Shown here piece after piece: positions 1 to 64,000 of a stretch of DNA of 64,000 nt; position 1 is the first letter of the stretch; each line of letters begins with the position of its first letter. A program made the translations under genes and the position numbers. The stretch is from Candidatus Staskawiczbacteria bacterium. GTDB lineage: Bacteria > Patescibacteriota > Minisyncoccia > Minisyncoccales > Staskawiczbacteraceae. Under the pieces are notes generated by a model. The model had not been told where the DNA came from. It made no database searches and was given only the letters and a program-made list of their open reading frames with translations. The stretch covers positions 14,139 through 78,138 of the forward strand of contig CAIYRH010000007.1 in assembly GCA_903928565.1 (NCBI GenBank), in the 5' to 3' direction.

Positions 1-467
1 CCTCCAATGAAATTAACCAACAATTCTGTGGCCTCTGAATTTATTTTTGACTTCTTATTAGCAAATTCAACGACAATCCATTTTTTCAAATCGTTAGGCG
101 AAAGACTATCAAAACTTTGGCACTTCGCATGCTTCTGTAATGCCTTAAATAATTTGGTTCTTTGGTCGGGAGCAGAATCTTCATAAACAACCACAATGTC
201 TTGTATTTCTTCTAAATTTTTTATGGCTTCAAGAAAATCTTCTTGAAATTTTTTGTTAATGAAGACGTTCTTTAAAATTATTAACTTTTTCTCTGCAAAC
301 ATCGAATTAATTTTTAAATTGCTATAAAAATCGCTAAAACTATTGGCAGACACGTCTATATAAATTAAGTTTAATCCAGATTTATGTTTTTCTTTGTAAC
401 TTAAAACTATCTCTTCTAGTTTCCTTTTTGACCTATATGAATCTTGTCCGAATAAAAAAATTATCAT
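1..467 (-). CDS. holA: DNA polymerase III delta subunit-like (N-terminal part; gene continues beyond window start)
   Basis: Own minus-strand translation from ATG at 467: MIIFLFGQDSYRSKRKLEEIVLSYKEKHKSGLNLIYIDVS...FAEKKLIILKNVF. This is the usual N-terminal pattern of delta subunits. The start overlaps the mutM stop as ATGA. Absent from the ORF track because it is open at the window edge. Confidence 0.5.
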   Translation of the reverse strand, partial: MIIFLFGQDSYRSKRKLEEIVLSYKEKHKSGLNLIYIDVSANSFSDFYSNLKINSMFAEKKLIILKNVFINKKFQEDFLEAIKNLEEIQDIVVVYEDSAPDQRTKLFKALQKHAKCQSFDSLSPNDLKKWIVVEFANKKSKINSEATELLVNFIG

Positions 468-1336
468 TTTTGGCATTTGGGGCAAAAGAATGCACTTCTG
501 CCACCAAACTTTATTCTTTTAATTTTTTCTCCACACCTTATACACTTTTGATTTTCTCTTTTATAAACCCGCCTTTCGGTATCAAAGTCTCCCTTAGAAC
601 CATCGGGTTTGCGGTAGTCAGAAAAGCTTTCTCCGCCCAATTTAACACCCATAACCAAAACCTTATTTATGGCTTTGTAAATCAACTCTAACTCTTTTGC
701 CGTTAAATTTGCAACACTTTTTTCGGGATGGACTTTTGCCTGCCATAAAATTTCTGAAGAATAAATATTCCCAATGCCCGCAATTATTTCAGGCACCATT
801 AAAACTTGTTTTACCTTGCCTTTTTTGTTTTTTAATACTTCTTTAAATTTTTCTAAAGTAAAACTTCTTTCAAGGGGTTCGGGCCCTAAATTTTTAAACT
901 CATTTGAATTTAACAATTCTTTTGTATTCCACAATTCAATTTTGGCAAATTTTCTGGCATCGGAAAGAGCCATCATTTCTCCATTATTTAAAAAGAATAT
1001 TATATGCAAGAATCTGTTATAGGGGTCATTAAGTGGCCCTTTTTTAATTGGTTTCCAGGTGTTATTATTCAGCGCCCACTTCCCAACCAGCAAGTGCCCT
1101 GTCATTTTTTGGTGCACTAAAAGCGATGCTTCGCCAGACAATTCAAAAATAATATTTTTAGCTCGGCGCCAAATTTTTTTTATTTTTTTATTTTTTATTT
1201 CTTTTTCAAACTGTTTAAAGTCTTTTGGTTTTTTAACTGTTTTTTTCCAATCTGACCACACACCAACAAAGGTCCTGTTAAGGACCTTTGCATTTAAACC
1301 TTTTACTGTTGTTTCCACTTCGGGCAATTCTGGCAT
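464..1336 (-). CDS. mutM: Formamidopyrimidine-DNA glycosylase (Fpg/MutM)
   Basis: N-terminus MPELPEVET (catalytic Pro2/Glu3 motif). C-terminal zinc finger CIRCGEKI...FFCPKCQK. 290 aa. Confidence 0.9.
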   Translation of the reverse strand: MPELPEVETTVKGLNAKVLNRTFVGVWSDWKKTVKKPKDFKQFEKEIKNKKIKKIWRRAKNIIFELSGEASLLVHQKMTGHLLVGKWALNNNTWKPIKKGPLNDPYNRFLHIIFFLNNGEMMALSDARKFAKIELWNTKELLNSNEFKNLGPEPLERSFTLEKFKEVLKNKKGKVKQVLMVPEIIAGIGNIYSSEILWQAKVHPEKSVANLTAKELELIYKAINKVLVMGVKLGGESFSDYRKPDGSKGDFDTERRVYKRENQKCIRCGEKIKRIKFGGRSAFFCPKCQK

Positions 1337-1351
1337 ATATAAAACGATTTT

Positions 1352-1903
1352 TTAAACTGTTTCTTTTTTTGCTTTTATTTTATCAATTTCACTTTTAATA
1401 TCAGTGGCTTCTGCAACTCTTTCTTGCGCCTGCCCCTGCAATTTTGCCGCCTCCTGCATAAGTTTTTCAATTTCAATTGTTCTGTTTTTAACTTTTTGCT
1501 CTAGGGCATTTATTGTTTCTTGTAAATCTTGCGTTTTTGCTTTAACTTTTATTCCAACAGACTTTTCCGAGTTTGCGGCATTGGCTCTGCTGGTTTCTAG
1601 GTCGTCTGCTATTTTGTTAAAAATTTGAGCAAGCTCTCCAAATTCGTCTTTTGTTTCTAAATAAAATCTGGTTTTTAAATCTCCGTTGCTTAAATTTATT
1701 GCTCTTTTTAATATTTTTTGTACCGGAGCCGAAACCGTTTGCCCCACATGCAAACCATAAAAGAATATAAACACAGATAATAAAAATAAAATTATATAAA
1801 AACTTGGGTCTAAACCTTCGGGGTTTAAAGCTAAAAATACAACAACTGCAAACATTCCTGCCAAGATTACCGGTAGAGCTACTTTAAATGATATTTTCTC
1901 CAT
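1352..1903 (-). CDS. Membrane protein with HAMP domain and coiled-coil tail
   Basis: Two N-terminal hydrophobic helices, then a HAMP-like segment (PVQKILKRAINLSNGDLKTRFYLETKDEFGELAQIFNKIADDLE), then a heptad-rich C-terminus. Confidence 0.6.
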   Translation of the reverse strand: MEKISFKVALPVILAGMFAVVVFLALNPEGLDPSFYIILFLLSVFIFFYGLHVGQTVSAPVQKILKRAINLSNGDLKTRFYLETKDEFGELAQIFNKIADDLETSRANAANSEKSVGIKVKAKTQDLQETINALEQKVKNRTIEIEKLMQEAAKLQGQAQERVAEATDIKSEIDKIKAKKETV

Positions 1904-1937
1904 ATTTTAGAATAAATTTATTGTTAACATTAATTAA

Positions 1938-2819
1938 TTAATTATAACCCAGTTGTGGTATGCGGTCAACGAGACTATAAAACTCCAAACTATTAAAAAC
2001 TTCCGCCAATTTTTTTGCATCAAATTTGCCAAATTTACAATCTTCAATTACAAAATCTATTTCAACATTAGACTTCATTTGAGCTAAGTCGCGTGACATT
2101 AAGGCCGACTCTTTGTTTTGTTTTAATGCCTCTTTTACTTTTGGTTTTAAAATGGCGGTATCTGTAGCAAGTTCTTCGTAAAGATTTTTTATATTGCCAT
2201 ATTTTTGAATAATTTCCGCTGCCGTTTTTTTGCCAATGCCCGCAACTCCGGGGATATTGTCAGAAGCGTCGCCGGTTAAAGCTTTAAAATCTACCATTTG
2301 TTCGGGCTCCACTCCAAACCTTTCACGTACTTTTGCCGTGTCATAAATTACGGTGTCTTTTATTCCTTTGCCCAAAGTATAAACTTTAATTTTTTCGTTG
2401 ACAAGCTGAGTGTTGTCCATGTCTCCCGAAACAATAAAAATATCCAAATTAGGTGTTTTAGCACAAATGGTAGCAATTAAGTCGTCGGCCTCTACGCCTT
2501 CTTTTGCAAAAATAGGAATTTGCAAGGCTTCTACAACTGTTTTTGTAACAGGAATTTGTGAAACAATTCCACTAGGTGTTACAGGGCGTTGTGCCTTATA
2601 ATCTTTATACATTTCGTGCCTAAAAGTTGGCATTTTTGTGTCGAAACAAGCTACAACATACTCTGGCTTCAGATCGTTAATAGCCTTAAACAAAGTAAGC
2701 AAATACCCGTAAACCGCCCCAGTCTCCTGCCCCGCTTTTGTCATTAGCGGTGGCAAGGCATGAAACGACCTGTGCAACAACGCATTCGAATCAATAATAA
2801 TTAACCTTTTATTTTCCAT
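1938..2819 (-). CDS. Stand-alone 5'-3' exonuclease (Pol I N-terminal / FEN-like)
   Basis: LIIIDSNALLHRSFHALP near the N-terminus. GDASDNIPGVAGIGKKTAAEII helix-hairpin-helix motif. 293 aa with no polymerase domain. Confidence 0.85.
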   Translation of the reverse strand: MENKRLIIIDSNALLHRSFHALPPLMTKAGQETGAVYGYLLTLFKAINDLKPEYVVACFDTKMPTFRHEMYKDYKAQRPVTPSGIVSQIPVTKTVVEALQIPIFAKEGVEADDLIATICAKTPNLDIFIVSGDMDNTQLVNEKIKVYTLGKGIKDTVIYDTAKVRERFGVEPEQMVDFKALTGDASDNIPGVAGIGKKTAAEIIQKYGNIKNLYEELATDTAILKPKVKEALKQNKESALMSRDLAQMKSNVEIDFVIEDCKFGKFDAKKLAEVFNSLEFYSLVDRIPQLGYN

Positions 2820-2830
2820 TGCTAATTATA

Positions 2831-3295
2831 TCACGCTTTTAATTTTATTTCCCTTTTGTTTTCTGTGAGTGTTTTGAAATTTATTTTGATGATATTTTTA
2901 GGGAGGGCTTTTTTTATTCGTTCGGGCCATTCAATTGCCACAATGTTTTTTGGGTTAGAAATAATTTCTTTCCAGCCTAATTCCAAAACGTCTTTCTCGT
3001 CTTTTAGTCTGTAACAATCAAAATGGTAAAAGATATTAAAATGCTTCATAACTACATAAGTAGGGCTTAAGACTTTTTCTTTAATGCCCAAGCCTATGGC
3101 AAACCCCTGCAAAAATGTAGTTTTACCTGCCCCCAAATTACCGCGCAACGCCAAAACCGTAGCCTTCGGTTCGCCGAAGCCACGCGCGGAGGCGACAGTT
3201 TTTTGTGAAGTCCGACTTAACAAAATTTCTTTGGCCAGGTTCTCACCCAATTTTTGTGTGTCTTTTGCGCTTTTTGTTATGTGAGTTATTAACAT
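2831..3295 (-). CDS. tsaE: tRNA t6A biosynthesis ATPase TsaE (YjeE family)
   Basis: P-loop LRGNLGAGKTTFLQG and a size (154 aa) typical of TsaE. Carries an extra GC-rich segment encoding VASARGFGEPKA just before the P-loop. Confidence 0.8.
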   Translation of the reverse strand: MLITHITKSAKDTQKLGENLAKEILLSRTSQKTVASARGFGEPKATVLALRGNLGAGKTTFLQGFAIGLGIKEKVLSPTYVVMKHFNIFYHFDCYRLKDEKDVLELGWKEIISNPKNIVAIEWPERIKKALPKNIIKINFKTLTENKREIKLKA

Positions 3296-3341
3296 TGACT
3301 TATATAGCTAAATTTTATAGGGTATATTAACCTTTAAATAT

Positions 3342-4040
3342 ATGGAAAATCAAGAAACAAAAAATTTAATTAATGACTCTAAAAATATTTATTTAATAAC
3401 GTCTCAGGAGCCCGAAGCCATAGCTTCAACGCTGGCTCTTTTTTATACTTTAAAAGATTTAGGCAAAAATGTAAACTTGCTCATTGACGAATTGCTCGAA
3501 AATTTGAAGTTTTTGTCCCCCTCTATAGATTTTATTTCTTACCCAAAGAATTTTGTAATGTCCATTCCAAACAGCGTAGCTCAAATTTCTCAAATTTATT
3601 ACGAAAAAAATGACGAAGCATTAAAAGTTCATCTAACACTCAACGGCGGGATTATAAAAAAAGATAATATTTCTTTTTATTTTGCCGAGGCAAAACCCGA
3701 TTTAATTATAACAGTTGGCATTAAAGATTATCAAAAAGAGCTGGCAGAAAAGTTAAATTCATATGGCTTTTTATTAGATTCGCCAGTTGTGGATATCGAT
3801 AATAGCCAAGAGAACCAAAAATTTGGTAAAATTAACTTAATAAAAGACTGCTCACTTGCAGAGATAGTTGTTGGTTTAACTGAAAACCTTACAAAAGAGT
3901 CGGCGCAATGCTTATTAACGGGTTTAGTAATTTATACAGACAATTTTAAAAAAAATCTTACTGCAGAAATTTTTGAGCTGTCTGCAAAATTAATGAAAAA
4001 TGGAGCCGATTTAAAAATAATAACAGAAAATATAAAATAA
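3342..4040 (+). CDS. DHH-family-like protein, apparently degenerate (catalytic DHH/DxD motifs not visible)
   Basis: The N-terminal pattern IYLITSQEPEAIASTLALFYTLKDLGKNVNLL resembles NrnA-like DHH domains, but the acidic and His residues are replaced. 232 aa. Confidence 0.3.
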   Translation: MENQETKNLINDSKNIYLITSQEPEAIASTLALFYTLKDLGKNVNLLIDELLENLKFLSPSIDFISYPKNFVMSIPNSVAQISQIYYEKNDEALKVHLTLNGGIIKKDNISFYFAEAKPDLIITVGIKDYQKELAEKLNSYGFLLDSPVVDIDNSQENQKFGKINLIKDCSLAEIVVGLTENLTKESAQCLLTGLVIYTDNFKKNLTAEIFELSAKLMKNGADLKIITENIK

Positions 4041-4042
4041 TT

Positions 4043-5374
4043 ATGGAAGAAAATAAAAAACTGCTTGGTTCGGTAACAATTTCGCCAAAAATTATTGAAG
4101 AAGTTAAAGCCCAAGTTAAAGACATTGGCGGTTTTAAGAAAAAAATTGAAGAATATTTAGTGGCCAGCATCACTGATTTATTAGATGTTATTTTATATGG
4201 CGCCATTACTTTAGATGTTTCCGACATCCACTTAGAGCCTCAAGAAAAAGAGGCCCGACTGCGAATTAGGCTAGATGGTATTTTACAAGATGTTGTTTTT
4301 TTTGATCATGCTGCCTACAAACACTTAATTTCAAGGTTAAAACTGCTTTCAAAACTTAAACTAAACATTACCGACAAACCACAAGACGGAAGATATACAA
4401 TTGAGGTTGATGAATTGTTAATTGAAGTTAGAACTTCCAGCTTGCCCGCCGAATATGGAGAATCTATTGTTATGAGAATTTTAAATCCAAAAAGTTTAAT
4501 TTCTTTAGACGACTTGGGTTTAAGAGAAGACCTTTATAAAACTTTTCAAAAAGAAATTGATAAACCAAACGGAATGATTATTGTTACAGGTCCTACGGGC
4601 GCGGGAAAAACAACAACTCTTTATGCTTTTTTGAAAAAAATTCAAAACCCCGAAATTAAAATTATTACCATTGAAGATCCAATTGAATATCACCTAACCG
4701 GAGTTTCACAAACGCAAGTTGCACCAGAAAAAGGCTATGACTTTTCCGATGGCTTAAGATCTATTGTAAGGCAAGACCCAGATGTTATCTTGGTTGGAGA
4801 AATTAGAGACTTAGAAACCGCTAAAATAGCCCTGCAAGCCGCCCTTACCGGTCACCTGGTACTTTCTACATTACACACTAACGATGCAGCTGGAACCATT
4901 CCACGACTTGTAGACCTTGGCGTAGAACCAGCAACCATTGCTTCTGGCCTAAAAATGGCAGTTGCCCAAAGACTTACCAGAAAAGTTTGCAAAAAATGTT
5001 CCACGCTTGTTGCCCCAGATGCTGGAATTTTGGCCAGTTTAAAAAAGGGGTTAAAAAATTTGCCAAAAGAAATCAAAATTCCCGAATTAGATAAAGTGCA
5101 AATTGCAAAAGCCAAAGAAGGCGGATGCAAAGATTGTAACTTCACGGGATATAAAGGAAGGCAGGGTTTATTTGAAGCATTTTTGGTAGATTCAGAAATG
5201 GAAAGATTTATTTTAACCAATCCCCCAGTTTCTGAGGTTAGAAACTTAGCAATTAAAAAGGGCATGGTAACTATGTGGCAATCGGGGTTAATAGATGTTG
5301 CAGAAGGCAGAACAACAATGGATGAAGTTTTGCGCGTTGTTGAAGAAGATGAAAATAAAATAATAGATCAATAA
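4043..5374 (+). CDS. GspE/PilB-family secretion ATPase (type II secretion / type IV pilus assembly ATPase)
   Basis: Walker A VTGPTGAGKTTTLYAF, Asp box, Walker B ILVGEIRD, His box LSTLHTND, and a C-terminal tetracysteine cluster CKKC...CKDC. Confidence 0.85.
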   Translation: MEENKKLLGSVTISPKIIEEVKAQVKDIGGFKKKIEEYLVASITDLLDVILYGAITLDVSDIHLEPQEKEARLRIRLDGILQDVVFFDHAAYKHLISRLKLLSKLKLNITDKPQDGRYTIEVDELLIEVRTSSLPAEYGESIVMRILNPKSLISLDDLGLREDLYKTFQKEIDKPNGMIIVTGPTGAGKTTTLYAFLKKIQNPEIKIITIEDPIEYHLTGVSQTQVAPEKGYDFSDGLRSIVRQDPDVILVGEIRDLETAKIALQAALTGHLVLSTLHTNDAAGTIPRLVDLGVEPATIASGLKMAVAQRLTRKVCKKCSTLVAPDAGILASLKKGLKNLPKEIKIPELDKVQIAKAKEGGCKDCNFTGYKGRQGLFEAFLVDSEMERFILTNPPVSEVRNLAIKKGMVTMWQSGLIDVAEGRTTMDEVLRVVEEDENKIIDQ

Positions 5375-5377
5375 TTT

Positions 5378-5728
5378 ATGCCAAAAGAACCAGGCGAAAA
5401 ATTCCCAGAACACGACCCTGAGGCCAAACATGAAACGTCTGTTGTGGCCTTAAATGCGCTTAGAGGGTTTTATGTTTCCATGGCAGATGTTGAGGGGTTT
5501 GGCGCTGATAAGGTAGACTTAAACAGAATTGCCTTTAACGGTGATTATGGGAATATGAAACAAAGAGATATTTTAGCAGAAACATTAGAGGCAGTTGAGG
5601 AACATATAATTGACCTTCGTGGCGACTTAAGAGATGCGGCAGATGAATTAATTAGAAAAGCTAGAATATATTTATTAGACTATGACGCCAGAAACGAACC
5701 CGATACCTGGGGAAAAGCTGAAAAATAA
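5378..5728 (+). CDS. Hypothetical acidic protein
   Basis: 116-aa ORF starting 3 nt after the ATPase gene. No recognisable motif. Confidence 0.4.
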   Translation: MPKEPGEKFPEHDPEAKHETSVVALNALRGFYVSMADVEGFGADKVDLNRIAFNGDYGNMKQRDILAETLEAVEEHIIDLRGDLRDAADELIRKARIYLLDYDARNEPDTWGKAEK

Positions 5729-5729
5729 C

Positions 5730-5888
5730 AAAAAAAAGCGGCCTTAGAGCTGGAGGTGTTCTTATGTCTGGGACATAAACAAAGATTTGCCTGAGGAATA
5801 ATCGAGCCGGAGCAAGATTATCCGAAACTGAGGTAAATCCAAATAAATACCTCCAACTCTAGAGCCGCTTATTGGTGTCAGTTCAATA
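5730..5888 (-). ncRNA. Candidate small RNA of unknown class: long imperfect hairpin followed by a U8 tract
   Basis: 5738-5757 (gcggccttagagctggaggt) pairs with 5849-5868 (acctccaactctagagccgc): 17 Watson-Crick pairs, 1 GU and 2 mismatches, enclosing further internal stems. On the minus strand the hairpin is followed by T8 (A-run 5730-5737 on plus). A TTGACA-17-TACAAT promoter lies upstream at 5923-5895. Confidence 0.35.
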
Positions 5889-5894
5889 TCTTCA

Positions 5895-5923
5895 ATTGTA
5901 GCATTTTTTAATATATATGTCAA
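5895..5923 (-). promoter_or_regulatory. Sigma70-type promoter reading leftward (TTGACA-17 nt-TACAAT)
   Basis: Minus strand reads gTTGACAtatatattaaaaaatgcTACAATtg. The -35 element overlaps the ruvB ATG (5917-5919). Confidence 0.45.
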
Positions 5924-6921
5924 CCCCTTTACCTAAACTTGATGAACAAACTTTAGACTCGGCTTTAAGGCCGAGTTCTTGGGCTGACTACGTTGGCCAA
6001 GACAAAATTAAAGAAAACATACAGGTAATTATTACCGCCGCCAAACAAAGGAGCCAAAGCCCCGACCATTTGTTGTTTTATGGCAATTCGGGCTTGGGCA
6101 AAACCACTCTTGCCTACTTAGTTGCAAACGAAATGGGTAAAAAAATAAAATCTACTTCGGGGCCAGCTCTTGAAAGAGCGGGAGATTTAGCTGCAATTTT
6201 AACAAATTTATCTGAAGGTGACGTTTTATTTTTAGATGAAATTCACAGAATTAACAAAACAATAGAAGAATATTTATATCCTGCACTTGAAGAATATAAA
6301 TTAAATTTAATTTTGGGCAAAGGGCCAATGGCGCGCACCATGGAACTAAAATTACCAAAATTTACTTTAATTGGTGCCACCACTCGCCCTGGTTTATTAT
6401 CCGCTCCCCTCCGCAACAGGTTTGGCGCAACATTTCAGCTTAACTTTTATAATTTAGAAGATATCAAAAAAATTATTGAACGCTCGGGCAGACTTTTAAA
6501 TATTAAGATGGAACCCGAAGCCGTAAAAGCAATTGCTGAACGCTCGCGCTTTACGCCAAGAGTTGCCAACCGCCTAGTAAAAAGAGTGCGAGATTTTGCC
6601 CAAGTGCAAAATGCAGAAATTATTACAGAAAAAATTGCCAAGCACGCGCTAGACTCTTTAGAGGTTGACTTAATGGGGCTAGAACCAAGCGACCGAAATA
6701 TTTTATTGGCCTTAATTGAAAAGTTTAATGGCGGGCCGGTTGGGTTGCAATCGTTAGCGGCGGCTGCCATGGAAGAAGAGGAAACAATTTTAGATATTTA
6801 CGAACCCTATTTAATGCAATGCGGTTTGCTTGAGCGCACTCCAAAAGGCCGAGTTGCCACCGCCTTAGCTTATAACCACCTGGGCCTTGGCCACCTTCGC
6901 AAACAATCTGGCTTATTCTAA
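5917..6921 (+). CDS. ruvB: Holliday junction branch migration helicase RuvB
   Basis: Walker A GNSGLGKTTLA, Walker B LFLDEIHR, a TTRPGLLSAPLRNRFG sensor region, and a winged-helix C-terminus. 334 aa. Confidence 0.95.
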   Translation: MSTPLPKLDEQTLDSALRPSSWADYVGQDKIKENIQVIITAAKQRSQSPDHLLFYGNSGLGKTTLAYLVANEMGKKIKSTSGPALERAGDLAAILTNLSEGDVLFLDEIHRINKTIEEYLYPALEEYKLNLILGKGPMARTMELKLPKFTLIGATTRPGLLSAPLRNRFGATFQLNFYNLEDIKKIIERSGRLLNIKMEPEAVKAIAERSRFTPRVANRLVKRVRDFAQVQNAEIITEKIAKHALDSLEVDLMGLEPSDRNILLALIEKFNGGPVGLQSLAAAAMEEEETILDIYEPYLMQCGLLERTPKGRVATALAYNHLGLGHLRKQSGLF

Positions 6922-6931
6922 ACAACCCAAT

Positions 6932-6958
6932 AAAAAACCGCCCCTCGGCGGTTTTTTT
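6932..6958. terminator. Bidirectional intrinsic terminator between convergent genes
   Basis: aaaaaa-CCGCC-cctc-GGCGG-ttttttt. Confidence 0.6.
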
Positions 6959-7697
6959 ATTTTCCCTTATTCCATTTTACGTTTTTTAGGAATGGAGAAT
7001 AGATATCTTCGTTAATGCTAATTAGCAAGGGGTCTTTTTTGTAGGTTTTAGTCTCAAATTTAATGTCGCCCGCGTCTTCAATAACGGCAATTGGGGTTTG
7101 CTCGGCGCCCTCGCCCATTTCATAAACTGCAGCCGAAGCCAAAGAATCAACTATATTTGTTTGCGACATTTTTAATTTTCTACCAAAAATATCTTTTTTA
7201 CCGCGGTAATCTCGCAAAGGGTTAAAACCATAATATGCTAAACCAAAACCCACAATACCCGTTCTTAAAGGAGTTGTGTGACTGTCGGAAATTATTACTC
7301 CAAAATTCTTTAACTTAAACTCTTTTTTAGTAAAGTTATATATTTCTTTAGCGTCGGCAAAAGGATTTTTTGGCCACATAACATAATATCCGTTAGAATT
7401 GCTTTCATCTATGCCTGCTGTAGGAATTAAAATGTTATCTTTCATAGTCAGCATTACGTTGTATTTTGGGTGAGTGCTTTTTAAGTAAAAATCAGCCTCT
7501 TTTTTTATTAGGCTATCTTTATCTGTTTTCTTATCTATCTTTATGCAATCTCCGCGCCAGATAGACACCACCTTAGAGGTAACAATTACTACAGACTTCT
7601 CTTTTGGCTTATATTTTAAAAAACTGTGCTTTAAAACAGAAAGCAAATCATCTTGTGGAGGAACTAGAGGCCTGGTTTTAATTACTTTTACTTGCAT
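6957..7697 (-). CDS. F420-0:gamma-glutamyl ligase (CofE)-family protein / putative gamma-glutamate ligase
   Basis: Family-typical stretches: VTSKVVSIWRG, IPTAGIDESNSNG, ISDSHTTPLRTGIVGFGLAYYGF, VDSLASAAVYEMGEGAEQTPIAVIED. Start placed at the internal Met (MQVKVIKT); the track ORF extends to 7721. Confidence 0.6.
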   Translation of the reverse strand: MQVKVIKTRPLVPPQDDLLSVLKHSFLKYKPKEKSVVIVTSKVVSIWRGDCIKIDKKTDKDSLIKKEADFYLKSTHPKYNVMLTMKDNILIPTAGIDESNSNGYYVMWPKNPFADAKEIYNFTKKEFKLKNFGVIISDSHTTPLRTGIVGFGLAYYGFNPLRDYRGKKDIFGRKLKMSQTNIVDSLASAAVYEMGEGAEQTPIAVIEDAGDIKFETKTYKKDPLLISINEDIYSPFLKNVKWNKGK

Positions 7698-8349
7698 TGA
7701 ATAAAAGCTCTGGCTTAACAAGCGGTTTTAATGCCGAGGCAAATTTAAGGTTTGTAAGTTTATCTAAAGCAAAATTAAAGGCCAAACAACTTGCCCAAAT
7801 TCCCACTGTAAAAACACCTCTTTCAATAAACACAACTGGAATTAAACTTATCCAAATTGCGGGAGTTAAGCCAAATGTGTAAAGAAATATTACCGAACCA
7901 ACTGCGTGGGCTGTAAAAGTTGCACCCAAACTATTTAAAATTAACTTTTTCTTAAAGAAGGTGGCTACAAATGGAATTAACCAAATTAAAGAATACTCCC
8001 ACGCCTGCCTACCAATTGGGTTTAATAAAAATAATAAAATACAAATTTGAAAAATAATTGCAGTAGATTTTTGTTTTAGTCCAAAATAAACAGCTGCTAA
8101 CATTGCCGGCAAAAACCTAATTATAGTTAGCAAGTCTAATTTTTGATGCAAAAATATTACGTTTAAGGCCCTTACAACAAAAGCCGAAACCCCGCCCAAA
8201 ATTGGCCCCAAAAACATTCCCCCAATTGGCCCCAGTAATTCAAACAAAGTAAAACTTTGCCCAGAACCAACAATTTTGTTCACTGAAACTTGAAAGGCCA
8301 GAAGTCCCAAAACGGTAAATATTATTGAAAATAAGATTTTCCTATTCAT
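7678..8349 (-). CDS. Polytopic membrane protein (possibly a vitamin/ECF-S-component-like transporter)
   Basis: 223 aa, about 6 hydrophobic helices. Overlaps and is co-oriented with the CofE-like gene. Function inferred only from context. Confidence 0.35.
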   Translation of the reverse strand: MNRKILFSIIFTVLGLLAFQVSVNKIVGSGQSFTLFELLGPIGGMFLGPILGGVSAFVVRALNVIFLHQKLDLLTIIRFLPAMLAAVYFGLKQKSTAIIFQICILLFLLNPIGRQAWEYSLIWLIPFVATFFKKKLILNSLGATFTAHAVGSVIFLYTFGLTPAIWISLIPVVFIERGVFTVGIWASCLAFNFALDKLTNLKFASALKPLVKPELLFNASKSN

Positions 8350-8400
8350 ATGTTTCTTTTATACTCCTTTTATTATAAAATACAATAATAAACTACATCT

Positions 8401-9381
8401 ATGAAAAAGCTTATATTTATATTCTATTTTATATTTATATTATCCCCTGCTTTTGCCTGCCTGCCGTTAGGCACGGTTTTAGCTGCGGACACAATTGATA
8501 TTAACACTGCAACATTGTCGCAATTAGACGAATTAACGGGAATTGGGCCAGCAAAAGCTCAGGCAATAATTAACGCAAGGCCATTTTCGTTAGTTGATGA
8601 ATTAGACAGGGTAAAAGGCATTGGCCCCAAAATATTGCAGGAAATTAAGAGTCAGGGAGTCGCTTGCGTAAACTGTGCCACCTCCGTCACAACTTCGGCG
8701 AGCCAAGCAGACAATAAACCGCCAACACCCGTGCCAACTCAAGATCCTACTCCCACAATAGTTTACCCCACTGGAATATTTATTAATGAAATTTTACCAA
8801 ATCCTTCTGGAGCAGATGAAACTAACGAATGGGTAGAATTATATAATTCTAATTCTACCGACGTAGATTTATCGGGCTGGCAAATTCAAGATACCGGTGG
8901 CACACCCACAACTTTTACAATAACTCAAGGACTAAAAATTTTAGCAAATGGATTTTTAATATTCAAAAGACCCGATACAAAAATAATGTTGAACAATAAT
9001 TCCGATGGCATAAACCTTTTGACACCCGACAAGAAAATCGTAGATTCGGCAACTTATTCAACTGCACCCCTGGGCCAATCTTATAACAAAACTTCTTCTG
9101 GATGGACTTTTAGCACTACCGCAACGCCTGGGGCAGAAAACATTATTACAACAAAAGCCCATTCGACAAGCTCAGGGCCTAAGGGCTTGTCAAAAGCAAA
9201 AAATTCTGCTAATAATGACTTAGCAACCCAAGGCTTGGCCGATATAAGCCAAAGCCTAGACCAAAATAACCTTCAAAAAAATAATCCTTGGTATTTATTT
9301 TTTACAGTTTTAGTAACAACAGTTGTTTTGGCAACAATTATATTATTTATTAAATTAAGATTTTCTAAAAAAACAATATGA
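8401..9381 (+). CDS. Secreted ComEA-like helix-hairpin-helix DNA-binding domain fused to a lamin-tail domain (LTD), with a C-terminal membrane anchor
   Basis: Signal peptide. HhH pair DINTATLSQLDELTGIGPAKAQAIINARPF...LDRVKGIGPKILQEI. LTD signature INEILPNPSGADETNEWVELYNSNSTDVDLSGWQIQD. Hydrophobic C-terminus. Confidence 0.7.
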   Translation: MKKLIFIFYFIFILSPAFACLPLGTVLAADTIDINTATLSQLDELTGIGPAKAQAIINARPFSLVDELDRVKGIGPKILQEIKSQGVACVNCATSVTTSASQADNKPPTPVPTQDPTPTIVYPTGIFINEILPNPSGADETNEWVELYNSNSTDVDLSGWQIQDTGGTPTTFTITQGLKILANGFLIFKRPDTKIMLNNNSDGINLLTPDKKIVDSATYSTAPLGQSYNKTSSGWTFSTTATPGAENIITTKAHSTSSGPKGLSKAKNSANNDLATQGLADISQSLDQNNLQKNNPWYLFFTVLVTTVVLATIILFIKLRFSKKTI

Positions 9382-10103
9382 GCGGACATAGTCATGCAAA
9401 AACAGTTATGGCCACAAAAATGGCCAACGATGCAAAAAAGGGCAAAGTTTATTCTAAATATGGCCGGCTAATTACTATTGCCGTAAAAGACGGTGGCGGT
9501 TCTGGTGACCCACTAAAAAATTCTAAACTAAAAGCAATAATAGAGCAAGCAAAAAATGCCAATATGCCTAAGGAAAATATTGAAAGGGCCATTAAAAAGG
9601 GCACCGGAGAATTGGCGGGCGAAAGTTTAGAAGAAGTTTCTTTTGAGGGTTTTGGACCAGGAGGAATTGCCTTAATAATTAATGGCATTACGGACAACAC
9701 CAACCGAACCTTGGGTGAAATAAGATCAATTTTAAACCAGAACAATGGTAAAATTGCTGGTGAGGGAGCTGTTAGGTGGATGTTTGAAAGAAAGGGAGCT
9801 ATAACTGTTAAGACCGAAGGCAAATCAAAAGAAGAAATAGAGTTGTTGGCCATAGAATTGGGTGCCGATGACGTTTCATCTAACGGCGACACAATTGATA
9901 TTTATACTCAGCCTGAAAATTTAGACAATTTAAAAAAGGCACTGGACGAAAAACAGATTATAATTGAATCTTCATCAATTGATTTTGTTGCAAAAGAAGA
10001 AGTAACTCTTTCTGAGCGCGAAAAAGAGCAAGCTGAAAAACTTTTTGAGTCACTAGACGACAACGACGCAGTAAACGATATTTACTCAAATATCAAAAAC
10101 TAA
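9378..10103 (+). CDS. yebC: YebC/PmpR-family transcriptional regulator
   Basis: MSGHSHAKTVMATKMANDAKKGKVYSKYGRLITIAVKDGG is the canonical family N-terminus. 241 aa. Confidence 0.9.
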   Translation: MSGHSHAKTVMATKMANDAKKGKVYSKYGRLITIAVKDGGGSGDPLKNSKLKAIIEQAKNANMPKENIERAIKKGTGELAGESLEEVSFEGFGPGGIALIINGITDNTNRTLGEIRSILNQNNGKIAGEGAVRWMFERKGAITVKTEGKSKEEIELLAIELGADDVSSNGDTIDIYTQPENLDNLKKALDEKQIIIESSSIDFVAKEEVTLSEREKEQAEKLFESLDDNDAVNDIYSNIKN

Positions 10104-10108
10104 TCTCA

Positions 10109-10612
10109 ATGATAATATTAGGAATTGACCCGGGCTCTGTAATTACCGGGTATTCTATTCTCAAAAAAAATAAGGGCAATTCCCCCACCGAGCAATTTGA
10201 AGTGATAGATTTTGGGTGCATAATAACAGATAAATTTTCAACAACAGGAGACGGCCTTAAGCAAATTTATAAAGAAATTACCAAACTCATAGAAAAATAT
10301 AAACCAAATGTAATGTCTGTTGAAAGACTTTTTTTCTTTAAAAATGTAAAAACAGTAATGCCCGTAAGCCAAACCAAAGGTGTTATTTTACTGGCTGCTG
10401 CTGAAAAAAAATTGCCCGTTTATGAATTTACTCCCCTACAAATGAAGATGGCCATTGCTGGTTATGGCAGAGCAGAAAAAAAACAGGTTCAGAAGATGAT
10501 TAAGAAAACGGTGAATATTGAACACTTTGACTTAACTAAAAATAATAGAAAAAAGGACGATGCTTTTGACGCCATTGGCATAGCAATTTGTGCCGCACTA
10601 AAAACATATTAG
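10109..10612 (+). CDS. ruvC: Holliday junction resolvase RuvC
   Basis: MIILGIDPGSVITGYSIL (catalytic Asp), VERLFFFKN, and a C-terminal DDAFDAIGIAIC motif. 167 aa. Confidence 0.9.
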   Translation: MIILGIDPGSVITGYSILKKNKGNSPTEQFEVIDFGCIITDKFSTTGDGLKQIYKEITKLIEKYKPNVMSVERLFFFKNVKTVMPVSQTKGVILLAAAEKKLPVYEFTPLQMKMAIAGYGRAEKKQVQKMIKKTVNIEHFDLTKNNRKKDDAFDAIGIAICAALKTY

Positions 10613-10692
10613 CATGTGTGGAGAAAGAACGCTTGACAATAGTTGTTTAAAAAATATAATGGATTAAATATAATTAAAAATATTATAAAAAA

Positions 10693-10851
10693 ATGGAAGA
10701 GGAATTTTTAACAAAGCTTATAAACGAAGATGACGACCTAGAAGACACCAACTGGGACGACGGTGCCACAGATGACGACAAAGATGACGATGACGACGAC
10801 ACCGATGACGACACCGATGACGTTGAAGATCCAGAAGAGGAAGAAGAATAA
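10693..10851 (+). CDS. Small highly acidic protein (52 aa)
   Basis: Own translation: MEEEFLTKLINEDDDLEDTNWDDGATDDDKDDDDDDTDDDTDDVEDPEEEEE. Followed by a plus-strand intrinsic terminator. Below the ORF-track length cut-off. Confidence 0.4.
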   Translation: MEEEFLTKLINEDDDLEDTNWDDGATDDDKDDDDDDTDDDTDDVEDPEEEEE

Positions 10852-10867
10852 AAAATGTTAAAAAATT

Positions 10868-10891
10868 TCCGCCGTTTAGGGCGGATTTTTT
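10868..10891 (+). terminator. Intrinsic terminator
   Basis: TCCGCC-gttta-GGGCGGA-tttttt. Confidence 0.6.
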
Positions 10892-10953
10892 GTTTGTGTT
10901 TTCCTTTCAAAAAATGTCCTTTTAGAGTATAATGTATCAATATTTAAAAAACC

Positions 10954-13116
10954 ATGAAAAAGTTTAATTTTTTAAACAAAATAAAAAATAAGAAAGTTTG
11001 GTCTTACATTATAAAGAATTTAGTCTTTTTATTTTTAGGGTGTTGCGCCTTTATTCTGGCGCTGTTTGTTTATTACACCTGGAATTTACCACAACCAGAA
11101 AAGTTTATAGAAACGCCATTTATACAGTCTACAAAAATTTATGACAACACAGGAAAGGTTTTGCTTTACGATATTTATGGAGAAGAGAAAAGAGAAATAG
11201 TCTCTTTTGATAAAATTTCCGACAATCTAAAACATGCCGTGCTTGCATCGGAAGATTCTAGATTTTACCAACATGGAGGAATTGATATTATTGGAATATT
11301 AAGGGCAGTTTGGATTGATGTCACCCATCAATCTAAAAGCCAGGGCGGGTCTACCCTAACCCAACAATTAATACGGTCTGTATACCTTACAAACCAAAAA
11401 AGTGTTTCCAGAAAAATTAAGGAAATTGTTTTGAGCGTAGAATTAGATAATAAATATTCTAAAGACCAAATATTTGATTGGTACTTAAACGAAATTCCTT
11501 TTGGAGAAAATGCTTATGGTGCCGAATCGGCCAGCCAAACTTATTTTAGTATACCAGCCTCGGATTTGTCAGCGGCACAAGCGGCCACTTTAACGGCAAT
11601 GATTACTGGCCCAAGTTATTATTCTCCTTACGGCGCAAACAAAGCAGAACTCTTGCAACGGAAAGACATCATTTTAGATAAAATGCAAAAACTAGGCTTT
11701 ATAACAAACCAACAATTAATAAGTGCTAAAAACGAAAAAATTACTTTTACTCAAAATACAAAAGCCATAAAGGCACCAGACTTTGTAATGTATGTTAAAA
11801 AATATTTAGACAATAAATATGGTGAAGATTATTTAAAAGAAAAAGGATTGCGTGTTTACACCTCTTTAAATTGGGACATTCAAGAATATGCCGAACAAGT
11901 AATTAAAGACGCTGAGAAGACTAGTATAAGCAAAGGGGCATATAATGCCGCCATGGTTGTTTTAGACCCTAAGACCGGGCAAATTTTAGCACTGATAGGG
12001 TCAAGAGATTACTTTGCGCCGTCATACCCTGAAGGTTGCGACGAAAAGGGTCCGGGAAATTGTTTATTTGAACCAAAATACGATGTAGCAACAATGGGTC
12101 AAAGACAACCAGGTTCGTCTTTTAAACCAATTGTTTATGCAACCGCTTTTAAAAAAGGTTACACGCCAAGCACAGTTTTATGGGATGTTAAAACCGAATT
12201 TAATCCCGCTTGTGATGCCAGTGGAGATGCAACAACCGGTTCAGATGGAAGTAGGTGTTATAATCCACAAGATTATGACAACCTAAACCGCGGACCAATG
12301 ACTTTGCGCACCGCACTTGATTGTTCGTTAAACATTCCTGCGGTAAAAGTTTTATATTTGGCTGGAATTAAAGATTCTCTGCAAACTGCAAAAGACCTTG
12401 GCATTTCAACGCTCACCGATGTTAATAATTATGGATTATCTTTAGTGTTGGGCGGAGGAGATGTAAATTTATTAGAGTTAACTTCGGCATATGGAGTATT
12501 TGCAACAGAAGGAAATTATATTCCACCAATAAGTATTCTAAAAATAACCGATGCCAATGGAAATATTATTGAGCAAAGCAATGAACAACCAACAAAAGTT
12601 TTAGACACTCAAGTGGCGCGACAAATTAACGATGTTTTATCTGATAATAATGCAAGGGCTCCAATTTTTGGACTTAATTCCCCCTTGCATGTGGCTGGTT
12701 ACCAAGTAGCTGCTAAAACTGGTACAACTCAACGATATGTAGACGGTTGGACAATGGGTTACACCCCTTTTGTTGTTATAGGTTCTTGGACAGGAAATAA
12801 TAATAATGTGCCCACAAAAGATGAAGGTATTGGAGTTACGGCTCCCATGTGGAATAAAGTTATGCAAAAAATAGTTAGCTCTCACCCCGTTGAAAACTTT
12901 ACACCGCCAAATCCAATAACAGAAAGAAGCCCCGTATTATTAGGGCAATTACCTGCGGGTGACACAAACACAATTTTATATTATGTTGATAAAAATAATC
13001 CCACGGGTCCTGCGCCACAAAATCCTTCGGCCGATCCAGAATACTATTTATGGCAAACTGGAATTAACAGCTGGTTGTCGAATAATATTACTACCGATTT
13101 GCCTCCCGGAAGTTAA
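10954..13116 (+). CDS. Class A penicillin-binding protein (glycosyltransferase + transpeptidase, PBP1A-type)
   Basis: GT51 motifs ASEDSRFYQHGGID and GGSTLTQQL. Transpeptidase motifs SSFKP (SxxK), SLN and KTGTT. N-terminal membrane anchor. Confidence 0.9.
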   Translation: MKKFNFLNKIKNKKVWSYIIKNLVFLFLGCCAFILALFVYYTWNLPQPEKFIETPFIQSTKIYDNTGKVLLYDIYGEEKREIVSFDKISDNLKHAVLASEDSRFYQHGGIDIIGILRAVWIDVTHQSKSQGGSTLTQQLIRSVYLTNQKSVSRKIKEIVLSVELDNKYSKDQIFDWYLNEIPFGENAYGAESASQTYFSIPASDLSAAQAATLTAMITGPSYYSPYGANKAELLQRKDIILDKMQKLGFITNQQLISAKNEKITFTQNTKAIKAPDFVMYVKKYLDNKYGEDYLKEKGLRVYTSLNWDIQEYAEQVIKDAEKTSISKGAYNAAMVVLDPKTGQILALIGSRDYFAPSYPEGCDEKGPGNCLFEPKYDVATMGQRQPGSSFKPIVYATAFKKGYTPSTVLWDVKTEFNPACDASGDATTGSDGSRCYNPQDYDNLNRGPMTLRTALDCSLNIPAVKVLYLAGIKDSLQTAKDLGISTLTDVNNYGLSLVLGGGDVNLLELTSAYGVFATEGNYIPPISILKITDANGNIIEQSNEQPTKVLDTQVARQINDVLSDNNARAPIFGLNSPLHVAGYQVAAKTGTTQRYVDGWTMGYTPFVVIGSWTGNNNNVPTKDEGIGVTAPMWNKVMQKIVSSHPVENFTPPNPITERSPVLLGQLPAGDTNTILYYVDKNNPTGPAPQNPSADPEYYLWQTGINSWLSNNITTDLPPGS

Positions 13117-13125
13117 TCTAAACAA

Positions 13126-13152
13126 AAAACACCTCATTTACGAGGTGTTTTT
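13126..13152. terminator. Bidirectional intrinsic terminator
   Basis: aaaaa-CACCTC-atttac-GAGGTG-ttttt, between convergent PBP1A and dnaN. Confidence 0.6.
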
Positions 13153-13159
13153 AATTAGA

Positions 13160-14290
13160 CTAAACCTGTGTAGATTTAATTGGCATTACCACATAAATGT
13201 AACTAGCGTCTCCAACTGGCTTTAAAATGCATGGCCCATCTTCCTTGCTAAGATCAAACATCACCTCAGAACTTTTAATGTTTAACAGGCCTTCAGACAA
13301 AAATTTAAAGTTAAACGACGCCTCAATGCTTTCTCCTTCAACTTTAGATTCTATACTAGATCTGCTCTCACCCACATCTGGATCTTGTGCATATATTTCA
13401 ACTTCTTTTTTTTCTGCATCAACTTTTATTTTTATTTCATTAATTTTTCCAGAAAAAAGTGATGCAGCCTTAATTTGATTTAAAAATTCATCTCTTTTAA
13501 TAACAACGTGAGTTTTAAATTTTTTAGGAATAATTTCTTCATAGTTTGGGTATTCGCCCTCAATTAATCTAGAAATTATTTGAATTTGGGGCCTGGGCGC
13601 ATCTTTCATGGGAGACTCAAACATTACCTGGCTAGTGGAAAAATATATTTTTGTTTTACCTTCTTTTTCGCCCAGAATATTAATAATTTCTTTAGCGGGC
13701 TTTTGAGGCAAAATAAATGTTACTTCTTTTTTAATTGGCTCTTCTGGCGTTAAGTTTTTTTCTGCTAATCTAAAGCTGTCCGTAGCAACAATTTTTATTG
13801 AGTTTTTTGAAAAAATAAAATAAATTCCAGAGATTTCTGGCCTAGACTGAGATGGCGAGGCGACATCAACAATTTGAGCGAGCCCTTGGCAAAATTTTCT
13901 GTTATCAACTTCTATAAATTCTAAATTTTTAAATTCTGGAATTAGCGGAAATTCTTCTGGACTAAACCCTTGAATTTGGTTTTTAAAACTATTGCACTCA
14001 ATATACAACCCTTGCTTTTTCTCTTCTAAAATAATTTTTTCGTTAGGCAATAATGAAACAAAGTTGGAAAAAAATCTGGCGGGCACAACTGCTTTTCCTT
14101 TTTTAATTATTTTAGTTAATATCCACAACTTTACAGCAGTTTCAAGATCTGTAGAGCTTAAACTTAAAAAACTGTCTTCTGTGTCAATTAATACATTGTC
14201 TAAAATTGGCAATGAAGGGTTTTTGCCCACAATCTTTTCAACAATACTTAATCCGTTTTTTAAATTTTCTTTTAATATTTCTACTTTCAT
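13160..14290 (-). CDS. dnaN: DNA polymerase III beta sliding clamp
   Basis: 376 aa. N-terminus MKVEILKENLKNGLSIVEKIVGKNPSLPILDNVLI. Lies immediately downstream of dnaA. Confidence 0.9.
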   Translation of the reverse strand: MKVEILKENLKNGLSIVEKIVGKNPSLPILDNVLIDTEDSFLSLSSTDLETAVKLWILTKIIKKGKAVVPARFFSNFVSLLPNEKIILEEKKQGLYIECNSFKNQIQGFSPEEFPLIPEFKNLEFIEVDNRKFCQGLAQIVDVASPSQSRPEISGIYFIFSKNSIKIVATDSFRLAEKNLTPEEPIKKEVTFILPQKPAKEIINILGEKEGKTKIYFSTSQVMFESPMKDAPRPQIQIISRLIEGEYPNYEEIIPKKFKTHVVIKRDEFLNQIKAASLFSGKINEIKIKVDAEKKEVEIYAQDPDVGESRSSIESKVEGESIEASFNFKFLSEGLLNIKSSEVMFDLSKEDGPCILKPVGDASYIYVVMPIKSTQV

Positions 14291-14494
14291 AATTAATTAT
14301 GATTAATATATTATTAATCTTATTGTTATTATGTGGAAAATTTTTTAAGTTTTTTAAAAAATAAATAGTCTTAAATATATTTTATTTCCCTAGTAATTTT
14401 TTTGTGGAAAAGTTGTGGAAAGCTTATATAAATAGAATGTGTAAATTGTATTGTCTGTTTTGGCTATGTAAATTATTAGATTATTTAACACCAG
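14291..14494. other. Candidate oriC module (dnaA-dnaN intergenic region: DnaA-box-like sites plus an AT-rich unwinding stretch)
   Basis: TGTGGAAAA at 14332-14340 and 14403-14411, TGTGGAAAG at 14414-14422, and TTATCCACT overlapping the dnaA stop. 14291-14400 is almost pure A/T. Confidence 0.5.
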
Positions 14495-15850
14495 TTATCC
14501 ACTATATATTCTCTGTTTTATTAAGTTTAATTCTTCGGTTAATTTGTTGTTTTCTTCGTTTTCTTGCAGTATTTTTTTGTAGGCATAAATGGCGGTGGTG
14601 TGATCTTTGCCTCCAAATTTTCTTGCTATGGCAGGAAAAGAATACTTTAATTCTTTTCGTAGTAGAAACATAGCAATTTGTCTTGGCTTAACAATTTCCT
14701 TTCTTCTTGTTGGGTCAAATAAGTTTTTTTCTTCTAAATTGTAGAATTTTGCAACCGTTTCAATAATTTTTTTATAATTAGCTACATCAAATGGTGAAAA
14801 AACAAAGCCACGTAATAGTTTTTTTGTTGTTTCAACATTGAGGTTTGGGTTTATTTTGCCATGAATTAAAATTTTGTTTAGGGCGCCTTCTAATTCTCTA
14901 ATATTTTTTTTAACATTGGCTGCAATATAATCTAACACCTCTTCTGGCAAGTCGGCGTTTTTTTCTTGAAGCTTGGTTTTTAAAATAACAAGCCTTGTTT
15001 CGTAGTCTGGCAAGCTTACGTCGGCTATCATTCCCCCCTCAAATCTTGATCTTAGTCTGTCTTCTAGTTCGGCAATAGCATTTGGTGGCCTGTCTGAAGA
15101 AAGAATAATTTGTTTATTTTTTTCGTAAAGAGAATTAAATATGTGAAAAAATTCTTCTTGGCTTTTATTTTTTCCGGCTATAAACTGGATGTCGTCTAAA
15201 ATTAAAATATCAATTGGAGCTAGGCTTGCCTTAAAAGCTTCCATGGTGTTTGTTCTAATAGCAGAAACTATGCTGGAAACAAATTTTTCTGAAGAAATAT
15301 ATTTTATCTTTTTCTTTTTTGCCTCATCATTTATTTTGTTTCCAATGGCCTGAATTAAATGTGTTTTGCCTAAACCCGTCCCGCCATAAATAAATAAGGG
15401 GTTGTAAGTATAGCCCGGGTTGTCGGCTACGGCCATGGCGGCAGCATGTGCCAACTCATTAAAAGAACCCACAACAAAGCTGGCAAAAGTGTATCGTGGA
15501 TTTAAGTTGGTATCTTTATTTATTTTAAATTCTTCAAATTTTAATTGAATTTCTTCTTGTTCTTCTCTGCCGGTGGGCGTTTTGAGAACGGCATTCTTTA
15601 TGGGTTGCGGTTTTATAACAAATTCCAACTCCCTTATGGTGTCATCAATATCGTGAAGAGTCTTTAATATTAATTTGTTATATTTATTGCTCAGCCACTC
15701 TTTAGAAAAAGCATTTGGTACAGAAATGATTATCTTTTCATTGTCTTTAGAGATAATTTCGGTATTTTGGAACCAAGTAGCAAAATTAGCTCTAGAGATG
15801 TGAAATTGCATCTGGGCCAAGACTGATTGCCATAATTCAACGTTATTCAT
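14495..15850 (-). CDS. dnaA: Chromosomal replication initiator DnaA
   Basis: AAA+ Walker A GGTGLGKTHL, Walker B ILILDDIQF, and a C-terminal DNA-binding domain (GGKDHTTAIYAYKKI). Start set at MNNVELWQSVLAQMQ; the track ORF begins 17 codons upstream. Confidence 0.95.
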   Translation of the reverse strand: MNNVELWQSVLAQMQFHISRANFATWFQNTEIISKDNEKIIISVPNAFSKEWLSNKYNKLILKTLHDIDDTIRELEFVIKPQPIKNAVLKTPTGREEQEEIQLKFEEFKINKDTNLNPRYTFASFVVGSFNELAHAAAMAVADNPGYTYNPLFIYGGTGLGKTHLIQAIGNKINDEAKKKKIKYISSEKFVSSIVSAIRTNTMEAFKASLAPIDILILDDIQFIAGKNKSQEEFFHIFNSLYEKNKQIILSSDRPPNAIAELEDRLRSRFEGGMIADVSLPDYETRLVILKTKLQEKNADLPEEVLDYIAANVKKNIRELEGALNKILIHGKINPNLNVETTKKLLRGFVFSPFDVANYKKIIETVAKFYNLEEKNLFDPTRRKEIVKPRQIAMFLLRKELKYSFPAIARKFGGKDHTTAIYAYKKILQENEENNKLTEELNLIKQRIYSG

Positions 15851-15919
15851 AATTGTATTTTTCCCTTTTATTAACCCTTTGTCAACACATAGGGAAGACA
15901 AAGAAGGCTGTTATTAACA

Positions 15920-15928
15920 TGTGGATAA
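15920..15928 (-). promoter_or_regulatory. Perfect consensus DnaA box (TTATCCACA on the minus strand)
   Basis: Plus strand reads tgtggataa, in the dnaA/rpmH divergent intergenic region. Confidence 0.6.
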
Positions 15929-15969
15929 CTTGTGAGATTGGAATATACAGAGACGCACAATAACAAATC

Positions 15970-15998
15970 TTGTAAAAGTAAGTCTTTTGGGCTATAAT
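15970..15998 (+). promoter_or_regulatory. Promoter of the rpmH operon (TTGTAA-17-TATAAT)
   Basis: ttgtaa aagtaagtcttttgggc tataat, about 35 nt upstream of the rpmH ATG. Confidence 0.5.
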
Positions 15999-16031
15999 GG
16001 CTATATTATATATTAACTAAAAAAAGATACA

Positions 16032-16166
16032 ATGAGCAAGACATATCAGCCGAAAAAGAAGAAACGTGCAAACACCCACGGTTTCCTAAGAAGAAAGAAA
16101 ACAAAAACCGGTAAACAGGTTATGCAAAAAAGAAGAAGAAAAGGCAGAGCTAAAATAACTGTTTAA
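16032..16166 (+). CDS. rpmH: 50S ribosomal protein L34
   Basis: Own translation: MSKTYQPKKKKRANTHGFLRRKKTKTGKQVMQKRRRKGRAKITV (44 aa). Canonical position before rnpA. Below the ORF-track cut-off. Confidence 0.9.
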   Translation: MSKTYQPKKKKRANTHGFLRRKKTKTGKQVMQKRRRKGRAKITV

Positions 16167-16173
16167 TTTTTTA

Positions 16174-16518
16174 ATGCTACCCAAAGTAAACAGAATAAGA
16201 AAGAAAAAAGATTTTGAGGCAATTTTTAAAAATTCTAAGAGCTTTAAAAACAACCTCTTTATTTTTAAAATTGCAAAAAACAACTTAGGCATTAACAGAT
16301 TTGGATTTGTTGTTAGCCAGAAGGTTTCTAAAAAAGCAGTTGTTAGAAATAAGATTAGAAGAAGGTTGTCGGAAATAATAAAGGCAAAATTTCATACTAT
16401 AAAGAATGGCACAGACATTGTTATAATTGCACTGCCAGGAATTGATAAAAGAGAATTTTCTGAAATGAACGAAGGGGTGGAAAAAACAATTATTAAATTA
16501 GGACTTATTTTAAAATAA
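16174..16518 (+). CDS. rnpA: RNase P protein component
   Basis: 114 aa, basic, with the KVNRIRKKKDFEAIF motif. Follows rpmH. Confidence 0.85.
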   Translation: MLPKVNRIRKKKDFEAIFKNSKSFKNNLFIFKIAKNNLGINRFGFVVSQKVSKKAVVRNKIRRRLSEIIKAKFHTIKNGTDIVIIALPGIDKREFSEMNEGVEKTIIKLGLILK

Positions 16519-16521
16519 AAA

Positions 16522-17262
16522 ATGTTTCAATCTATAGTAAATTTTTTTTATATTATATTATACCAGCCATTATTTAATTTATTGGTATGGCTGTATAATT
16601 CTACGCCCGGGCACGATTTTGGCATTGCAATAATTCTTTTAACAATTATTATTAGGGTTGTGCTCTACCCCACTTCCGTGAAGGCTGTAAAATCGCAAAA
16701 AGGTTTGCAAAAGTTGCAACCTTTAATGAAAGAAATTCAAGAAAAATATAAAGACGATAAAGAAAAGCAGGCAAAAGAAATGTTGGCTCTTTATAAAAGA
16801 GAAAAAATAAATCCCTTTTCTGGATTACTTCTCACGTTTATACAAATACCAATCTTAATAGCGCTTTACCGAGTTTTTTGGGACGGGCTTAACCAGAAAA
16901 AATTAACCGTTTTATATAGCTTTGTAGCTAATCCAATTCAAATAAACCCTCTATTTTTACATTTGGTAAATTTATCTAAGCCAAACATAATTCTTGCTAT
17001 ATTGGCAGGAATAACCCAGTATTTCCAGACAAAAATGTTGCTTCCTAAACACCAAATTGACCCGGCCAAGAAGAGCAAAGAAGTTGATGTTTCACAAATG
17101 ATGCAAAAACAGATGGTTTATTTTATGCCAGTTATTACCGTTATAATTCTTTTAGGATTGCCTTCTGCACTAGGATTATATTGGACAGTAAGCGGAATAT
17201 TTTCTGTAATTCAACAGTACTTTATATTTAAGAAGAAAAAACCAGAATTAGCAAAAATTTAA
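16522..17262 (+). CDS. yidC: Membrane protein insertase YidC (short form)
   Basis: Five TM helices. Conserved LYPTSVKAVKSQKGLQKLQPLMKEIQEKYKDD and INPFSG motifs. In the rnpA-yidC-jag order. Confidence 0.85.
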   Translation: MFQSIVNFFYIILYQPLFNLLVWLYNSTPGHDFGIAIILLTIIIRVVLYPTSVKAVKSQKGLQKLQPLMKEIQEKYKDDKEKQAKEMLALYKREKINPFSGLLLTFIQIPILIALYRVFWDGLNQKKLTVLYSFVANPIQINPLFLHLVNLSKPNIILAILAGITQYFQTKMLLPKHQIDPAKKSKEVDVSQMMQKQMVYFMPVITVIILLGLPSALGLYWTVSGIFSVIQQYFIFKKKKPELAKI

Positions 17263-17265
17263 AAC

Positions 17266-17742
17266 ATGGAAGATCAAGAAAAAAAAATAAAAGAAGCGGT
17301 TTCAGAATTTTTTGAAAAAATGACAATGCCGGTTTTAGATGTGGCCGTTGAATTTTCTTTTGTTGAAAAAGGCGAGGAGAAAACTGAAGTTATTAGTTTG
17401 GACATAAAAATAGACGATCCGCCTGTTTTGATTGGTCAGCAGGGGCAAACACTTTTTGAAATTCAGCGTATTTTGAGAATGGTTTTGAATAAAAAATTAG
17501 GGAAAACATTTTATTTAAATTTAGATATAGACGGTTATAAGAAAAAGAAAATAGAATATTTGAAATATTTAGTTAAAGATTATGCCGACAGTGTTGCAAT
17601 GACTGGAAAAGAAAAAGAGCTTTTACCAATGTCTGCCTACGAAAGAAGAATTGTTCATGCAGAGTTGTCCCAACGAACAGATGTAAAAACGGAAAGCCGT
17701 GGCGAAGGGTCAGAAAGGCACATAGTAATAACGCCAAAGTAA
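17266..17742 (+). CDS. jag: KH/R3H-domain RNA-binding protein (Jag-like)
   Basis: KH-like LIGQQGQTLFEIQRIL and R3H motif ERRIVHAELS. Lies downstream of yidC. Confidence 0.8.
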   Translation: MEDQEKKIKEAVSEFFEKMTMPVLDVAVEFSFVEKGEEKTEVISLDIKIDDPPVLIGQQGQTLFEIQRILRMVLNKKLGKTFYLNLDIDGYKKKKIEYLKYLVKDYADSVAMTGKEKELLPMSAYERRIVHAELSQRTDVKTESRGEGSERHIVITPK

Positions 17743-17751
17743 ATTTAAATT

Positions 17752-17780
17752 AAAACTGCCCCAATAAAGGGCAGTTTTTT
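17752..17780. terminator. Bidirectional intrinsic terminator
   Basis: aaaa-CTGCCC-caataaa-GGGCAG-tttttt, between convergent jag and the last gene of the T4SS-like locus. Confidence 0.6.
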
Positions 17781-17787
17781 GATGAAA

Positions 17788-19050
17788 TTATTTAATTGGA
17801 GTAATAACCGGTGCTAACGATTGCGGCGCGGCTAGGGGTGGTTTTATGGGAATAATGGCTACGGCGTTGGGTACTCTGCTTGAACTGTTTCTAATAAGTT
17901 CCCATTTTATTTGACGTGGGCCTATTCTATTTACGTCGTTGGTTGTTGGAAATTCCTGGCAAAAAGACCATGGTCCACCATCATCAGATTGGGCAGTTTC
18001 TTCTGGTGAAACATAAACAAGCAAAACAAGATAATTACCGTCTATTATTATGGAAGAAATGTTTTCCCCTGCCAGAGTTGGCGGGGTTCTTGCCCCAGGT
18101 TCGCACCTTCCCTCTTTATCATATTTTGTGCACTCTTGTTCGGTTTCATCAACCCCTTCAAAGGTTAAATCATCAAGGTTGGCTACATAAATGCCGTTTA
18201 TTGCATCATTTTTAACTTCGTAATAGCCGCCCATTGATTTTGAAGTTGGTTGGGGTACATTGCCATTTGCATCGGGCGGGCCTGTTGGGTTTTTAACATC
18301 GCCGCTTTTATTACTGCAATGTTCAATTAAGTCTTTGACTTTGTTATAGTAAGGTTTGTCATTTAAGCAGGGTTTGCGGAAGAAATAAACGCCTTCTCCA
18401 TTTGGGTTGGGGTCATATTCATAAATGGAGGCAGAAGACACGAAGTTGCCAGTTTCGGCACATTTTTTTTTACCATTAAAATATTGGCATTTACCCCAAA
18501 AATTTGGATTTTCATAGGTAATTGTAAAAAAGGAATGGCCGTTTGCCGTGTCTGCTACTACGTCAACTTTTTTAAGGTTGTTCTTTTTTAGTTTTGTTCC
18601 CAAATCTTCAATATTTGAAACGAATGGAGTTGCAGAGTTGTCGTCGCAATTGTCTGCATTATAAAAATAAACGCCTGGTAGTTTTTGCGCGGCAACAGGC
18701 TGTAGAGAAACATCTTGTAATTTATCTATGTTAAAAATGTTTAATTGGGGATTTATGGTGGTAATAATTAAATATGTCAAAACCAAAATAAGCAAACCAG
18801 AAATGGCGCTAAAAATTCTGTCTTTAGCTTCTCTTTGAAGTTCGGGCTTTGCAGCAGACAAAAAATACATTATTCCTGCAATAACCAGGCCAAATAAAAC
18901 GGCAATAAAGCCAATGGTCATTCCGGCGCTAAACATATATTTTATGTAACTTGGAAGATCGGTGACAGTTGCCGCATTTTGTCCTGCTATATTTGGAAGT
19001 GTTGGATATTGAACTTCTAGGTTGGCAACGGCCAAAATTTTATTTATCAT
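17788..19050 (-). CDS. T4SS pilin-like (VirB2/TrbC-type two-helix module) fused to a ~300-aa Cys-containing ectodomain
   Basis: The N-terminal module FSAGMTIGFIAVLFGLVIAGIMYFLSAAKPELQREAKDRIFSAISGLLILVLTYLIITTINPQL aligns by eye with the modules of the 350-, 1460- and 121-aa proteins. The ectodomain starts with PGVYFY, as in the 350-aa neighbour. Confidence 0.55.
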   Translation of the reverse strand: MINKILAVANLEVQYPTLPNIAGQNAATVTDLPSYIKYMFSAGMTIGFIAVLFGLVIAGIMYFLSAAKPELQREAKDRIFSAISGLLILVLTYLIITTINPQLNIFNIDKLQDVSLQPVAAQKLPGVYFYNADNCDDNSATPFVSNIEDLGTKLKKNNLKKVDVVADTANGHSFFTITYENPNFWGKCQYFNGKKKCAETGNFVSSASIYEYDPNPNGEGVYFFRKPCLNDKPYYNKVKDLIEHCSNKSGDVKNPTGPPDANGNVPQPTSKSMGGYYEVKNDAINGIYVANLDDLTFEGVDETEQECTKYDKEGRCEPGARTPPTLAGENISSIIIDGNYLVLLVYVSPEETAQSDDGGPWSFCQEFPTTNDVNRIGPRQIKWELIRNSSSRVPNAVAIIPIKPPLAAPQSLAPVITPIK

Positions 19051-19061
19051 CGAAATTGTAT

Positions 19062-20114
19062 TTATTGGATAATGGGAATGATGTGGATTGTTGTCATTTC
19101 ATTTGTGCCAGCCGCCACAAACGGGTCTGTATTTAAGTTTGCAACGCTGTTTGTAAATGTTTCGCAATATGAACCGGTAGTTGAACCACCACCGCTACCA
19201 GATGAATAAATGGCAACTAGGTCATCTCCTACTATATCTATTGAGCCCGGGCAAGATCCAAAATCTACGCATTCCACATCTTTATATTCGTCCGGCACAT
19301 TAACGCCGGTATAATCAAACTTCATACTGCTTGGTGTTTCAGTGTGTTTGGCATCGGTAATTTTATCTGCAGTAACAGGGTAAAAACCCGCTCTTGCCCC
19401 TTTGGCTCCTCCATATGGCCTGCCATAGAAGGTTACGGCTGGAGTATCTGTGCCCGAGCCCGCATCTGGATTTATTCTAAAAACATCTATGGCGCCATTC
19501 ATGCTATTGGTTGGTTGGCAATCTGTTTTGTCTGTTACGGGTTCGCCACAACCGCCCCCTTTTTCAAGGCCCTCTACCTGATGCAAAATATAACCAAAAG
19601 TATTTGTCTCGTCATTTACAATTTTAATACCTTTAATGTCGGCGCCTATTTTGTCTGCGCTTTGGGTGGTCATTCCTGCGCCCGTGTCACAACTTTCATC
19701 TGAATAAAAATAAACTCCAGGTGCGGGGGCCGTGGGATTTAATTCAACATTATTTAAAGGATTTAAAGTTGGGTTAATAAGGTTTGGGTTAATGGTGTTT
19801 AAAATTATATATGATGCCCCTAAAAGTAATATGCCCAATATTGACCCCCTCATTCGGTCTTTTCCGCTTGATGCTAATTCGGTGTTGTCGGCAGAGGCCA
19901 TTAACGTAACGGCGCCAACCACAAAAGAAATTGCAGCAACAACAGCGGCAATTCCAATTCCCCACTGAAAATAATGTACCGCGCAAGTTGCAATGCTATT
20001 ATCACTGGCGCAGGGGCCACCTGGCACTTCTACATTATTAGCGGCATAAATAAAGTTGGCACTGCTAAAGAATGAAATTGATGAAGCAAAGAAAATTAAT
20101 ATTTTTTTATTCAT
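19062..20114 (-). CDS. T4SS pilin-like module fused to a ~230-aa ectodomain (paralog of 17788-19050)
   Basis: Signal peptide, then WGIGIAAVVAAISFVVGAVTLMASADNTELASSGKDRMRGSILGILLLGASYIILNTINPNL, then APAPGVYFYSDESCD. Confidence 0.55.
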   Translation of the reverse strand: MNKKILIFFASSISFFSSANFIYAANNVEVPGGPCASDNSIATCAVHYFQWGIGIAAVVAAISFVVGAVTLMASADNTELASSGKDRMRGSILGILLLGASYIILNTINPNLINPTLNPLNNVELNPTAPAPGVYFYSDESCDTGAGMTTQSADKIGADIKGIKIVNDETNTFGYILHQVEGLEKGGGCGEPVTDKTDCQPTNSMNGAIDVFRINPDAGSGTDTPAVTFYGRPYGGAKGARAGFYPVTADKITDAKHTETPSSMKFDYTGVNVPDEYKDVECVDFGSCPGSIDIVGDDLVAIYSSGSGGGSTTGSYCETFTNSVANLNTDPFVAAGTNEMTTIHIIPIIQ

Positions 20115-20130
20115 AGTTTTAAAAAACTTT

Positions 20131-23100
20131 TTAATAGTTTTTATTTTTTATGTTGTATATGGGGTTATTATTTTCTACTTGCTTGTCATTCCATTCATGG
20201 CAACACATCCAGTCATCGGTTAAATCTTTGCCAGCAGCATTTCCTAAATTTTTTCCATAACAATAGCCAGTGTAATCTTTACCGCCAAAGTTTAATTTGT
20301 CTTGATTAATTGGAGGTAATAGTTCGTCTTCAGCGCGCGAACAACTTAACAGTCGAGTATCTGCTCCGCCAACAATTGTATTGTTCACGCTACAGGTATT
20401 TGCCTGTTGTCTGGAATAAGTTAATTGTTTTAATATGTCGCTTCTGGGTTCTTTAATTATATTAACATCAAAACTCATGTAATCTGTTTTTAGTTTTTTG
20501 TATGCATTCCACAGTTGAGAATTATAATCTACAACTTGTTGGCATGGACTGCCCTTGCATGGCACTAAGTCGCAACTTCCTAATTCGGCCTGTTCGGTGC
20601 CAGTTTGCACTTGTCCTGGCGGGCAACCATTTTCAGCTAATACAAAAGGATTATGATTGTTTATGTCAAAGTGTTGGATATCAGAAATAATTTTATTGTT
20701 TGCCGATGTGCCCAGTAAGCTGGCGGTTATATTTTTAGAAGAATTATTATAAGGGAAAGTGGGAGCAGGATTATAAGTAGGAAGGTTCCAATTAAATGGA
20801 CTTGGGATGCAAGGGGCAATATAGCTTCCTTGATTTCCGCATGAGTCAAACCAATATAGGTTGCCCCAATATATACTGCCCGCTGGTACGCAGTTTTGAT
20901 AATTGTTTGGTATGCAACCAGGATCGGAGGGAGTGGTGGGTGGGGTGTCAGGAGTGTCGGGAGGCGCAGGCGCACAAATTGGCACTTGAGATTGAGATTG
21001 AGAGTATTTGCAATCGGTATTGCAAATTGGTTCGCCATTTCCATATTGTGCAGAGCACGTGCAGTAATTTTTTACGGGTTCGGTGTCTTTTGCTTTTCCA
21101 ATTTTTGTCATTTGGTCAAGAACTAATTGGGCATCTTTAGCCATAAGTTCAACATTAGCAAATACATTGTTAGCCCAGGCTAAAGCATTATCTACCGTTT
21201 GGCCAATAGGAATATCTCCGCCCTTGTCGCAAGTTTTTTCTTTGCCTACTGGTGTGGCAGGGTTGGCAGTGCCCTCTTTTTGTGGATCGGCCCACCAGTT
21301 ATCTTGGCAATAAAAAGTAAGCGGGTCGTCATTGTAAGAATAGGTATTACATTGTGGGCCCACCATTTGATAAATGGCTATATTGGGAGTTTCTGTGCCA
21401 GATTTTTCATTACCAGCATTGGTTACGCAAACATTTTTTGTTGGAGAGCAGGTTTCTCCTTCTTCAACGCAATCCGAATCGTCTGTGCAAGGTATGGCAT
21501 TTTTCCCACTGCTCATACAAATATTTTCTACGCAAACCTGATCTTGAAAACATTCATCATCTGTTTGACATCTTGCTCCTGTAATTGTACATGCATTTAA
21601 ACCATTGGCAGGGGCTGAGCCCGTTGGAACTGATGTAGCCCCGGGGGCAGCAGTTGAGGGAGAATCTGTTGAGCAAAGTTCTCCAGCAATAGATTGGCTG
21701 GTGGCGGAGGGCTGGCCGGGAGTTGAGGGTTGAGTAGAGTTTTGGTTAATAGGGCAATCGGCATTTGATGAACAATCTTTTTTGCTAATTGCAGTGCTTC
21801 TGTCTGGAACATAAAAGGTAATAGGCTTATCTATTTTATCACAGGGGCAAGCTGCGCAGTCTGAAGCAGTTGGGCATTTTGAGGTTTCGGGGCAAACTTC
21901 TTGGCAGGTAGCGTCTGGGTTTGAACTGCTTGTACATTTGCCACTAGTGGCGGGCACGCCCGAGGCGGTGCATTTTTGAACGCTTTTTTTCTGCCACAAA
22001 AATGATGCAGAATAATCTTGTGAACATGTTCCTGTTTGCCATTTGCATTTACTTGAACCATTGCAACTAGATGGGTCGCCAAAAGTTGCACAAGTTGAAG
22101 ACACGGTGCAATTTGCTGGTTGCCATGCGCATTGGTCTGTCGTATCGTTGGTGCAACTGGTTTGGTCTAGGCCCGTACAGGCGGCAGCTCCCGCACATTG
22201 TGCTTGTTTCCATTCACAGCTTCCGGTGCAAGAAGCTTGGTTTTTAGCTTTATTGCAGACTGCGCTTGAACTTTTATTTACACAAATGTCGGGGTTCCAA
22301 ACGCAACCGCCCCAAAGGCCGTTCCCTATTCCGTTGGCACTAGAACACTGAAGAGAATTGTTGTAAGAAGCGCAATTTAAACTTAATGGAGTATTTACAC
22401 AATCTTTATAGCCAGCAAATTCGTCGGAACCATTTTTACAAGAGTAGGCATTATTTATACAAAAATTTATATTTCCCTTATCTGTAGAGTCTAATTTAGC
22501 ACAATTTGCGAAATTTTTTGCACCTTGGGTATCAAATAAGCATTTGCCCAAATTATTTAAAACGCATTGGCCGTTATCGCCTGCCCATTGATAACAATTA
22601 TTGTATTCTGGCGAGCACGACGGGTAGTTGCGCGCACAAACTTCTTTTAAGGAGCTTTGGCAAGCAGTAATGCATTCACTAAAAGTTGCGGAATCGCCGG
22701 TTCCTTTTGTGCAAGGCCTTGTTTTATAAGCATTTTGAACACAACTTGCCACCTGGTCGCCACTGCCACCGCTTGTACTGCCGCTGTCGCAGTCTCCGTA
22801 TGCTTGTATGGCGCCATCGCCGGTGTCTGGGCAGTCGTCATTGCAGTGTTTTAAACAAGTAGAATTATTATAATTAAATCCTGTGCAATATTGCGAAGCG
22901 TTTACCGCTTGCCCAGTAGTAAAATCTTGGTAAGCAGAAGTTTGCCGTAAAACAACGCGGTCTTTTTGTGGGGCAACTTTGTAGGCACTTATCAAGTCTG
23001 CATATGGCATTGCTAAATAGCATTTAGCTAATTGTGCACGGGCTGCTTGTAAATTATCTGCATCTTCTTTAAAACCTTGTCCTTGTGCCCACATAGGAAG

Positions 23101-24513
23101 TATCTCGGAATAAAATTTAATTTGTTGCCACAAATTAATTCCTCTCCATTTTATTGGGTCTATGACCATTACCCCTTGTGCACCATAATCTTGTCCATTG
23201 GGGGCAACTATTTTTTTTATGTTAGAACATTGCTCGTCTGCGCTCTGCGAAGCATTAGTAGCCAGTGGTACACGGTCTTCTCCTGCTTGTTGTCCGGGTT
23301 CGGGTGTTGTGTTGGGGCACCTAAATTCGTCTAACCCATTATATCTTCTGGCACAAGTGTGAGTGGAGAGGTCGCAACCTTCCACCTTAATAATCTTAGA
23401 CCCGCCGCCGGCTACAGAAAAGGTTGCTGTAGCCTTACAGTCGCCATCTGTATTGCAAACCTGTTCGCAGGGCTTTCCGTTTACGTCCTTGTCGCTGGGG
23501 GTAGCACCACTAGTATCTTGTTTGCAATTTACGTGAACATAAATGGGGCCGTGTTCAATTTGGTCTTTAACTGACCAAGGGTCGCCATTTGATTCTTTAA
23601 GCGGTTGGCCGGTTTTTAAATCTTTTAACGGTTGGCCGCCTGAAAGGGCTACGCTTGGGCAACAATCTTTTGTGTCTGGAGGTTGTTTACACGCACCGCC
23701 AACGCAACTTCCTCCGCACGAGCCATTTTGTTGCAACTGACAACCACCATTGGCGGGGTCGCAAACGGGACTGCATTTTGAAGAGCCATCGGGGTTTGCA
23801 CAAGAACAGGTGTCCATTAGTTTTGTTATTTCAGCACCCAACAATGCAGCAACGTTGGCTTTTTTCTGCATGCCTTCAACGAATTGTCTTAAACAAGCAA
23901 CTCTATCTTGGTTAACAAAATCTTTAGAAGTGGGCTGTCTGTTTGAACCGGTTTCTTCAAACGGACTGGGCGTTGCGTAGTCTCCATATTTATCAAAATC
24001 AGTGCAAACGCTAGTTCTAGTTAATAAGTTTTCGGTTAAAATTCCTATTGGAATTTCATTATATGTGGCAACAATTACGCCCGGTGGAACAGCTGTGTCG
24101 TTGCTAGAAAAAGGATTTAAATTAAGTTGTGGCAGAAAATCAATTTTACAACTGCCAATGTTGGGGTTTATTGTATATAAAATTAAAGATGAGCAAACAA
24201 TAATTAATAACCCCAATATTCCCGCTTTTACCCAGGCCTTGCCTTCGTCTGTAAATTTTCCTTGGCCATAGGAAATTAAATAGTAAATTCCTCCAACAAC
24301 AATTGTGGTAACAGCAATTGTTATGGCTAAAATAAGGCCCGCATTAAATAAATAACAAACAAAGTCTCCAATTGTAGAATTGTTATTTAAAGATTTACCA
24401 AGAAAATCTGGGTATTTAACTTCTAAAGTTACCGCAGAAATAAAACTGGCGCGTAGCAAAAAAGCACTTAGCGCGAAAAAGTATAAAGCAAATTTTTTAC
24501 GAAATAATGCCAC
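20131..24513 (-). CDS. Giant (1460 aa) cysteine-rich surface protein with an N-terminal T4SS pilin-like module
   Basis: N-terminal module CYLFNAGLILAITIAVTTIVVGGIYYLISYGQGKFTDEGKAWVKAGILGLLIIVCSSLILYTINPNI. The remaining ~1300 aa contain about 99 Cys (manual count) in CxnC-dense blocks, plus Pro/Thr linkers (PPDTPDTPPTTPSDPG). No TM segment after the module. Confidence 0.6.
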   Translation of the reverse strand: MALFRKKFALYFFALSAFLLRASFISAVTLEVKYPDFLGKSLNNNSTIGDFVCYLFNAGLILAITIAVTTIVVGGIYYLISYGQGKFTDEGKAWVKAGILGLLIIVCSSLILYTINPNIGSCKIDFLPQLNLNPFSSNDTAVPPGVIVATYNEIPIGILTENLLTRTSVCTDFDKYGDYATPSPFEETGSNRQPTSKDFVNQDRVACLRQFVEGMQKKANVAALLGAEITKLMDTCSCANPDGSSKCSPVCDPANGGCQLQQNGSCGGSCVGGACKQPPDTKDCCPSVALSGGQPLKDLKTGQPLKESNGDPWSVKDQIEHGPIYVHVNCKQDTSGATPSDKDVNGKPCEQVCNTDGDCKATATFSVAGGGSKIIKVEGCDLSTHTCARRYNGLDEFRCPNTTPEPGQQAGEDRVPLATNASQSADEQCSNIKKIVAPNGQDYGAQGVMVIDPIKWRGINLWQQIKFYSEILPMWAQGQGFKEDADNLQAARAQLAKCYLAMPYADLISAYKVAPQKDRVVLRQTSAYQDFTTGQAVNASQYCTGFNYNNSTCLKHCNDDCPDTGDGAIQAYGDCDSGSTSGGSGDQVASCVQNAYKTRPCTKGTGDSATFSECITACQSSLKEVCARNYPSCSPEYNNCYQWAGDNGQCVLNNLGKCLFDTQGAKNFANCAKLDSTDKGNINFCINNAYSCKNGSDEFAGYKDCVNTPLSLNCASYNNSLQCSSANGIGNGLWGGCVWNPDICVNKSSSAVCNKAKNQASCTGSCEWKQAQCAGAAACTGLDQTSCTNDTTDQCAWQPANCTVSSTCATFGDPSSCNGSSKCKWQTGTCSQDYSASFLWQKKSVQKCTASGVPATSGKCTSSSNPDATCQEVCPETSKCPTASDCAACPCDKIDKPITFYVPDRSTAISKKDCSSNADCPINQNSTQPSTPGQPSATSQSIAGELCSTDSPSTAAPGATSVPTGSAPANGLNACTITGARCQTDDECFQDQVCVENICMSSGKNAIPCTDDSDCVEEGETCSPTKNVCVTNAGNEKSGTETPNIAIYQMVGPQCNTYSYNDDPLTFYCQDNWWADPQKEGTANPATPVGKEKTCDKGGDIPIGQTVDNALAWANNVFANVELMAKDAQLVLDQMTKIGKAKDTEPVKNYCTCSAQYGNGEPICNTDCKYSQSQSQVPICAPAPPDTPDTPPTTPSDPGCIPNNYQNCVPAGSIYWGNLYWFDSCGNQGSYIAPCIPSPFNWNLPTYNPAPTFPYNNSSKNITASLLGTSANNKIISDIQHFDINNHNPFVLAENGCPPGQVQTGTEQAELGSCDLVPCKGSPCQQVVDYNSQLWNAYKKLKTDYMSFDVNIIKEPRSDILKQLTYSRQQANTCSVNNTIVGGADTRLLSCSRAEDELLPPINQDKLNFGGKDYTGYCYGKNLGNAAGKDLTDDWMCCHEWNDKQVENNNPIYNIKNKNY

Positions 24514-24537
24514 GTATTATTTTGGTTTTTAAAAACT

Positions 24538-26343
24538 TTAATTTTGAGCCGACTCTAAATTTTTCTTTGCTTCTCTGTTTTGTAAAACTTCTTGCGGGTT
24601 TGTTGTAATTATTTGAGTTTCTGTTTGGCTGGCAACTACAGAAAGGAAAACGTGTTTTTTGCCTGCAAAAAATAACCCCTCACCCACCGCAGCTCCCAGC
24701 AATAAATATTTTTCTTGTTCTGTAAGTTGAAAAGTTTTTTGCACAGAATCAATGTCGGCGGTTGATTGCTTCATTAAAAGTTGCAAAGAAGAGTTTGTAA
24801 TAATTGCTTTTCCGTAATCAGACTTCATAAAGTCTGCAACGTCTTGAGTAATTGTTGTAACACCCAGCCAATATTTTCTTCCTCTTTTAACAATTCCAAA
24901 TAAGAAAGAGGCGCCATCGGGTGACTGCATAAGCCACCAGGCCTCATCAATAACCAAAAGTCTTTTTTTCAATTTTTGGCGCACAATATTCCAAATGTAA
25001 CGCATAATAATGTACAAAGCAATTGGCCTTAAAGATTCTTCCATGTCTCTTATGCCAAAAACAACCAAGCTTTTATCCATGGAAATATTTGATTGCTGGT
25101 TAAAGAAATCGGCAAAAGTTCCTTTTGTAAATTTTCCAATACGTTTTACTAAAGAATCTGTGCCAGTCATGCTTTGTAAAATTTCTTCAAAGTCAGACAT
25201 TAAGGGAATGTTGTTTACCCAAGTTTGTGGGTCTGAATCTACGGTAATGTCTCTTACGGCATAAGTTTGCGTTAAAGCTTCATCTAAAATGCTGTCTTCT
25301 TCTGGAGTTAGCCCGCCCAACATAATGCGTAAAAGCCCAACCAAGTTTATAACGTTAGACCTTAAAATATCTGCTGGGTTGTCGTCTGGCCCAGGAATTG
25401 GTAAGTCAAACGGATTTACATGATTTGGTGAAGTTAAAGAAATTTTTAAGAATGCTCCGCCAACTGCGTCGGCTAAAAATTCATATTCATTTTCTGGGTC
25501 AACAATTATGCAGTCTATGCCTTGCATTAAATATCTTAAAATTTCCAGTTTAATGGCAAAAGATTTTCCCGAACCAGATTTTGCAAAAACCACCATGTTG
25601 GCATTTTCCAAACTAAACCTGTCAAACAAAACCAAAGAATTATTGTGACGGTTTATGCCATATAAAATTCCTTCGTTAGAACTTAGGTCAAAACAAATAA
25701 ATGGGAAACAAGTTGAAAGTGGAGCGGTGTCCATTGGCGTGTGCACGTTAATTAAGTCCATCCCATACGGATTGCAAGAAATAAAACCTTCTTTTTGTTT
25801 AAACAATGCCGGCTTTATATAAATTAACCTAGACTCAAAAATTGAACGCAAAGTTAATTCGGTGTCGCGCAGTTCTTTTTCTGATGTTTCATAAATTGTA
25901 ATATACAAACCCAGCCTAAACATTTTTTCTTGGGCAGTCATTAAATTATCTCTTAAGGATTCAATGTCTTTGTAGGCGGTTTCAAGTGCAGGGTCTCTAA
26001 TTAAGCCCTTCTCTTCCCTTTCCAATAATTCTGAAGAAACTTCTGTAACTTTTTTTCTTAACTTTTTTAAAATTAATTCACTGCTTACCGGATGAATGAA
26101 AAAAGAAATATCCATTGGAGTGTTTAAATCTATAACAGGTGAAAACCAACCGGTATTTAAATAACGGGGATAAGAAAAAACGAAAAAAGATTTGGCCAAC
26201 CTTTCGCCAAGTTTTATGTGGTCTTGTAAAACCCCAATATATGGTGGAGCAATAATGTCTTTTACATCAAAAGACTCTTCTTTAAAAATTTGCCCAGTTA
26301 GGTCTTTTTCTTTTTTCCCCAATATATTATCTAAAAGTTTCAT
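24538..26343 (-). CDS. virB4: VirB4/TrbE/CagE-family type IV secretion ATPase
   Basis: Walker A VVFAKSGSGKSFAIK and Walker B RLLVIDEAWWLM. The N-terminal region (FVFSYPRYLNTGWFSPVIDLNTPMDISFFIHP) is typical of Gram-positive-type VirB4 homologs. 601 aa. Confidence 0.85.
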   Translation of the reverse strand: MKLLDNILGKKEKDLTGQIFKEESFDVKDIIAPPYIGVLQDHIKLGERLAKSFFVFSYPRYLNTGWFSPVIDLNTPMDISFFIHPVSSELILKKLRKKVTEVSSELLEREEKGLIRDPALETAYKDIESLRDNLMTAQEKMFRLGLYITIYETSEKELRDTELTLRSIFESRLIYIKPALFKQKEGFISCNPYGMDLINVHTPMDTAPLSTCFPFICFDLSSNEGILYGINRHNNSLVLFDRFSLENANMVVFAKSGSGKSFAIKLEILRYLMQGIDCIIVDPENEYEFLADAVGGAFLKISLTSPNHVNPFDLPIPGPDDNPADILRSNVINLVGLLRIMLGGLTPEEDSILDEALTQTYAVRDITVDSDPQTWVNNIPLMSDFEEILQSMTGTDSLVKRIGKFTKGTFADFFNQQSNISMDKSLVVFGIRDMEESLRPIALYIIMRYIWNIVRQKLKKRLLVIDEAWWLMQSPDGASFLFGIVKRGRKYWLGVTTITQDVADFMKSDYGKAIITNSSLQLLMKQSTADIDSVQKTFQLTEQEKYLLLGAAVGEGLFFAGKKHVFLSVVASQTETQIITTNPQEVLQNREAKKNLESAQN

Positions 26344-26363
26344 AACTTTGAAATTACTCTAAT

Positions 26364-27026
26364 TTATTTTAGTAATTCTGGTAGTATTTCTGGATAGTAG
26401 CCAATTTCGGCTTGGTCTGGGTGGTGAATAGACCAGAAAAGTTCTATGAGTTCGGGCGTTGTAAGTGGCACAGCTTCCAGCCCGCACCTGCGCAACCCCA
26501 TGGAAACATATTCCATTCTTTGCCAAAGTTGCGTTTTGCACCTTTGGAATTCTTCTTCGCTAATTGGTTTGCTGTTTTTCCCACTTCCGGGCGCATCACC
26601 AAAGTTCAATTTTTTTTGTGTTCCTTTTAATCCAAAAATTTCCATTAAGTTGTATGGAATTACAATGTAAAAACTTTTTGTCATAACCACATCCCCCACC
26701 ACCATTTCTTTTATAAATTCTCTGTAAGAAGAAGTTTGTTTTTTTAACAAAGCGTTTGTTTGTTTTTCTTCTAAATCTTTTAAGCTATCTAAATATGGCG
26801 TTATGTTTATGTTTCTTGATTGAATAACAATTTGGCAGAAAAAATCTAAAGAGTTTAAAAAGTTTTGAAAAGCAAAAATTGTGGCAGTTTGTTCTTCCTC
26901 GGATTTTAGTGCAAAATTTATTGAAGAGGTCATTAAAATTCCTCTAATAGAATTATTTTTCAAAAGCAAAACACCCTCTCTAATATCTTGTACTTCTAAA
27001 AATGCTTGTGTTGCTGATTCGGCCAT
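26364..27026 (-). CDS. T4SS-locus protein of unknown function (no NTPase motifs)
   Basis: 220 aa. The N-terminal pattern FLEVQDIREGVLLLKNNSIRGILMTSSINFALKSEEEQTATIFAFQNFLNSLDF..QIVIQS recalls N-terminal regions seen in some VirB4/TraE-type proteins (from memory, low certainty). Confidence 0.4.
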   Translation of the reverse strand: MAESATQAFLEVQDIREGVLLLKNNSIRGILMTSSINFALKSEEEQTATIFAFQNFLNSLDFFCQIVIQSRNINITPYLDSLKDLEEKQTNALLKKQTSSYREFIKEMVVGDVVMTKSFYIVIPYNLMEIFGLKGTQKKLNFGDAPGSGKNSKPISEEEFQRCKTQLWQRMEYVSMGLRRCGLEAVPLTTPELIELFWSIHHPDQAEIGYYPEILPELLK

Positions 27027-27043
27027 AGCGTTGGGTAAGTTTT

Positions 27044-27499
27044 AATTTCTAATTTTTAATTTATATTAAAGTTATATTTAGTTAAGTTTAATTTTATTAT
27101 CAAGCGTGTTTGTTGCTTTTTGGAAGATAAGATGGAATTCATGTGCTTCTTGCCATAACTTCATTATTTTTTCTTTATGTTCGGGGTGATAATTTGATAA
27201 TAATCTTAACCAATATTTTGTTTCATTCGCCTCTTTTTTAGAAATGTAAATTTTATTTCTAAAATCTTTTTTTGAGCTGGACGCATTTGCTTCATAGTAA
27301 TTTGCTCCTATTGATGTGGCTGCTCTAGCCAACTGACCGACTAAATTTTTATTAATATCATCTATTCTAAGTTTTTTTATAAAGTCTAAAATATCTTCTG
27401 AAAACTTCGCAGTTCTCTCTTCTAGGTTATATGTTTTATTATTTATAACTTCGTTCATTTTAAAATTTAATAGAAATTAGAAATTGAAAATTAGAAATT
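27044..27499 (-). mobile_element. Candidate insertion cassette 1: four-helix-bundle gene bracketed by a 19-bp inverted repeat made of stop-containing heptads
   Basis: 27044-27062 aatttctaatttttaattt versus 27481-27499 aaattgaaaattagaaatt (18/19 complementary). Heptads tagaaat/tagaaat/tgaaaat/tagaaat at 27471-27498. The cassette fills the gap between the PrgI-like stop (27499) and the 220-aa start (27026). Confidence 0.4.
27078..27458 (-). CDS. Four-helix-bundle protein (23S rRNA intervening-sequence protein family)
   Basis: LARAATSIGANYYEANASSSKKDFRNKIYISKKEANETKYWLRLL is the family core motif. 126 aa. Confidence 0.8.
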   Translation of the reverse strand: MNEVINNKTYNLEERTAKFSEDILDFIKKLRIDDINKNLVGQLARAATSIGANYYEANASSSKKDFRNKIYISKKEANETKYWLRLLSNYHPEHKEKIMKLWQEAHEFHLIFQKATNTLDNKIKLN

Positions 27500-27906
27500 C
27501 ACTTCGTCTTCAGGTCTATTAACGTTTTTGTTCTTTTTAATTGGCTTGTTTGCGCTTGTAAAACAGGACCCTGATCTATTTTTTTAATTTTAGTGCGGGA
27601 AATTGGTTTAAACGGATAAGGCGATTCTTTTTTCTTCCATGTGTAATTTTTACCTCCCATTGAAAACCCAATTGAGCCCAAAATAACATTTAAAATTGGC
27701 GTGCCATTTATTGTTCCAAATGCCAAAATTGCAGAAATAATAAAAAGTATTACAGACACTATATAAAAAACCGGTTTTGGTAAAAGGTAATATAAAAAGA
27801 AAGAAAGAATCCCCGCCCCCACCAAATAAAAGAATTGCCTAAATGATATAAAGAAAGCAATTTTACTTTCGGACTCAATAAATTGTGGAATAGGATATTG
27901 CTCCAT
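27499..27906 (-). CDS. PrgI-family / VirB3-like small T4SS membrane protein
   Basis: IPQFIESESKIAFFISFRQFFYLVGAGILSFFLYYLLP followed by a second TM helix. Size (135 aa) and position upstream of virB4 match Gram-positive PrgI/VirB3 analogs. Confidence 0.6.
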   Translation of the reverse strand: MEQYPIPQFIESESKIAFFISFRQFFYLVGAGILSFFLYYLLPKPVFYIVSVILFIISAILAFGTINGTPILNVILGSIGFSMGGKNYTWKKKESPYPFKPISRTKIKKIDQGPVLQAQTSQLKRTKTLIDLKTK

Positions 27907-27910
27907 GATT

Positions 27911-28378
27911 GTTGAATTAAGAGTTTTGAATTTTGAATTTCGATTAAAATTTGAATTTCTAATTTTAAAAATTTATTTCATAGATGAGATGATTTTTCCG
28001 AATATAAAAGTAAGTTCTTGAGTTTCGCGCCATAAAACTTCAGCTTCATTTTTTCTGCCAGGTTCGCATTCTGTTATCATCTTTAACCAATGCATTGTTT
28101 CTTGAGCTTCTTTTTTGCAAATAAATATTTTATTTTTGAAATCTTTTCTAGAACTTGCGGCATTTGCCTCCATGTAGTTTGCCCCAATACTCGTTGCAGA
28201 TCTAACTAACTGGTTTATTAGCGGCCTACTTATGTTGTCTTCCATAATGGTCCTACAAAATTTGATAGTGTTTCCGCCAAATCTCGAAGTTCTCTCTTCT
28301 AGGTCGTATTTATTGTTCATAAAATTTCGAAATTAAGTCATTTAAAATTTATTCGAAATTCGAAAATCAGAATTCAAC
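27911..28378 (-). mobile_element. Candidate insertion cassette 2: four-helix-bundle gene with imperfect inverted arms of tgaattt-type heptads
   Basis: The left arm starts gttgaatt (27911) and the right arm ends aattcaac (28378). tgaattt units at 27927, 27934 and 27952. The reverse complement of the right arm reads gttgaattctgattttcgaatttcgaataa. Confidence 0.35.
27973..28320 (-). CDS. Four-helix-bundle protein (same subfamily as 27078-27458)
   Basis: LVRSATSIGANYMEANAASSRKDFKNKIFICKKEAQETMHWLKMI. 115 aa. Confidence 0.8.
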   Translation of the reverse strand: MNNKYDLEERTSRFGGNTIKFCRTIMEDNISRPLINQLVRSATSIGANYMEANAASSRKDFKNKIFICKKEAQETMHWLKMITECEPGRKNEAEVLWRETQELTFIFGKIISSMK

Positions 28379-28453
28379 ATTATTTTATTATACCATAATA
28401 ATTATTAGTAGATACAAGCGTTATTCACATGTGCAATGCGCAGGGCCAAAGTA

Positions 28454-28482
28454 TTGACAAGGTGCCAATAATATGATATAGT
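28454..28482 (+). promoter_or_regulatory. Strong sigma70-type promoter of the SPFH gene (TTGACA-17-TATAGT with TG extension)
   Basis: ttgaca aggtgccaataatatga tatagt. The -35 element is part of an inverted repeat, ttgacaaggt (28454-28463) / accttgtcaa (about 28497-28506). Confidence 0.5.
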
Positions 28483-28590
28483 AATGGCATCAATGAACCT
28501 TGTCAAATACAGCTTTAGAAGGTTTGGGGTGTACCCAACCGGCTGTCATTTGATTGTTTTGAATAGTAGCAACAGAAAGGAAAAACAGAG

Positions 28591-30027
28591 ATGAAAATCA
28601 TGAAATGGGTTACGCTTGGCGTCGTGTTGTTGAACTTTGTCTTCGCTCTCGCTTGGCTCTATGCCACCAAAGCCAGTTTCGTCTGGTGGGTGGTGTACGG
28701 CACAGCGATTGTCATTGCACTTGGCATCTGGTGGTTTGTAAAATCACCGGCCACGGCGCGATGCGCGATAAAGGCACTGTTCACGGGCACGCGGCGAGCG
28801 GCAACGGCAACATGTGGAGTAGGTGCTCCTCTGCTGGCCCGACTAGTGGCGAAGGCAAAGACTGTCGGCAAAATCCTTTTTTGGATTCTGTTGGTAATCA
28901 TTTTCGCCTTTGTCTTCAAAGTCCTCTACGGTGGCAATGCCAGCTTTGGACAGTGGCTGGTCTACTACCTCGCTCTGGCATGGGTGTTTGGTGGTTTAAG
29001 GACCATCGGCACCGCTGAGGTCGCACTTCAAAGCCGTTTTGGTAGCATCAAGAAAAAGATCTACCGGAGCGGTCTCACGTGGGTCCCCCCATTCCCAGGG
29101 ATAAGCCTCTACCGGATCACGACCGAGCCGATAACATTCAAGTTCGAGGGAGTAGAATCACACAGCTTGCGGTGTAAAGATCGCTTGCTGGTGTTTGCCG
29201 ACATTGTTGGGAACATACGGTTCCCCTATGATGAAATTGACTCTCTCATCTTGATGATCAAGTCGAAAGTCCCGCTCGATGAGGCAGGGCTTCAGAATAA
29301 GGTCGAGGAAGAGGTGGTTAGTGGCATGAGGGGAATTGTGGCCAAGTTCTCCCTTGAGGAAGCCTTGGCAAAGGATAACCTCGAGGAGATTAGAAAAGCA
29401 GCTCAGACGTTCTTGCTCAGAAAAACCGGCTACTTCGCAAAGGCCGGGATTTGTGGCAATAACGGTAAAAACTTCACGCCAGGTACTGGTGAGGTTATCG
29501 TGCGAATTGAACAAATTCGTACGACTCCAGGGTTGGAAGCGGCTCTGCAAAAACCCGCGATTGCCAAACTTGAGGCCGAAGCCGCGAAATCAACACAGGA
29601 ACGGGACGCAGCTCTTATAGCCGGTCCGTTCCATGTTGCGATGGCTGAGTGGGTCACCGCTCAGTTGCCCGCAGATAAGAGCAAGTCCCCCGAGCAGGTA
29701 ATGGCAGAACTCGTTGAGAGCGGTGCCTACTCCGCACATGCAACGGTCGTAAAAGACCTAATGCTAGCTAATAGCGGGCATCTCCAAGTCGCCAAAATGG
29801 AAATTGGTGGGCCGGGGGGTAAATCGCTCCCCGACAGTCTCCAGTATTTGTCATTAGGCGGTGGCGGAGGCGCAGGCCTCATGCTACCTGGCGGGCGTCG
29901 TCAACCTCGCCAAGTGGGCGGCGGAAAACCAAACCCGTCGGCAGAACGATCAGCGTTCTTCGAGAAGAATTACGGCATTAAGCCGACCCCCGAAGACATT
30001 GCTGACGATGACGATAGTGGCTACTAG
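28591..30027 (+). CDS. SPFH/Band-7 (stomatin-prohibitin-flotillin-like) membrane protein, high-GC
   Basis: Four N-terminal TM helices. SPFH-type core (GTAEVALQSRFGSIKKKIYRSGLTWVPPFPGISLYRI...), an Ala/Glu-rich coiled coil, and a Gly-rich tail (GGGGGAGLMLPGG). A sampled line (28801-28860) is 60% GC versus 20-25% in flanking lines. Confidence 0.65.
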   Translation: MKIMKWVTLGVVLLNFVFALAWLYATKASFVWWVVYGTAIVIALGIWWFVKSPATARCAIKALFTGTRRAATATCGVGAPLLARLVAKAKTVGKILFWILLVIIFAFVFKVLYGGNASFGQWLVYYLALAWVFGGLRTIGTAEVALQSRFGSIKKKIYRSGLTWVPPFPGISLYRITTEPITFKFEGVESHSLRCKDRLLVFADIVGNIRFPYDEIDSLILMIKSKVPLDEAGLQNKVEEEVVSGMRGIVAKFSLEEALAKDNLEEIRKAAQTFLLRKTGYFAKAGICGNNGKNFTPGTGEVIVRIEQIRTTPGLEAALQKPAIAKLEAEAAKSTQERDAALIAGPFHVAMAEWVTAQLPADKSKSPEQVMAELVESGAYSAHATVVKDLMLANSGHLQVAKMEIGGPGGKSLPDSLQYLSLGGGGGAGLMLPGGRRQPRQVGGGKPNPSAERSAFFEKNYGIKPTPEDIADDDDSGY

Positions 30028-30091
30028 CTTAACGGGTGGGTCCAATCCCCACAAAACAATCATGCGGGCGTAATTCCCGCGAAACAAACAA

Positions 30092-30141
30092 GGGGCGGTT
30101 GCAATCGACGTAATGTCGAAAGCACCCGCCCCCCTTTTTTT
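30092..30141 (+). terminator. GC-rich intrinsic terminator of the SPFH gene
   Basis: GGGGCGG (30092-30098) pairs with CCGCCCC (30126-30132), enclosing an inner tcgac-gtaat-gtcga hairpin, followed by T7. Confidence 0.55.
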
Positions 30142-30157
30142 ATACCTTTATTTTTTT

Positions 30158-30574
30158 CTATTCTATTGGCTCTCTGTAGGCGTCTGGGCCTTGGTTCTGT
30201 TGAACAACCGGTGGAGCTATATTTTCTAAAGGTTTTTTAATTCTAGGCTTCCTGACAACAGGAATTTTAGGATTTATTTCACTTGCCGCTAATTTTTCTG
30301 CAATAGGCACAAGTTTACTTATAATTTCCGCATAAATGGTGCTTGCAGTTAATGCTGGTATGTTTAGTTCTGTTGCTAAAAAAGTGCATATGTCTTTTTC
30401 GACAGCGCCATCTACTACAATTTTTTCAACAGCACTAATAATAATTTGCCCTTGCAAGGGTTTGTTGTTAGATAATTTCTCTAAAATATCTTCATTAGAT
30501 TCTTCTATTTTGTTATCTTGAAGAATTTTTGTAATTATAGGAAACGTATCTTCTTTGAAATTTATTTTTTCCAT
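30158..30574 (-). CDS. Hypothetical protein of the T4SS-like locus
   Basis: 138-aa ORF immediately downstream of the VirB6-like gene. No TM helix or recognisable motif. Confidence 0.45.
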   Translation of the reverse strand: MEKINFKEDTFPIITKILQDNKIEESNEDILEKLSNNKPLQGQIIISAVEKIVVDGAVEKDICTFLATELNIPALTASTIYAEIISKLVPIAEKLAASEINPKIPVVRKPRIKKPLENIAPPVVQQNQGPDAYREPIE

Positions 30575-30596
30575 AGTATTTTTTTAATATATACTT

Positions 30597-33077
30597 TTAT
30601 CTTCTTGGATGGTTTCTCTCAAAATCGGCTCCTGGCGGAATTATTATTCTTGGGCCTTCTGGCGCCGGTGTGGCATTGCCGCCACCTCCTCCTTCGCCTC
30701 GTGTGTCGTCGTTTTTTCTTACTCTTCTCGTCGCTTCTTTCATGGCGTTAAAGCGTTCAACAGCTTTTTCTTGAGCTACGGCGTCACCATGCTGGAGCTC
30801 TCTTAGGTGGTCATTAAAAGCATTTGTAAATGCAGCCACTTTTTCATCATTTCCATTTCTAAGCAAGTTTGTCATTTGGTTGGTGCCAGCGTATTTAGCA
30901 AATGTAGGCATAGCTTCTTTTGGTAATTCCAAAACTTTATCCGTTGGCATTTTCTTAATGGCTTTTTCAATTCTTTCCTCACCCAACTTTTCTTTTCTCT
31001 TTATAATGTCTTCAGATTTAATGTTATTTCCAAAAGTGACAATTTGTTTTGCCACAGCTTCTTTAGACATACCCGAAGTCGCCAGCCTTTCTTCTTCTTT
31101 ATCCATTATGCTTCTCTTCGCCTCGGCATCGGAAACTGGGGCAGTTATTCCTAGGGCGCCCTCTATAGTTCTTCGGTGTCTTATCGTTCGGCTAGCATTT
31201 TCCATGTCGGTAGCTGTAACTCCTTCCCCTTTCATAGAATGTTTAGCTATTTTGATTGCTCCTTTTTCAGATATGCCTTCTCCAACCTTTTTATCGATGC
31301 GTTCTTTCAATATATGTGTCATTATTTCTTCCTTTGATGGAGTAGCTCCTGCTGTTGGGCTGGCTTTTCCTAATAATTCTTTTGAAACACCAAATGATTT
31401 AGCATAAGCAATAGCTTCTTCTCGTTTTGTTGAATCAATGGCGCTAAGAGCATTCCTCTTGGCTAATATTTGCACTGCCGAGGCTTTTTCTGCTGCTTTT
31501 GCGGCGGTTAATGGTTTCTGTGCAGCAATTTTACCAAGCACTTCGTTGTCTTGAATTGCGTCTAATTTAGCCAAAGGATCTTTCATTCGGGCAGCCTGGT
31601 TAGAAGCAGTTGTGCCTTGCGGGACAATACGAATTCCTGTTGCCATACCAAATTTTTCTGCTGCATTAGTAGCAAAATCTTTTACTTTTTGTCCGCCCCT
31701 TTGTGCGGCTCCGGCTACCCCTGTTAATTTTGCAGCTCCCGTGAGCCCCCCCATTGCTAACATTGCTCCGCCAGAAACTAGCCCAATGGCAGCGGTGCTC
31801 GCCATTTTTGCAATGCCGGTTTTTTGTGAAGTCATTTTAAACCCTACAACTAAAAATCCTAATACAATAACAACTTGAGTTATTAACTGTCCGGCATTTG
31901 GCGTTGTGGTAGACGGCGAAGATAAAGTAGCAATTGGCTGATTCAAAAGGCTTTGTGTAGTCATTACAGTGGCGGCAAGCCACAAAACAAACGAACCAAT
32001 TACGCCAATGAAGACCCATTTTAAAAAGTGGCCCCACCACTCTGTCCATAAATGTCTTGAAGCCGGGAAAACCCAAAAAGTAAATGCCAAGGGCGACAAA
32101 ATATATAACATTATTAAAATTACATATCTTGCCAATAAAATAAAAAGTAAATAAAAATAAGTAAAAGCAATTCCCAAATAAACCACTCCGAACATAGCAC
32201 ACAAGGTTACATAATTAAAAATACCCGATGCTGCGAGATCATTAGTAAGTAAAGTTTTTGTGGCAATTTGTAGGCGGAATAAAAGAATGGCCGGGCCACC
32301 AATTACTGGTATTGTGGCAGCTGCTGTCTGTCCTGCTCCTTGTAGCCCCATTCCAGAAAAGGAACTTGTTATTAAATTTGCTGCATCTATTAGCAACCCG
32401 CAGAATAACCCAGAAAAATTAATTGCTAAAGCAACTAATATTAAGGGCAGTAAAAGTTTTTTTGCTTCATACTCTCTAAGTCTTAAAGCAGTAGCAATGC
32501 CAACTACAACAAAACCCAAAACAATAAGCATGTTGCCCAAATTTCTTACTTGCGCCCAAGCTTTGGTAAAATCTGCACCACCGTTGGAACTTTGGTCTGT
32601 TGTTATTGGTGCACTTAAATAGTTAATTAAAATAAAGTTAAGTGAAGACATGGCTGAGCTGGCTATCATATATGGGCCATCAACTAAAACATCACCAATT
32701 AAACCGCCAAGCCATTTAAACCCTATGCCCTCGTCAAATGGTGGGTCTTGGAGCCTTGTGTTTTCAGCCGTACTTTCATAGGCCTTTTGTGCAGCAGCGG
32801 TTCCAGTGCCAGGCCCACAAAAAGACATAATCCATTCCTGAGCATTGGCGACGGTATTTCTACTATTGAATATTTTTCCCACTGCTAATGAAAGGTCTAC
32901 AAAACCACGGGCTACCGAACTTCCAGCTGCATTGAGCATGCCCTGATTATTCCATTGCGTGCACCAAGGAGCTAACCCGTGTGCTACAACTGGAGATAAA
33001 AATCCTATAGATAGCGCAAGTAAAAAGGTAAAAGCAGTTAGTTTCTTATGTGCTAAAAATTTAGAGAATAAATTCAT
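30597..33077 (-). CDS. VirB6/TrbL-like polytopic T4SS membrane protein with a long hydrophilic C-terminal extension
   Basis: Signal peptide, then a periplasmic segment, then at least 7 hydrophobic helices (FTKAWAQVRNLGNMLIVLGFVVVGIATAL...LILVALAINFSGLFCGLLIDAANLI is TrbL-like). A ~370-aa Ala/Lys/Glu-rich tail ends in GEGGGGGN. Confidence 0.6.
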   Translation of the reverse strand: MNLFSKFLAHKKLTAFTFLLALSIGFLSPVVAHGLAPWCTQWNNQGMLNAAGSSVARGFVDLSLAVGKIFNSRNTVANAQEWIMSFCGPGTGTAAAQKAYESTAENTRLQDPPFDEGIGFKWLGGLIGDVLVDGPYMIASSAMSSLNFILINYLSAPITTDQSSNGGADFTKAWAQVRNLGNMLIVLGFVVVGIATALRLREYEAKKLLLPLILVALAINFSGLFCGLLIDAANLITSSFSGMGLQGAGQTAAATIPVIGGPAILLFRLQIATKTLLTNDLAASGIFNYVTLCAMFGVVYLGIAFTYFYLLFILLARYVILIMLYILSPLAFTFWVFPASRHLWTEWWGHFLKWVFIGVIGSFVLWLAATVMTTQSLLNQPIATLSSPSTTTPNAGQLITQVVIVLGFLVVGFKMTSQKTGIAKMASTAAIGLVSGGAMLAMGGLTGAAKLTGVAGAAQRGGQKVKDFATNAAEKFGMATGIRIVPQGTTASNQAARMKDPLAKLDAIQDNEVLGKIAAQKPLTAAKAAEKASAVQILAKRNALSAIDSTKREEAIAYAKSFGVSKELLGKASPTAGATPSKEEIMTHILKERIDKKVGEGISEKGAIKIAKHSMKGEGVTATDMENASRTIRHRRTIEGALGITAPVSDAEAKRSIMDKEEERLATSGMSKEAVAKQIVTFGNNIKSEDIIKRKEKLGEERIEKAIKKMPTDKVLELPKEAMPTFAKYAGTNQMTNLLRNGNDEKVAAFTNAFNDHLRELQHGDAVAQEKAVERFNAMKEATRRVRKNDDTRGEGGGGGNATPAPEGPRIIIPPGADFERNHPRR

Positions 33078-33079
33078 AT

Positions 33080-33097
33080 TAGTTTGTAGTGAGTAGT
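33080..33097 (+). repeat. Solo copy of the tagtttg-type heptad repeat
   Basis: tagtttg tagtgag tagt, 3 nt upstream of the VirB6-like start codon. Confidence 0.6.
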
Positions 33098-33161
33098 ATT
33101 AAATTGTTTTATTTTACACCATCTAAACTTTTAAAGGTAGTCAAGTTATTCACACATTTAC

Positions 33162-33663
33162 TAGTTTGTAGTTTGTAGTTGGTAGTGAGTAGACGAAAAG
33201 CTAATCTCGCTAATTAATCTTTTAGTTCGTGAGTCAATTTATTTAACATGCGCATTATCTCAGATAATAAGTTTTCAATTTTTTGATAATCTTCGGCTTT
33301 CCCAAATTTCAGTCGTTTTGCAATTTCTATTTGAGTTTCTAATTCCGCGCCAGATCCATAAGCAGTTAAAAGGAAGTTTCTAAAATCTTTTCTTGAACTG
33401 CGTCGGCTTCCCTCGGCGATATTAGAAGGGATAGAAACCGAGGCTCTACACATTTGAGAAGTTAATCCATAAATTTCTTCTTTTGGGAAATTTCCAGTTA
33501 ATTTATAAACTAGAACAACTAAATCCATTGCCTTTTGCCACACAATTAGATTTCCATAAGATTCTATTCCCATATATTTGATTTTAATATTTTCTACAAA
33601 CTACTCACTCTTTCTACAAACTATTATCCTTTCTACAAACTACAAACTACTCACTACAAACTA
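33162..33663 (-). mobile_element. Candidate insertion cassette 3: four-helix-bundle gene bracketed by inverted tagtttg-type heptad arrays
   Basis: Left arm 33162-33192: tagtttg tagtttg tagttgg tagtgag tag. Right arm 33594-33663 has the reverse-complement words (ctacaaactactcact, ctacaaacta, ctacaaactacaaactactcactacaaacta). TAG codons fall in all three frames on the inward-reading strand of each arm. Confidence 0.4.
33214..33573 (-). CDS. Four-helix-bundle protein (classical 23S rRNA-IVS protein type)
   Basis: YGLTSQMCRASVSIPSNIAEGSRRSSRKDFRNFLLTAYGSGAELETQIEIAKRL. 119 aa. Confidence 0.8.
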   Translation of the reverse strand: MGIESYGNLIVWQKAMDLVVLVYKLTGNFPKEEIYGLTSQMCRASVSIPSNIAEGSRRSSRKDFRNFLLTAYGSGAELETQIEIAKRLKFGKAEDYQKIENLLSEIMRMLNKLTHELKD

Positions 33664-34473
33664 TCTGTAAGGTTTTTCCAGTCTTCAATGCTCAATGTTT
33701 GGGCGCGTTGGGTTGGTTGAATATTATTTTTTAGAAGCCATTCTTCAACTTTTGTTTTTTCTAGTTTTAATATTTTTGATAAATTCCCCCCAAGCTGTTT
33801 TCTTGGTTGTGAAAAACCAGCTTTAACTATTTTAAAGAATTTATCGGGAGAAGTCAGACCTCCTGTCGGGCGAAAGGTTTGACTTCGGGGAGTAATTTTT
33901 ATTATTGCAGAATCAATTTTTGGTGCTGGCCAAAAACAATTTTTTGAAACATAACTTATAATTTTTGGCGTTGCATAAAATTGCACAGAAACGGCCAACA
34001 AGTTCATGTCCCCCACCGTTGCACAAATTCTTTGTGCCACTTCTTTTTGAATCATTAAAATTATTTCTTGCGGTGGATTGGGGTGCCCTTCGGGCCGTTC
34101 TAAAAATTTTCTAATTAACGGTGAAGTTAAATAATAAGGAATGTTTGCTATTAGTTTGTAGTTTGTAGTGAGTAGTGGGTAGTCTGCAAGATTAATTTTT
34201 AAAATCCTTAATAGTTTCTTTTAAAATTGTTTGCATTGCCGAACTTTTTTCAACAGCAATAATTTTTTTTGCACGGCTTGCTAATTCTTTTGTTAAAACT
34301 CCAATGCCCGGCCCCACTTCTAAAATTGTGTCTGTTTTTTTTATGTCGCCCGCTTCAACTATTTTTCTTAAAACATTTTCATCTATTAAGAAATTTTGCC
34401 CCAAACCTTTTGAAGCGCGTGTTTCATATTTTTTGAGAAGCTCTTTTATTATTGTTGGAGAAGTTAAATTCAT
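33654..34473 (-). pseudogene. rsmA: 16S rRNA (adenine1518/1519-N6)-dimethyltransferase RsmA/KsgA, split by a frameshift
   Basis: ORF 34192-34473 carries the SAM motif (LGQNFLIDENVL, ILEVGPGIGVLT). The next frame (+1) continues ...NLADYPLLTTNYKLIANIPYYLTSPLIRKFLE...MIQKEVAQR to 33654. The frame break is at the A-run/TAA at 34192-34200, next to an embedded heptad repeat (34152-34183). Confidence 0.6.
34152..34183 (+). repeat. tagtttg-type heptad repeat embedded inside rsmA
   Basis: tagtttg tagtttg tagtgag tagtggg tagt. Read on the coding (minus) strand it encodes DYPLLTTNYKL. Confidence 0.6.
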
Positions 34474-34541
34474 TTATATATTGTATCATAGATTGTAATT
34501 TGTGATACAATTAATAAACATAAAAAATTAAATAAAAGAAT

Positions 34542-37343
34542 ATGAATAAAGAACAAATAGTCAAAATAAAATTATGGCTTGCCAAAAACAAGCTATTGAT
34601 ATTGTTTTCTGTTTTTGTGATAGCAACATACGCTTTCATTGGAGGGCACATTGTAGAAAATCAACAAGCCTCTCTTTCAACCGCCCTGCAATCTTCAAAC
34701 TATGTAATTTCCCCTATGAATTCTGCCACGGGCATGGGCATTGTCACAAAGTTAGATAATGTTTGTAATTATGGTCCAGCTGTTGACCAAATTAATAAAA
34801 TTATCAATTCAATTGATTACCAGTCCCAACTGGCAATTAAAGCATACAAAACATCTAGTTGTGCAAATGGAAATAAAAGTACAACTCAACCCTGCATCCA
34901 AATAGAAGACACCTTATCAAATCTTTTTATCTCTCGAGCTTCGTATTCGCAAGAATTAGACAGAATAAATTATCAGGCAAATCAAAATCATTGCGGGACG
35001 CCTGTTGCATATAATAATAAAACAGATAAGAAATTTAATATATTAAACAATTCCTTAGGTGCTCTGGCGAATATTGTATTAGCTGTGACAAACAGTTCAA
35101 CTTTACATGCAAATTGTACTGTGCCAAGTAACAACATAACGGTTGGTATGTCAGTTGTTTACAGGGCTTCGGTATCTGGTGGAAGTGGAAATTATTCATA
35201 TACCTGGGCAAATAGTTGGTCTGGACCAAGTGCAAATGGAAGCACAATGTCTAAAACATTCACAGCTCCAGGCATTTATACAGCATCTGTAATAGTATAT
35301 TCTGGAGCAACATCTGCTACAGCTTCATGCCCCAGTATAACAGTGGCGCAAACATCAGGAACAGGAACAAACACCGGCATAGGTACCAATACAGGATCCG
35401 GCACGAACACTCCATTAAGTGCAACTTGTTCAACAAGCTCATCATCAACAATATTAAGCAGGGCTGTAACTTATTCTGCTTCGGCATCCGGGGGGAATGG
35501 AATATATTCATATAGTTGGTCGGGGCCTTTGGGCAATACGGCCAGTGTATCAAGAATATTTCCATCTGCAGGTACATACTCTGGGTCTGTTACCGTCAGT
35601 TCTGGTGGGCAAACCGCTACAGCACTTTGCCCAACAGTAACGGTTACATCAACAACTGGAGGAGGTTCGGGCGCGGGATCGGGGACGGGCACAGAAACTG
35701 GCACAGGAACTGGCAATATAAATTTACCGGCAACTAATAACGTAATTCGTCCCGTTAACGATCCTGTAGGATTATCACTTAATATCGTGGAATCTGCTTT
35801 GAGTTTAGGTGCGAATGGAGGAACAGACTTTGGTTGGTTAATTCAACAAACAACAGATAGTAAATTTAATACTGCCATTTCTGGTGGATTTACATACACA
35901 CCAACTAATCAGACGATGAGGGCATTGGTTGTTTCGTGGTTAAATTCAAGAATAAATAGTTTTAATACTTCATTGCCAAGCGTGCCGGTGCCGCCTTCGT
36001 CCGATGTTCTTGTGGATATTTTAATGTATCCTGGAAATATCAATAACAAGTTAGGTGTTGGAGCAACTGATCCGTCATCCTTCATAAATTCTACAGATGG
36101 CACAATTTTCTCTCTTAATAAATATGCCACAGTTGCCACTTCTGCAATCTCAAAATTAAATTCTATACAGCAAACTGCCACGTCGTATGGCTTCTCCGAT
36201 GTTGCTTCACTCGTTCAACAGCTAATTACCAAAACACAATTAATTATTGACCTTAATCTTTACGGGCAAAATTCTCCGGGCACTTTAAATCAAGGGGGTC
36301 AATTAAAACTTAATATAAAGACAACGGATCAACTTAATTCTTTTATTGATGGAATCAGTTTTTCAAATAATAATAGCAAAGAAATCGTCAGACAGAATTT
36401 AGAAAATAATATTAAAGTGCCCAGCAATATCATTACTGTGTATTTTGATACTGCAAATAATCCACGAGATGATAAATACAATTCAAAGATAGGAAGATAT
36501 CAAGATTATTATGTGGAGGACGAAGTGATTGTAAATACTCCGATGTGTGCGAGAGAAATATTGGCCGATGAACAAAATGTGGTTCAGAACGATCCCCTAC
36601 CTGAAGATTCTTTTTTGGGAGACAATAAAGATGGAATATGTTCCATACTTTCTGCAGCAAAATCTCTAGAAGATGATTTGTCGTTTAATGACGGCTCTTA
36701 TCCTGGATATCCTAATCCCACACTAAACTCAAATTCCGATACCCTCCCCAGGAATACAAAAGTTTGGAGTTGCCCATTTCTAGAAAAAATAACTCAGGTT
36801 GCCGGAGTGCCCTCTGGCCCCAGTGCCGTACAACGGCTAGATTTTTATACAAAAAATTTAACTAAGGCAACCAAGGTTAACCAATATTTTTTCCCGCCCA
36901 ATCTTAATGAGGAGTTTATTAAATGGTTTAAAAAAAATGATGGCAGAAATTGTACATTTAATTCCTACATAAAAGTTGATGACCAATTCTTTGGTCACTC
37001 GAGTCATATAGTAGACATTAAACAGGAAAATGGTAAATATAATGTTGTGATTGATAATATGCTTGATCAAGGAGAAAAGCAGAGTGTGTTGGGCGCCGAT
37101 GGAAAAGTTAAAAAAATTAATTGGTATGTTAATGCACCAGTAGATCCGGGGCAAACAACTTTGCAAATAGACTTTGCAGATAATAAAACTTTGACATGGG
37201 TGAAGGACAGTAAAAATGTGCGGGGTGATGCGGGAAATTTTTGGAGAAATATTAAGCTAACTAGTTGGATAATTGATTGTGTTGTTCCTGAATACCCGGG
37301 TAAAACCCCACTGCTCCCACCCCAGGATGTAAGCGATTTTTAA
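34542..37343 (+). CDS. Large secreted/anchored protein with two tandem PKD/Ig-like repeats
   Basis: N-terminal TM anchor. Two ~90-aa repeats (CTVPSNNITVGMSVVYRASVSGGSGNYSYTWANSWSGP...CPSITV and CSTSSSSTILSRAVTYSASASGGNGIYSYSWSGPLGN...CPTVTV) separated by GTGTNTG linkers. The ~550-aa C-terminal region is unassigned. Confidence 0.55.
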   Translation: MNKEQIVKIKLWLAKNKLLILFSVFVIATYAFIGGHIVENQQASLSTALQSSNYVISPMNSATGMGIVTKLDNVCNYGPAVDQINKIINSIDYQSQLAIKAYKTSSCANGNKSTTQPCIQIEDTLSNLFISRASYSQELDRINYQANQNHCGTPVAYNNKTDKKFNILNNSLGALANIVLAVTNSSTLHANCTVPSNNITVGMSVVYRASVSGGSGNYSYTWANSWSGPSANGSTMSKTFTAPGIYTASVIVYSGATSATASCPSITVAQTSGTGTNTGIGTNTGSGTNTPLSATCSTSSSSTILSRAVTYSASASGGNGIYSYSWSGPLGNTASVSRIFPSAGTYSGSVTVSSGGQTATALCPTVTVTSTTGGGSGAGSGTGTETGTGTGNINLPATNNVIRPVNDPVGLSLNIVESALSLGANGGTDFGWLIQQTTDSKFNTAISGGFTYTPTNQTMRALVVSWLNSRINSFNTSLPSVPVPPSSDVLVDILMYPGNINNKLGVGATDPSSFINSTDGTIFSLNKYATVATSAISKLNSIQQTATSYGFSDVASLVQQLITKTQLIIDLNLYGQNSPGTLNQGGQLKLNIKTTDQLNSFIDGISFSNNNSKEIVRQNLENNIKVPSNIITVYFDTANNPRDDKYNSKIGRYQDYYVEDEVIVNTPMCAREILADEQNVVQNDPLPEDSFLGDNKDGICSILSAAKSLEDDLSFNDGSYPGYPNPTLNSNSDTLPRNTKVWSCPFLEKITQVAGVPSGPSAVQRLDFYTKNLTKATKVNQYFFPPNLNEEFIKWFKKNDGRNCTFNSYIKVDDQFFGHSSHIVDIKQENGKYNVVIDNMLDQGEKQSVLGADGKVKKINWYVNAPVDPGQTTLQIDFADNKTLTWVKDSKNVRGDAGNFWRNIKLTSWIIDCVVPEYPGKTPLLPPQDVSDF

Positions 37344-37403
37344 TTATCAAAAATTTTCCGGCATTGAAGAAAAAGTAGGTGTCTATATATGTCATCAAAT
37401 AGC

Positions 37404-37433
37404 TTGACAAACATCATATCTGTATAGCATAAT
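37404..37433 (+). promoter_or_regulatory. Sigma70-type promoter of the BNR-propeller gene (TTGACA-18-CATAAT)
   Basis: ttgaca aacatcatatctgtatag cataat. The ~105-nt leader contains the palindrome attgaaaattttcaat. Confidence 0.45.
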
Positions 37434-37542
37434 AAAGCCAGACTATTGGGATTATGGCAAGTGCCACAAAAGGCCTTTGTCATAGTTCCAATATTGAAAA
37501 TTTTCAATTCCAAACCAACAATCAACCCCCACAACCAACCCC

Positions 37543-39093
37543 ATGAAAACAACAACCGCCGTCGCCGCAAAGGCGATTTCCATGAAGAAGATGGTTATAG
37601 GCGCCGTGTTGGCGCTTATGGCCTCAATTGCGATTTTCGTTGCCAACCAGGCGGAGCCGACGAAGGCGCGGGTGTACCCCACGCAAGCGACGGTGGCAGC
37701 GTTTCACCAAAACGCTCCATTGGTCCCAATGTCCAGAAGCGACACGGGGCATTCAGTCTCACGAACCGCCGTCGACAATAGTGCCGATTACACCGCTCCG
37801 CTGAAGAGCGGAGTGTCCACGTTCAACCAAAACCAGCCCTCAACCAAGACGCTGGTGAACTCCAGGTCGGGCGGAGCATTCTACGTCTTCCCCACCACCG
37901 TGGTCTCATCCGCCCCGAAGACAGTCAATCTCTCAAGAAGTGGTGCCGGTAACTATCGTGCGACTTCGTCGACGAACGGCAACTACGGTAGTGGGTACTA
38001 TCCCTCTTTGGGGGGTGGCGACTACCTCAACTTCGGCTACCCTGGTGGTGGCGGAGGTGGCGGTGGGTCTATTGGAAATCCCGATAACGGGAACCAGACC
38101 CACCCGCAACTGCCGTTTAACGGGTACGGAGGCACGCCGGGTGGAAACGGCCAAGACACCACACTGTGGGTTGGCCTTACATGCTCCAATGATGGAGTAT
38201 ATGTTTTCGCCTGTGGCAAAGGCCGAATGATTTCTGTGTCTGACGACGGCGGAACAACGTGGAAAGCGTGCGGAGAAATCCGTAACTACTCGGGTATCTC
38301 CGTTTCTGGCACGGGCCAGTATGGCATAGCTACCGTTTTCCACGGTGGCGTGTACGCCACCAAAGACTTCGGTCAAACATGGAAAGCTGAGCCAGGCCTG
38401 AAAGACGCGGATTATTCGGCCTGTGCCATCTCTAAAGATGGCCTCGTCCGGACTCTAACCGTTTCGGGCGGAAATATTTTCACGTCAAAAGACGGCGGAA
38501 AAAACTACCGCTTGGTTGCGAGCCCTCGCGATTGGCGTGGGGTTACGTTGTCGGTCTACGGCGAGCTTCAGGTTGCGGTGGACGCAAAGGGTTATCCCAA
38601 TTTCTCAGTCAACAGCGGTGTTGACTGGAAGCCGGTTGGCTCCTTAGTCAGCAGCTGGTCTGCTGTGACAATGTCCATCGATAGCATGTTCGGTCTCTAT
38701 GCCGACGGCAAGGCATTGTACAGATGGGAGAAATTTGACCTAACTCCCATTCTGGCCTTAAACGTCGCGGCAATTGCCGTGGCTACCGACCGGTACGGGC
38801 TGAACAGCCTTGTTACCGATGGCAAAGCTCTTTACGAGTCATTTGACTACAGCCACAAGTGGAGGACGATTGTCGCCCCCACCAGAACTTGGGCTGTTAT
38901 TGCTATGGCTGCGGAGGTGCCACAACGCATCTACGTTGCCGAGCAGAACGGTGCAGTGTGGAGCTCTTACGAGTTCGATAAGGTGACGGGCAACCGTATC
39001 TGGCATCAAGGTGTCACAAATGCTGACGCCCCTTATCCAGATGTTGCTCCGGCCCCAACGAGTCCCCCGGGATTCTTCGGCTCGGAGTTCTGA
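37543..39093 (+). CDS. Secreted BNR/Asp-box repeat beta-propeller protein, high-GC
   Basis: Signal/anchor, a Gly-rich linker (GGGGGGGGS), then repeated Asp-boxes: SVSDDGGTTWK, ATKDFGQTWK, TSKDGGKNYR, SVNSGVDWK. A sampled line (38041-38100) is 62% GC. Confidence 0.6.
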   Translation: MKTTTAVAAKAISMKKMVIGAVLALMASIAIFVANQAEPTKARVYPTQATVAAFHQNAPLVPMSRSDTGHSVSRTAVDNSADYTAPLKSGVSTFNQNQPSTKTLVNSRSGGAFYVFPTTVVSSAPKTVNLSRSGAGNYRATSSTNGNYGSGYYPSLGGGDYLNFGYPGGGGGGGGSIGNPDNGNQTHPQLPFNGYGGTPGGNGQDTTLWVGLTCSNDGVYVFACGKGRMISVSDDGGTTWKACGEIRNYSGISVSGTGQYGIATVFHGGVYATKDFGQTWKAEPGLKDADYSACAISKDGLVRTLTVSGGNIFTSKDGGKNYRLVASPRDWRGVTLSVYGELQVAVDAKGYPNFSVNSGVDWKPVGSLVSSWSAVTMSIDSMFGLYADGKALYRWEKFDLTPILALNVAAIAVATDRYGLNSLVTDGKALYESFDYSHKWRTIVAPTRTWAVIAMAAEVPQRIYVAEQNGAVWSSYEFDKVTGNRIWHQGVTNADAPYPDVAPAPTSPPGFFGSEF

Positions 39094-39108
39094 GAACATT
39101 TTTAGCAA

Positions 39109-39150
39109 AAGCGCCTAGCGGTCTTCGGACTGCTTCGCGCTTCTTTTTTT
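39109..39150 (+). terminator. GC-rich intrinsic terminator of the BNR gene
   Basis: aagcgc...gcgctt outer stem, inner agcggtc-ttcg-gactgct stem with a UUCG loop, followed by T7. Confidence 0.55.
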
Positions 39151-39212
39151 GCATAAAAAAGTGTGTATAACTATTTGACCTAGGGTCTTAAAAATGGTAA
39201 GTTAGAACTAAG

Positions 39213-40331
39213 TTGTTAAAAATAATTAACAAATTATTAATAAGGATAAAAAAACTCAAAATTAAGGGATTATCAAAAAATCCTTTGTTTTTTTTCGGTT
39301 TAATTTCTGTCTTTCTATTTATAAGTATATATATGTCCTGCGACGGCTCTAGTCTTGTGCCAAACCATTTGGCATTTTTTAATTCATCATTTGATAATAC
39401 AAACGGCAGTGCTTTGTTCTCTAGCCAATCAACTGCCATTCCTTTAGAAACTCCCGATTTAAAAATATTGCAAAACAATACGCTTTGCGCCATGGCTACT
39501 CCGTGCGCTGTTTCGGGGAAAGTTTTGGGAGATGTTTTTGGTGGAAGCCCGCAAAATAAAGATGTTACCGATTATACAGTACAACCGGGCGATACTTTTC
39601 AATCAATTGCAAACTCTTACAACATTTCTGTAGATACCATTCTTTGGGCAAATGAATTATCTTCTTCTTCAAAAATCAAAAATGGCGAAATTTTAACAAT
39701 TTTACCGGTAGACGGCGTTTTACACATTGTGCAATCTGGCGATACAATGACGGCCATTGCTGCAAAATACAAGGCTAAAGCCGACGACATTATTTCTTTC
39801 AACGATTTGGCAAACCAAGACGACATTTATGTTGGAGATATTTTAGTAATTCCTGGTGGAGTAATGCCTAAAAAATCAACCGCCAAACCAGTGCCCATTT
39901 CCAATCACCAAGTACCTCTAGCCCACAACTATTTTATATCTCCAGTTTTGCAGGGGCACATTACGCAAGGCTTACATTATTTCAATGGCATTGACATTGC
40001 CAACCCATGCGGAACGCCAATTTATGCTGCAGCTTCCGGCATTGTACAAAGGGTTTACAGCGACGGTGGTTGGCACCAAGGTGGAGGAAATTTTGTTACA
40101 ATTTTGCATCCTAATGGAACGTCAACTTACTACGGACACTTCGAAACGGTTTATGTTGTGTCTGGCCAGCATGTTACAGTTGGTGATAGGTTGGGCCTTA
40201 CTGGAAGAACGGGAAAAGCAACTGGTTGCCACGTGCACTTTGAAGTTATTGGAGCGTGGAATTTTATGTCGCAATACCCTGTTGGTGCGCACATTAAATG
40301 CGACGCAGCCGGGTGTCATATTACAAAATAG
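39213..40331 (+). CDS. LysM (x2) + M23-family peptidoglycan endopeptidase
   Basis: LysM motifs YTVQPGDTFQSIANSYNISVDTILWAN and HIVQSGDTMTAIAAKYKAKADDIISFN. M23 core GIDIANPCGTPIYAAASG...HPNGTSTYYGHF...GRTGKATGCHVHFEV. N-terminal TM anchor. Confidence 0.85.
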   Translation: MLKIINKLLIRIKKLKIKGLSKNPLFFFGLISVFLFISIYMSCDGSSLVPNHLAFFNSSFDNTNGSALFSSQSTAIPLETPDLKILQNNTLCAMATPCAVSGKVLGDVFGGSPQNKDVTDYTVQPGDTFQSIANSYNISVDTILWANELSSSSKIKNGEILTILPVDGVLHIVQSGDTMTAIAAKYKAKADDIISFNDLANQDDIYVGDILVIPGGVMPKKSTAKPVPISNHQVPLAHNYFISPVLQGHITQGLHYFNGIDIANPCGTPIYAAASGIVQRVYSDGGWHQGGGNFVTILHPNGTSTYYGHFETVYVVSGQHVTVGDRLGLTGRTGKATGCHVHFEVIGAWNFMSQYPVGAHIKCDAAGCHITK

Positions 40332-40333
40332 AC

Positions 40334-41182
40334 ATGTACATTTTTGACCCAGTGCAGTTTAAAGAATATGGTCATCGCTTTATTCAGGGCGATGATTTTT
40401 GGTATAGATGCCAATTAACCAAAAAGCTTTTCTGGAAAAGCATCTATATCCCCTTTGGGCCCGCTTGCCAAACAGAAAAAGGTTTTGAAAATTTTATAAA
40501 ACAAATTGAAACAACAAGGCTGGCAAAAGTTACAATTGATTTGCCAATGATTTATAACAATAAAATTGCACAAGATGTTATAAAAAAACTTGAAGAAAAA
40601 AATTATAAAAAAGTGCCCTATGTTTTTCAAGACGAAGAAACACTTTTATTGTTTAAAGATAAATTTAAATTTGATAGCCAAAAAAGAAACAGTATAAACA
40701 ATGGTTATAAAGCGACAAATGTTGTAGTAAAAAGCAAACTTTCGGAAAAAGAAATTAACGACATTTATAAAATATATTTAGAATCTGGCCAACGAATTGG
40801 TTACAGCCCAAAACCAAAAGATGTGTTTTTAAAATTGTCTGAAAACTGTTTGGCGGCATTAGCACTGGGGAAAGAAACTGGCGAAGTAGAGGGTTATGCC
40901 TTTGGTTATTTTATGGATTATGGAAAGACTAATTTTTCAGAAAAAGAAAATAACAAAATATTTTTGAATATGTTTACAGGGGTGAATGCCGAAGGCAGAG
41001 CACATAAAATAGGCCACGCCTTGCACTACGAATTATTTAAAAGCGCCTTTGAAAATGGGGCCGACATTGTTGATTTGCGTGGAGCCAGCCGAACAAAAAA
41101 AAGAAGCTATATCCACTTTAAGCACGACTTTTCAAATGATTTTTTTGACTTGCCGGGAAGTTTCACAAAAATATACTTATAG
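40334..41182 (+). CDS. FemAB-like / GNAT-fold peptidoglycan-bridge aminoacyltransferase-like protein
   Basis: 282 aa from MYIFDPVQF. The overall pattern and its position after the M23 peptidase suggest a cell-wall function. Assignment is by resemblance only. Confidence 0.35.
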   Translation: MYIFDPVQFKEYGHRFIQGDDFWYRCQLTKKLFWKSIYIPFGPACQTEKGFENFIKQIETTRLAKVTIDLPMIYNNKIAQDVIKKLEEKNYKKVPYVFQDEETLLLFKDKFKFDSQKRNSINNGYKATNVVVKSKLSEKEINDIYKIYLESGQRIGYSPKPKDVFLKLSENCLAALALGKETGEVEGYAFGYFMDYGKTNFSEKENNKIFLNMFTGVNAEGRAHKIGHALHYELFKSAFENGADIVDLRGASRTKKRSYIHFKHDFSNDFFDLPGSFTKIYL

Positions 41183-41195
41183 TTTTTTTGCAACT

Positions 41196-41227
41196 AAAAA
41201 TCCGAGGCAAACCTCGGATTTTTTTTA
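41196..41227. terminator. Bidirectional intrinsic terminator
   Basis: aaaaa-TCCGAGG-caaa-CCTCGGA-tttttttt, between convergent genes. Confidence 0.65.
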
Positions 41228-41231
41228 CAAA

Positions 41232-41255
41232 CTACTCACTACCAACTACAAACTA
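41232..41255 (-). repeat. Solo tagtttg-type heptad repeat; exact 24-nt inverted copy of 33169-33192
   Basis: The reverse complement of 41232-41255 is tagtttgtagttggtagtgagtag, identical to 33169-33192. Its first TAG (41253-41255) is the stop codon of the DksA/TraR-like gene. Confidence 0.7.
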
Positions 41256-41609
41256 TTTGTCGCACTTCAAGCAAGTTTTTGCCTCGGGGCAAGCAAGCAA
41301 TCTTTCTTCGTCTATTTTTTTTCCGCAGTTTTCGCAAACGCCATAAGTCCCTTTTTCTATTTTTTCTAAAGCACTAACTACGTCTTTTAATTTTGATTCC
41401 AAGCTATATTCTAAAGATAATTTATTGTTGTATTCTTGGACTTCATCGGCTTCTTCGTCTTTGTCGCCCTCTTCCCTATTTGGGTATTTGGTATCCCAGT
41501 TATTTTTTAAGTTGGGGTCTTCTTTTGCAAAACTTTCTAGCTCACCTTGAATAGATTTTTTTTGTTCTTCAAGTTTTTCTTTTAATTCATCTAATAACTT
41601 TTTTTCCAT
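41253..41609 (-). CDS. DksA/TraR-family C4 zinc-finger protein
   Basis: Coiled-coil N-terminus plus GTYGVCENCGKKIDEERLLACPEAKTCLKC. Confidence 0.8.
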   Translation of the reverse strand: MEKKLLDELKEKLEEQKKSIQGELESFAKEDPNLKNNWDTKYPNREEGDKDEEADEVQEYNNKLSLEYSLESKLKDVVSALEKIEKGTYGVCENCGKKIDEERLLACPEAKTCLKCDK

Positions 41610-41623
41610 TATCTTATTTTTTA

Positions 41624-42646
41624 TTATTTAATATTACTTTGTTTTTGACCCCCGCCCGATTGCACACCCTTATCTACGTCTTGTAAAAACTTTTTTCGGG
41701 CCTCTTCTTCATCCGCAAAAGATTTTACGGGTTTTTTTGTTGGCACGGGCATTGTAAGTGAGGCTGTTTTTCTGGGCACCGCTATTGGCGTGTTTTTCCA
41801 TTGTTGCCTTTGCATTTTTTCATTTTCTGCGGCTCTAACCTTGGCCAAGGCCTCGCGCTTGGCAACTTGTTCGGCGGCAAGCCCCTTTCGCTTTTCTTCT
41901 TCTCTGGCCATTATAACAGAATAAATTTCTCTTAACGATTTATCCGCTCCTAAAACTTTTTCACGCAGACCATTTTTTTCTAATACCATGTTTTCAGAAG
42001 ACTTATCAATTTCTGTAACTTTGGCAGTTGTTTCTTGAATGTCTTTTTCTGCTACCCACCTTCTTTTTTCCACTTCTTTTATTTTTTCATCTAAATCCCA
42101 GCGCGATTGTTCTAGCCCTTTCCGCTCTTCTGGAATGGTGGTTGTTTTTTCTTTTTCAACAATAAATTTTTGTTCGTCTTCAAACTTTTTTTCTTCGGCT
42201 AAAATTGCATTTAACTTTTCTTGTTGTGTGCGTTTTTGTAATAATAAATTATTTTTTTCTAATTTTAAAGCTGGGTCTTTTACTTTATCAATGTCGTCAA
42301 TTTGTTTTTCAAAGCCAAGCCTTTGCGACTCTAACAAAAATATTTGTTGGCGTTCTTGCTCGGTGGCATAATTTTTTAAATCTTTTTCGGCAACTCTTTC
42401 TTGGCCTTCATTTTTTGTTAATACTTCGTCTCTGCCAATTTTTTCTACAACTTTTTTTGCGCCTGCTAATTCATTGGCCTTTTGTCTTTCTGTAAGTTGT
42501 TCTTCTAAAGTTTTTAACTTAACAATTTTATCTCTTTCTCTAAGAGCATCGGTTTCGCGAAGGGCCATTAGGTCTTTTTTCATTGTACGAATTTCGGCCC
42601 TCTTTAAAAATTCTTTTGCTTGTAGTTCTTCTGCTTGTGTTGGCAT
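41624..42646 (-). CDS. Lys/Glu-rich coiled-coil protein, function unknown
   Basis: 340 aa, highly charged, heptad-like throughout. Confidence 0.45.
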   Translation of the reverse strand: MPTQAEELQAKEFLKRAEIRTMKKDLMALRETDALRERDKIVKLKTLEEQLTERQKANELAGAKKVVEKIGRDEVLTKNEGQERVAEKDLKNYATEQERQQIFLLESQRLGFEKQIDDIDKVKDPALKLEKNNLLLQKRTQQEKLNAILAEEKKFEDEQKFIVEKEKTTTIPEERKGLEQSRWDLDEKIKEVEKRRWVAEKDIQETTAKVTEIDKSSENMVLEKNGLREKVLGADKSLREIYSVIMAREEEKRKGLAAEQVAKREALAKVRAAENEKMQRQQWKNTPIAVPRKTASLTMPVPTKKPVKSFADEEEARKKFLQDVDKGVQSGGGQKQSNIK

Positions 42647-42664
42647 AATTTTATAAGTTTTAAT

Positions 42665-43408
42665 TTATTGGCATTGTTCTTCCCATGTGCGTAAACATTT
42701 TTGTTTTACTTCGCACCAAGTATAACCGGCCGAGCCAATGCAACCATGAGAATCTCTGTCGTCACCTACAACTATGGGTGCTGGGTTTGCAGATCCAGTT
42801 AACTTAAAAGTAGATATAATTTTGTTAAATGTATCTTTTGTTAAAAATGTTGCTTCATCTGGAAATTGTACAGCCCCAAAGACAACATATGACGTGTCAC
42901 CTATTGGAAAATAAGCTTGAAAGTCATTTGTTTGAACCCCGCTTTTGATAGGGTTATAATAAAATTCTTTACCATTTATGCCATTGACGGATATATTTTC
43001 TACGGTAAAATTGCTACCTTCTTTTTTTATTTGTGCGATATAGTCATCCATTATTTGTCTAAAAGTTACGGTTTTGCCATAAATTTCATCGGGATAAGTT
43101 CTAACATCAAAGTAATCTCCCAAACTAACTATGACACTCCATGCATGTGTTTCTTCTTTTAGCGCGTCCCATTGTTGTGAGTTGGGATAATTAAATTCAA
43201 ATCCATATTGTGCATTTTTGAATGTTTTCCAATTGGCTGTTAAGTCGGCGGGTTTCTGAGTTTGTGTTTGCGTTGTGGGTGCTTTAAACCAGCTCATTAT
43301 ATTCCAGTTCCAACTGAATGGGTTCCACCACGCGGCCAGCGCAACCGAAGGTACAACTAAAACAGCAATAAATAATATTAATAAAAATTTAAAATATTTG
43401 TGTTGCAT
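42665..43408 (-). CDS. Secreted protein, WWNPFSWNWN-motif family (paralog A)
   Basis: Signal peptide ...VVPSVALA, then AWWNPFSWNWNIMSWF, a Q/T linker, a WKTFKNAQYGFEFNYP domain, and a Cys-containing C-terminus. Confidence 0.55.
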   Translation of the reverse strand: MQHKYFKFLLILFIAVLVVPSVALAAWWNPFSWNWNIMSWFKAPTTQTQTQKPADLTANWKTFKNAQYGFEFNYPNSQQWDALKEETHAWSVIVSLGDYFDVRTYPDEIYGKTVTFRQIMDDYIAQIKKEGSNFTVENISVNGINGKEFYYNPIKSGVQTNDFQAYFPIGDTSYVVFGAVQFPDEATFLTKDTFNKIISTFKLTGSANPAPIVVGDDRDSHGCIGSAGYTWCEVKQKCLRTWEEQCQ

Positions 43409-43439
43409 ATTTTTAAATTATAAATTATAAGATTTTGCA

Positions 43440-44318
43440 TTATTTGCAATCTTGAGGACAATTGCATTTATTTTCCATGCTGGCACACTTTCCATCACCG
43501 CATTTGATACACGTACCAATATCGCCAGGAGGCGGAGTTTTGTTTATGGAACAATCGTTATTATATTCATGACCTGTTATTGCTTTTAGGCCGGTACAGC
43601 ATTGCGCGGGGAATCCCGCGCCTGAAGGGCGCATTTTTTCACTTTCTTTGGCGCATACAACGGGCGTTGTAAATTTAAAAGTGGAAATAATTTGGTTGGC
43701 AACTTTGGCGGCATTTACGTTATTATTATCAAAGCCATAGCCAACGCTTAATTCTTCCCCATTATTTAATTCAAAAATTATTCTCACGGAATTTAGTTTT
43801 GTCGGACTACCTATTTCATGTTCGCCCAAAATAGTTGTTTTTATCCCTTTTACGCCGTTAATAACAACGTTTTCTTTTTTTATGAAATCGGAACTTGATG
43901 ACCTTTCTTTTGATATCGGCGGAACTTTCCAAAACATCCAAGATATTAAAGTATAATCTGGCGGAGCATACATTCCATCTTTTTCTAAATAATTTGAGAT
44001 TGAGGTATCGCCACCGATATAGTCTTTGTTGGGCCCACGAGGTGTAAGGTCAAGATTAGAATATTGTGTGTTTATATACCAATTTGTAGGATATTTTATA
44101 GAATATCCATATTTAGTATTTGTGTATGTTTTCCAGTCAGTAGTTGCGTCGGTGGGTTTTTGAGTTTGTTGTTGTGTCGTTGATGGTCTTGAGAACCACG
44201 TTATAATATTCCAATTCCAACTGAATGGGTTCCACCACGCGGCCAAGGCAACCGAAGGTATAACTAAAACAGCAACCAACAATAAGAGAATATAATATTT
44301 TGTTGATTGCTGTTTCAT
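43440..44318 (-). CDS. Secreted protein, WWNPFSWNWN-motif family (paralog B) with a Cys-rich C-terminus
   Basis: The leader and motif are nearly identical to paralog A at the DNA level (44203-44275 versus 43296-43370). C-terminal CIKCGDGKCASMENKCNCPQDCK. Confidence 0.55.
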   Translation of the reverse strand: MKQQSTKYYILLLLVAVLVIPSVALAAWWNPFSWNWNIITWFSRPSTTQQQTQKPTDATTDWKTYTNTKYGYSIKYPTNWYINTQYSNLDLTPRGPNKDYIGGDTSISNYLEKDGMYAPPDYTLISWMFWKVPPISKERSSSSDFIKKENVVINGVKGIKTTILGEHEIGSPTKLNSVRIIFELNNGEELSVGYGFDNNNVNAAKVANQIISTFKFTTPVVCAKESEKMRPSGAGFPAQCCTGLKAITGHEYNNDCSINKTPPPGDIGTCIKCGDGKCASMENKCNCPQDCK

Positions 44319-44338
44319 ATTTTTACTTTTTAATTTGT

Positions 44339-46486
44339 TTAATGCTTTTCGTTTTTCGGAGTGGGTTTGAAGCCTGCATCAATTGCCGATAAGTTTATTC
44401 TGCCCAGCTCGTCAACCGCCATTACTTTTACTGGAATTATTTGCCCCTCTTTTACAACTTCGCTGACACTATTTATTCTTTCTTTTACAAACTTTGAAAT
44501 ATGCACCATGCCGTCTGTGCCGGGGAATAATTCCACAAATGCTCCAAAGTCCATAATTTTTACAACTTTTCCTTGGAATGTTTCGCCAACTTCAACGTCT
44601 CTAACAATTCCTTTAATCCAAGCTACGGCTTTATCAACATCTTCTTGGTTTTGGCCAGTAACAGAAACAAATCCAGAATCTTCAATGTCTATTGCCACTC
44701 CCCCACAAGCCTCAATTATTTTATTTATTACGCTTCCTTTTGGTCCAACTACTTCTCCAATTTTTGCAGGATTAATTTTAAGTGTAGAAATTTTAGGAGC
44801 GTATGGTGATAATTGTTTTCTTGGTTCTGAAATCTCTTTCTTTATTATATCAAGTATTTTAAATCTTGCATCTTTTGCACGCGTTAAAGCCTCTTCCATA
44901 ATGTTTTTATCAATGCCATCTATTTTAATATCCATTTGAATTGCGGTAATTCCGTTGCGAGTGCCTGCAACTTTAAAGTCCATGTCGCCATAGTGATCTT
45001 CTGGGCCCTGAATGTCGGTAAGCACTTTATATTTTCCGGTTTCTTCGTCTTTGGCTAAACCAACAGAAATTCCAGCCACCGGTTCTTTAATTGGCACGCC
45101 CGCATCCATTAAGGCAATGCAAGCTGCGCAAGTTGAAGCTTGCGAAGTAGAACCATTTGAAGAAACAACTTCAGAAACAATTCTTATTGTGTAAGGGAAT
45201 TGTTCTACGTCTGGCAAAATTGGCAATAAGGCTTTTTCAACCAAGGCGCCATGCCCAATTTCTCTTCTTTTTGGCCCACGCATTGGGGCTGTTTCACCCG
45301 AAGAAAATGGAGGAAAATTATAGTGGTGCATAAACCTTTTCTTTCCAACAATTTCCATTCCTTCTAAAATTTGCTGGTCGCCAGGGCCACCCAAAGTTAA
45401 AATAGAAAGCACTCTTGTAAGCCCTCTAAAAAACACTGCGCTTCCGTGGGCCCTAGGCAAAACAGCAACTTCACAAGACAGCGCCCTAATATCAACAGAC
45501 TTTCTTCCATCTGGGCGGTAGTCTTTTTCAATAATATTCTTTATAATTATTCTTTCAATTTCTTTCTCAAAGAAAGATAATACTTGTTTTTCTTTTCCTT
45601 CGCCAGGGTGTTTTTCTGCCAAATATTTAATTAATTCGGCTTTTAAAATTTCGGTTGCCCCAAGATTTTTTTCTCCTTTTGGCGCATTATTAATTGCCTT
45701 TTCTAATTTGTCACCCAGCCAATCTTTAATTTCATTTGCAATGTCTAATTCAACTGCTGGTTCAAAAACATCTTTTTCTTTCCCAATTTTTTTAACAGCT
45801 GTAACCTGAGCTTCAATAATTTTTTTCAATTCTTTTTTGGCAACCTCGTAGGCTTCTAAAACGTCTTTTTCTGAAACTTCTTTGGCTCCCATTTCTATCA
45901 TATTAACCAAAATGTCGCCGTCTTTTTCAATGGCAGACAAAGTTAAATCCATACTGCAATCTTTTCTTTGTTCATAATTGGAATTAAAAATCCATTCAGA
46001 ACCGGCAGCAGGGTTTTTGGTAACTCTTATTGCTCCCAATGGGCCATTCCAAGGAATTTGCGAAGTGGCCAATGCAAATGAAGCACCAATCATTCCTAAA
46101 ATGTCTGGGTCATTTTCGCCGTCCCAAGACAAGCAAGTAACAATAACCTGAACTTCTTTCATGAAATCTTTTGGGAATAACGGCCTTATTGCCCTATCAA
46201 TCATTCTGGCGGTTAAAATTGCTTCTTCGCTTGGCCTGCTCTCTCTTTTCATAAAGCGTGAACCATAAATTTTACCGGCTGCGTAAAACCTTTCTTCGTA
46301 CTCAACCGTTAGCGGAAAATAATCCATGCCTTCTCTTGTGTGTGGCGACAAAACTGCGGTTACCAAAACTTTTGTTTCTCCGCACGAAACCAAACAACTG
46401 CCCGAGGCTTGCTCGGTCCAATTTGTAGTTTCAATTATGACTGGCTTTTCGCCAACCTTTATCTCAAACGTATCTTTTACTGCCAT
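44339..46486 (-). CDS. pnp: Polyribonucleotide nucleotidyltransferase (PNPase)
   Basis: 715 aa. Two RNase PH domains, then KH (VGPKGSVINKI) and S1 (GETFQGKVVKIMDFGAFVEL) domains. Confidence 0.95.
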   Translation of the reverse strand: MAVKDTFEIKVGEKPVIIETTNWTEQASGSCLVSCGETKVLVTAVLSPHTREGMDYFPLTVEYEERFYAAGKIYGSRFMKRESRPSEEAILTARMIDRAIRPLFPKDFMKEVQVIVTCLSWDGENDPDILGMIGASFALATSQIPWNGPLGAIRVTKNPAAGSEWIFNSNYEQRKDCSMDLTLSAIEKDGDILVNMIEMGAKEVSEKDVLEAYEVAKKELKKIIEAQVTAVKKIGKEKDVFEPAVELDIANEIKDWLGDKLEKAINNAPKGEKNLGATEILKAELIKYLAEKHPGEGKEKQVLSFFEKEIERIIIKNIIEKDYRPDGRKSVDIRALSCEVAVLPRAHGSAVFFRGLTRVLSILTLGGPGDQQILEGMEIVGKKRFMHHYNFPPFSSGETAPMRGPKRREIGHGALVEKALLPILPDVEQFPYTIRIVSEVVSSNGSTSQASTCAACIALMDAGVPIKEPVAGISVGLAKDEETGKYKVLTDIQGPEDHYGDMDFKVAGTRNGITAIQMDIKIDGIDKNIMEEALTRAKDARFKILDIIKKEISEPRKQLSPYAPKISTLKINPAKIGEVVGPKGSVINKIIEACGGVAIDIEDSGFVSVTGQNQEDVDKAVAWIKGIVRDVEVGETFQGKVVKIMDFGAFVELFPGTDGMVHISKFVKERINSVSEVVKEGQIIPVKVMAVDELGRINLSAIDAGFKPTPKNEKH

Positions 46487-46598
46487 TTATTTTTGCAGTG
46501 GAAGATGAGTTGTACGAATATGTGAAAAAGTTGAATCTCAACGCTTTCATATAGCCGCACACTTCTTCCTTCCCCCTGCGATTATCTATTATTTTTCA

Positions 46599-47105
46599 TT
46601 ATTTTTTTAGTAAGAATTTTTCAACGCCGGTATCTAAATCAATAAACTCGTCAGCGGCTTCTTTTAATTTGCCAGAAGTTGACCTACCAAAGGCAGCCAC
46701 CTCCACTCTTTTGCCCATATTTTTTAAATATTCCACTAGCGCAATAAAGTCGCCATCGCCAGAAACCAACACAACAACATCAATGCCGGGAGCCGTGCGA
46801 ATAGCATCAATTACAATTCCTACATCCCAGTCGGCTTTTTTGGCTCCGCCGTAAAATTCTTGTAAATCTTTTACTCTTGTTTCAATGCCAATTTTACTCA
46901 AAGCATCAAAAAATGGCGTTTCTTCGCCAGTTTTTGTGCGCACAACGTACCCAAAAGCTCTAATAAACTTTCTGCCTGCTACTGCTTGTTTTAAAACTTC
47001 CTGAAAATTAACTTTTGAGTGGTAGAGATTTTTTGCCGAATAGTATAAGTTTTGTACATCTATTAGCACCTCTACTCTCTGTTCTTTTGGTTTTGGTTGC
47101 ATCAC
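46599..47105 (-). CDS. NYN-domain (LabA/DUF88-like) predicted RNase
   Basis: VLIDVQNLYYSAKNL...VVLVSGDGDFIALVEYLKNMGKRVEV. Confidence 0.7.
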   Translation of the reverse strand: MMQPKPKEQRVEVLIDVQNLYYSAKNLYHSKVNFQEVLKQAVAGRKFIRAFGYVVRTKTGEETPFFDALSKIGIETRVKDLQEFYGGAKKADWDVGIVIDAIRTAPGIDVVVLVSGDGDFIALVEYLKNMGKRVEVAAFGRSTSGKLKEAADEFIDLDTGVEKFLLKK

Positions 47106-47119
47106 CTTCTATATATATG

Positions 47120-47389
47120 TTATTTCTTGAGTCCTATTTTCTTTATAATTACTGCGTATCTTTTTTCCGATGTCTTTTTTAAATAGGCTAACAATTTTTT
47201 TCTTTTTATGACCATTGTTATTAAACCTTTTTTAGAGTGGATGTCTTGAGGATGCTTTTTCAAATGCAAAACAAGCTTGTCTATTGCTTTTGACAATAAG
47301 CCAATCTGAACTTCCGAAGACCCTGTGTCTTTTTCATTTATCCCAACTTCTTTTACGATTTTTGTTTTTTCTTTGGTGTTTAATGCCAT
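47120..47389 (-). CDS. rpsO: 30S ribosomal protein S15
   Basis: 89 aa. GSSEVQIGLLSKAIDKLVLHLKKHPQDIHSKKGL. Confidence 0.9.
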   Translation of the reverse strand: MALNTKEKTKIVKEVGINEKDTGSSEVQIGLLSKAIDKLVLHLKKHPQDIHSKKGLITMVIKRKKLLAYLKKTSEKRYAVIIKKIGLKK

Positions 47390-47412
47390 TTTATAGTGTA
47401 AAAGCGCTTCCG

Positions 47413-47432
47413 CCTGCCTGCCGGCAGGCAGG
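47413..47432. repeat. 20-bp perfect GC palindrome CCTGCCTGCCGGCAGGCAGG (copy in the rpsO leader)
   Basis: Identical 20-mer also at 47818-47837. Lies 24 nt upstream of the rpsO start. Confidence 0.8.
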
Positions 47433-47486
47433 GCGCCTTAGTTAATTTATATAGATAGTATAAGCTATTTTCTCGGTTTTGTAAAG

Positions 47487-47557
47487 TGCCCCTACTCAGA
47501 ATCGGACTGAGATTGACTGCTTAAGAGGCAGCTACTTTACCATTAAGTTATAGGGGC
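47487..47557 (-). tRNA. tRNA-Lys (anticodon CTT)
   Basis: Manual cloverleaf: GCCCCTA-TA-ACTT-AATGGTA-AAGT-A-GCTGC-CTCTTAA-GCAGT-CAAT-CTCAG-TCCGATT-CTGAG-TAGGGGC-A. No encoded CCA. Confidence 0.85.
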
Positions 47558-47790
47558 ATGATATTATGCAAAAACTCTTTGCCGAAGCCACTTTTAAAAT
47601 ACTTCTCTCTTTTTCTGGCTTCTGCTCTGTTTTTACAAGCTTCTTTATATATTATTTTAAATGGTCTTCTGTATTTTGTGGATTTTGTCATTCCAGAGTT
47701 ATGCCCGATTAATCTTTTTTCGGGATTTTCAGAAATGCCTATATACAGATGTTTATCTTTTATGCTTTGTAGGGCGTAAGTATACCACAT
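47548..47790 (-). CDS. GIY-YIG nuclease superfamily protein (small stand-alone YhbQ/UPF0213-like)
   Basis: MWYTYALQSIKDKHLYIGISENPEKRLIGHNSGMTKSTKYRRPFKIIYKEACKNRAEARKREKYFK (GIY...YIG, R, E, N motifs). Its last 10 nt overlap the tRNA-Lys(CTT) 5' end. The track ORF extends upstream through tRNA-like sequence and was trimmed. Confidence 0.75.
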   Translation of the reverse strand: MWYTYALQSIKDKHLYIGISENPEKRLIGHNSGMTKSTKYRRPFKIIYKEACKNRAEARKREKYFKSGFGKEFLHNIMPL

Positions 47791-47800
47791 AAATCTCAAA

Positions 47801-47858
47801 TTAAAATAGAACTGCTCCCTGCCTGCCGGCAGGCAGGTACCAATTGAGCTACGGGGGC
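47801..47858 (-). pseudogene. Truncated tRNA (5' half of a tRNA-Lys(TTT)-like gene) with a 20-bp palindrome inserted in the D-loop
   Basis: GCCCCCG-TA-GCTC-AATTGGTA-[CCTGCCTGCCGGCAGGCAGG]-GAGC-A-GTTCT-ATTTTAA, then no complementary AGAAC, T-arm or 3' acceptor. The sequence runs directly into the GIY-YIG start 10 nt later. Confidence 0.55.
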
Positions 47859-47870
47859 ATAAAATTGGGG

Positions 47871-48236
47871 CTATAAATAATTGCCTGTCCACCCAACCGC
47901 ACCCAGGGCAAAGTTTACGATTGCTTTTGTGGCAAAAGCTAACACAAGTCCAATAACTGCCGCATAAAAAACTTTTTTACCAATGCCCATTCTCCCAGGG
48001 TCTCCCGCAGAAGTCATCATTAAGACGCCTCCTATAATAATGGCTACTACAGCCAAGGGTGCCGCTATTTTGGTAACAAGAAAGTCGTAAATATTATTTG
48101 CCGTTGTGAAAACGTCGTTTAGTGCACAGTTGTCCGTGCAGGAAACTAACCCATTATTTTGTGCTTTTGCCAAAACCGGAACAAAAATTATTGATAATAA
48201 GCACAACGTAAGAATTGCGAATAATATTTTTTTCAT
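47871..48236 (-). CDS. Stand-alone T4SS pilin (VirB2/TrbC-like, T4SS_pilin family)
   Basis: 121 aa. Signal peptide, then KIAAPLAVVAIIIGGVLMMTSAGDPGRMGIGKKVFYAAVIGLVLAFATKAIVNF (two helices with a short polar loop). Confidence 0.7.
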   Translation of the reverse strand: MKKILFAILTLCLLSIIFVPVLAKAQNNGLVSCTDNCALNDVFTTANNIYDFLVTKIAAPLAVVAIIIGGVLMMTSAGDPGRMGIGKKVFYAAVIGLVLAFATKAIVNFALGAVGWTGNYL

Positions 48237-48262
48237 GTTTTAAAGTGCCCTCGCCAGGACTC

Positions 48263-48302
48263 GCCCAGTCATTCGACTGGGCGTCGGGTTGTATAACCCG
48301 AC
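48263..48302 (-). repeat. Two abutting perfect 8-bp-stem/4-nt-loop GC-rich hairpins in the pilin leader
   Basis: gcccagtc-attc-gactgggc (48263-48282) immediately followed by gtcgggtt-gtat-aacccgac (48283-48302). Located between tRNA-Arg and the pilin start. Confidence 0.7.
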
Positions 48303-48329
48303 GAACCCCTGTTGTTGTGGAAACGTTTG

Positions 48330-48401
48330 TGCCCCTAGGAAGATTCGAACTCCCAACGTTTGGTTCGAAGCCAAATATGATATCCATTTCACCATAGGGG
48401 C
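48330..48401 (-). tRNA. tRNA-Arg (anticodon TCG)
   Basis: Manual cloverleaf: GCCCCTA-TG-GTGA-AATGGATA-TCAT-A-TTTGG-CTTCGAA-CCAAA-CGTT-GGGAG-TTCGAAT-CTTCC-TAGGGGC-A. Confidence 0.85.
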
Positions 48402-48470
48402 AGACATTTTCACCACGAGGGCAAAATTAGCTTATTATTATTTTAACCTAAAAGGGCCCAAAAAACAATT

Positions 48471-49088
48471 CTACAAAATGTTTTTAAGCTCGGCTATGCT
48501 TTTGTGTATTTTTTCTGAATGTTCGGCATCTTTTGAATATGGTCCTTTCACTAAAAAAATTTTAGCATTTTCCCCAATTGCCTTTTGCATTGCCAAAGAT
48601 TGGTCAGCTCTGTCATTTATAATAAGAACCTCTTCATTTGAGTTGGCCAACTCTTTTAGAAAATCATTTTGCGTTTTGTCTTTTTCTTCGCAAATAATTT
48701 TTTCAAAGTATTTTTTTATGCACGAGCTGTCAATTTTTGGTTGTTGCATTTGGGGGTCGCCAAATGTCATTAACACCATTTTGTATCCCCTACCCTTTAA
48801 ATAGGCCAAGGTGTCTTCTGCCCCTGGGAATAAATAGTTGTCTGTATTTTTTACTAATTTTTCAAATTCTTCTTTTATTTTATTTTCCTCTTCGTTATTT
48901 TTTATGTGACCGGAATCTTTTAAAAATTTTATGTGTTTAAACGGGTTGTAACCAACTCCATGTTTTTTAAAAAGCTCTTGGCCGTGAGCTTCGTTTTCTT
49001 CAAAAGTCAATTTAAAAACTTTGCTTTTGTCAGCTTTAAATCTTTCAATGTCTAACAGCGTGTGGTCTAAATCAAAAAGTAAAATCAT
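48471..49088 (-). CDS. HAD-superfamily hydrolase
   Basis: Motif I MILLFDLDHTLLD. Later LMTFGD and IINDRADQ motifs. 205 aa. Confidence 0.75.
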   Translation of the reverse strand: MILLFDLDHTLLDIERFKADKSKVFKLTFEENEAHGQELFKKHGVGYNPFKHIKFLKDSGHIKNNEEENKIKEEFEKLVKNTDNYLFPGAEDTLAYLKGRGYKMVLMTFGDPQMQQPKIDSSCIKKYFEKIICEEKDKTQNDFLKELANSNEEVLIINDRADQSLAMQKAIGENAKIFLVKGPYSKDAEHSEKIHKSIAELKNIL

Positions 49089-49091
49089 TAG

Positions 49092-50084
49092 TTATATATT
49101 ATAAATTATTTTCGCCAGTTTATCTGAGTCGTGCCGAATTACAGATCTTTCGGCAGCCAGTACGTCGTTTTTATCAATTTTCGGAGTTTTGTGGCTCAAC
49201 AGTTTTTTGCCAATAAAATTAATACCGTTAATTTTTTTATAATCCCCCGGTACAACCAGCCCTTCCCCATGTTGAGTATATTTTTTTAATAATTTAGCCT
49301 CGGGGACTTCAGTATTAAAAATAACATATTTAATAATTCCTTTTCCTAAATATTTTTCAACACTATTTATGTATTCGCCTAAACTAAAGTTGTCGGTTTG
49401 GCCGGGCTTTGTCATTAAATTAACAACAAATATAACTTTTGCCTTTGATTTGGCTATTTCTTCGCGCAATCCCCTAACTAAAAAGTTTGGAATTAAGCTT
49501 GAATAAAGGTCGCCGGGGTTTATTACAATTTTATCTGCTTTTTTTATTGCTGGAATTATTTTGGGGTTAAGTTGCGCGGCTGGTTTTAAATATAATTTTT
49601 TTAAATTACAAAAGTCGCCCTTATTGCAATAAATATTTTTTTCTCCAAAAACTTCTTTGCCATTATTTAATACCGCAACTAGTCTGGTGCTTTTTAAGGT
49701 AACGGGTAAAACATAACCTTTTATTCTTAAGATTCTGCTGGCTTCTATTAAAGCTGTATCAAACCCGCCGGTAATTTTTTCTAATGTAGATATAAAAATA
49801 TTTCCAAAACTGTGCCCGTTAAGCCCACCGGCTCCATATCTGTAATTAAATAGGTCCCGTAAAGTTTTGCTGGAATATGACAAGGCTACTAAGCATTGCC
49901 TAACGTCGCCGGGAGGTAAAACGCCCATTTCGTCGCGCAACATTCCAGTAGAACCGCCGTCGTCGGTCATGGTAACCACCGCCGACAAATCAACAGGATA
50001 TTTTTTTAACCCGGTTAAAACCATAAAGCTTCCCGAGCCTCCGCCAATGGTTACAATTTTTTGTTTTCTCTTACTCGTTTTCAT
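49092..50084 (-). CDS. YvcK/CofD-family protein (gluconeogenesis factor / UPF0052)
   Basis: IVTIGGGSGSFMVLTGLK, VVTMTDDGGSTGMLRDEMGVLPPGDVRQCLVAL. Confidence 0.8.
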   Translation of the reverse strand: MKTSKRKQKIVTIGGGSGSFMVLTGLKKYPVDLSAVVTMTDDGGSTGMLRDEMGVLPPGDVRQCLVALSYSSKTLRDLFNYRYGAGGLNGHSFGNIFISTLEKITGGFDTALIEASRILRIKGYVLPVTLKSTRLVAVLNNGKEVFGEKNIYCNKGDFCNLKKLYLKPAAQLNPKIIPAIKKADKIVINPGDLYSSLIPNFLVRGLREEIAKSKAKVIFVVNLMTKPGQTDNFSLGEYINSVEKYLGKGIIKYVIFNTEVPEAKLLKKYTQHGEGLVVPGDYKKINGINFIGKKLLSHKTPKIDKNDVLAAERSVIRHDSDKLAKIIYNI

Positions 50085-50418
50085 TTAGGTACATTTTAAA
50101 TTCTATGCCAAAATTTTTAAAACCGGCTTTTTCATATATTTTATGCACAATTTGTCTTTCGTGCCTGCTAGTGGCTACAAGTTTATAACATTTTTGATTT
50201 TTTGCTTCTGCAATAACCATATTTAAAAGTTCTGTGCCAATTCCTTGTCCACGCAAGCTTTCGTCAACAAACAAATCTTCTAAAAGTCCAAAAGGTTCTT
50301 TGTGCAAATCGTTGTTCATTATATATAAAAAAGCACGGGCAACTTCTCTCCCCTCTTCTTCAATAAAAAATTTAATTCCCTCTGCTTTTATAGCTTTCTT
50401 ATTTATTTCTAAATTCAT
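50071..50418 (-). CDS. GNAT-family N-acetyltransferase
   Basis: From the internal Met: MNLEINKK...LFVDESLRGQGIGTELLNMVIAEAKNQKCYKL (acetyl-CoA motif Q/RxxGxG). The upstream part of the track ORF is antisense to cca and was trimmed. Confidence 0.7.
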   Translation of the reverse strand: MNLEINKKAIKAEGIKFFIEEEGREVARAFLYIMNNDLHKEPFGLLEDLFVDESLRGQGIGTELLNMVIAEAKNQKCYKLVATSRHERQIVHKIYEKAGFKNFGIEFKMYLNENE

Positions 50419-50487
50419 GTTTATTAGGCATATTTTACATAAAAAATTGAAAAAAAGCAACATTTGGGCTAAGATATATAAACTATT

Positions 50488-51960
50488 ATGATTATTCCAA
50501 AAGAGGTAAAAAATATAATTGGAAAGTTGGAAAAAGCTGGGTTTAAGGCATATATTGTGGGCGGGTGCGTGCGCGATTTTTTGCTTGCCCAGCGAAGCCT
50601 TGGCGAAGTTGGGCTGGCTCCACAAGATTGGGATGTTACAACTAACGCTAAACCAGAAGAAATTCAAAAAGTCTTTCCAGACAGCTTTTACGAGAACAAT
50701 TTTTTAACAGTTACTGCGCGTACAGGTTCAAAAGACCCAAAATTGGCAGAAATAGAAATTACAACTTATAGGTTTGAAGCAAAATATTCCGACAAGCGGC
50801 ACCCCGACGAGGTAAAATATGCAGACAAACTAGAAGAAGATTTAAGTCGTCGCGACTTTACTGTAAACGCCATTGCTATGGACGGGAAGAAGAAAATCAT
50901 TGATTTGTTTGAAGGCCAAAAAGATTTAGATAATAAAATTATTAGAACTGTTGGCAATGCAGATGAAAGGTTTAACGAAGACGCCTTAAGAATGTTGCGA
51001 GCCGTGCGGTTTGCTACAACTTTAGATTTTAAAATAGAAGAAAATACTGCAAAAGCAATTAAAAAAAATAGTATTTGGTTAGAGGCGGTTTCAAAAGAAA
51101 GAATTAGAGATGAATTTGTGAAAATAATTATGGCAGACAAAGCAGCTGATGGCATTGAATTGCTAAGAGAATTGGGTTTATTAAAATTTATTATTCCCGA
51201 GCTTTTAGAAAATTATGGAGTGGCTCAAAATAAACATCATATTTACGACTGCTATATGCACGCCATAAAAGCACTGGAATTTACGGCCAAGAAAAAATTG
51301 AATATGTATGTTAGAATTGCTTCCCTACTGCATGATGTTGGCAAGCCACGTTCTAAAGCTGGCGAAGGTGAAAGTGCAACTTTTTATAATCACGAAATTA
51401 TTGGTGCCCGAATGACCTTTCAAATTTTAAATAATTTAAAGTTTTCAAAAAAAGAAGTTGAAAAAATTACAAAGTTGGTTAGGTTTCACCTCTTCTATTA
51501 TAATGTAGATGAAGTTGGTGAGGCTTCAGTGCGCAGACTTGTTAAAAATGTTGGGCCGGAAAATATGGAAGAATTATTGCAAGTGCGCCAGGCCGACAGA
51601 ATTGGCAGCGGCGTGCCAAAAGCCGAACCTTATAAACTGAGGCACTTAAAATATCTGGTTGAAAAGGTTTCAAAAGATCCAATTTCTGTTAAAATGATAA
51701 AGATAAATGGGAATGACTTAATGACGGTTTTGGGGGTAAAGCCTGGGCCAAAAATTGGGCAAATTTTAGACATCCTATTGGGGTATGTTTTAGATGACCC
51801 TAAAAAAAATACAAAAGTATTTTTAGAAAAAGAAGCAAAAAAATTAGCTAACTTGTCAGAAATTGAATTACAAAAATTAGCCGAAAAATCTAAAGAAGAA
51901 AAGTTTGAAGTTCAAAATAAAGCCGACGAATCAGTAAAGCAGAAATATTGGGTGAAATAA
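50488..51960 (+). CDS. cca: CCA-adding enzyme / tRNA nucleotidyltransferase with an HD domain
   Basis: GGCVRDFLL...DWDVTT, RRDFTVNAIA, and HD motif LLHDVGKP. 490 aa. Contains an extra GC-rich segment encoding AQRSLGEVGLAP. Confidence 0.85.
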   Translation: MIIPKEVKNIIGKLEKAGFKAYIVGGCVRDFLLAQRSLGEVGLAPQDWDVTTNAKPEEIQKVFPDSFYENNFLTVTARTGSKDPKLAEIEITTYRFEAKYSDKRHPDEVKYADKLEEDLSRRDFTVNAIAMDGKKKIIDLFEGQKDLDNKIIRTVGNADERFNEDALRMLRAVRFATTLDFKIEENTAKAIKKNSIWLEAVSKERIRDEFVKIIMADKAADGIELLRELGLLKFIIPELLENYGVAQNKHHIYDCYMHAIKALEFTAKKKLNMYVRIASLLHDVGKPRSKAGEGESATFYNHEIIGARMTFQILNNLKFSKKEVEKITKLVRFHLFYYNVDEVGEASVRRLVKNVGPENMEELLQVRQADRIGSGVPKAEPYKLRHLKYLVEKVSKDPISVKMIKINGNDLMTVLGVKPGPKIGQILDILLGYVLDDPKKNTKVFLEKEAKKLANLSEIELQKLAEKSKEEKFEVQNKADESVKQKYWVK

Positions 51961-51966
51961 AAATTA

Positions 51967-52037
51967 CGGCGCATCGTATAGTGGTAGTATGCAGACTTCG
52001 GGAGTCTGCGGTCTCAGTTCGATTCTGAGTGCGCCGA
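51967..52037 (+). tRNA. tRNA-Pro (anticodon CGG)
   Basis: Acceptor CGGCGCA/TGCGCCG, anticodon arm CAGAC-TTCGGGA-GTCTG, T arm CTCAG-TTCGATT-CTGAG. The D-arm pairing is less regular. Confidence 0.75.
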
Positions 52038-52043
52038 ATTTAT

Positions 52044-52071
52044 TGAAAATTAAAAATTGAAAATTTAAAAT
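52044..52071 (+). repeat. Heptad stop-codon repeat in the tRNA-Pro/tRNA-Ala spacer
   Basis: tgaaaat taaaaat tgaaaat ttaaaat. Stops at 52044, 52051 and 52058 fall in three different frames. Same word family as the cassette-1 arms. Confidence 0.6.
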
Positions 52072-52100
52072 TCCACTTTTGCAAAAGCAAAATGTGGCTT

Positions 52101-52171
52101 GGGCCTGTAGTAAAGTGGTATTACGCCTCGTTCGCAACGAGGAAGCGGCAGTCCGATTCTGCCCAGGTCCA
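52101..52171 (+). tRNA. tRNA-Ala (anticodon CGC)
   Basis: GGGCCTG-TA-GTAA-AGTGGTA-TTAC-G-CCTCG-TTCGCAA-CGAGG-AAGC-GGCAG-TCCGATT-CTGCC-CAGGTCC-A. The G3:U70 identity pair is present. Confidence 0.85.
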
Positions 52172-52230
52172 CTATTCAATTTTTAAAGTAATTTTAATGA
52201 TTGATAAGTATAATTAATTAAAAATTAAGA

Positions 52231-52953
52231 ATGGCAATTGTTGAAATAAAAAATTTAGTGAAAAGATTTGATAAATTCGTTGCGGTTAACGATGTGTCTT
52301 TTGAAATACAGGAGGGCGAAACGCTGGGTCTTTTAGGGCCAAATGGGGCTGGCAAAACTACAACTATTCAGGCACTGCTTGATTTGGTTACGCCAACCAG
52401 TGGATCAATTAAAATTTTTGGTAAAGAGATTAGTGAAAATCGTTCTGAAATATTGGGGCAAATTAATTTCTCGTCACCTTATGTGGCGCTCCCGGGTAAT
52501 TTGAAAGTTTGGGAAAATCTTTCAATTTTTGCCGGGTTATATGGCATTAAAAACCCCAAACAAAAAATAGAAGAACTGGCTGAAATTTTTAAAATTAAAG
52601 ATTTGTTGCCCAAAATGACTTCTAACCTTTCTACTGGTCAAATGACTCGGCTTAACTTAACCAAGGCTATGTTAAACGATCCCAAATTATTATTATTAGA
52701 CGAGCCAACTTCATCTTTAGATCCCGACATTGCCGACAAATACAGAAAACTTCTTAAAAAAATTCAAAAAGAAAGAAATCTAACTATTCTTTATACGTCA
52801 CACAATATGTTAGAAATTGAAGAAATTTGCGACAGAGTAATATTTTTAAATAAGGGTAAAATTACAGATAATGGAACGCCACAACAATTAATAAAAAAAT
52901 ATGGTCGAAAAGATTTAAATGATGTTTTTTTGGCAATTGCCAGAGAGACATAA
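52231..52953 (+). CDS. ABC transporter ATP-binding protein
   Basis: Walker A GPNGAGKTT, signature LSTGQ, Walker B LLLLDEPTSSLD. Confidence 0.9.
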   Translation: MAIVEIKNLVKRFDKFVAVNDVSFEIQEGETLGLLGPNGAGKTTTIQALLDLVTPTSGSIKIFGKEISENRSEILGQINFSSPYVALPGNLKVWENLSIFAGLYGIKNPKQKIEELAEIFKIKDLLPKMTSNLSTGQMTRLNLTKAMLNDPKLLLLDEPTSSLDPDIADKYRKLLKKIQKERNLTILYTSHNMLEIEEICDRVIFLNKGKITDNGTPQQLIKKYGRKDLNDVFLAIARET

Positions 52954-52959
52954 AAATAT

Positions 52960-53754
52960 ATGAAATGGCATCGCATTAAAGCGTTAATGACTAGGCATTT
53001 GTATTTATACCAAAGAAGTATTCCAAGACTTATGGATATTTTCTTTTGGCCCACAATGACTCTACTTTTGTGGGGCTTTGTGAGTGAATATTTACAGCAA
53101 TCTAATTTCTCAGGAAGCGTAAACATTGTAACAGTGCTGTTGGGGGCAATAATTTTGTGGGAAATTTTATCTGAAGGGCAGCATTCTTTATCGGTGGCAT
53201 TTTTAGAAGATATTTGGGAAAGAAATTTATTAAATATTTTTGTAACGCCATTAAAAATCAGCGAATTCCTTGCTTCCACTGCCCTACTAGGGGTTATAAG
53301 AGTTTTCCTGGTTGGAATTGTAATGGGCGTTGTTGCGCTTTTTGCATATTCATTTAATTTATTTTCGCTTGGATTTTACATTATTCCATTTGCGTTTAAC
53401 TTAATCTTTTTTGGGTGGATTCTTGGGCTTATAATAACTGCCGTAATTTTGCGGTTTGGAACTTCGGCTCAAGTTCTGGCATTTGGTATAATGTTTTTAG
53501 TCCAACCATTTACAGCAGTATTTTACCCCGTTTCTATTCTGCCAAAATACATCCAGTATATTTCGTATGCCCTCCCCTCCACTTATGTTTTTGAGGGCCT
53601 AAGGGCAGTAGTAAATACGGGGCACTTTCTAAATTCCTATTTTTTAATTTCCGTGGGATTAAATATAATTTATTTAGCGCTGGCGTTGTGGTTTTTTTAT
53701 CGAATGTTTGCTAGAGTTAAGAAAAATGGCATGCTAACTAAATTAGATTCTTAA
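52960..53754 (+). CDS. ABC-2-type transporter permease
   Basis: 264 aa, six hydrophobic helices, immediately after the ATPase. Confidence 0.75.
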   Translation: MKWHRIKALMTRHLYLYQRSIPRLMDIFFWPTMTLLLWGFVSEYLQQSNFSGSVNIVTVLLGAIILWEILSEGQHSLSVAFLEDIWERNLLNIFVTPLKISEFLASTALLGVIRVFLVGIVMGVVALFAYSFNLFSLGFYIIPFAFNLIFFGWILGLIITAVILRFGTSAQVLAFGIMFLVQPFTAVFYPVSILPKYIQYISYALPSTYVFEGLRAVVNTGHFLNSYFLISVGLNIIYLALALWFFYRMFARVKKNGMLTKLDS

Positions 53755-53803
53755 TTGTCTAAAATAGCGCATCTCAATTAAAAGAGTATAATTAAATAAA
53801 GCT

Positions 53804-54154
53804 ATGAAAATAAAAAATATTCTAGGAATTATTTTGGTTGTTTTAGGAGTTGTTCTTGCCGTTTTGTCTATATTTGCCCCCATTGGAGAAGGCACGGGCT
53901 ATTTAATGATTTGGTTTGCAATTCCATTGTTCATTCTTGGGCTTTTGCTTTTAGTGAGCATTGTGGGTGCTGGTATATTTTTATCCGGTGAAATAGTATT
54001 ACTTTTAACTATTTTGACTCAGCCCACTTTCAATAAATCTACCGTCGATTTAGTAACTAGTCTGATATTTATTTCTTATGGCTTATTTGTTGCGGGCATT
54101 CTTTACGGAATAGTTGAGGGCATAATTAAGTTAATTAAAATTATTAAAAAGTAA
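53804..54154 (+). CDS. Small integral membrane protein
   Basis: 116 aa, four hydrophobic helices. Confidence 0.45.
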   Translation: MKIKNILGIILVVLGVVLAVLSIFAPIGEGTGYLMIWFAIPLFILGLLLLVSIVGAGIFLSGEIVLLLTILTQPTFNKSTVDLVTSLIFISYGLFVAGILYGIVEGIIKLIKIIKK

Positions 54155-54158
54155 AATT

Positions 54159-55112
54159 ATGGACAATCAAAACATTAGCGTAGAGCCAAAAAGAAATATT
54201 CCACGAGATTTATTTTTACATCTTTTGGCAATTGTCACTCTTTATTGGTCGGCAATTAGTTTTGTTGCACTGCTCTGGCAATTTATTAATTATTATTTTC
54301 CCAATGTGCTAGCTTCTTATTATTCTGTAAGTTATTCATTGGGGCTAATTCGTTTTGAGGTTTCTTCTTTATTTATTGTATTTCCCCTATTTGTAATTGT
54401 GTCTTGGTATTTAAATAAAATTTACAGAAGAGAAGCCGTTGTTAGAGAATCTAAAATTAGAAAATGGCTTTTATATTTAACTCTTTTTGTTGCGGCCTTA
54501 GTTGTTGTTGGCGACTTAGTGGCTGTAATAAATAATCTTTTAGGTGGCGACACAACTGCACGCTTTATTTTAAAAGCCTTGTCTGTATTACTGGTTGCCG
54601 GTTTTGTTTTTGGTTATTATTTTGACGACGTCAGACGCGAGACCCCTTCAAAACTTGGCAAGCCCTTTGCTTGGGTTGCTGGAGTTTTGGTGTTGGTGGT
54701 AATTGTCTGGTCGTTTTTTATAATTGGCTCACCCAATTCGGCAAGGTTAATTCAGTACGACCAACAAAGAGTGTCAGATTTACAGGGCATTCAATCTCAA
54801 ATTGTTAACTACTGGCAAAGTAAAGGTGCTCTTCCCCCAACCTTGGTCAATTTAAGTGATACAATTTCTGGTTACAACGCGCCGGTTGATCCGCAATCTA
54901 AGGTTAATTATGAATACAATATAAAAGACGTTACAAATTTATCTTTTGAATTGTGCGCCACATTTAGTAAGCCAACACAAAAAGACACAACAAGGGCTTT
55001 GTATCCTGTTGGAGCAGGCATTGACCAAAATTGGGACCACTCTGCCGGCACAGTTTGTTTTGCACGAACAATTGATAAACAACTTTACCCAATTTTTAGC
55101 AAAGTGAAGTAA
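54159..55112 (+). CDS. DUF5671-like membrane protein with a pilin-like C-terminal domain
   Basis: The N-terminal pattern PRDLFLHLLAIVTLYWSAISFVALLWQFINYYFP with 4-5 TM helices. The C-terminal segment ARLIQYDQQRVSDLQGIQSQIVNYWQSKGALPPTL resembles type IV pilin-like cores. Confidence 0.5.
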   Translation: MDNQNISVEPKRNIPRDLFLHLLAIVTLYWSAISFVALLWQFINYYFPNVLASYYSVSYSLGLIRFEVSSLFIVFPLFVIVSWYLNKIYRREAVVRESKIRKWLLYLTLFVAALVVVGDLVAVINNLLGGDTTARFILKALSVLLVAGFVFGYYFDDVRRETPSKLGKPFAWVAGVLVLVVIVWSFFIIGSPNSARLIQYDQQRVSDLQGIQSQIVNYWQSKGALPPTLVNLSDTISGYNAPVDPQSKVNYEYNIKDVTNLSFELCATFSKPTQKDTTRALYPVGAGIDQNWDHSAGTVCFARTIDKQLYPIFSKVK

Positions 55113-55136
55113 GTGTGTGTAACTCTGTGAATAAAG

Positions 55137-56039
55137 ATGGCAGAAGCTGTTGAAATTACTAGTGAAAAATATCCTAAAATTTTAAAAGTAGCACTTAAAG
55201 AGCTTCAGTTAAGTTTGGGTCCTAAAAAATTATATTACAGAGGAAATTGGGATGAAAAAATATTTGAAAACTGCTTAGCGGTGGTGGGCTCGCGCCGTTT
55301 AACCTATTATGGCAGAAAAGCAACCGAGCAAATAGTGACTCAAGCGGCTGCTTCAGGCATTACAATTGTTTCGGGTTTTATGTATGGTGGAGATGAGGCC
55401 GCTCATTCTGCGGCAGTAAAATGCGGTGGCAAAACCATTGCCGTTATGCCGTGCGGAATTGATTTAATACACCCACCAAGTCAAAAAAAATTATACCGAG
55501 AAATTTTAGACACAGGCGGGTTAATAATTTCTGAATACCCTGGCTTTACTCAACCACAAACTTTTACTTATATTCAACGCGACAGAATTGTAGCCGGACT
55601 TTCAAAAGCGGTTTTAGTTACAGAAGCTGCTTTAGAGTCTGGCTCTTTAATTACTGCAAGTTACGCCAAAAAGTTTGGCAGAAAAATCTTTGCAATTCCT
55701 GGCCCTATTACCAGTGAAGTTTCACAAGGCACAATGAAACTTATAAAAGAAGGAGCTGAGCCAATTGCTGATGCAAAAGACATTTTAGATTTTTTTAAAA
55801 TTACTCTAAAATTTTCCAAAAAAACCGCGCTTCCCGCCTCCGCCCTTTCGGAGCTTCGGCGAGGCAAGTGTTTCACTTTGGAAGAAAAAATTATTGACCA
55901 GCTGAAGCGCGAGCCGTTAAAAGCCGATGAAATGGCCAGACTTTTTGCGGTTCCCGTTGCTCAGCTTGGCACTGCCCTATCGCTAATGCAACTCAAGGGT
56001 TTTATAAATCAAGACAACGGAAAATATTATATCAACTAA
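55137..56039 (+). CDS. dprA: DNA processing protein DprA (Smf)
   Basis: AVVGSRRLTYYGRKATEQIV...GITIVSGFMYGGDEAAHSAAV...GGLIISEYP. Winged-helix C-terminus. Extra GC-rich segment ALPASALSELRRGKC. Confidence 0.85.
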   Translation: MAEAVEITSEKYPKILKVALKELQLSLGPKKLYYRGNWDEKIFENCLAVVGSRRLTYYGRKATEQIVTQAAASGITIVSGFMYGGDEAAHSAAVKCGGKTIAVMPCGIDLIHPPSQKKLYREILDTGGLIISEYPGFTQPQTFTYIQRDRIVAGLSKAVLVTEAALESGSLITASYAKKFGRKIFAIPGPITSEVSQGTMKLIKEGAEPIADAKDILDFFKITLKFSKKTALPASALSELRRGKCFTLEEKIIDQLKREPLKADEMARLFAVPVAQLGTALSLMQLKGFINQDNGKYYIN

Positions 56040-56074
56040 ATTAATTGTGATATAATTCAGAAATAAATTAAGTT

Positions 56075-57766
56075 ATGAATAAAGAATTAAAAAACTGTCA
56101 GAACTGTAAAAACGAGTTTGTAATAGAGCCCGACGATTTTGATTTCTACGAAAAAGTAAAAGTGCCAGCACCAACATTTTGCCCGCAATGCAGATTGCAA
56201 AGAAGGTGGGCTTGGCGTAATGAATGGAGACTTCTCAGAAAAAAAGATGTTCATGGAAAAGAAATTTTTTCTATTTTTCATGAAGACTCGCCAACTAAAA
56301 TAATGGATGTGGCAGAATGGTATTCCGACTCTTGGGATCCATTAAGTTATGGCAAAGATTACAATTTTTCAAAACCATTTTTTGAGCAATTTGAAGAACT
56401 CATGCATGAAGTTCCTGTTATGTCTAGGTCGCTTTCCAGGCCAGTGAATAGCGACTATTGTGCTAATGCCACGCAACCTAAAGATTGCTACTTAACATTT
56501 GGTTTGTCGTATGTAGAAAATTCAGCATATTCTATTTGGGGAGCAAAATCTAAAGATATTTTTGATTGCCACATGTATAACGATTCAGAACTTTGTTATG
56601 ATTCTGTTAATATTACTAAGTGCTATAAGGCATTATATTCGGTAGACTGCGAAGATTGCAATGACGTTATGTTTTGTAAAAATTGCGTTGGTTGTAACAA
56701 TTGTTTTGGGTGCGCAAATTTAAAAAATAAATCTTATTATATTTTTAATCAGGCATGCACTAAAGAAGAATATAATAATAAATTAAAAGAATTAAAAACA
56801 AACTTAAGAACTAACGTTGAGGCACTTCGTGAACAAAGTGCCAAACACTGGGCGCAATTTCCAAATAAATTTATGCACGGTCGGCACAATACAGACGTTT
56901 CTGGCGACTACATTCAAAACTCAAAAAATGCTAAAAATAGTTGGAGAATTGTAGAGGGTGAAAATGTAAAATACTGTCAAAATTTTACTTTAGGGCCTGC
57001 TAAGGATTCATACGACCATAGTAATTTTGGCGACAAAACCGAATTAATTTATGAATCGCTTGTTGTGGGTGATGGTGCATATAATGTTGCATTTTCTTCA
57101 CAGTGTTACCCTTCTGTCTCTAATTTACGCTACTGTTATTTTTGCCAAAATTCTTCATACTTATTTGGCTGTATTAGTTTGCGTAACAAACAGTATTGTA
57201 TTTTTAATAAACAATACACAAAAGAAGAATATGAAGAGTTGATTCCTAAAATTATTGAGCACATGAAGACAACCAGAGAATACGGAGAATTTTTCCCAAT
57301 GAATATAAGCCCCCTGGCCTATAACGAATCTTATGCTTATGAGCATTTTTCTTTAAAAAAAGAAGAAGCAGAAAAGTTAGGATTGGTTTGGCGAGACTTT
57401 TCAGAAAAGCATTTTAATATAACAATGAATGGTAGCAATTTGCCCGATGATATTAAAGATGTTGCCGAAACCATTACAAAAGAAATTGTAGGCTGTGCTC
57501 ATGCAGGAAATTGCGCGCATGAATGTGCCGGTGTTTTTAAAATTACAAAACAAGAATTACAATTTTATAAATTGCTAAATATTCCACTACCACGCATATG
57601 TCAAAATTGCAGGCACTACGCCAGATTTGCTTGGCGAAACCCCGCCCAACTTTGGCCAAGAAAATGTATGAAGCCCGGTTGCCAAAATGAATTTGAAACT
57701 TCTTACTCCCCCACTCGCGAAGAAATTATTTATTGCGAAAGTTGTTACAACGCTGAAGTAGCATAA
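56075..57766 (+). CDS. Cysteine-rich zinc-ribbon repeat protein, function unknown
   Basis: N- and C-terminal CxxC...CxxC ribbons, each followed by R(W/F)AWRN. Two internal CxxC-dense blocks end in Y(Y/C)IFN(Q/K)..TKEEY. 563 aa with no signal peptide. Confidence 0.5.
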   Translation: MNKELKNCQNCKNEFVIEPDDFDFYEKVKVPAPTFCPQCRLQRRWAWRNEWRLLRKKDVHGKEIFSIFHEDSPTKIMDVAEWYSDSWDPLSYGKDYNFSKPFFEQFEELMHEVPVMSRSLSRPVNSDYCANATQPKDCYLTFGLSYVENSAYSIWGAKSKDIFDCHMYNDSELCYDSVNITKCYKALYSVDCEDCNDVMFCKNCVGCNNCFGCANLKNKSYYIFNQACTKEEYNNKLKELKTNLRTNVEALREQSAKHWAQFPNKFMHGRHNTDVSGDYIQNSKNAKNSWRIVEGENVKYCQNFTLGPAKDSYDHSNFGDKTELIYESLVVGDGAYNVAFSSQCYPSVSNLRYCYFCQNSSYLFGCISLRNKQYCIFNKQYTKEEYEELIPKIIEHMKTTREYGEFFPMNISPLAYNESYAYEHFSLKKEEAEKLGLVWRDFSEKHFNITMNGSNLPDDIKDVAETITKEIVGCAHAGNCAHECAGVFKITKQELQFYKLLNIPLPRICQNCRHYARFAWRNPAQLWPRKCMKPGCQNEFETSYSPTREEIIYCESCYNAEVA

Positions 57767-57796
57767 AAAATTATTTTAAAATATAATTAATATATA

Positions 57797-57824
57797 ACCG
57801 CTTAGGCGGTAGCGCTTAAGCGGT
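57797..57824. repeat. Two adjacent copies of the 14-bp palindrome family (ACCGCTTAGGCGGT, AGCGCTTAAGCGGT) directly upstream of comM
   Basis: They end 12 nt before the comM ATG (57836). Confidence 0.8.
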
Positions 57825-57835
57825 ATGTAAAAAAT

Positions 57836-59383
57836 ATGCTTATTAAAGTGCCAAGTGTGGTGAATTTAGGTTTAGAAACAATAAAGGTTGATATTGAAAT
57901 TAACCTAGCCAATAAGGGTTTGCCCGGGTTTGAAATTGTGGGGCTGGCGGGCAAGGCGGTAGACGAAAGCAAAGAAAGAGTGCGAACAGCCATTTTAAGT
58001 AGCGACGTTGATTTCCCACAAAAGAAAATTACGGTGAACATGGCCCCCGCCGACGTGCCCAAAGAGGGCTCAATGTACGACCTGCCAATTGCCCTTGGAA
58101 TTTTAAGCAGTGTATTAGAATTTAAAATTCCAGAAAAATCTTTATTCTTAGGTGAACTGTCATTTGACGGTAGCTTGCGCCACACAAAGGGCGCTTTTTT
58201 AGCGGCACTTTTTGCAAAAGAATCGGGTTACACAAATTTATATGTTCCAAAAGATTCGGCCAATGAAGCCGCCGCCATTAAGGGAGTTAAAGTTTTTCCG
58301 GTTGAAGATATTGCTCAACTTTGTAGACATTTTTTGGGATTTCAAAAAGATGTTCCAGAAATTTTTCCCATTGTTTATAAACAATCTAAAAATGAAAACA
58401 ATGTAGTTGTTGAATTTGATATGAAAGAAGTTTTGGGCCAAGAACAAGCCAAAAGAGCAACAGAAATTGCCGCTGCCGGTGGGCATAATATTATAATGAT
58501 TGGCTCGCCAGGTTCGGGTAAAACAATGTTGGCGCGCGCGTTGCCTGGAATTTTGCCGCCGTTAAATGAGGCAGAAAGTTTGGAAGTAACAAAAATATTT
58601 TCGGCCTCGGGTGGAATTCCACCGGGTGGAAGTTTAATAACAACCCGTCAGTTTCGCTCGCCACATCATACGGCTTCACTTGCGGGTTTGGTTGGTGGTG
58701 GTAGTAAACCACAGCCAGGTGAAATTAGTTTGGCTCACCGCGGAGTTTTATTTTTAGATGAATTTAATGAATTCCCGCGCGCAATTATGGAGGCACTCCG
58801 CCAACCATTAGAAGACGGTTATTTAACAATTTCGCGAAGTAGGCAACGCATAACTTACCCGGCCGATTTTATGTTGGTGGCCAGTGCCAACCCCTGCCCT
58901 TGCGGGTATGCCTTGCACCCAAAAAGGAGTTGCAACTGTAGCCAAAATCAAATTCAAAAGTATCAGAAAAGAATTTCTGGGCCAATTTTAGACAGAATTG
59001 ATTTGCATATTTCTGTTATGCCTGTTGACGCAACAGAGTTTGAAGACAACCAAAAAAATTCAGAATTTTTGGAGCCCTCAGATAAAATACGGCAAAGAGT
59101 AATGCAGGCGCGGGCAAAACAAGAAGCTCGTTTTGGCGCAGAAACAATTTGCTCAAACAGCCAAATGAAAAATAGCCATATTAAAAAATATTGCAAACTA
59201 GCAAAAGATGTTGAGGCAATTTTACGGCAGGCAAGTTTAAAATTTAATTTGTCGGCTAGAAGCTACATGAAAATGATAAAGGTGGCGCGCACTATTGCCG
59301 ACTTAGCTGGAGAAGCAGAAATTTCTGTAAACCACATGGCCGAGGCTTTGCAATATTCACCAAAAAATTTCGAAACAGCATAA
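57836..59383 (+). CDS. comM: YifB/ComM-family Mg-chelatase-like AAA+ ATPase
   Basis: Lon-protease-like N-domain, Walker A IGSPGSGKTMLA, Walker B VLFLDEFNEF, and a C-terminal Mg_chelatase_C-like region. Confidence 0.9.
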   Translation: MLIKVPSVVNLGLETIKVDIEINLANKGLPGFEIVGLAGKAVDESKERVRTAILSSDVDFPQKKITVNMAPADVPKEGSMYDLPIALGILSSVLEFKIPEKSLFLGELSFDGSLRHTKGAFLAALFAKESGYTNLYVPKDSANEAAAIKGVKVFPVEDIAQLCRHFLGFQKDVPEIFPIVYKQSKNENNVVVEFDMKEVLGQEQAKRATEIAAAGGHNIIMIGSPGSGKTMLARALPGILPPLNEAESLEVTKIFSASGGIPPGGSLITTRQFRSPHHTASLAGLVGGGSKPQPGEISLAHRGVLFLDEFNEFPRAIMEALRQPLEDGYLTISRSRQRITYPADFMLVASANPCPCGYALHPKRSCNCSQNQIQKYQKRISGPILDRIDLHISVMPVDATEFEDNQKNSEFLEPSDKIRQRVMQARAKQEARFGAETICSNSQMKNSHIKKYCKLAKDVEAILRQASLKFNLSARSYMKMIKVARTIADLAGEAEISVNHMAEALQYSPKNFETA

Positions 59384-59533
59384 TCACTCAGGTATTTGCT
59401 TCAGAAACACAGCGTCGTTTGAAATCGCATTTTAAATTTATACAATTTCAAACGCGCTTGTAACTCAGCGCCCACAACGGGGCGCTTCCGTTACCGTTTC
59501 TTTCGCAAAAACCTTCGCTATTTATAAGTAAAC

Positions 59534-59559
59534 AAAAAAGGGGTTAGGCCCCTTTTTTT
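59534..59559. terminator. Bidirectional intrinsic terminator
   Basis: aaaaaa-GGGG-ttagg-CCCC-ttttttt. The stop codon of the 233-aa gene lies in the loop. Confidence 0.55.
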
Positions 59560-60245
59560 GTTTCTTCGGTTTCTGAGAAGTTTCCATCTTCAAACCTAAT
59601 CCCCTCTTGTGACTCGCCAAAAGGCGGGTCTTTTTTTGGCGCGTGAAGTTGCTTTTGAAGATAATTAATTTGAGACACTAACAACTGTTTTGTATTTCTT
59701 GCGTCGCCAATTACCTTTTCTATTATGCCCTGCATAAATTTTTCTCTTTCTATTAGTTCGTTATCTTTGGCCTTATAGTCGCCAAGCAGGGACTCGTATT
59801 TTTTAATCCAATCCTTTTTCTCGGCCCGGTCTTCTTTTAAGAGTTCTAAAAACTCTCGGTCAATGGCTACCTGATTATCCGCTAAGGCAGATTCGCTTAG
59901 GCGGTTAAGTTCGGCTTGCGAGGGTGCTTCTGGCGGGACCGCATAAGCGGTACCGCTTAAGCGGTCTGGGGTACCGCTTAAGCGGTTTTGGCTGTTTTCG
60001 TCGGACCGCTTAAGCGGTTCCGCATAAGCGGTTTCTTTGGCCACGGCGTCCAGTTCTTTTACCCAAAAATCTTCTTTCAAAAGAATGATATTTCCAACCC
60101 CTTTGTCGTGCCTTTCGCTTAAATTCCCCTCTAATTTTTGGGGTTCTACCAGTTTATACTTTCGAATTCTTCTTCTAATTCTAATGTCGGCAACATCATA
60201 TTTTTGAATAAATTCTTGTATGGTTAGGAAGTCATTATTGTTCAT
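59544..60245 (-). CDS. Hypothetical DNA-binding-like protein whose gene carries six copies of the 14-bp palindrome
   Basis: 233 aa. The N-terminus FLTIQEFIQKYDVADIRIRRRIRKY looks HTH-like. The central segment is encoded by the palindromes (PLKRS / NRLSGT / DRLSGT). Coiled-coil C-terminus. Confidence 0.5.
   Translation of the reverse strand: MNNNDFLTIQEFIQKYDVADIRIRRRIRKYKLVEPQKLEGNLSERHDKGVGNIILLKEDFWVKELDAVAKETAYAEPLKRSDENSQNRLSGTPDRLSGTAYAVPPEAPSQAELNRLSESALADNQVAIDREFLELLKEDRAEKKDWIKKYESLLGDYKAKDNELIEREKFMQGIIEKVIGDARNTKQLLVSQINYLQKQLHAPKKDPPFGESQEGIRFEDGNFSETEETKKGA
59892..60032. repeat. Intragenic array of six 14-bp palindromes (consensus ACCGCTTAAGCGGT)
   Basis: Copies start at 59892, 59938, 59952, 59973, 60005 and 60019. 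Layout from 59938: pair, 7 nt, single, 18 nt, pair. Confidence 0.85.
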
Positions 60246-60264
60246 TTTTTTGTTTTTTTTAGAG

Positions 60265-60347
60265 ACCGCTTAAGCGGTACCGCTTAAGCGGTGGGGGTAC
60301 CGCTTAAGCGCTTTTGGTGACCGCTTAAGCGGTATCGCTTAAGCGGT
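60265..60347. repeat. Upstream array of five 14-bp palindromes (consensus ACCGCTTAAGCGGT)
   Basis: Copies start at 60265, 60279, 60299, 60320 and 60334. Layout: pair, 6 nt, single, 7 nt, pair. Located between the predicted promoter and the start codon of the 233-aa gene. Confidence 0.85.
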
Positions 60348-60359
60348 TGTTATTAACTA

Positions 60360-60388
60360 ATTCTATCAATGCCAGCAACCCCTGTCAA
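60360..60388 (-). promoter_or_regulatory. Sigma70-type promoter of the 233-aa gene (TTGACA-17-TAGAAT)
   Basis: Minus strand reads ggTTGACAggggttgctggcattgaTAGAATtag. Divergent from the HTH-gene promoter (extended -10 TGATATAAT at 60428-60436). Confidence 0.5.
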
Positions 60389-60440
60389 CCATTATCTGTA
60401 TCCCCTTGACCACTCTCTATGACAATATGATATAATAAAC

Positions 60441-60465
60441 TCAGGTTAACATTATGTTAACCTGA
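60441..60465. repeat. 25-nt palindrome tcaggttaacat-t-atgttaacctga in the leader of the HTH gene
   Basis: Perfect 12-bp arms. A near-identical palindrome lies after the gene. Confidence 0.8.
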
Positions 60466-60472
60466 AAATATA

Positions 60473-60685
60473 ATGAGCAAAATATATATAGAAAGTAAAA
60501 TACAAATAGAGAAAAATTTTTATACGATAATTGAATTGGCAAAAATATTGAAGATTAGCAGAATATCTGTTTTCAAAAGAGTGAGGCAGGGCTCGATTGT
60601 GGGTCAAAAGCTTGGCCGTAATTTTGTTATTATGAAAAAAGATATCGATTTAAAGAAGTTAATGGAAATAGTAAAACATAATTAG
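60473..60685 (+). CDS. Excisionase-family helix-turn-helix DNA-binding protein
   Basis: YTIIELAKILKISRISVFKRVRQGSIVGQKLGRNFVI fits the excisionase/MerR-like HTH pattern. 70 aa. Confidence 0.65.
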   Translation: MSKIYIESKIQIEKNFYTIIELAKILKISRISVFKRVRQGSIVGQKLGRNFVIMKKDIDLKKLMEIVKHN

Positions 60686-60694
60686 CCGGCGCAG

Positions 60695-60721
60695 CCCAGG
60701 TTAACATAATGTTAACCTGGG
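60695..60721. repeat. 27-nt palindrome cccaggttaacat-a-atgttaacctggg after the HTH gene
   Basis: Perfect 13-bp arms sharing the caggttaacat core with 60441-60465. Confidence 0.8.
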
Positions 60722-60750
60722 GTCGAGACTAGGTAAATGAATTTAATTTT

Positions 60751-61359
60751 ATGGAAAGAAAAATAAACACTTTTATATTTGATTGCTTTGGCGTTGTATG
60801 TGACTCTGTGTTGAGCAATTGGTATAAAGACAAAATAGTTAAGCGCGGGCTGAAAGACGAAAATTTAAAAAACGTTTTTGAACAGTTTGATTTGGGGAAA
60901 TTAACAGAAGAAGACATTATTACTTATTTTTTAAAATATGAGGGAATCAATTCAACTAGGGAAGAGCTTCGAGAAGAAATAGACAGCTATTTAAAATTAG
61001 ATGAAGTCTTAGCAGACGCAATTATGAAATTAAAGGAAAAAGGCTTTAAAACAGTGCTTTTATCTAATGCGAATGCCGCATTTTTTCATAGGAAAATTTA
61101 TACAACTTACCCCTAATTTAAAAGTCTTTTTAATAATATTATTATTTCCTCTGAAGTTGGAATGACAAAGCCAGGAAAAGGCATATATGTGCATGCACTT
61201 GATAAAGTTGGTTCGACGCCGGAGGAATCTTTATTTATTGATGACAGCCAAGCAAATGTTGACGGCGCAGTAGCAGTCGGCATGGTGGGGTTTCTGTATA
61301 CCGATGTTGCATCTTTTTTAAATTATTTAAAAACTTTAGGAATTAATTTAGATAATTAA
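60751..61359 (+). pseudogene. HAD-superfamily hydrolase interrupted by a single in-frame TAA
   Basis: ORFs 60751-61116 and 61162-61359 are in the same frame. Across the stop the sequence reads ...IYTTYP*FKSLFNNIIISSEVGMTKPGKGIY, a continuous HAD motif II/III region. TAA at 61114-61116. Confidence 0.6.
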
Positions 61360-61364
61360 TTTTT

Positions 61365-61754
61365 ATGGCGGAGCATAATTATGTGGGAAAAGTTGGGGAG
61401 GAGCTGGCTAAAAAATATTTGGAGGGGGAGGGGTATAAAATTTTAGAACAAAATTACCGGACAAAATATGCCGAGATTGATTTGGTGTGCGAGTCCGCCC
61501 AAGGCGGATTGCTCTTTGGTAAAAAAGCTAAGACACTTGTGTTTGTGGAGGTGCGCACAAAAGTTGGTGAAAATTTTGGAAGCCCCGAAGATACAATAAA
61601 TAAAGCGAAGTTGTGGAAAGTTTTGCAAAATGCAAAAAGCTATACTGGGTTTAAGAGGTGGGATGGGCCTTGTAGGATTGATGCAATATGCATTGTTTTA
61701 AGAGGCGACTATTCTGTTGTACGTCTAACGCATCACGAAAATATTGTCACGTAG
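61365..61754 (+). CDS. yraN: YraN-family (UPF0102) endonuclease-like protein
   Basis: GEELAKKYLEGEGYKILEQNYRTKYAEIDLVCE...LVFVEVRTK. Confidence 0.75.
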   Translation: MAEHNYVGKVGEELAKKYLEGEGYKILEQNYRTKYAEIDLVCESAQGGLLFGKKAKTLVFVEVRTKVGENFGSPEDTINKAKLWKVLQNAKSYTGFKRWDGPCRIDAICIVLRGDYSVVRLTHHENIVT

Positions 61755-61764
61755 TTATAACTGC

Positions 61765-61793
61765 TTGACACGGGTTCTTATAAATGAGACAAT
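61765..61793 (+). promoter_or_regulatory. Candidate promoter (TTGACA-17-GACAAT); near-duplicate of the nusA promoter
   Basis: ttgacacgggttcttata (61765-) versus ttgacagcgggtttttat (62038-). Confidence 0.35.
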
Positions 61794-61799
61794 GAAGGT

Positions 61800-62017
61800 G
61801 AGGCGGGACACAGTGATGCAGGGTGCATCGTGATGCAAATGCATCAACCGTTCCAATTGGAACAACCCCACCTCAACCGCACCTTCCCAAACTGCTTTCC
61901 GCTTCCCCTTAGGCAACATCGTTGCCACCCCACACCCACCACCATTCTTCACCCACTCACTCAATCAAACCCACCCAAAACATTCTTCTCCCATGCGTCT
62001 CTCACCAGACGCTTTTT
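61800..62017 (+). ncRNA. Candidate noncoding transcript with a 70-nt G-free, C-rich tract
   Basis: Promoter at 61765-61793. Small hairpins (gatgcaaatgcatc, gttccaattggaac). No G between 61925 and 61994 (ccaccccacacccaccacc...cccacccaaaa). Intrinsic terminator gcgtct-ctcacc-agacgc-ttttt at 61995-62017. Only implausible low-complexity ORFs. Confidence 0.35.
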
Positions 62018-62037
62018 CCCTATATGGCCCCGCAATA

Positions 62038-62066
62038 TTGACAGCGGGTTTTTATTTTGCTAAGAT
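62038..62066 (+). promoter_or_regulatory. nusA promoter (TTGACA-17-TAAGAT)
   Basis: ttgaca gcgggtttttattttgc taagat. Confidence 0.45.
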
Positions 62067-62140
62067 AATATAAAGATAAGAAAGATATTTTGTCCGTCTG
62101 ACCACGGGCTTTTATTTTTAAAAAAATTAAAAACAAAAAC

Positions 62141-63508
62141 ATGGATATAAAATCATTCAAAGGAGCTTTGGCTCAAATTGCAGAAGAAAGAGGAATTTCA
62201 CCAGAAAGAGTAATAGAAACAATTGAAGCTGCAATTGCAACAGCTTACAAAAAAGACTATGGCCAAAAAGGACAAAAAATTAAGGCCAAATTTAACCCTT
62301 CATCCGGGGATGTTAAGTTTTGGCAAATAAAATTGGTGGTGGACAATGATATGCTTTACACCGATGAAGAACTTGAAGAAATGCAAGAAAGAAAAGAAAT
62401 TCCTCAAGATGAAGCGCGAGCTGGCGAAGAGCCACCAAAAAAATATGTATTCAACCCCGAAAAACATATAATGATTGACGAGGCCAAAAAAGATTATCCT
62501 AAAATAAAAGTTGGAGAAGAAATTGAAATTGCTTTGGTTTCTAAACAAGATTACGGAAGAATTGCTGCTCAAACAGCAAAGCAAGTTATTTTGCAAAAAA
62601 TTAGAGAAGCCGAAAAAGAAACTGTTTCTGCAGAATATAGAAGTAAAGAAGGAGAAATTATTTCTGGAATTGTGCAGCGCATTGAAGGCCACACAATTTA
62701 CATTGATATTGGAAAAACCTTGGGAATTTTAAATAGAGAAGAGCAAATTCCCGGAGAATTTTACAGACCTGGGCAACGCCTAAAACTTTACATTTCAAAA
62801 GTGGAAGAAACGCCAAAAGGTAGCGTGGTGATACTTTCAAGGGCATACCCAAAATTAGTTTCAAGACTGTTTGAATTAGAAGTGCCCGAGGTTGCTGCCG
62901 GCACAGTTGTAATAAAAGCAATTGCGCGTGAGCCTGGTTTTAGAACAAAAATTGCAGTGGAATCTAATGAAGAGGGTGTTGACCCAATTGGAGCTTGCGT
63001 TGGACAGCGTGGAACCAGAATTATGGCGGTAATAAATGAATTGGGTGGAGAAAAAATTGACGTTATAACTTTTGATGAAAAACCTGAAAAATTTATTGCT
63101 AACAGTTTGTCACCCGCAAAAATTATTGGTGTGAAAGTTGAAGATAAAAATACGGCAACTGTTTTTGTGCCAGAAGACCAGCTTTCTTTGGCAATTGGAA
63201 AAGATGGCAGAAATGTAAGGTTGGCTGCACAATTAACTGGCTGGAAAATAGATATTAAGCCAACAGAAGTTGAGCCAGAACCCGCCGACGCCGAAGGCTC
63301 CGGCGAGGCGAAGGAAGAAGGGGCCGAAGTCGAAGGAAAAAAGGCAAAGAAAACAAAGAAACCCGCCACCGCAAAAGCTAAGAAGGCTAAAAAAGTTGTT
63401 GAGGATGAAGAAGCCGAAAATGATGAAGCCGATGTTGAAAATGCCGATGAAGTTGACGCAGCCGATGAAGAAAAACCCGAGCCAGTTGAAGGAGTTACAG
63501 AAGAATAA
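62141..63508 (+). CDS. nusA: Transcription termination/antitermination factor NusA with a charged C-terminal tail
   Basis: NusA N-domain, S1 (GEIISGIVQRIEGHTIYIDIG), and two KH domains (GACVGQRGTRI, LAIGKDGRNVRLAAQLTGWKIDI). Lys/Glu/Asp-rich tail. Confidence 0.9.
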   Translation: MDIKSFKGALAQIAEERGISPERVIETIEAAIATAYKKDYGQKGQKIKAKFNPSSGDVKFWQIKLVVDNDMLYTDEELEEMQERKEIPQDEARAGEEPPKKYVFNPEKHIMIDEAKKDYPKIKVGEEIEIALVSKQDYGRIAAQTAKQVILQKIREAEKETVSAEYRSKEGEIISGIVQRIEGHTIYIDIGKTLGILNREEQIPGEFYRPGQRLKLYISKVEETPKGSVVILSRAYPKLVSRLFELEVPEVAAGTVVIKAIAREPGFRTKIAVESNEEGVDPIGACVGQRGTRIMAVINELGGEKIDVITFDEKPEKFIANSLSPAKIIGVKVEDKNTATVFVPEDQLSLAIGKDGRNVRLAAQLTGWKIDIKPTEVEPEPADAEGSGEAKEEGAEVEGKKAKKTKKPATAKAKKAKKVVEDEEAENDEADVENADEVDAADEEKPEPVEGVTEE

Positions 63509-63518
63509 ATTTAAAATT

Positions 63519-64000
63519 ATGGGAGAACTTCCAAGACCAGAAGATTTGCCAGCACAGCTCGATGTTTTAAAAGCGGAGCATTTAGCTGAGGGCGTAAAAC
63601 CAATTATGGGTTGCGTTGGAACGCGTGAAGAATTTAAATATGATGTAGACAAGCTTGAAGACTTAGAGCAAATTGGCCATAATGTTGAATGGGCGGCTTC
63701 GCAAGATAAATTAGATAAACAAGACTTTAAGAATGCTGGCAGGGAGACTTATGCTATTTCCACAGTTGACTCTAAACCAAAATTTACAAAAAAATTATAC
63801 AAATGTACGAGTCTTGCAGTTGTGGGCGTTGACGCAACCACCGGCAAAGAAATATCTATTTTAACGCACCAAGACCCACAGAAATTTCTTGGAGAAGACA
63901 GCGAATTATTTAAAGACGATTTGGAAGCACGCGTTGGTGAAATGAAAAAAAGATGTTTGCCTGGCACAATTGATGCAGTTATTGCAGGAGGGCAATATGA
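63519..64000 (+). CDS. Hypothetical protein (5' part; runs off window end)
   Basis: Own translation from ATG 63519: MGELPRPEDLPAQLDVLKAEHLAEGVKPIMGCVGTREEFKYD... is open to the window end. No motif recognised. Confidence 0.35.
   Translation, partial: MGELPRPEDLPAQLDVLKAEHLAEGVKPIMGCVGTREEFKYDVDKLEDLEQIGHNVEWAASQDKLDKQDFKNAGRETYAISTVDSKPKFTKKLYKCTSLAVVGVDATTGKEISILTHQDPQKFLGEDSELFKDDLEARVGEMKKRCLPGTIDAVIAGGQY

Follow-up and report, generated by a model that had tools for sequence, protein, structure and literature searches.

The region described here comes from a Staskawiczbacteria-like genome (CPR/Patescibacteria) and records the activity of selfish DNA at its tRNA-Lys(CUU) locus, in which a GIY-YIG nuclease gene and the tRNA-Lys(CUU) fused to its 3′ end replace the resident tRNA-Lys. 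Coordinates refer to the window, that is, the whole 64,000-nt stretch of DNA that was analyzed, and all genes of the locus lie on its minus strand. The upstream neighbour, which fixes the synteny, is a T4SS-pilin-like gene (47871..48236; Pfam T4SS_pilin and TrbC), and the downstream neighbour is rpsO, coding for ribosomal protein S15 (47120..47389; Pfam Ribosomal_S15), for which the top-scoring hits carry the name Candidatus Staskawiczbacteria. At 12 nt past the pilin stop codon, where relatives carry an intact tRNA-Lys, a 38-nt tRNA stub begins. Its part A, GCCCCCGTAGCTCAATTGGTA (47838..47858, minus strand), corresponds to tRNA positions 1-21 and contains the acceptor 5′ strand, the D-stem 5′ strand and the D-loop. 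Part B, GAGCAGTTCTATTTTAA (47801..47817, minus strand), corresponds to positions 22-38 and contains the D-stem 3′ strand, the anticodon-stem 5′ strand and the loop, after which no 3′ strand follows. Between positions 21 and 22, the stub is split by the first copy of a 20-bp perfect palindrome, CCTGCCTGCCGGCAGGCAGG (47818..47837, no strand assigned). The stub end is separated by 10 nt from the ATG (47790) of the GIY-YIG nuclease gene (47548..47790, minus strand; Pfam PF01541), which encodes an 80-aa protein of the minimal Slx1/UPF0213 type. The final 10 nt of this gene, with the TAA stop codon at tRNA positions 8-10, overlap an intact tRNA-Lys(CUU) (47486..47557, minus strand), which was called by ARAGORN and by Rfam (65.6 bits) and has an unusual D-stem (ACTT/AAGT). 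A tRNA-Lys-like 5′ half with the palindrome in its D-loop, an 80-aa ORF starting 10 nt after it and a 10-nt overlap with a complete tRNA had all been described in the sequence-only reading of this stretch, and our analysis recovered each of them.

The second copy of the palindrome (47413..47432, no strand assigned) is a solo insertion without target-site duplication. It lies between the 5′ arm and the loop of the rpsO 5′-leader hairpin GGCGC / CGGAA / GCGC (47404..47437, minus strand). This copy had been placed 24 nt upstream of rpsO; its presence was borne out, and the distance to the ATG at 47389 was corrected to 23 nt. A predicted rpsO promoter, TTTACA-17-TATACT (47457..47485, minus strand), is a consensus match only (10/12 positions), and similar hexamers are visible at the equivalent place in relatives. 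A permissive Rfam scan of positions 47000-48600 returned only two tRNAs and a weak, sub-threshold S15-leader match at the rpsO leader (26.1 bits against a gathering score of 39.5). No integrase or recombinase was found between the pilin gene and rpsO among the ORFs or by Pfam. The stub and palindrome sequence was 100% identical in five independent metagenome assemblies, which rules out an assembly artefact.

The stub was not called as a tRNA by Rfam at E-values up to 10, and ARAGORN called no tRNA after the 20-mer had been deleted in silico. The absence of calls is expected, since the stub is only a 38-nt half, lacking the 3′ acceptor strand, the T-arm and the anticodon-stem 3′ strand of a complete cloverleaf. 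The covariance-model check proposed earlier gave no call; the tRNA ancestry of the stub follows instead from its 33/38 identity to the first 38 nt of the tRNA-Lys genes of relatives (L014, L218, L222, L008 and L144). Identity to the window's own tRNA-Lys is only 26/38. The expected 3′ half, TTCNANTC-N5-CGGGGGCA, had been noted as missing, and no match to it was found in the 64-kb window at up to two mismatches. We conclude that the stub is a pseudogene remnant and not half of a functional tRNA-Lys(UUU). It is equally close (33/38) to the resident tRNA-Lys(CUU) alleles of relatives and to the tRNA-Lys(UUU) genes of sister elements, and is either a resident relic or an import that came with the cassette.

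The gene order pilin, tRNA-Lys, rpsO, NYN, pnp is kept in L014 and L216-L224. Two pairs of close relatives, L218/L219 (S15 90% identical) and L216/L217 (S15 96% identical), have an empty site, which identifies the window arrangement as an insertion. In these uninterrupted relatives, the pilin gene is followed by an intact tRNA-Lys(CUU) and then by rpsO, and the GIY-YIG gene, the stub and the palindrome are all missing, in agreement with the earlier proposal that a nuclease-carrying insertion disrupted a tRNA gene. The GIY-YIG cassette is present at this tRNA-Lys locus in the window and in L014, and the ORF is therefore polymorphic for presence at one conserved site. In L014, the stub ends at tRNA position 21 and the 20-mer stands after position 10 (after 21 in the window). 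L222 carries at the same locus a different gene, for a 240-aa HTH protein, with a 16-nt tRNA stub. A by-eye guess that this 240-aa gene (L220-L224) encodes a LAGLIDADG endonuclease was discarded, as Pfam gave HTH only and the PDB search was unsupportive. L216/L217 carry a classical 3′-repeat insert at the same tRNA. This recalls the integrase islands and prophages, which insert into tRNA genes, restore an intact tRNA from an element-borne copy and leave a partial direct repeat. In those elements, the 3′ part of the tRNA is duplicated and a tyrosine or serine recombinase is encoded, whereas the cassette described here duplicates the 5′ part and has no recombinase.

The history of the tRNA differs from that of its neighbours. 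Between the window and L220, tRNA-Lys is 99% identical and rpsO only 82% identical at the nucleotide level; between the window and L216, its closest relative, the values are 72% and 86%, and between L218 and L014, 100% and 77%. In the window, L146, L148 and L180, each of the two stub halves diverges from the intact tRNA. The incongruence of the tRNA-Lys alleles with rpsO and the stub halves unlike the intact tRNA suggest that the tRNA moves with the cassette. Flanking markers may have been co-converted with the ORF, though no donor-recipient pair was seen.

The rpsO leader shows that the palindrome is an insert in its own right. The hairpins are uninterrupted in L014 (AACGC-CGGAA-GCGTT), L216 (AGCGC-CGGAA-GCGCT) and L218 (GGTGC-CGGAA-GCGCC), and the gap between the window and L014 is exactly 20 nt, without target duplication. 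The suggestion that the 20-mer is a separate miniature insert is thus upheld. A clean 20-nt gap was also observed in the pnp leader alignment.

Mini-nucleases of the UPF0213/Slx1-like kind abound in bacteria, and to our knowledge no function has been established for them. Slx1 itself cuts DNA in a structure-specific way, and a hairpin or cruciform substrate would fit such an enzyme. The 80-aa protein matched Pfam PF01541 over residues 1-70 with E=2e-16 (60.3 bits against a cut-off of 22.6), and residues Y5, Y16, G18, R26, H30 and E62 were invariant among 24 homologues. In total, 60 homologues with 47-100% identity were found, and viral contigs also carry the gene. In profile searches against the PDB, the UPF0213 proteins 1ywl (~1.4e-10) and 1zg2 (6.5e-9) scored ahead of SLX1 (2e-4) and I-TevI (5e-3). 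By these profile matches, the protein is assigned to the Slx1/UPF0213 branch and not to the homing-endonuclease/UvrC branch. It consists of the catalytic domain only, with no separate DNA-binding domain. The minimal GIY-YIG proteins of the Slx1/UPF0213 type are likewise small and without auxiliary domains, and their bacterial members have been predicted to be DNA-repair proteins with mostly vertical inheritance (PMC1564403). The genes described here differ from the YhbQ-like proteins in showing insertion polymorphism, target duplications and a dedicated hairpin.

The layout of a tRNA 5′ copy split by a hairpin, a Slx1/UPF0213-type GIY-YIG gene and an intact tRNA was found at about 40 loci, involving Lys, Asn, Leu, Arg, Phe, Pro and Gly tRNAs. 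The exact 20-mer stood 10-51 nt upstream of the GIY-YIG start in all 10 homologue loci first fetched. Among metagenome loci, it was found at this distance upstream of the ORF in 35 of 80, and in 39 of 80 when up to two mismatches were allowed. A same-strand tRNA started between -39 and +110 nt from the GIY-YIG stop at 52/77 loci, and ORF and tRNA overlapped by 10-11 nt at 12 loci. At 36 of 40 loci, the flanks of the 20-mer are a near-exact copy of the downstream tRNA from position 1 to 21-45, and the 20-mer follows a position between 9 and 32, most commonly 20-22. The window departs from this pattern, as its stub mismatches its own downstream tRNA. Tandem units (L011, L012, L177 and L205) and ORF-less remnants, exemplified by L045 with stub, 20-mer and tRNA, and probably also by L098, are the decay stages expected of homing elements. 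In L010, the element is of the Lys type up to the 20-mer and of the Asn type beyond it, which reflects either recombination at the palindrome or a chimeric contig. The literature that we covered, with few subscription journals in it, was searched for the 20-mer, for GIY-YIG genes with tRNA, palindrome or CPR, and for UPF0213, and no report of this arrangement was found. The family is widespread, sits at tRNA genes and appears to be undescribed so far.

In the window, the exact 20-mer occurs only twice, and shuffled sequences are expected to contain none. Elsewhere, more than 120 sites carry a solo exact copy without target duplication, in genomes that by their record titles belong to about ten major groups of bacteria, and the 20-mer also occurs in 35 viral stretches. 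Flanking repeats of at least 5 nt accompany 4% of 123 distinct genomic copies, the visible cases all being in tandem-repeat DNA. Of 120 genome loci with a solo 20-mer, for each of which 8 kb was fetched, 9 were found to have a GIY-YIG gene nearby, which is a lower bound given the narrow family HMM. The palindrome is perfectly conserved (20/20) across nucleases that are only ~50% identical. Contamination by an adapter or linker was rejected on the grounds that the position of the 20-mer is conserved relative to ORFs and stubs and that orthologous copies occur in different samples (L220/L221) and in isolate genomes.

Related GIY-YIG genes lie beside or within GC-rich inverted arms of the form CCYGCCYGCC...GGCRGGCRGG. 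Relatives of ~326 bp have 10-nt terminal inverted repeats (CCCGCCCGCC... and ...GGCGGGCRGG), and the only ORF, placed between the arms, is GIY-YIG. When the element is taken out in L163, L170 and L189, PDDEXK_3 reading frames are restored. Each half of the 20-mer differs from the arm tips of the ~326-bp elements at one or two positions; at the level of sequence, the palindrome resembles the joined arm tips of such an element. Terminal inverted repeats of the classical IS/MITE kind are present in the ~326-bp relatives, and a target-site duplication with a known transposase class (DDE, HUH, serine or tyrosine) was not found. The elements described here share several traits with IS200/IS605 and REP/RAYT systems: the palindromic DNA is short and GC-rich, it inserts without duplicating its target, copies lacking an ORF are scattered between genes, and the autonomous form is small and has a single ORF. 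Their transposases are HUH tyrosine (Y1) enzymes and their hairpins are imperfect and lineage-specific, whereas only a GIY-YIG protein is encoded here and the 20-mer does not vary between phyla. Non-coding palindromic inserts within protein and RNA genes are also known in the form of MITEs and Rickettsia palindromic elements. These are longer, from ~100-150 bp upwards, and in MITEs target duplications and a cognate DDE transposase are usual; the unit described here is 20 bp long and has no target-site duplication. Our suggestion that the GC-rich hairpin, the 20-bp palindrome and the ~326-bp units form an unrecognised class of mobile DNA, moved by a minimal Slx1-like nuclease without target duplication, is a tentative one that we hold with more doubt than confidence.

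The comparison of these loci probably reflects a homing-type nuclease cassette that restores its tRNA target, combined with a hairpin mobilised in trans. In such a process, an unoccupied tRNA gene would be broken and repaired from the occupied allele, with homology provided by the stub on the left and by the intact tRNA on the right. Repair would install the ORF together with a fresh tRNA 5′ copy, and sometimes a whole tRNA allele, and the function of the tRNA would be kept. The hairpin would be the DNA structure on which the domain-poor, structure-specific nuclease acts. Its copies, mobilised in trans, would be purged when they land in working tRNAs, and would therefore persist only in leaders, between genes and in the stub. 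Since the stop codon lies at tRNA positions 8-10, processing of a co-transcript by RNase P would remove it from the nuclease mRNA, and this cut may limit expression of the nuclease.

Among the closest known parallels to such homing are the free-standing GIY-YIG homing endonucleases of T4-like phages, above all SegB, for which we know of neither a tRNA stub nor a conserved palindrome. Seg enzymes and I-TevI have a C-terminal DNA-binding domain, while the 80-aa protein described here is a catalytic domain only, of the Slx1/UPF0213 branch by profile; for lack of such a domain, sequence-specific cutting of tRNA genes is doubtful. SegB, whose gene lies in the tRNA gene cluster of T4, is reported to recognise a site containing a conserved tRNA motif and to favour the inheritance of its own gene along with the tRNA genes around it (PMC2330249). 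In both systems, a free-standing GIY-YIG gene lies among or beside tRNA genes and outside introns, and the tRNA alleles here are likewise incongruent with the flanking genes. Several points count against homing. The restored intact tRNA beside the gene should be a target too, and its immunity is without explanation. At loci of the tRNA type, the ORF is preceded by both arms of the hairpin, unlike in the elements that have the ORF between the arms. For about 90% of the solo 20-mers, the narrow HMM detected no member of this GIY-YIG family in the 8 kb fetched, and the 20/20 conservation of the palindrome is stronger than typical recognition sites need. The mismatch between the window's stub and its own tRNA (26/38) is a further point of this kind.

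A transposon-like process, in which the GIY-YIG protein would act as a transposase-like enzyme on hairpin-ended DNA, is unlikely but accounts for several features. The unit would be [hairpin - tRNA 22..k - ORF - tRNA 1..21], precisely excised and inserted at position 21/22 without duplication; a single event would create the stub and the restored tRNA, and the 20-mer would be the minimal non-autonomous form. The precise insertions without target-site duplication are as expected, as are the ~326-bp units with terminal inverted repeats and a sole ORF, and the modal 20-mer position of 20-22. The arrays of L011 and L012 are exactly what re-insertion of such a unit at position 21/22 of the intact tRNA would yield. 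Moreover, hairpin type and nuclease clade co-vary, and the 20-mer insertion points favour host hairpins with a stem of at least 6 bp (10.6% versus 1.9% of control positions). However, insertion at 21/22 predicts a chimeric pattern, whereas in the window, L146, L148 and L180 the stub halves match each other and not the intact tRNA; such a unit fits the tandem arrays and was rejected for these four loci. The range of in-stub positions (9 to 32) and L014, with its stub end at 21 and its 20-mer at 10, also disagree with it. We know of no GIY-YIG enzyme that performs strand transfer, and a host ligase would therefore be needed.

It is improbable that the palindrome is a cis-regulatory or protein-binding site that travels only within cassettes and is not mobile DNA; as such a site, it could be an operator bound by the nuclease or by a host factor, could insulate or terminate transcription, or could form a hairpin for RNA processing. 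Its constant place 10-51 nt upstream of the ORF start would suit such a role, as would the perfect dyad, appropriate for a dimeric binder, the location of both window copies within transcribed leaders or untranslated stretches, and the 8-bp hairpin predicted for it by RNA folding. Against these stand more than 100 solo copies distant from GIY-YIG genes in unrelated contexts and phyla, the clean 20-nt presence or absence between orthologous leaders and the variable in-stub position. An intrinsic terminator was rejected, as the scan called neither copy and the rpsO copy lies downstream of the promoter-like site. A structured 5′ UTR was not indicated either, the surrounding region folding no better than shuffles (z = -0.12).

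The possibility that the GIY-YIG protein is a domesticated housekeeping factor of tRNA or RNA metabolism, with a co-transcribed tRNA and stubs as incidental duplications, is very improbable. That the gene is closely linked to tRNA genes of many isotypes, on the same strand and with overlap, would agree with this role, and a fusion of a prokaryotic Slx1-like domain to a TrmH-like tRNA methyltransferase has been taken as a hint of RNA metabolism (PMC1564403). Yet the gene is patchily present and lacking from the closest relatives, different genomes attach it to different tRNAs, sister clades sit inside PDDEXK_3 genes, and the gene occurs in viral contigs; the stubs, tandem arrays and ORF-less remnants speak against it as well. 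That the stub belongs to a tRNA-Lys(UUU) which is split or contains an intron, and which splicing or joining in trans would complete, can hardly be maintained: the acceptor and D-arm are canonical, the UUU triplet stands at the anticodon position and the acceptor GCCCCCG is the same as in the tRNA-Lys(UUU) genes of L008 and L136, but the 3′ half is absent from the 64 kb, relatives' stubs duplicate the adjacent intact tRNA with varying length (21-45 nt) and hairpin position, and Asn, Leu, Arg, Phe, Pro and Gly stubs follow the same pattern. A group I or other tRNA intron, already considered unlikely in the sequence-only reading, was rejected, as no Rfam intron family matched positions 47000-48600, an ORF takes up the 243 nt in between, and what comes next is a separate, complete tRNA in place of a completing 3′ exon. 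The earlier concern about a lost or split tRNA-Lys(UUU) and the decoding of AAA likewise finds no support in the stub, which in 36 of the 40 related loci simply duplicates the 5′ part of the downstream tRNA; an ordinary tRNA-Lys(UUU) gene is to be expected elsewhere in the genome.

These results link a large clade of UPF0213/Slx1-like mini-nucleases to a defined DNA structure and to tRNA genes. They account for recurrent tRNA 5′ pseudo-fragments and for short hypothetical GIY-YIG genes near tRNAs, which affect annotation in CPR bacteria, Bacteroidota and other phyla. Lateral replacement of tRNA alleles along with nuclease genes is possible, and with its stop codon lying within the tRNA, the nuclease may have its expression coupled to the processing of that tRNA. 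If the nuclease moves the 20-mer, this would be a new enzymatic route to DNA mobility and would set a new lower size limit for mobile DNA. Should the mobile class be real, no mobile DNA element smaller than the 20-mer would be known, and the 326-bp unit would be among the smallest autonomous ones, both being spread over at least eight bacterial phyla and their viruses and preying on tRNA genes and other conserved multicopy targets.

The T4SS-pilin-like gene, read from the sequence on the minus strand, ends at position 47871. It is followed after 12 nt, on the same strand, by the first part of a 38-nt tRNA-Lys-like stub (GCCCCCGTAGCTCAATTGGTA, 47858-47838), which comprises a canonical tRNA acceptor 5′ strand and D-arm. 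Directly after it lies a copy of a 20-bp perfect palindrome (CCTGCCTGCCGGCAGGCAGG, 47837-47818; the 20-mer), and then the second part of the stub (GAGCAGTTCTATTTTAA, 47817-47801, minus strand) with the D-stem 3′ strand, the anticodon-stem 5′ strand, and the loop. An 80-aa ORF with a GIY-YIG catalytic domain (Pfam, E=2e-16) starts 10 nt past the stub with an ATG at 47790 on the minus strand. The ORF runs into an intact tRNA-Lys(CTT) (47557-47486, minus strand) detected by ARAGORN and Rfam: its final 10 nt, with the TAA stop among them, coincide with nt 1-10 of that tRNA. The second copy of the 20-mer, which the sequence-only reading had placed 24 nt upstream of rpsO, is located 23 nt upstream of it, at 47413-47432. 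The 64 kb window has no further exact copy, and by chance none at all would be expected. The order of stub, 20-mer, GIY-YIG ORF, and intact tRNA-Lys was confirmed, and the stub/20-mer region was 100% identical in five independent assemblies from other samples, so the sequence of this region is real. An S15-leader match in Rfam at 47333-47435 scored 26.1 bits, below the gathering score of 39.5; because the inserted palindrome supplies the model's first stem, the apparent match is in part produced by the insertion itself. A different 14-bp palindrome (ACCGCTTAAGCGGT) occurs in eight exact copies plus near-variants at 59933-60333, some in the 5′ part of an ORF at 59544-60245 (minus strand) and others just upstream of it; this array looks like iterons or operators.

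Comparison loci (L-numbers) were fetched from other genomes, metagenomes, and viral contigs, and the closest S15 matches were named Candidatus Staskawiczbacteria. The syntenic loci showed four states at the tRNA-Lys site: empty, occupied by the GIY-YIG gene of L014, occupied by a 240-aa HTH-protein gene, and that of the window. In the empty L218 and L219 (S15 90% identical), the order is pilin gene, 13 nt, tRNA-Lys(CTT), spacer, and rpsO; L216 and L217, the closest (96%), have the same order. None of these four carries a GIY-YIG gene, a stub, or a 20-mer at the locus, which fits the earlier proposal of a nuclease-carrying insertion at a tRNA gene, and the rpsO leader hairpin (stem, CGGAA loop, stem) is intact in all of them. 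In L014, the stub GCCCTCATAG[20-mer]CTCAATTGGTA equals nt 1-21 of its own tRNA-Lys(CTT), with the 20-mer after position 10 (after 21 in the window), and the rpsO leader lacks a 20-mer. In L220-L224, the 240-aa gene (L220:1613-2335, L222:1623-2345) lies between the pilin gene and tRNA-Lys, preceded in L222 by a 16-nt tRNA-Lys stub. Its product has an N-terminal HTH_23 and no other recognisable domain; a LAGLIDADG-like motif seen by eye was confirmed by neither Pfam nor PDB. The tRNA-Lys locus is an insertion hotspot among these relatives. L216 (1150-1300) and L217 contain an insert of ~130 nt right after tRNA-Lys(CTT). The tRNA 3′ end is directly repeated over 33 nt (TTCGAGCCCTGCTGGGGGCACATGAGAAATTTA) at the insert's boundaries, and the insert is a second, unrelated small element that uses the 3′ flank of this tRNA.

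The tRNA-Lys(CTT) alleles are incongruent with rpsO, which indicates lateral tRNA allele exchange here, alongside endonuclease-type genes. The tRNA and rpsO nucleotide identities were 99% and 82% for the window versus L220, 72% and 86% for the window versus L216, and 100% and 77% for L218 versus L014. The window is an outlier: only 26 of 38 stub positions agree with the window's own tRNA-Lys, versus 33 of 38 with the resident-type Lys(CUU) alleles found in relatives and 33 of 38 with the Lys(UUU) tRNAs that accompany sister elements. In a neighbour-joining tree, which is weak since it was built on 76 aa, the window and L014 nucleases nested separately among Lys(UUU)-linked nucleases, and this suggests that cassettes arrived at the locus twice independently. 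Be it a resident relic or an import with the cassette, the window stub is a dead fragment.

The arrangement of tRNA stub, 20-mer, GIY-YIG gene, and intact tRNA is a family and not a single locus. We collected 60 GIY-YIG homologues (47-100% identity, nearly all 75-85 aa), and the exact 20-mer was present 19-36 nt 5′ of the ORF start in every fetched homologue locus. A metagenome scan with a profile of the family alignment gave at least 535 relatives, and features were counted in the best 80. The exact 20-mer lay no more than 80 nt 5′ of the ORF in 35 of these 80 loci (39 at up to two mismatches), a same-strand tRNA started between -39 and +110 nt from the ORF stop in 52 of 77, and the ORF and tRNA overlapped by 10-11 nt in 12. 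In overlapping loci, the stop codon is formed by the conserved tRNA U8-A9-G/A10. The linked tRNAs included Lys(UUU), Asn, Leu (four anticodons), Arg, Phe, Pro, Gly, Met, His, Thr, and Glu. Forty loci had both a 20-mer and a linked tRNA; in 36 of them, the sequence flanking the 20-mer is a nearly exact copy of the downstream tRNA from position 1 to 21-45, with the 20-mer after position 9 to 32, most commonly 20-22. L045 is an ORF-less remnant (stub, 20-mer, ~30 nt, intact tRNA), and L098, with an uninterrupted target copy 64 nt downstream, is probably another. At L148:1580-1640, a tRNA-Leu 3′ fragment is duplicated downstream of the intact tRNA and carries the 20-mer in its T-loop, so hairpin-bearing tRNA fragments can occur on the 3′ side too. 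L010 equals L008 up to tRNA-Lys position 21 and then diverges: past this point, its 20-mer leads into an Asn-type cassette (a second GIY-YIG gene and tRNA-Asn) with a downstream flank unlike that of L008. Either recombination took place at the palindrome or the contig is chimeric.

The exact 20-mer was found in more than 120 genome-collection stretches, a lower bound. By record title, the hosts were Patescibacteria of many classes, Omnitrophota, Planctomycetota, Chloroflexi, Bacteroidota (including cultured Winogradskyella, Flagellimonas, Longitalea, and Flavivirga), Gammaproteobacteria, "delta proteobacteria", Bdellovibrionales, Thermodesulfovibrio, Thermodesulfovibrionales, and Thermodesulfobacteriota. 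The majority of genomic copies are solo. We compared 123 distinct copies with control positions. Flanking direct repeats of at least 5 nt accompanied 4% of copies versus 0.4% of controls, the visible cases being in tandem-repeat DNA. The insertion point lay within a host hairpin of at least 6 bp in 10.6% versus 1.9%, and the flanking bases were A and T in 27% of copies. About 12 copies had an uninterrupted joined-flank copy no farther than 700 nt away, as in the stub architecture (0.5% of controls). Viral stretches with the 20-mer numbered 35. One 29.5-kb viral contig (IMGVR_UViG_3300037242_000417; L245, L252, L253) has six copies, some between short inverted host repeats (CCCGTAG^GGGCGG; CCCTCG^..CGAGGG). 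A phage tRNA-Met gene in IMG/VR viral contigs (L249:2239-2330, L226:8616) contains the 20-mer in the variable loop and is still called as a tRNA, of 92 nt, by ARAGORN; the 20-mer may be tolerated there as a mimic of a long variable arm.

In distant relatives of the nuclease, the tRNA stub holds ORF-less 45-60-nt hairpins or variant palindromes built on inverted CCYGCCYGCC / GGCRGGCRGG arms, and in one clade an 86-aa ORF lies between the arms in units of 325-334 bp. Removal of the arm-flanked unit in L163, L170, and L189 restored PD-(D/E)XK (PDDEXK_3, GxxExxY-type) frames, and no target duplication was found there. The ~326-bp elements of L163, L170, L189, L210, and related loci occupy the same conserved PDDEXK_3 (GxxExxY) codon position (..NELG^FGFLE..); others lie in the start codon (A^TG) of PDDEXK_3 genes. 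Many solo 20-mers and arm-flanked elements occur in short heptamer tandem repeats (TTCGTCA, AATTACG, TCTAAAA, GGACACAGA; L060, L065, L073, L097, L116, L182, L185, L196, and others), which in the arm-flanked L182, L185, and L196 are just 5′ of PDDEXK_3 genes. The hairpin type tracks the nuclease clade in the 76-aa tree, hence the resemblance of the 20-mer to joined arm tips, from which it differs at 1-2 positions per half. These elements encode no protein other than the nuclease.

The protein belongs to the Slx1/UPF0213 branch of GIY-YIG nucleases; the profile matched the UPF0213 structures 1ywl and 1zg2 first, then SLX1, with I-TevI lower, and the catalytic residues were invariant across 24 homologues. 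This branch consists of minimal stand-alone domains akin to the structure-specific nuclease Slx1, predicted to be repair proteins with mainly vertical inheritance (PMC1564403). Functionally, the closest case is T4 SegB, a GIY-YIG homing endonuclease from a tRNA cluster that is described as spreading together with adjacent tRNA genes (PMC2330249). Unlike SegB, the window protein is in a different GIY-YIG branch and has no DNA-binding domain. IS200/IS605 and REP/RAYT elements resemble the cassette in hairpin behaviour but use a different enzyme class. Integrase islands at tRNAs duplicate the tRNA 3′ end and encode recombinases, and neither holds for the window cassette. To our knowledge, SegB systems have neither stub nor palindrome. 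Compared with classical homing endonucleases, IS/MITE, tRNA introns, and functional tRNAs, the cassette departs from each in one or more defining features. In a survey of rRNA insertions in CPR bacteria, sparse GIY-YIG ORFs were noted, with no mention of tRNA loci or palindromes (PMC11270868). Our full-text search, which reached few subscription journals, returned no published description of the cassette or the 20-mer, so an earlier one may exist.

Most likely, the cassette spreads in the manner of a homing-endonuclease gene and restores its tRNA target in doing so. This reading draws on the observed insertion polymorphism of the locus, the tRNA 5′ duplication, lateral tRNA allele replacement, precise hairpin insertions without target-site duplication, and the covariation of hairpin and clade. 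The main rival, which we consider unlikely, is a true hairpin-transposon whose single event at tRNA position 21/22 would yield the stub together with the restored tRNA. This mechanism accounts for the tandem arrays (L011, L012, L177, L205) but not for loci in which neither half of the stub matches the intact tRNA. Three other readings found little support. That the 20-mer is a regulatory palindrome is improbable; alignment of the window and L014 rpsO leaders left a gap of precisely 20 nt and revealed no flank duplication, and the solo 20-mer in the pnp leader of L220 and L221 is also a clean insertion. Still less probable is domestication of the GIY-YIG protein as a tRNA-metabolism factor. A split or intron-containing tRNA is very improbable: the absence of a matching 3′ half, already reported, was borne out by a search of the whole window. 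Rfam and ARAGORN called no tRNA in the stub, also with the 20-mer removed in silico, as is to be expected of a 38-nt half.

According to the homing-type reading, an unoccupied tRNA gene would be broken and repaired from the occupied allele, with the stub as left and the intact tRNA as right homology. The ORF would then be copied in along with a new 5′ part of the tRNA or the entire tRNA allele. Because the nuclease has only the Slx1-type catalytic domain, the hairpin is its probable substrate, and it would probably be mobilised in trans. Hairpins are seen in stubs, leaders, and spacers presumably because selection would remove copies from functional tRNAs. Since the stop codon lies inside the tRNA, RNase P processing would leave a non-stop nuclease mRNA, which may act as a brake on expression.

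Follow-up and report, generated by a model that had tools for sequence, protein, structure and literature searches.

A stand-alone small-RNA gene lies between yraN and nusA in the 64,000-nt stretch of Candidatus Staskawiczbacteria DNA that we analysed (hereafter the window). Its product, an RNA of about 218 nt encoded at 61800-62017 on the plus strand, can be assigned with high confidence to an undescribed RNA family. The gene has its own promoter and intrinsic terminator, contains no conserved ORF and is conserved in relatives. Four modules are common to the units of the family: a promoter of their own, a folded 5' domain, an unpaired tail of 29-90 nt and an intrinsic terminator. The family is new, being absent from Rfam and matched by nothing in the literature that we searched, and in the loci examined it is confined, as far as seen, to Candidatus Staskawiczbacteria (CPR/Patescibacteria).

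A previous, sequence-only reading of the region had proposed that it is transcribed as a noncoding unit bounded by a promoter and a terminator of its own, and the features it described at 61765-62066 (two promoters, small hairpins, a G-free tract and a terminator) are all present there. The upstream neighbour is yraN (UPF0102; 61365-61754, plus strand), an ORF supported by Pfam (PF02021, E = 2.8e-22), by 721 homologues and by matches to solved structures. At its end lies an imperfect palindrome (61745-61770, plus strand; inverted repeat I1, 87% complementary), the 3' arm of which is the -35 hexamer of the small-RNA promoter; this layout of a terminator hairpin with an embedded -35 is repeated in relatives. 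The promoter, promoter P1 (TTGACA-17-GACAAT; 61765-61793, plus strand), matches the consensus at 10 of 12 positions and has an extended -10 (TG-n-GACAAT). The transcript is closed by the intrinsic terminator T1 (61995-62017, plus strand), which has a 6-bp stem with a 6-nt loop (61995-62012) followed by TTTTT. Both ends are predicted: the start (±3 nt) from the position of the -10, and the end from the U-run of T1. Between them lie the folded 5' domain (61800-61911, plus strand), a hairpin H4 (GGCAAC-AUC-GUUGCC; 61912-61926, plus strand) and, directly 3' of it, a G-free, C/A-rich single-stranded tail (61927-61994, plus strand).

The odd composition pointed out earlier was confirmed. The segment of 302 nt is 33% C, against 18.7% in the 64-kb window, and the excess of C over G peaks, for all 64 kb, in the 100-nt windows around 61925-61994. 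This interval comprises exactly 70 nt without G and is the second-longest G-free run of the window; from base composition alone, about 0.01 runs of such length are expected on both strands. The tail itself is 68 nt long (34 C, 21 A, 13 U and no G, that is 50% C and 0% G) with a predicted unpaired probability of 1.00. The predicted transcript folds better than its shuffled versions (z = -5.8); its structure lies entirely in the terminator and the first 130 nt, leaving the C-rich stretch unpaired. The small hairpins described earlier are present as well; two of these, at 61813-61829 and 61830-61845, are tandem copies of 16-17 nt.

Homologues were sought by scanning for C-rich, G-poor 60-mers, with a promoter/5'-end pattern, with nhmmer and on contigs encoding YraN homologues. 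Together these searches yielded about 12 homologous units, from genomes and metagenomes of Candidatus Staskawiczbacteria; most lie right after yraN and/or before nusA. In relatives that lack the unit, yraN adjoins a single nusA promoter. The long-type members are the window copy and those at L083 (same strain), L082, L089, L003, L007, L012, L001, L006 and L081. A profile built from seven other members, with the window copy left out, gave one significant match in the 64-kb window, at 61829-61997 (E = 9.8e-5), and a promoter and terminator prediction tool called the same modules in L082, L089 and L003. In these three loci the order is yraN, unit, nusA promoter, nusA. In L007 and L012 the unit is directly 3' of a yraN-like gene, with nusA 1.2-1.5 kb beyond, and in L001 it lies 2 kb upstream of nusA; in all three, unrelated genes with their own signals come after the unit. 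A convergent gene apparently lies 3' of the unit in L006 and L081 (by inspection). Because members precede unrelated or, by inspection, convergent genes, the unit acts independently of the downstream sequence. Shorter, probable relatives were found directly upstream of the nusA promoter (L027, L049) and after a yraN-like gene (L051); their assignment to the family is tentative, made by eye from shared architecture and location, and nhmmer listed only L027 (E = 4.9) and neither of the other two.

No Rfam 15 family, including RsaE (RF01820) and 6C (RF01066), matched the window at gathering thresholds; a permissive search of 61600-62250 gave chance-level matches only (E at least 0.088), and nothing matched the units of 14 related loci. 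Equally, no small RNA described from CPR/Patescibacteria was found in our literature search. Scanning IMG/VR viral contigs with the promoter pattern of the unit gave no matches, and hence no sign of a phage origin there. The distribution of the unit is sporadic, at about 10 of some 90 loci examined; it is either dispensable or located elsewhere in genomes without a spacer copy. The yraN-nusA spacer of most relatives has no unit, that of the 738-kb contig JBAZUH010000001.1 being one example.

The 5' part of the RNA is built alike in the members. Their promoters follow the consensus TTGACrCGGGTTyTT-N9-AnAAT. Within the 5' domain, helix P1, closed by a purine-rich 5' strand, encloses two inner hairpins (helices P2 and P3). 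A pyrimidine/A-rich linker containing UUUACAAYU comes next, then H4, with the family form GGCAG...CUGCC, and the tail; beyond these, the terminator region has the motif YCUCCCCAUG or CCAGG and then the intrinsic terminator, which as T1 does occupies the same place in every homologue. H4 is present in 8 of 8 aligned long-type members, and in L089 by eye; it is 100% paired and has three positions changed on both sides. In the hand alignment of the eight members, helices P1, P3 and H4 are paired in 97.7% of cells and 13 pairs are changed on both sides, pairing figures that are inflated by the fitting of the alignment to the structure. None of 500 shuffles reached the observed value, and sliding the partners by 1-3 columns left 32-68% pairing. 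From an unsupervised alignment of four members, RNAalifold recovered helices P2 and P3 with compensatory changes; helix P1 was not aligned in the unsupervised MAFFT/RNAalifold run, and its support comes from the hand alignment. The matching helices of the members are kept by compensatory substitutions, as those of a structured RNA are, P2 and P3 in the unsupervised alignment and the others in one fitted by hand.

In the window, the domain is closed at 61800-07/61867-74 by homology, or at 61800-08/~61897-905 in the lowest-energy fold, where a different downstream pyrimidine stretch is used (-58.1 kcal/mol, compared with -49.4 kcal/mol for the homology-based helix P1). The exact closing helix of the window copy is therefore uncertain. 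The hairpins inside it are at 61815-29, 61832-45 (the tandem duplicate) and 61850-63, and a pyrimidine-rich linker follows. The window copy thus carries a recent tandem hairpin duplication together with a diverged linker.

Together, the tails of 11 members comprise 613 nt, of which 47% are C and only 15 nt (2.4%) are G, a base that makes up about 21% of the same loci. They are 29-90 nt long, the shortest being that of L012 (29 nt), contain 0-3 G each, and have predicted unpaired probabilities of 0.77-1.00. Their sequence turns over fast, yet some blocks persist: CCACACCCACCAC is common to the window, L082 and L027, CACCACCAUUCU to the window and L089, CCCACUCAAACCAU to L006 and L081, and both GCUAACCCAUAA and CCGCAACCU to L001, L007 and L082. 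The blocks CCACACCCACCAC, AACCCAUAA and CCGCAACCU are conserved in sequence beyond composition. AACCCA occurs in 6 of the 11 tails (1.4 expected) and CCAU in 10 (5.7 expected). Repeats of a motif within a tail, the signature of a sponge, were not significant in the tails tested, save in the window copy (P = 0.04). The G depletion and the persisting blocks together indicate that selection keeps this arm G-free, and hence unfoldable, and maintains a few sequence blocks as well.

Downstream of T1, inspection of the sequence revealed a second hairpin (CCCGC/10-nt loop/GCGGG with a U-run; 62029-62053, plus strand) whose loop contains the -35 of promoter P2 (TTGACA-17-TAAGAT; 62038-62066, plus strand; 10 of 12 consensus matches, with TG before the -10). 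The sequence-only reading had taken P2 for the nusA promoter, and rightly: it is kept, with a leader hairpin behind it, in about 50 Staskawiczbacteria loci. When 61755-62140 was compared with 80 related loci by blastn, only the last 100 nt matched, and these correspond to P2, a purine-rich leader and the hairpin GUCCGUCUGACCACGGRC with a U-tract, found in those ~50 loci; the homologous small-RNA units were missed because of their low-complexity tail and fast divergence. The leader hairpin and U-run (GUCCGUCUGACCACGGGC + UUUUAUUUUU) lie at 62092-62119 (plus strand) in the window. The stem covaries among relatives (GUCUGC/GCAGAC in L049, GUCCGAU/AUCGGAC in L018 and L087), and the element is therefore a conserved leader terminator before nusA. 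Here, then, are the parts of an attenuator, namely a promoter, a short leader and a hairpin with a U-tract, conserved and with a covarying stem, and the second promoter and the leader terminator are the real nusA control region. The downstream gene (62141-63508, plus strand) encodes a NusA with an N-terminal domain, S1 and two KH domains (Pfam NusA_N, S1 and KH; solved NusA structures, E = 1e-80). The relatives of this NusA assign the window to Candidatus Staskawiczbacteria. In B. subtilis, nusA is autoregulated via NusA-stimulated termination in its own leader, and a weak hairpin with an interrupted U-tract is the terminator type that NusA stimulates (PMC12288461). The architecture and conservation of 62038-62119 suggest that NusA may be autoregulated here too.

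The likeness of the two promoters had been attributed to the insertion or copying of a segment into the nusA promoter. In many relatives the yraN stop codon lies in or beside the -35 of a single nusA promoter, with a spacer of 86-220 nt, and promoter P1 sits where these unit-less relatives have their nusA promoter. Compared with genomes in which yraN abuts a single nusA promoter, the window has some 270 additional bases at this place, so the idea of an insertion or duplication holds. Promoters P1 and P2 look alike because of a compact terminator-promoter design and common descent. Such an overlap of terminator and promoter was called by the prediction tool in L089 (692-708) and is seen at 62029-62053 in the window. 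Often, CGGGTTTTT, which follows the -35, doubles as the 3' arm and U-tract of a terminator hairpin that belongs to the preceding gene and holds the -35 in its loop. Relatives differ greatly in their yraN-nusA spacers, where MITE-like palindromic elements, small ORFs and further RNA-like units occur. Small RNA genes are gained and lost at the yraN-nusA junction, which is a hot-spot for such events.

As to how the RNA works, we tentatively lean towards the tail being a rut-like single-stranded platform for an RNA-binding protein rather than an antisense arm, and the credence that we give to a platform includes a small share for a variant involving Nus factors. The small RNA would act in trans, which we favour over an action in cis because unrelated genes lie downstream in L001, L007 and L012 and, by inspection, a convergent gene in L006 and L081. 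Its folded 5' domain would serve as body and recognition element. The tail, kept G-free, would stay a naked single strand with the properties that define a rut site, and this arm would form the interaction surface, on which a protein that binds single-stranded RNA would land or be titrated. Candidate binders are Rho, the KH/R3H protein KhpB (17266-17742) and, from the neighbouring gene, NusA through its S1/KH domains; Pfam confirms that the window encodes both NusA (S1, KH) and a KhpB-like protein with KH and R3H domains. The window tail also contains ACUCAAU, a sequence reportedly present in the NusA-bound RNA of M. tuberculosis, but we give this no weight. Rut sites are C>G-biased and weakly structured, with an optimal length of 60-90 nt, and about 30 nt can bind (PMC12360218); the window tail likewise has a C>G bias, little structure and a length of 68 nt. 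The S1-KH domains of NusA bind short single-stranded C/A/U RNAs such as CACAUUCCA (PMC2724277), and NusA has been proposed as a competitor of Rho for RNA sites (PMC5725501).

Several observations sit less well with a protein platform. The L012 tail, at 29 nt, is shorter than the optimal rut length, and an RNA that ends at a good intrinsic terminator needs no Rho in cis. The within-tail repeats, being no more frequent than chance except in the window, do not favour a multi-site sponge, and the three blocks conserved beyond composition would suit antisense seeds too. The closeness to nusA may be mere ancestral synteny in a variable hot-spot, and most relatives have a yraN-nusA spacer without the unit. 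No rho was found among the 18 window proteins scanned with Pfam, and our literature search on Rho in CPR returned nothing. In its most specific form, the proposal would be that small RNAs of a class peculiar to CPR regulate the termination machinery, loading or sequestering Rho and/or NusA in trans by means of their G-free, rut-like 3' arm, and that the gene, which adjoins nusA, arose when the nusA promoter was duplicated; stated so fully, we regard it as speculative and rather unlikely.

That the conserved C-rich tail blocks instead pair with G-rich mRNA stretches and alter translation or stability is possible, though we consider it slightly less likely. Antisense pairing is the usual mode of stand-alone bacterial small RNAs with a promoter and a terminator, and C-rich unpaired motifs are typical of low-GC, Hfq-independent bacterial small RNAs. 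It would also fit the sequence conservation of tail blocks between distant members, the over-represented AACCCA and CCAU motifs, and the strong GGAGG sites carried by accessory small ORFs in the same hot-spot of relatives. The sequence-only reading had favoured RsaE/RoxS-like pairing with G-rich ribosome-binding sites, and in that form the idea found no support: a Shine-Dalgarno-like motif was found in only ~4 of 59 crude gene calls in the window, start regions being A/U-rich, and target prediction against the translation-initiation regions of the window genes gave weaker pairing (mean -5.8 kcal/mol) than against internal coding windows (-9.9 kcal/mol). An RNA following the logic of RsaE/RoxS, IsrR or 6C would here need non-Shine-Dalgarno targets, or would act on the minority of genes with such sites, some 55 of the 59 having no such motif. 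The best tail duplex among all 60-nt windows of the 64 kb (-43.9 kcal/mol) is not beyond those of shuffled tails (-42 to -57 kcal/mol), and in eight genomes the tail paired with the leader or start of nusA no better than shuffled controls did. Moreover, G depletion spans the whole 29-90 nt, tail length and sequence turn over fast, and conservation along the RNA is highest within the folded 5' domain. The pairing screen covered about 10% of one genome and is accordingly a weak test, which makes the antisense reading somewhat less likely.

The location of the unit invites an explanation in cis, which we consider improbable. Promoter P1 and T1 could form a second attenuation tier or an insulator before the nusA promoter and attenuator, and transcription continuing from P1 would reinforce that of nusA whenever termination factors run short. 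The position of P1, which is that of the nusA promoter in unit-less relatives, the two or three tandem terminator-like hairpins before nusA and the leader-termination autoregulation of B. subtilis nusA (PMC12288461) all fit. However, five units (L001, L006, L007, L012 and L081) are separated from nusA by other genes or, in L006 and L081 by inspection, face a convergent gene, and they still keep promoter, fold, tail and terminator; a simple insulator needs neither a covarying 5' domain nor a conserved G-free tail. Still less probable is a relic, transcribed but decaying or without function, that was left behind when a promoter was duplicated and inserted in a recombination hot-spot. The variability of the spacer, the sporadic occurrence of the unit and the recent duplication and diverged linker of the window copy would be expected of such a relic, but three helices are kept by compensatory changes, 11 diverged tails stay G-depleted and every copy has its promoter and terminator, which indicates purifying selection.

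Three further readings concern particular parts of the unit. The linker after the closing helix might be a BoxA that assembles NusB/NusE, with NusA, as in rRNA or suhB leaders, and some members do show a resemblance: GCTCTTTTAAA of L089 differs at one position from the consensus GYTCTTTAANA (PMC5725501), L012 and L007 have two mismatches, and L001 has ACAAUUUA, identical to a NusA-bound E. coli rrn spacer oligonucleotide (PMC2724277). That consensus may not equal the BoxA of the lineage's own rRNA operons. Still, the window copy and L003 have no match even at three errors, and matches with at most one mismatch occur at the chance rate in this AT-rich genome (29 observed, 25.6 expected). A nut-like RNA is thus very improbable, and the BoxA/nut identity of the linker is an unsupported lead. 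A DNA element, namely a minus-strand G-quadruplex (or plus-strand i-motif) upstream of nusA, had been the second option of the sequence-only reading and is highly improbable. The window minus strand does have six runs of at least three G, including GGGTGGG and GGGTGTGGGG, but the canonical pattern (G3+ N1-7 x4) is absent from the window, where loops are 14-15 nt, and from 10 homologous tails; no four consecutive window runs have loops of at most 7 nt, nor even of at most 12 nt. Homologues have 1-5 C-runs whose number and spacing are not conserved, L049 alone fitting and then with 12-nt loops, and the traits that are conserved (promoter, helices, terminator) are strand-specific RNA features. 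Finally, we give next to no credence to a small protein-coding gene, whether a 77-aa or 39-aa plus-strand ORF or a 69-aa minus-strand ORF. Two overlapping antisense ORFs exist, as had been reported (61830-62063, plus strand; 61755-61964, minus strand), and all units have stop-free plus-strand stretches of 44-75 codons. Open frames are, however, expected of G-poor sequence, which has no TAG or TGA. Conservation at the protein level is seen only in the contig of the same strain, other matches having E of at least 0.014 and low complexity; neither start codon nor frame is conserved, and member lengths differ by non-multiples of three.

RNA-based regulation in CPR/Patescibacteria is almost uncharted, and their tiny genomes have few classical regulators; the genes of the window, in addition, largely do without Shine-Dalgarno sites. 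With its unusual design, its patchy distribution and its occurrence in a poorly understood phylum, this is a new RNA family, and its covariation-supported structure and near G-free tail, kept across diverged species, make it a concrete starting point for tests. A tail that serves Rho, NusA or KhpB as a platform would represent a new way to tune transcription termination, and one that acts as an antisense arm would reveal how C-rich small RNAs operate when no ribosome-binding sites are there to be occluded. The lineage's conserved nusA promoter and attenuator are defined alongside.

Among known systems, rut sites are likewise C-rich, G-poor and weakly structured, as are the tails described here (29-90 nt, 0-3 G, 47% C, predicted unpaired). 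Rut sites, however, act in cis on nascent mRNA upstream of factor-dependent release sites, whereas here the tail forms the 3' arm of an independent RNA whose end is already set by an intrinsic terminator, and the link to Rho is one of composition. CsrB/RsmZ, CrcZ and 6S are comparable in having a folded body with exposed sites, trans action and a fast sequence turnover with conserved architecture. They differ in working by many motif copies (GGA or A-rich CA) or by open-promoter mimicry, no motif being significantly repeated in our tails save weakly in the window (P = 0.04). The NusA-binding nut spacer/BoxC RNAs are comparable in that NusA S1-KH binds extended single-stranded C/A/U-rich RNA with AUU or AUA (PMC2724277), but the affinities described for them are micromolar and they act in cis, on nascent RNA. 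The unit adjoins nusA and the linker of some members resembles the BoxA of rRNA or suhB leaders, a resemblance that is missing in the window copy and not above background. The B. subtilis nusA leader has its counterpart in 62038-62119, which combines a promoter and a short leader with a weak hairpin whose U-tract is interrupted, all ahead of nusA; this element is separate from the C-rich RNA.

Closest in general design are RsaE/RoxS, IsrR and FsrA of Firmicutes and 6C/B11 of Actinobacteria, small RNAs of low-GC or Hfq-less bacteria, which are also stand-alone, with unpaired C-rich motifs, a promoter and an intrinsic terminator. The RsaE/RoxS type presents short C-rich motifs in hairpin loops or short linkers and pairs them with Shine-Dalgarno sequences, whereas here one long G-free tail occurs in a genome nearly without Shine-Dalgarno sites, and no Rfam family matches. 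The C-rich part is the unpaired 29-90-nt tail, the hairpin loops of the 5' domain not being C-rich, and with Shine-Dalgarno-like sites at ~4 of 59 starts the duplexes at start regions are weaker than those within coding sequence. The unit works like the C-rich small RNAs (RsaE/RoxS, 6C) but is no member of them.

The promoter of nusA, together with its purine-rich leader and the hairpin behind it (window 62038-62119), is conserved, and the same arrangement is found in about 50 related loci (for example L002 2925-2975 and L049 2830-2900). The hairpin reads GUCCGUCUGACCACGGRC and is followed by an interrupted U-tract. Covariation was observed in its stem among the related loci, with GGAA replacing the loop in L018 and L087. 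The promoter-hairpin element had no match in Rfam; it resembles a leader attenuator of the NusA type. At window 62029-62053, L089 692-708 and L082 1839-1859, the -35 hexamer is embedded in the preceding gene's terminator hairpin, within its loop or 3' arm, and the terminator U-tract also serves as promoter spacer (CGGGTTTTT). A terminator hairpin with an embedded -35 and a shared U-tract is a compact terminator-promoter design.

In the predicted small RNA between yraN and nusA, the 5' domain (61813-61845) carries a tandemly duplicated hairpin unit of 16-17 nt (GTGATGCAGGGTGCATC and GTGATGCAAATGCATC), a duplication not observed in the other members of the C-rich family. Different structured RNA-like units, each bounded by a promoter and a terminator, lie downstream of yraN in L091 (1640-1850; folding z = -5.8) and L009 (2570-2830). 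These two units share no sequence relationship with the C-rich family and had no Rfam match. The yraN-nusA junction seems to be a hot-spot of small RNA genes. GC-rich elements of approximately 130-140 nt with inverted ends (CGCTCGGCAG...CTGCCTCGC) are also inserted in this region of the relatives (L021 2669-2810, L084 1345-1480, L087 1880-2010, L011 2359-2500, L085 2650-2780, L006 1165-1340 and L081 1200-1310), and resemble mobile palindromes of the MITE or REP kind. The yraN-nusA spacers of L001, L011, L013, L022, L025 and L026 hold small accessory ORFs with strong GGAGG sites, in contrast to the window, where Shine-Dalgarno sequences are nearly absent throughout and start regions are A/U-rich (59 crude gene calls).

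Upstream of this junction, the palindrome CGCTTAAGCG occurs in nine exact copies within window 57813-60345, against 0.01 expected. Five of these form an array (60267-60345) upstream of a minus-strand ORF (59544-60245), which itself contains three copies encoding a repeated RLSG motif. This ORF had no Pfam match; the same gene, palindromes included, is carried by L006 and L085. A HAD-family hydrolase appears to be divided between two ORFs (60751-61116, 121 aa; 61162-61359, 65 aa), which could mean a pseudogene or a gene with a frameshift. The same split was found in the same-strain contig L083.

A further C-rich unstructured RNA segment of this genome is the G-free, C/A-rich 5' leader (ccaaaccaacaatcaacccccacaaccaacccc) at window 37497-37542, which immediately precedes the start codon of an ORF of 516 aa with no match in Pfam. 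The cluster at window 16174-17742 comprises rnpA, yidC and a jag/khpB-like gene with KH and R3H domains; the genome therefore encodes a KhpB-type RNA-binding protein, which is a candidate partner of small RNAs.
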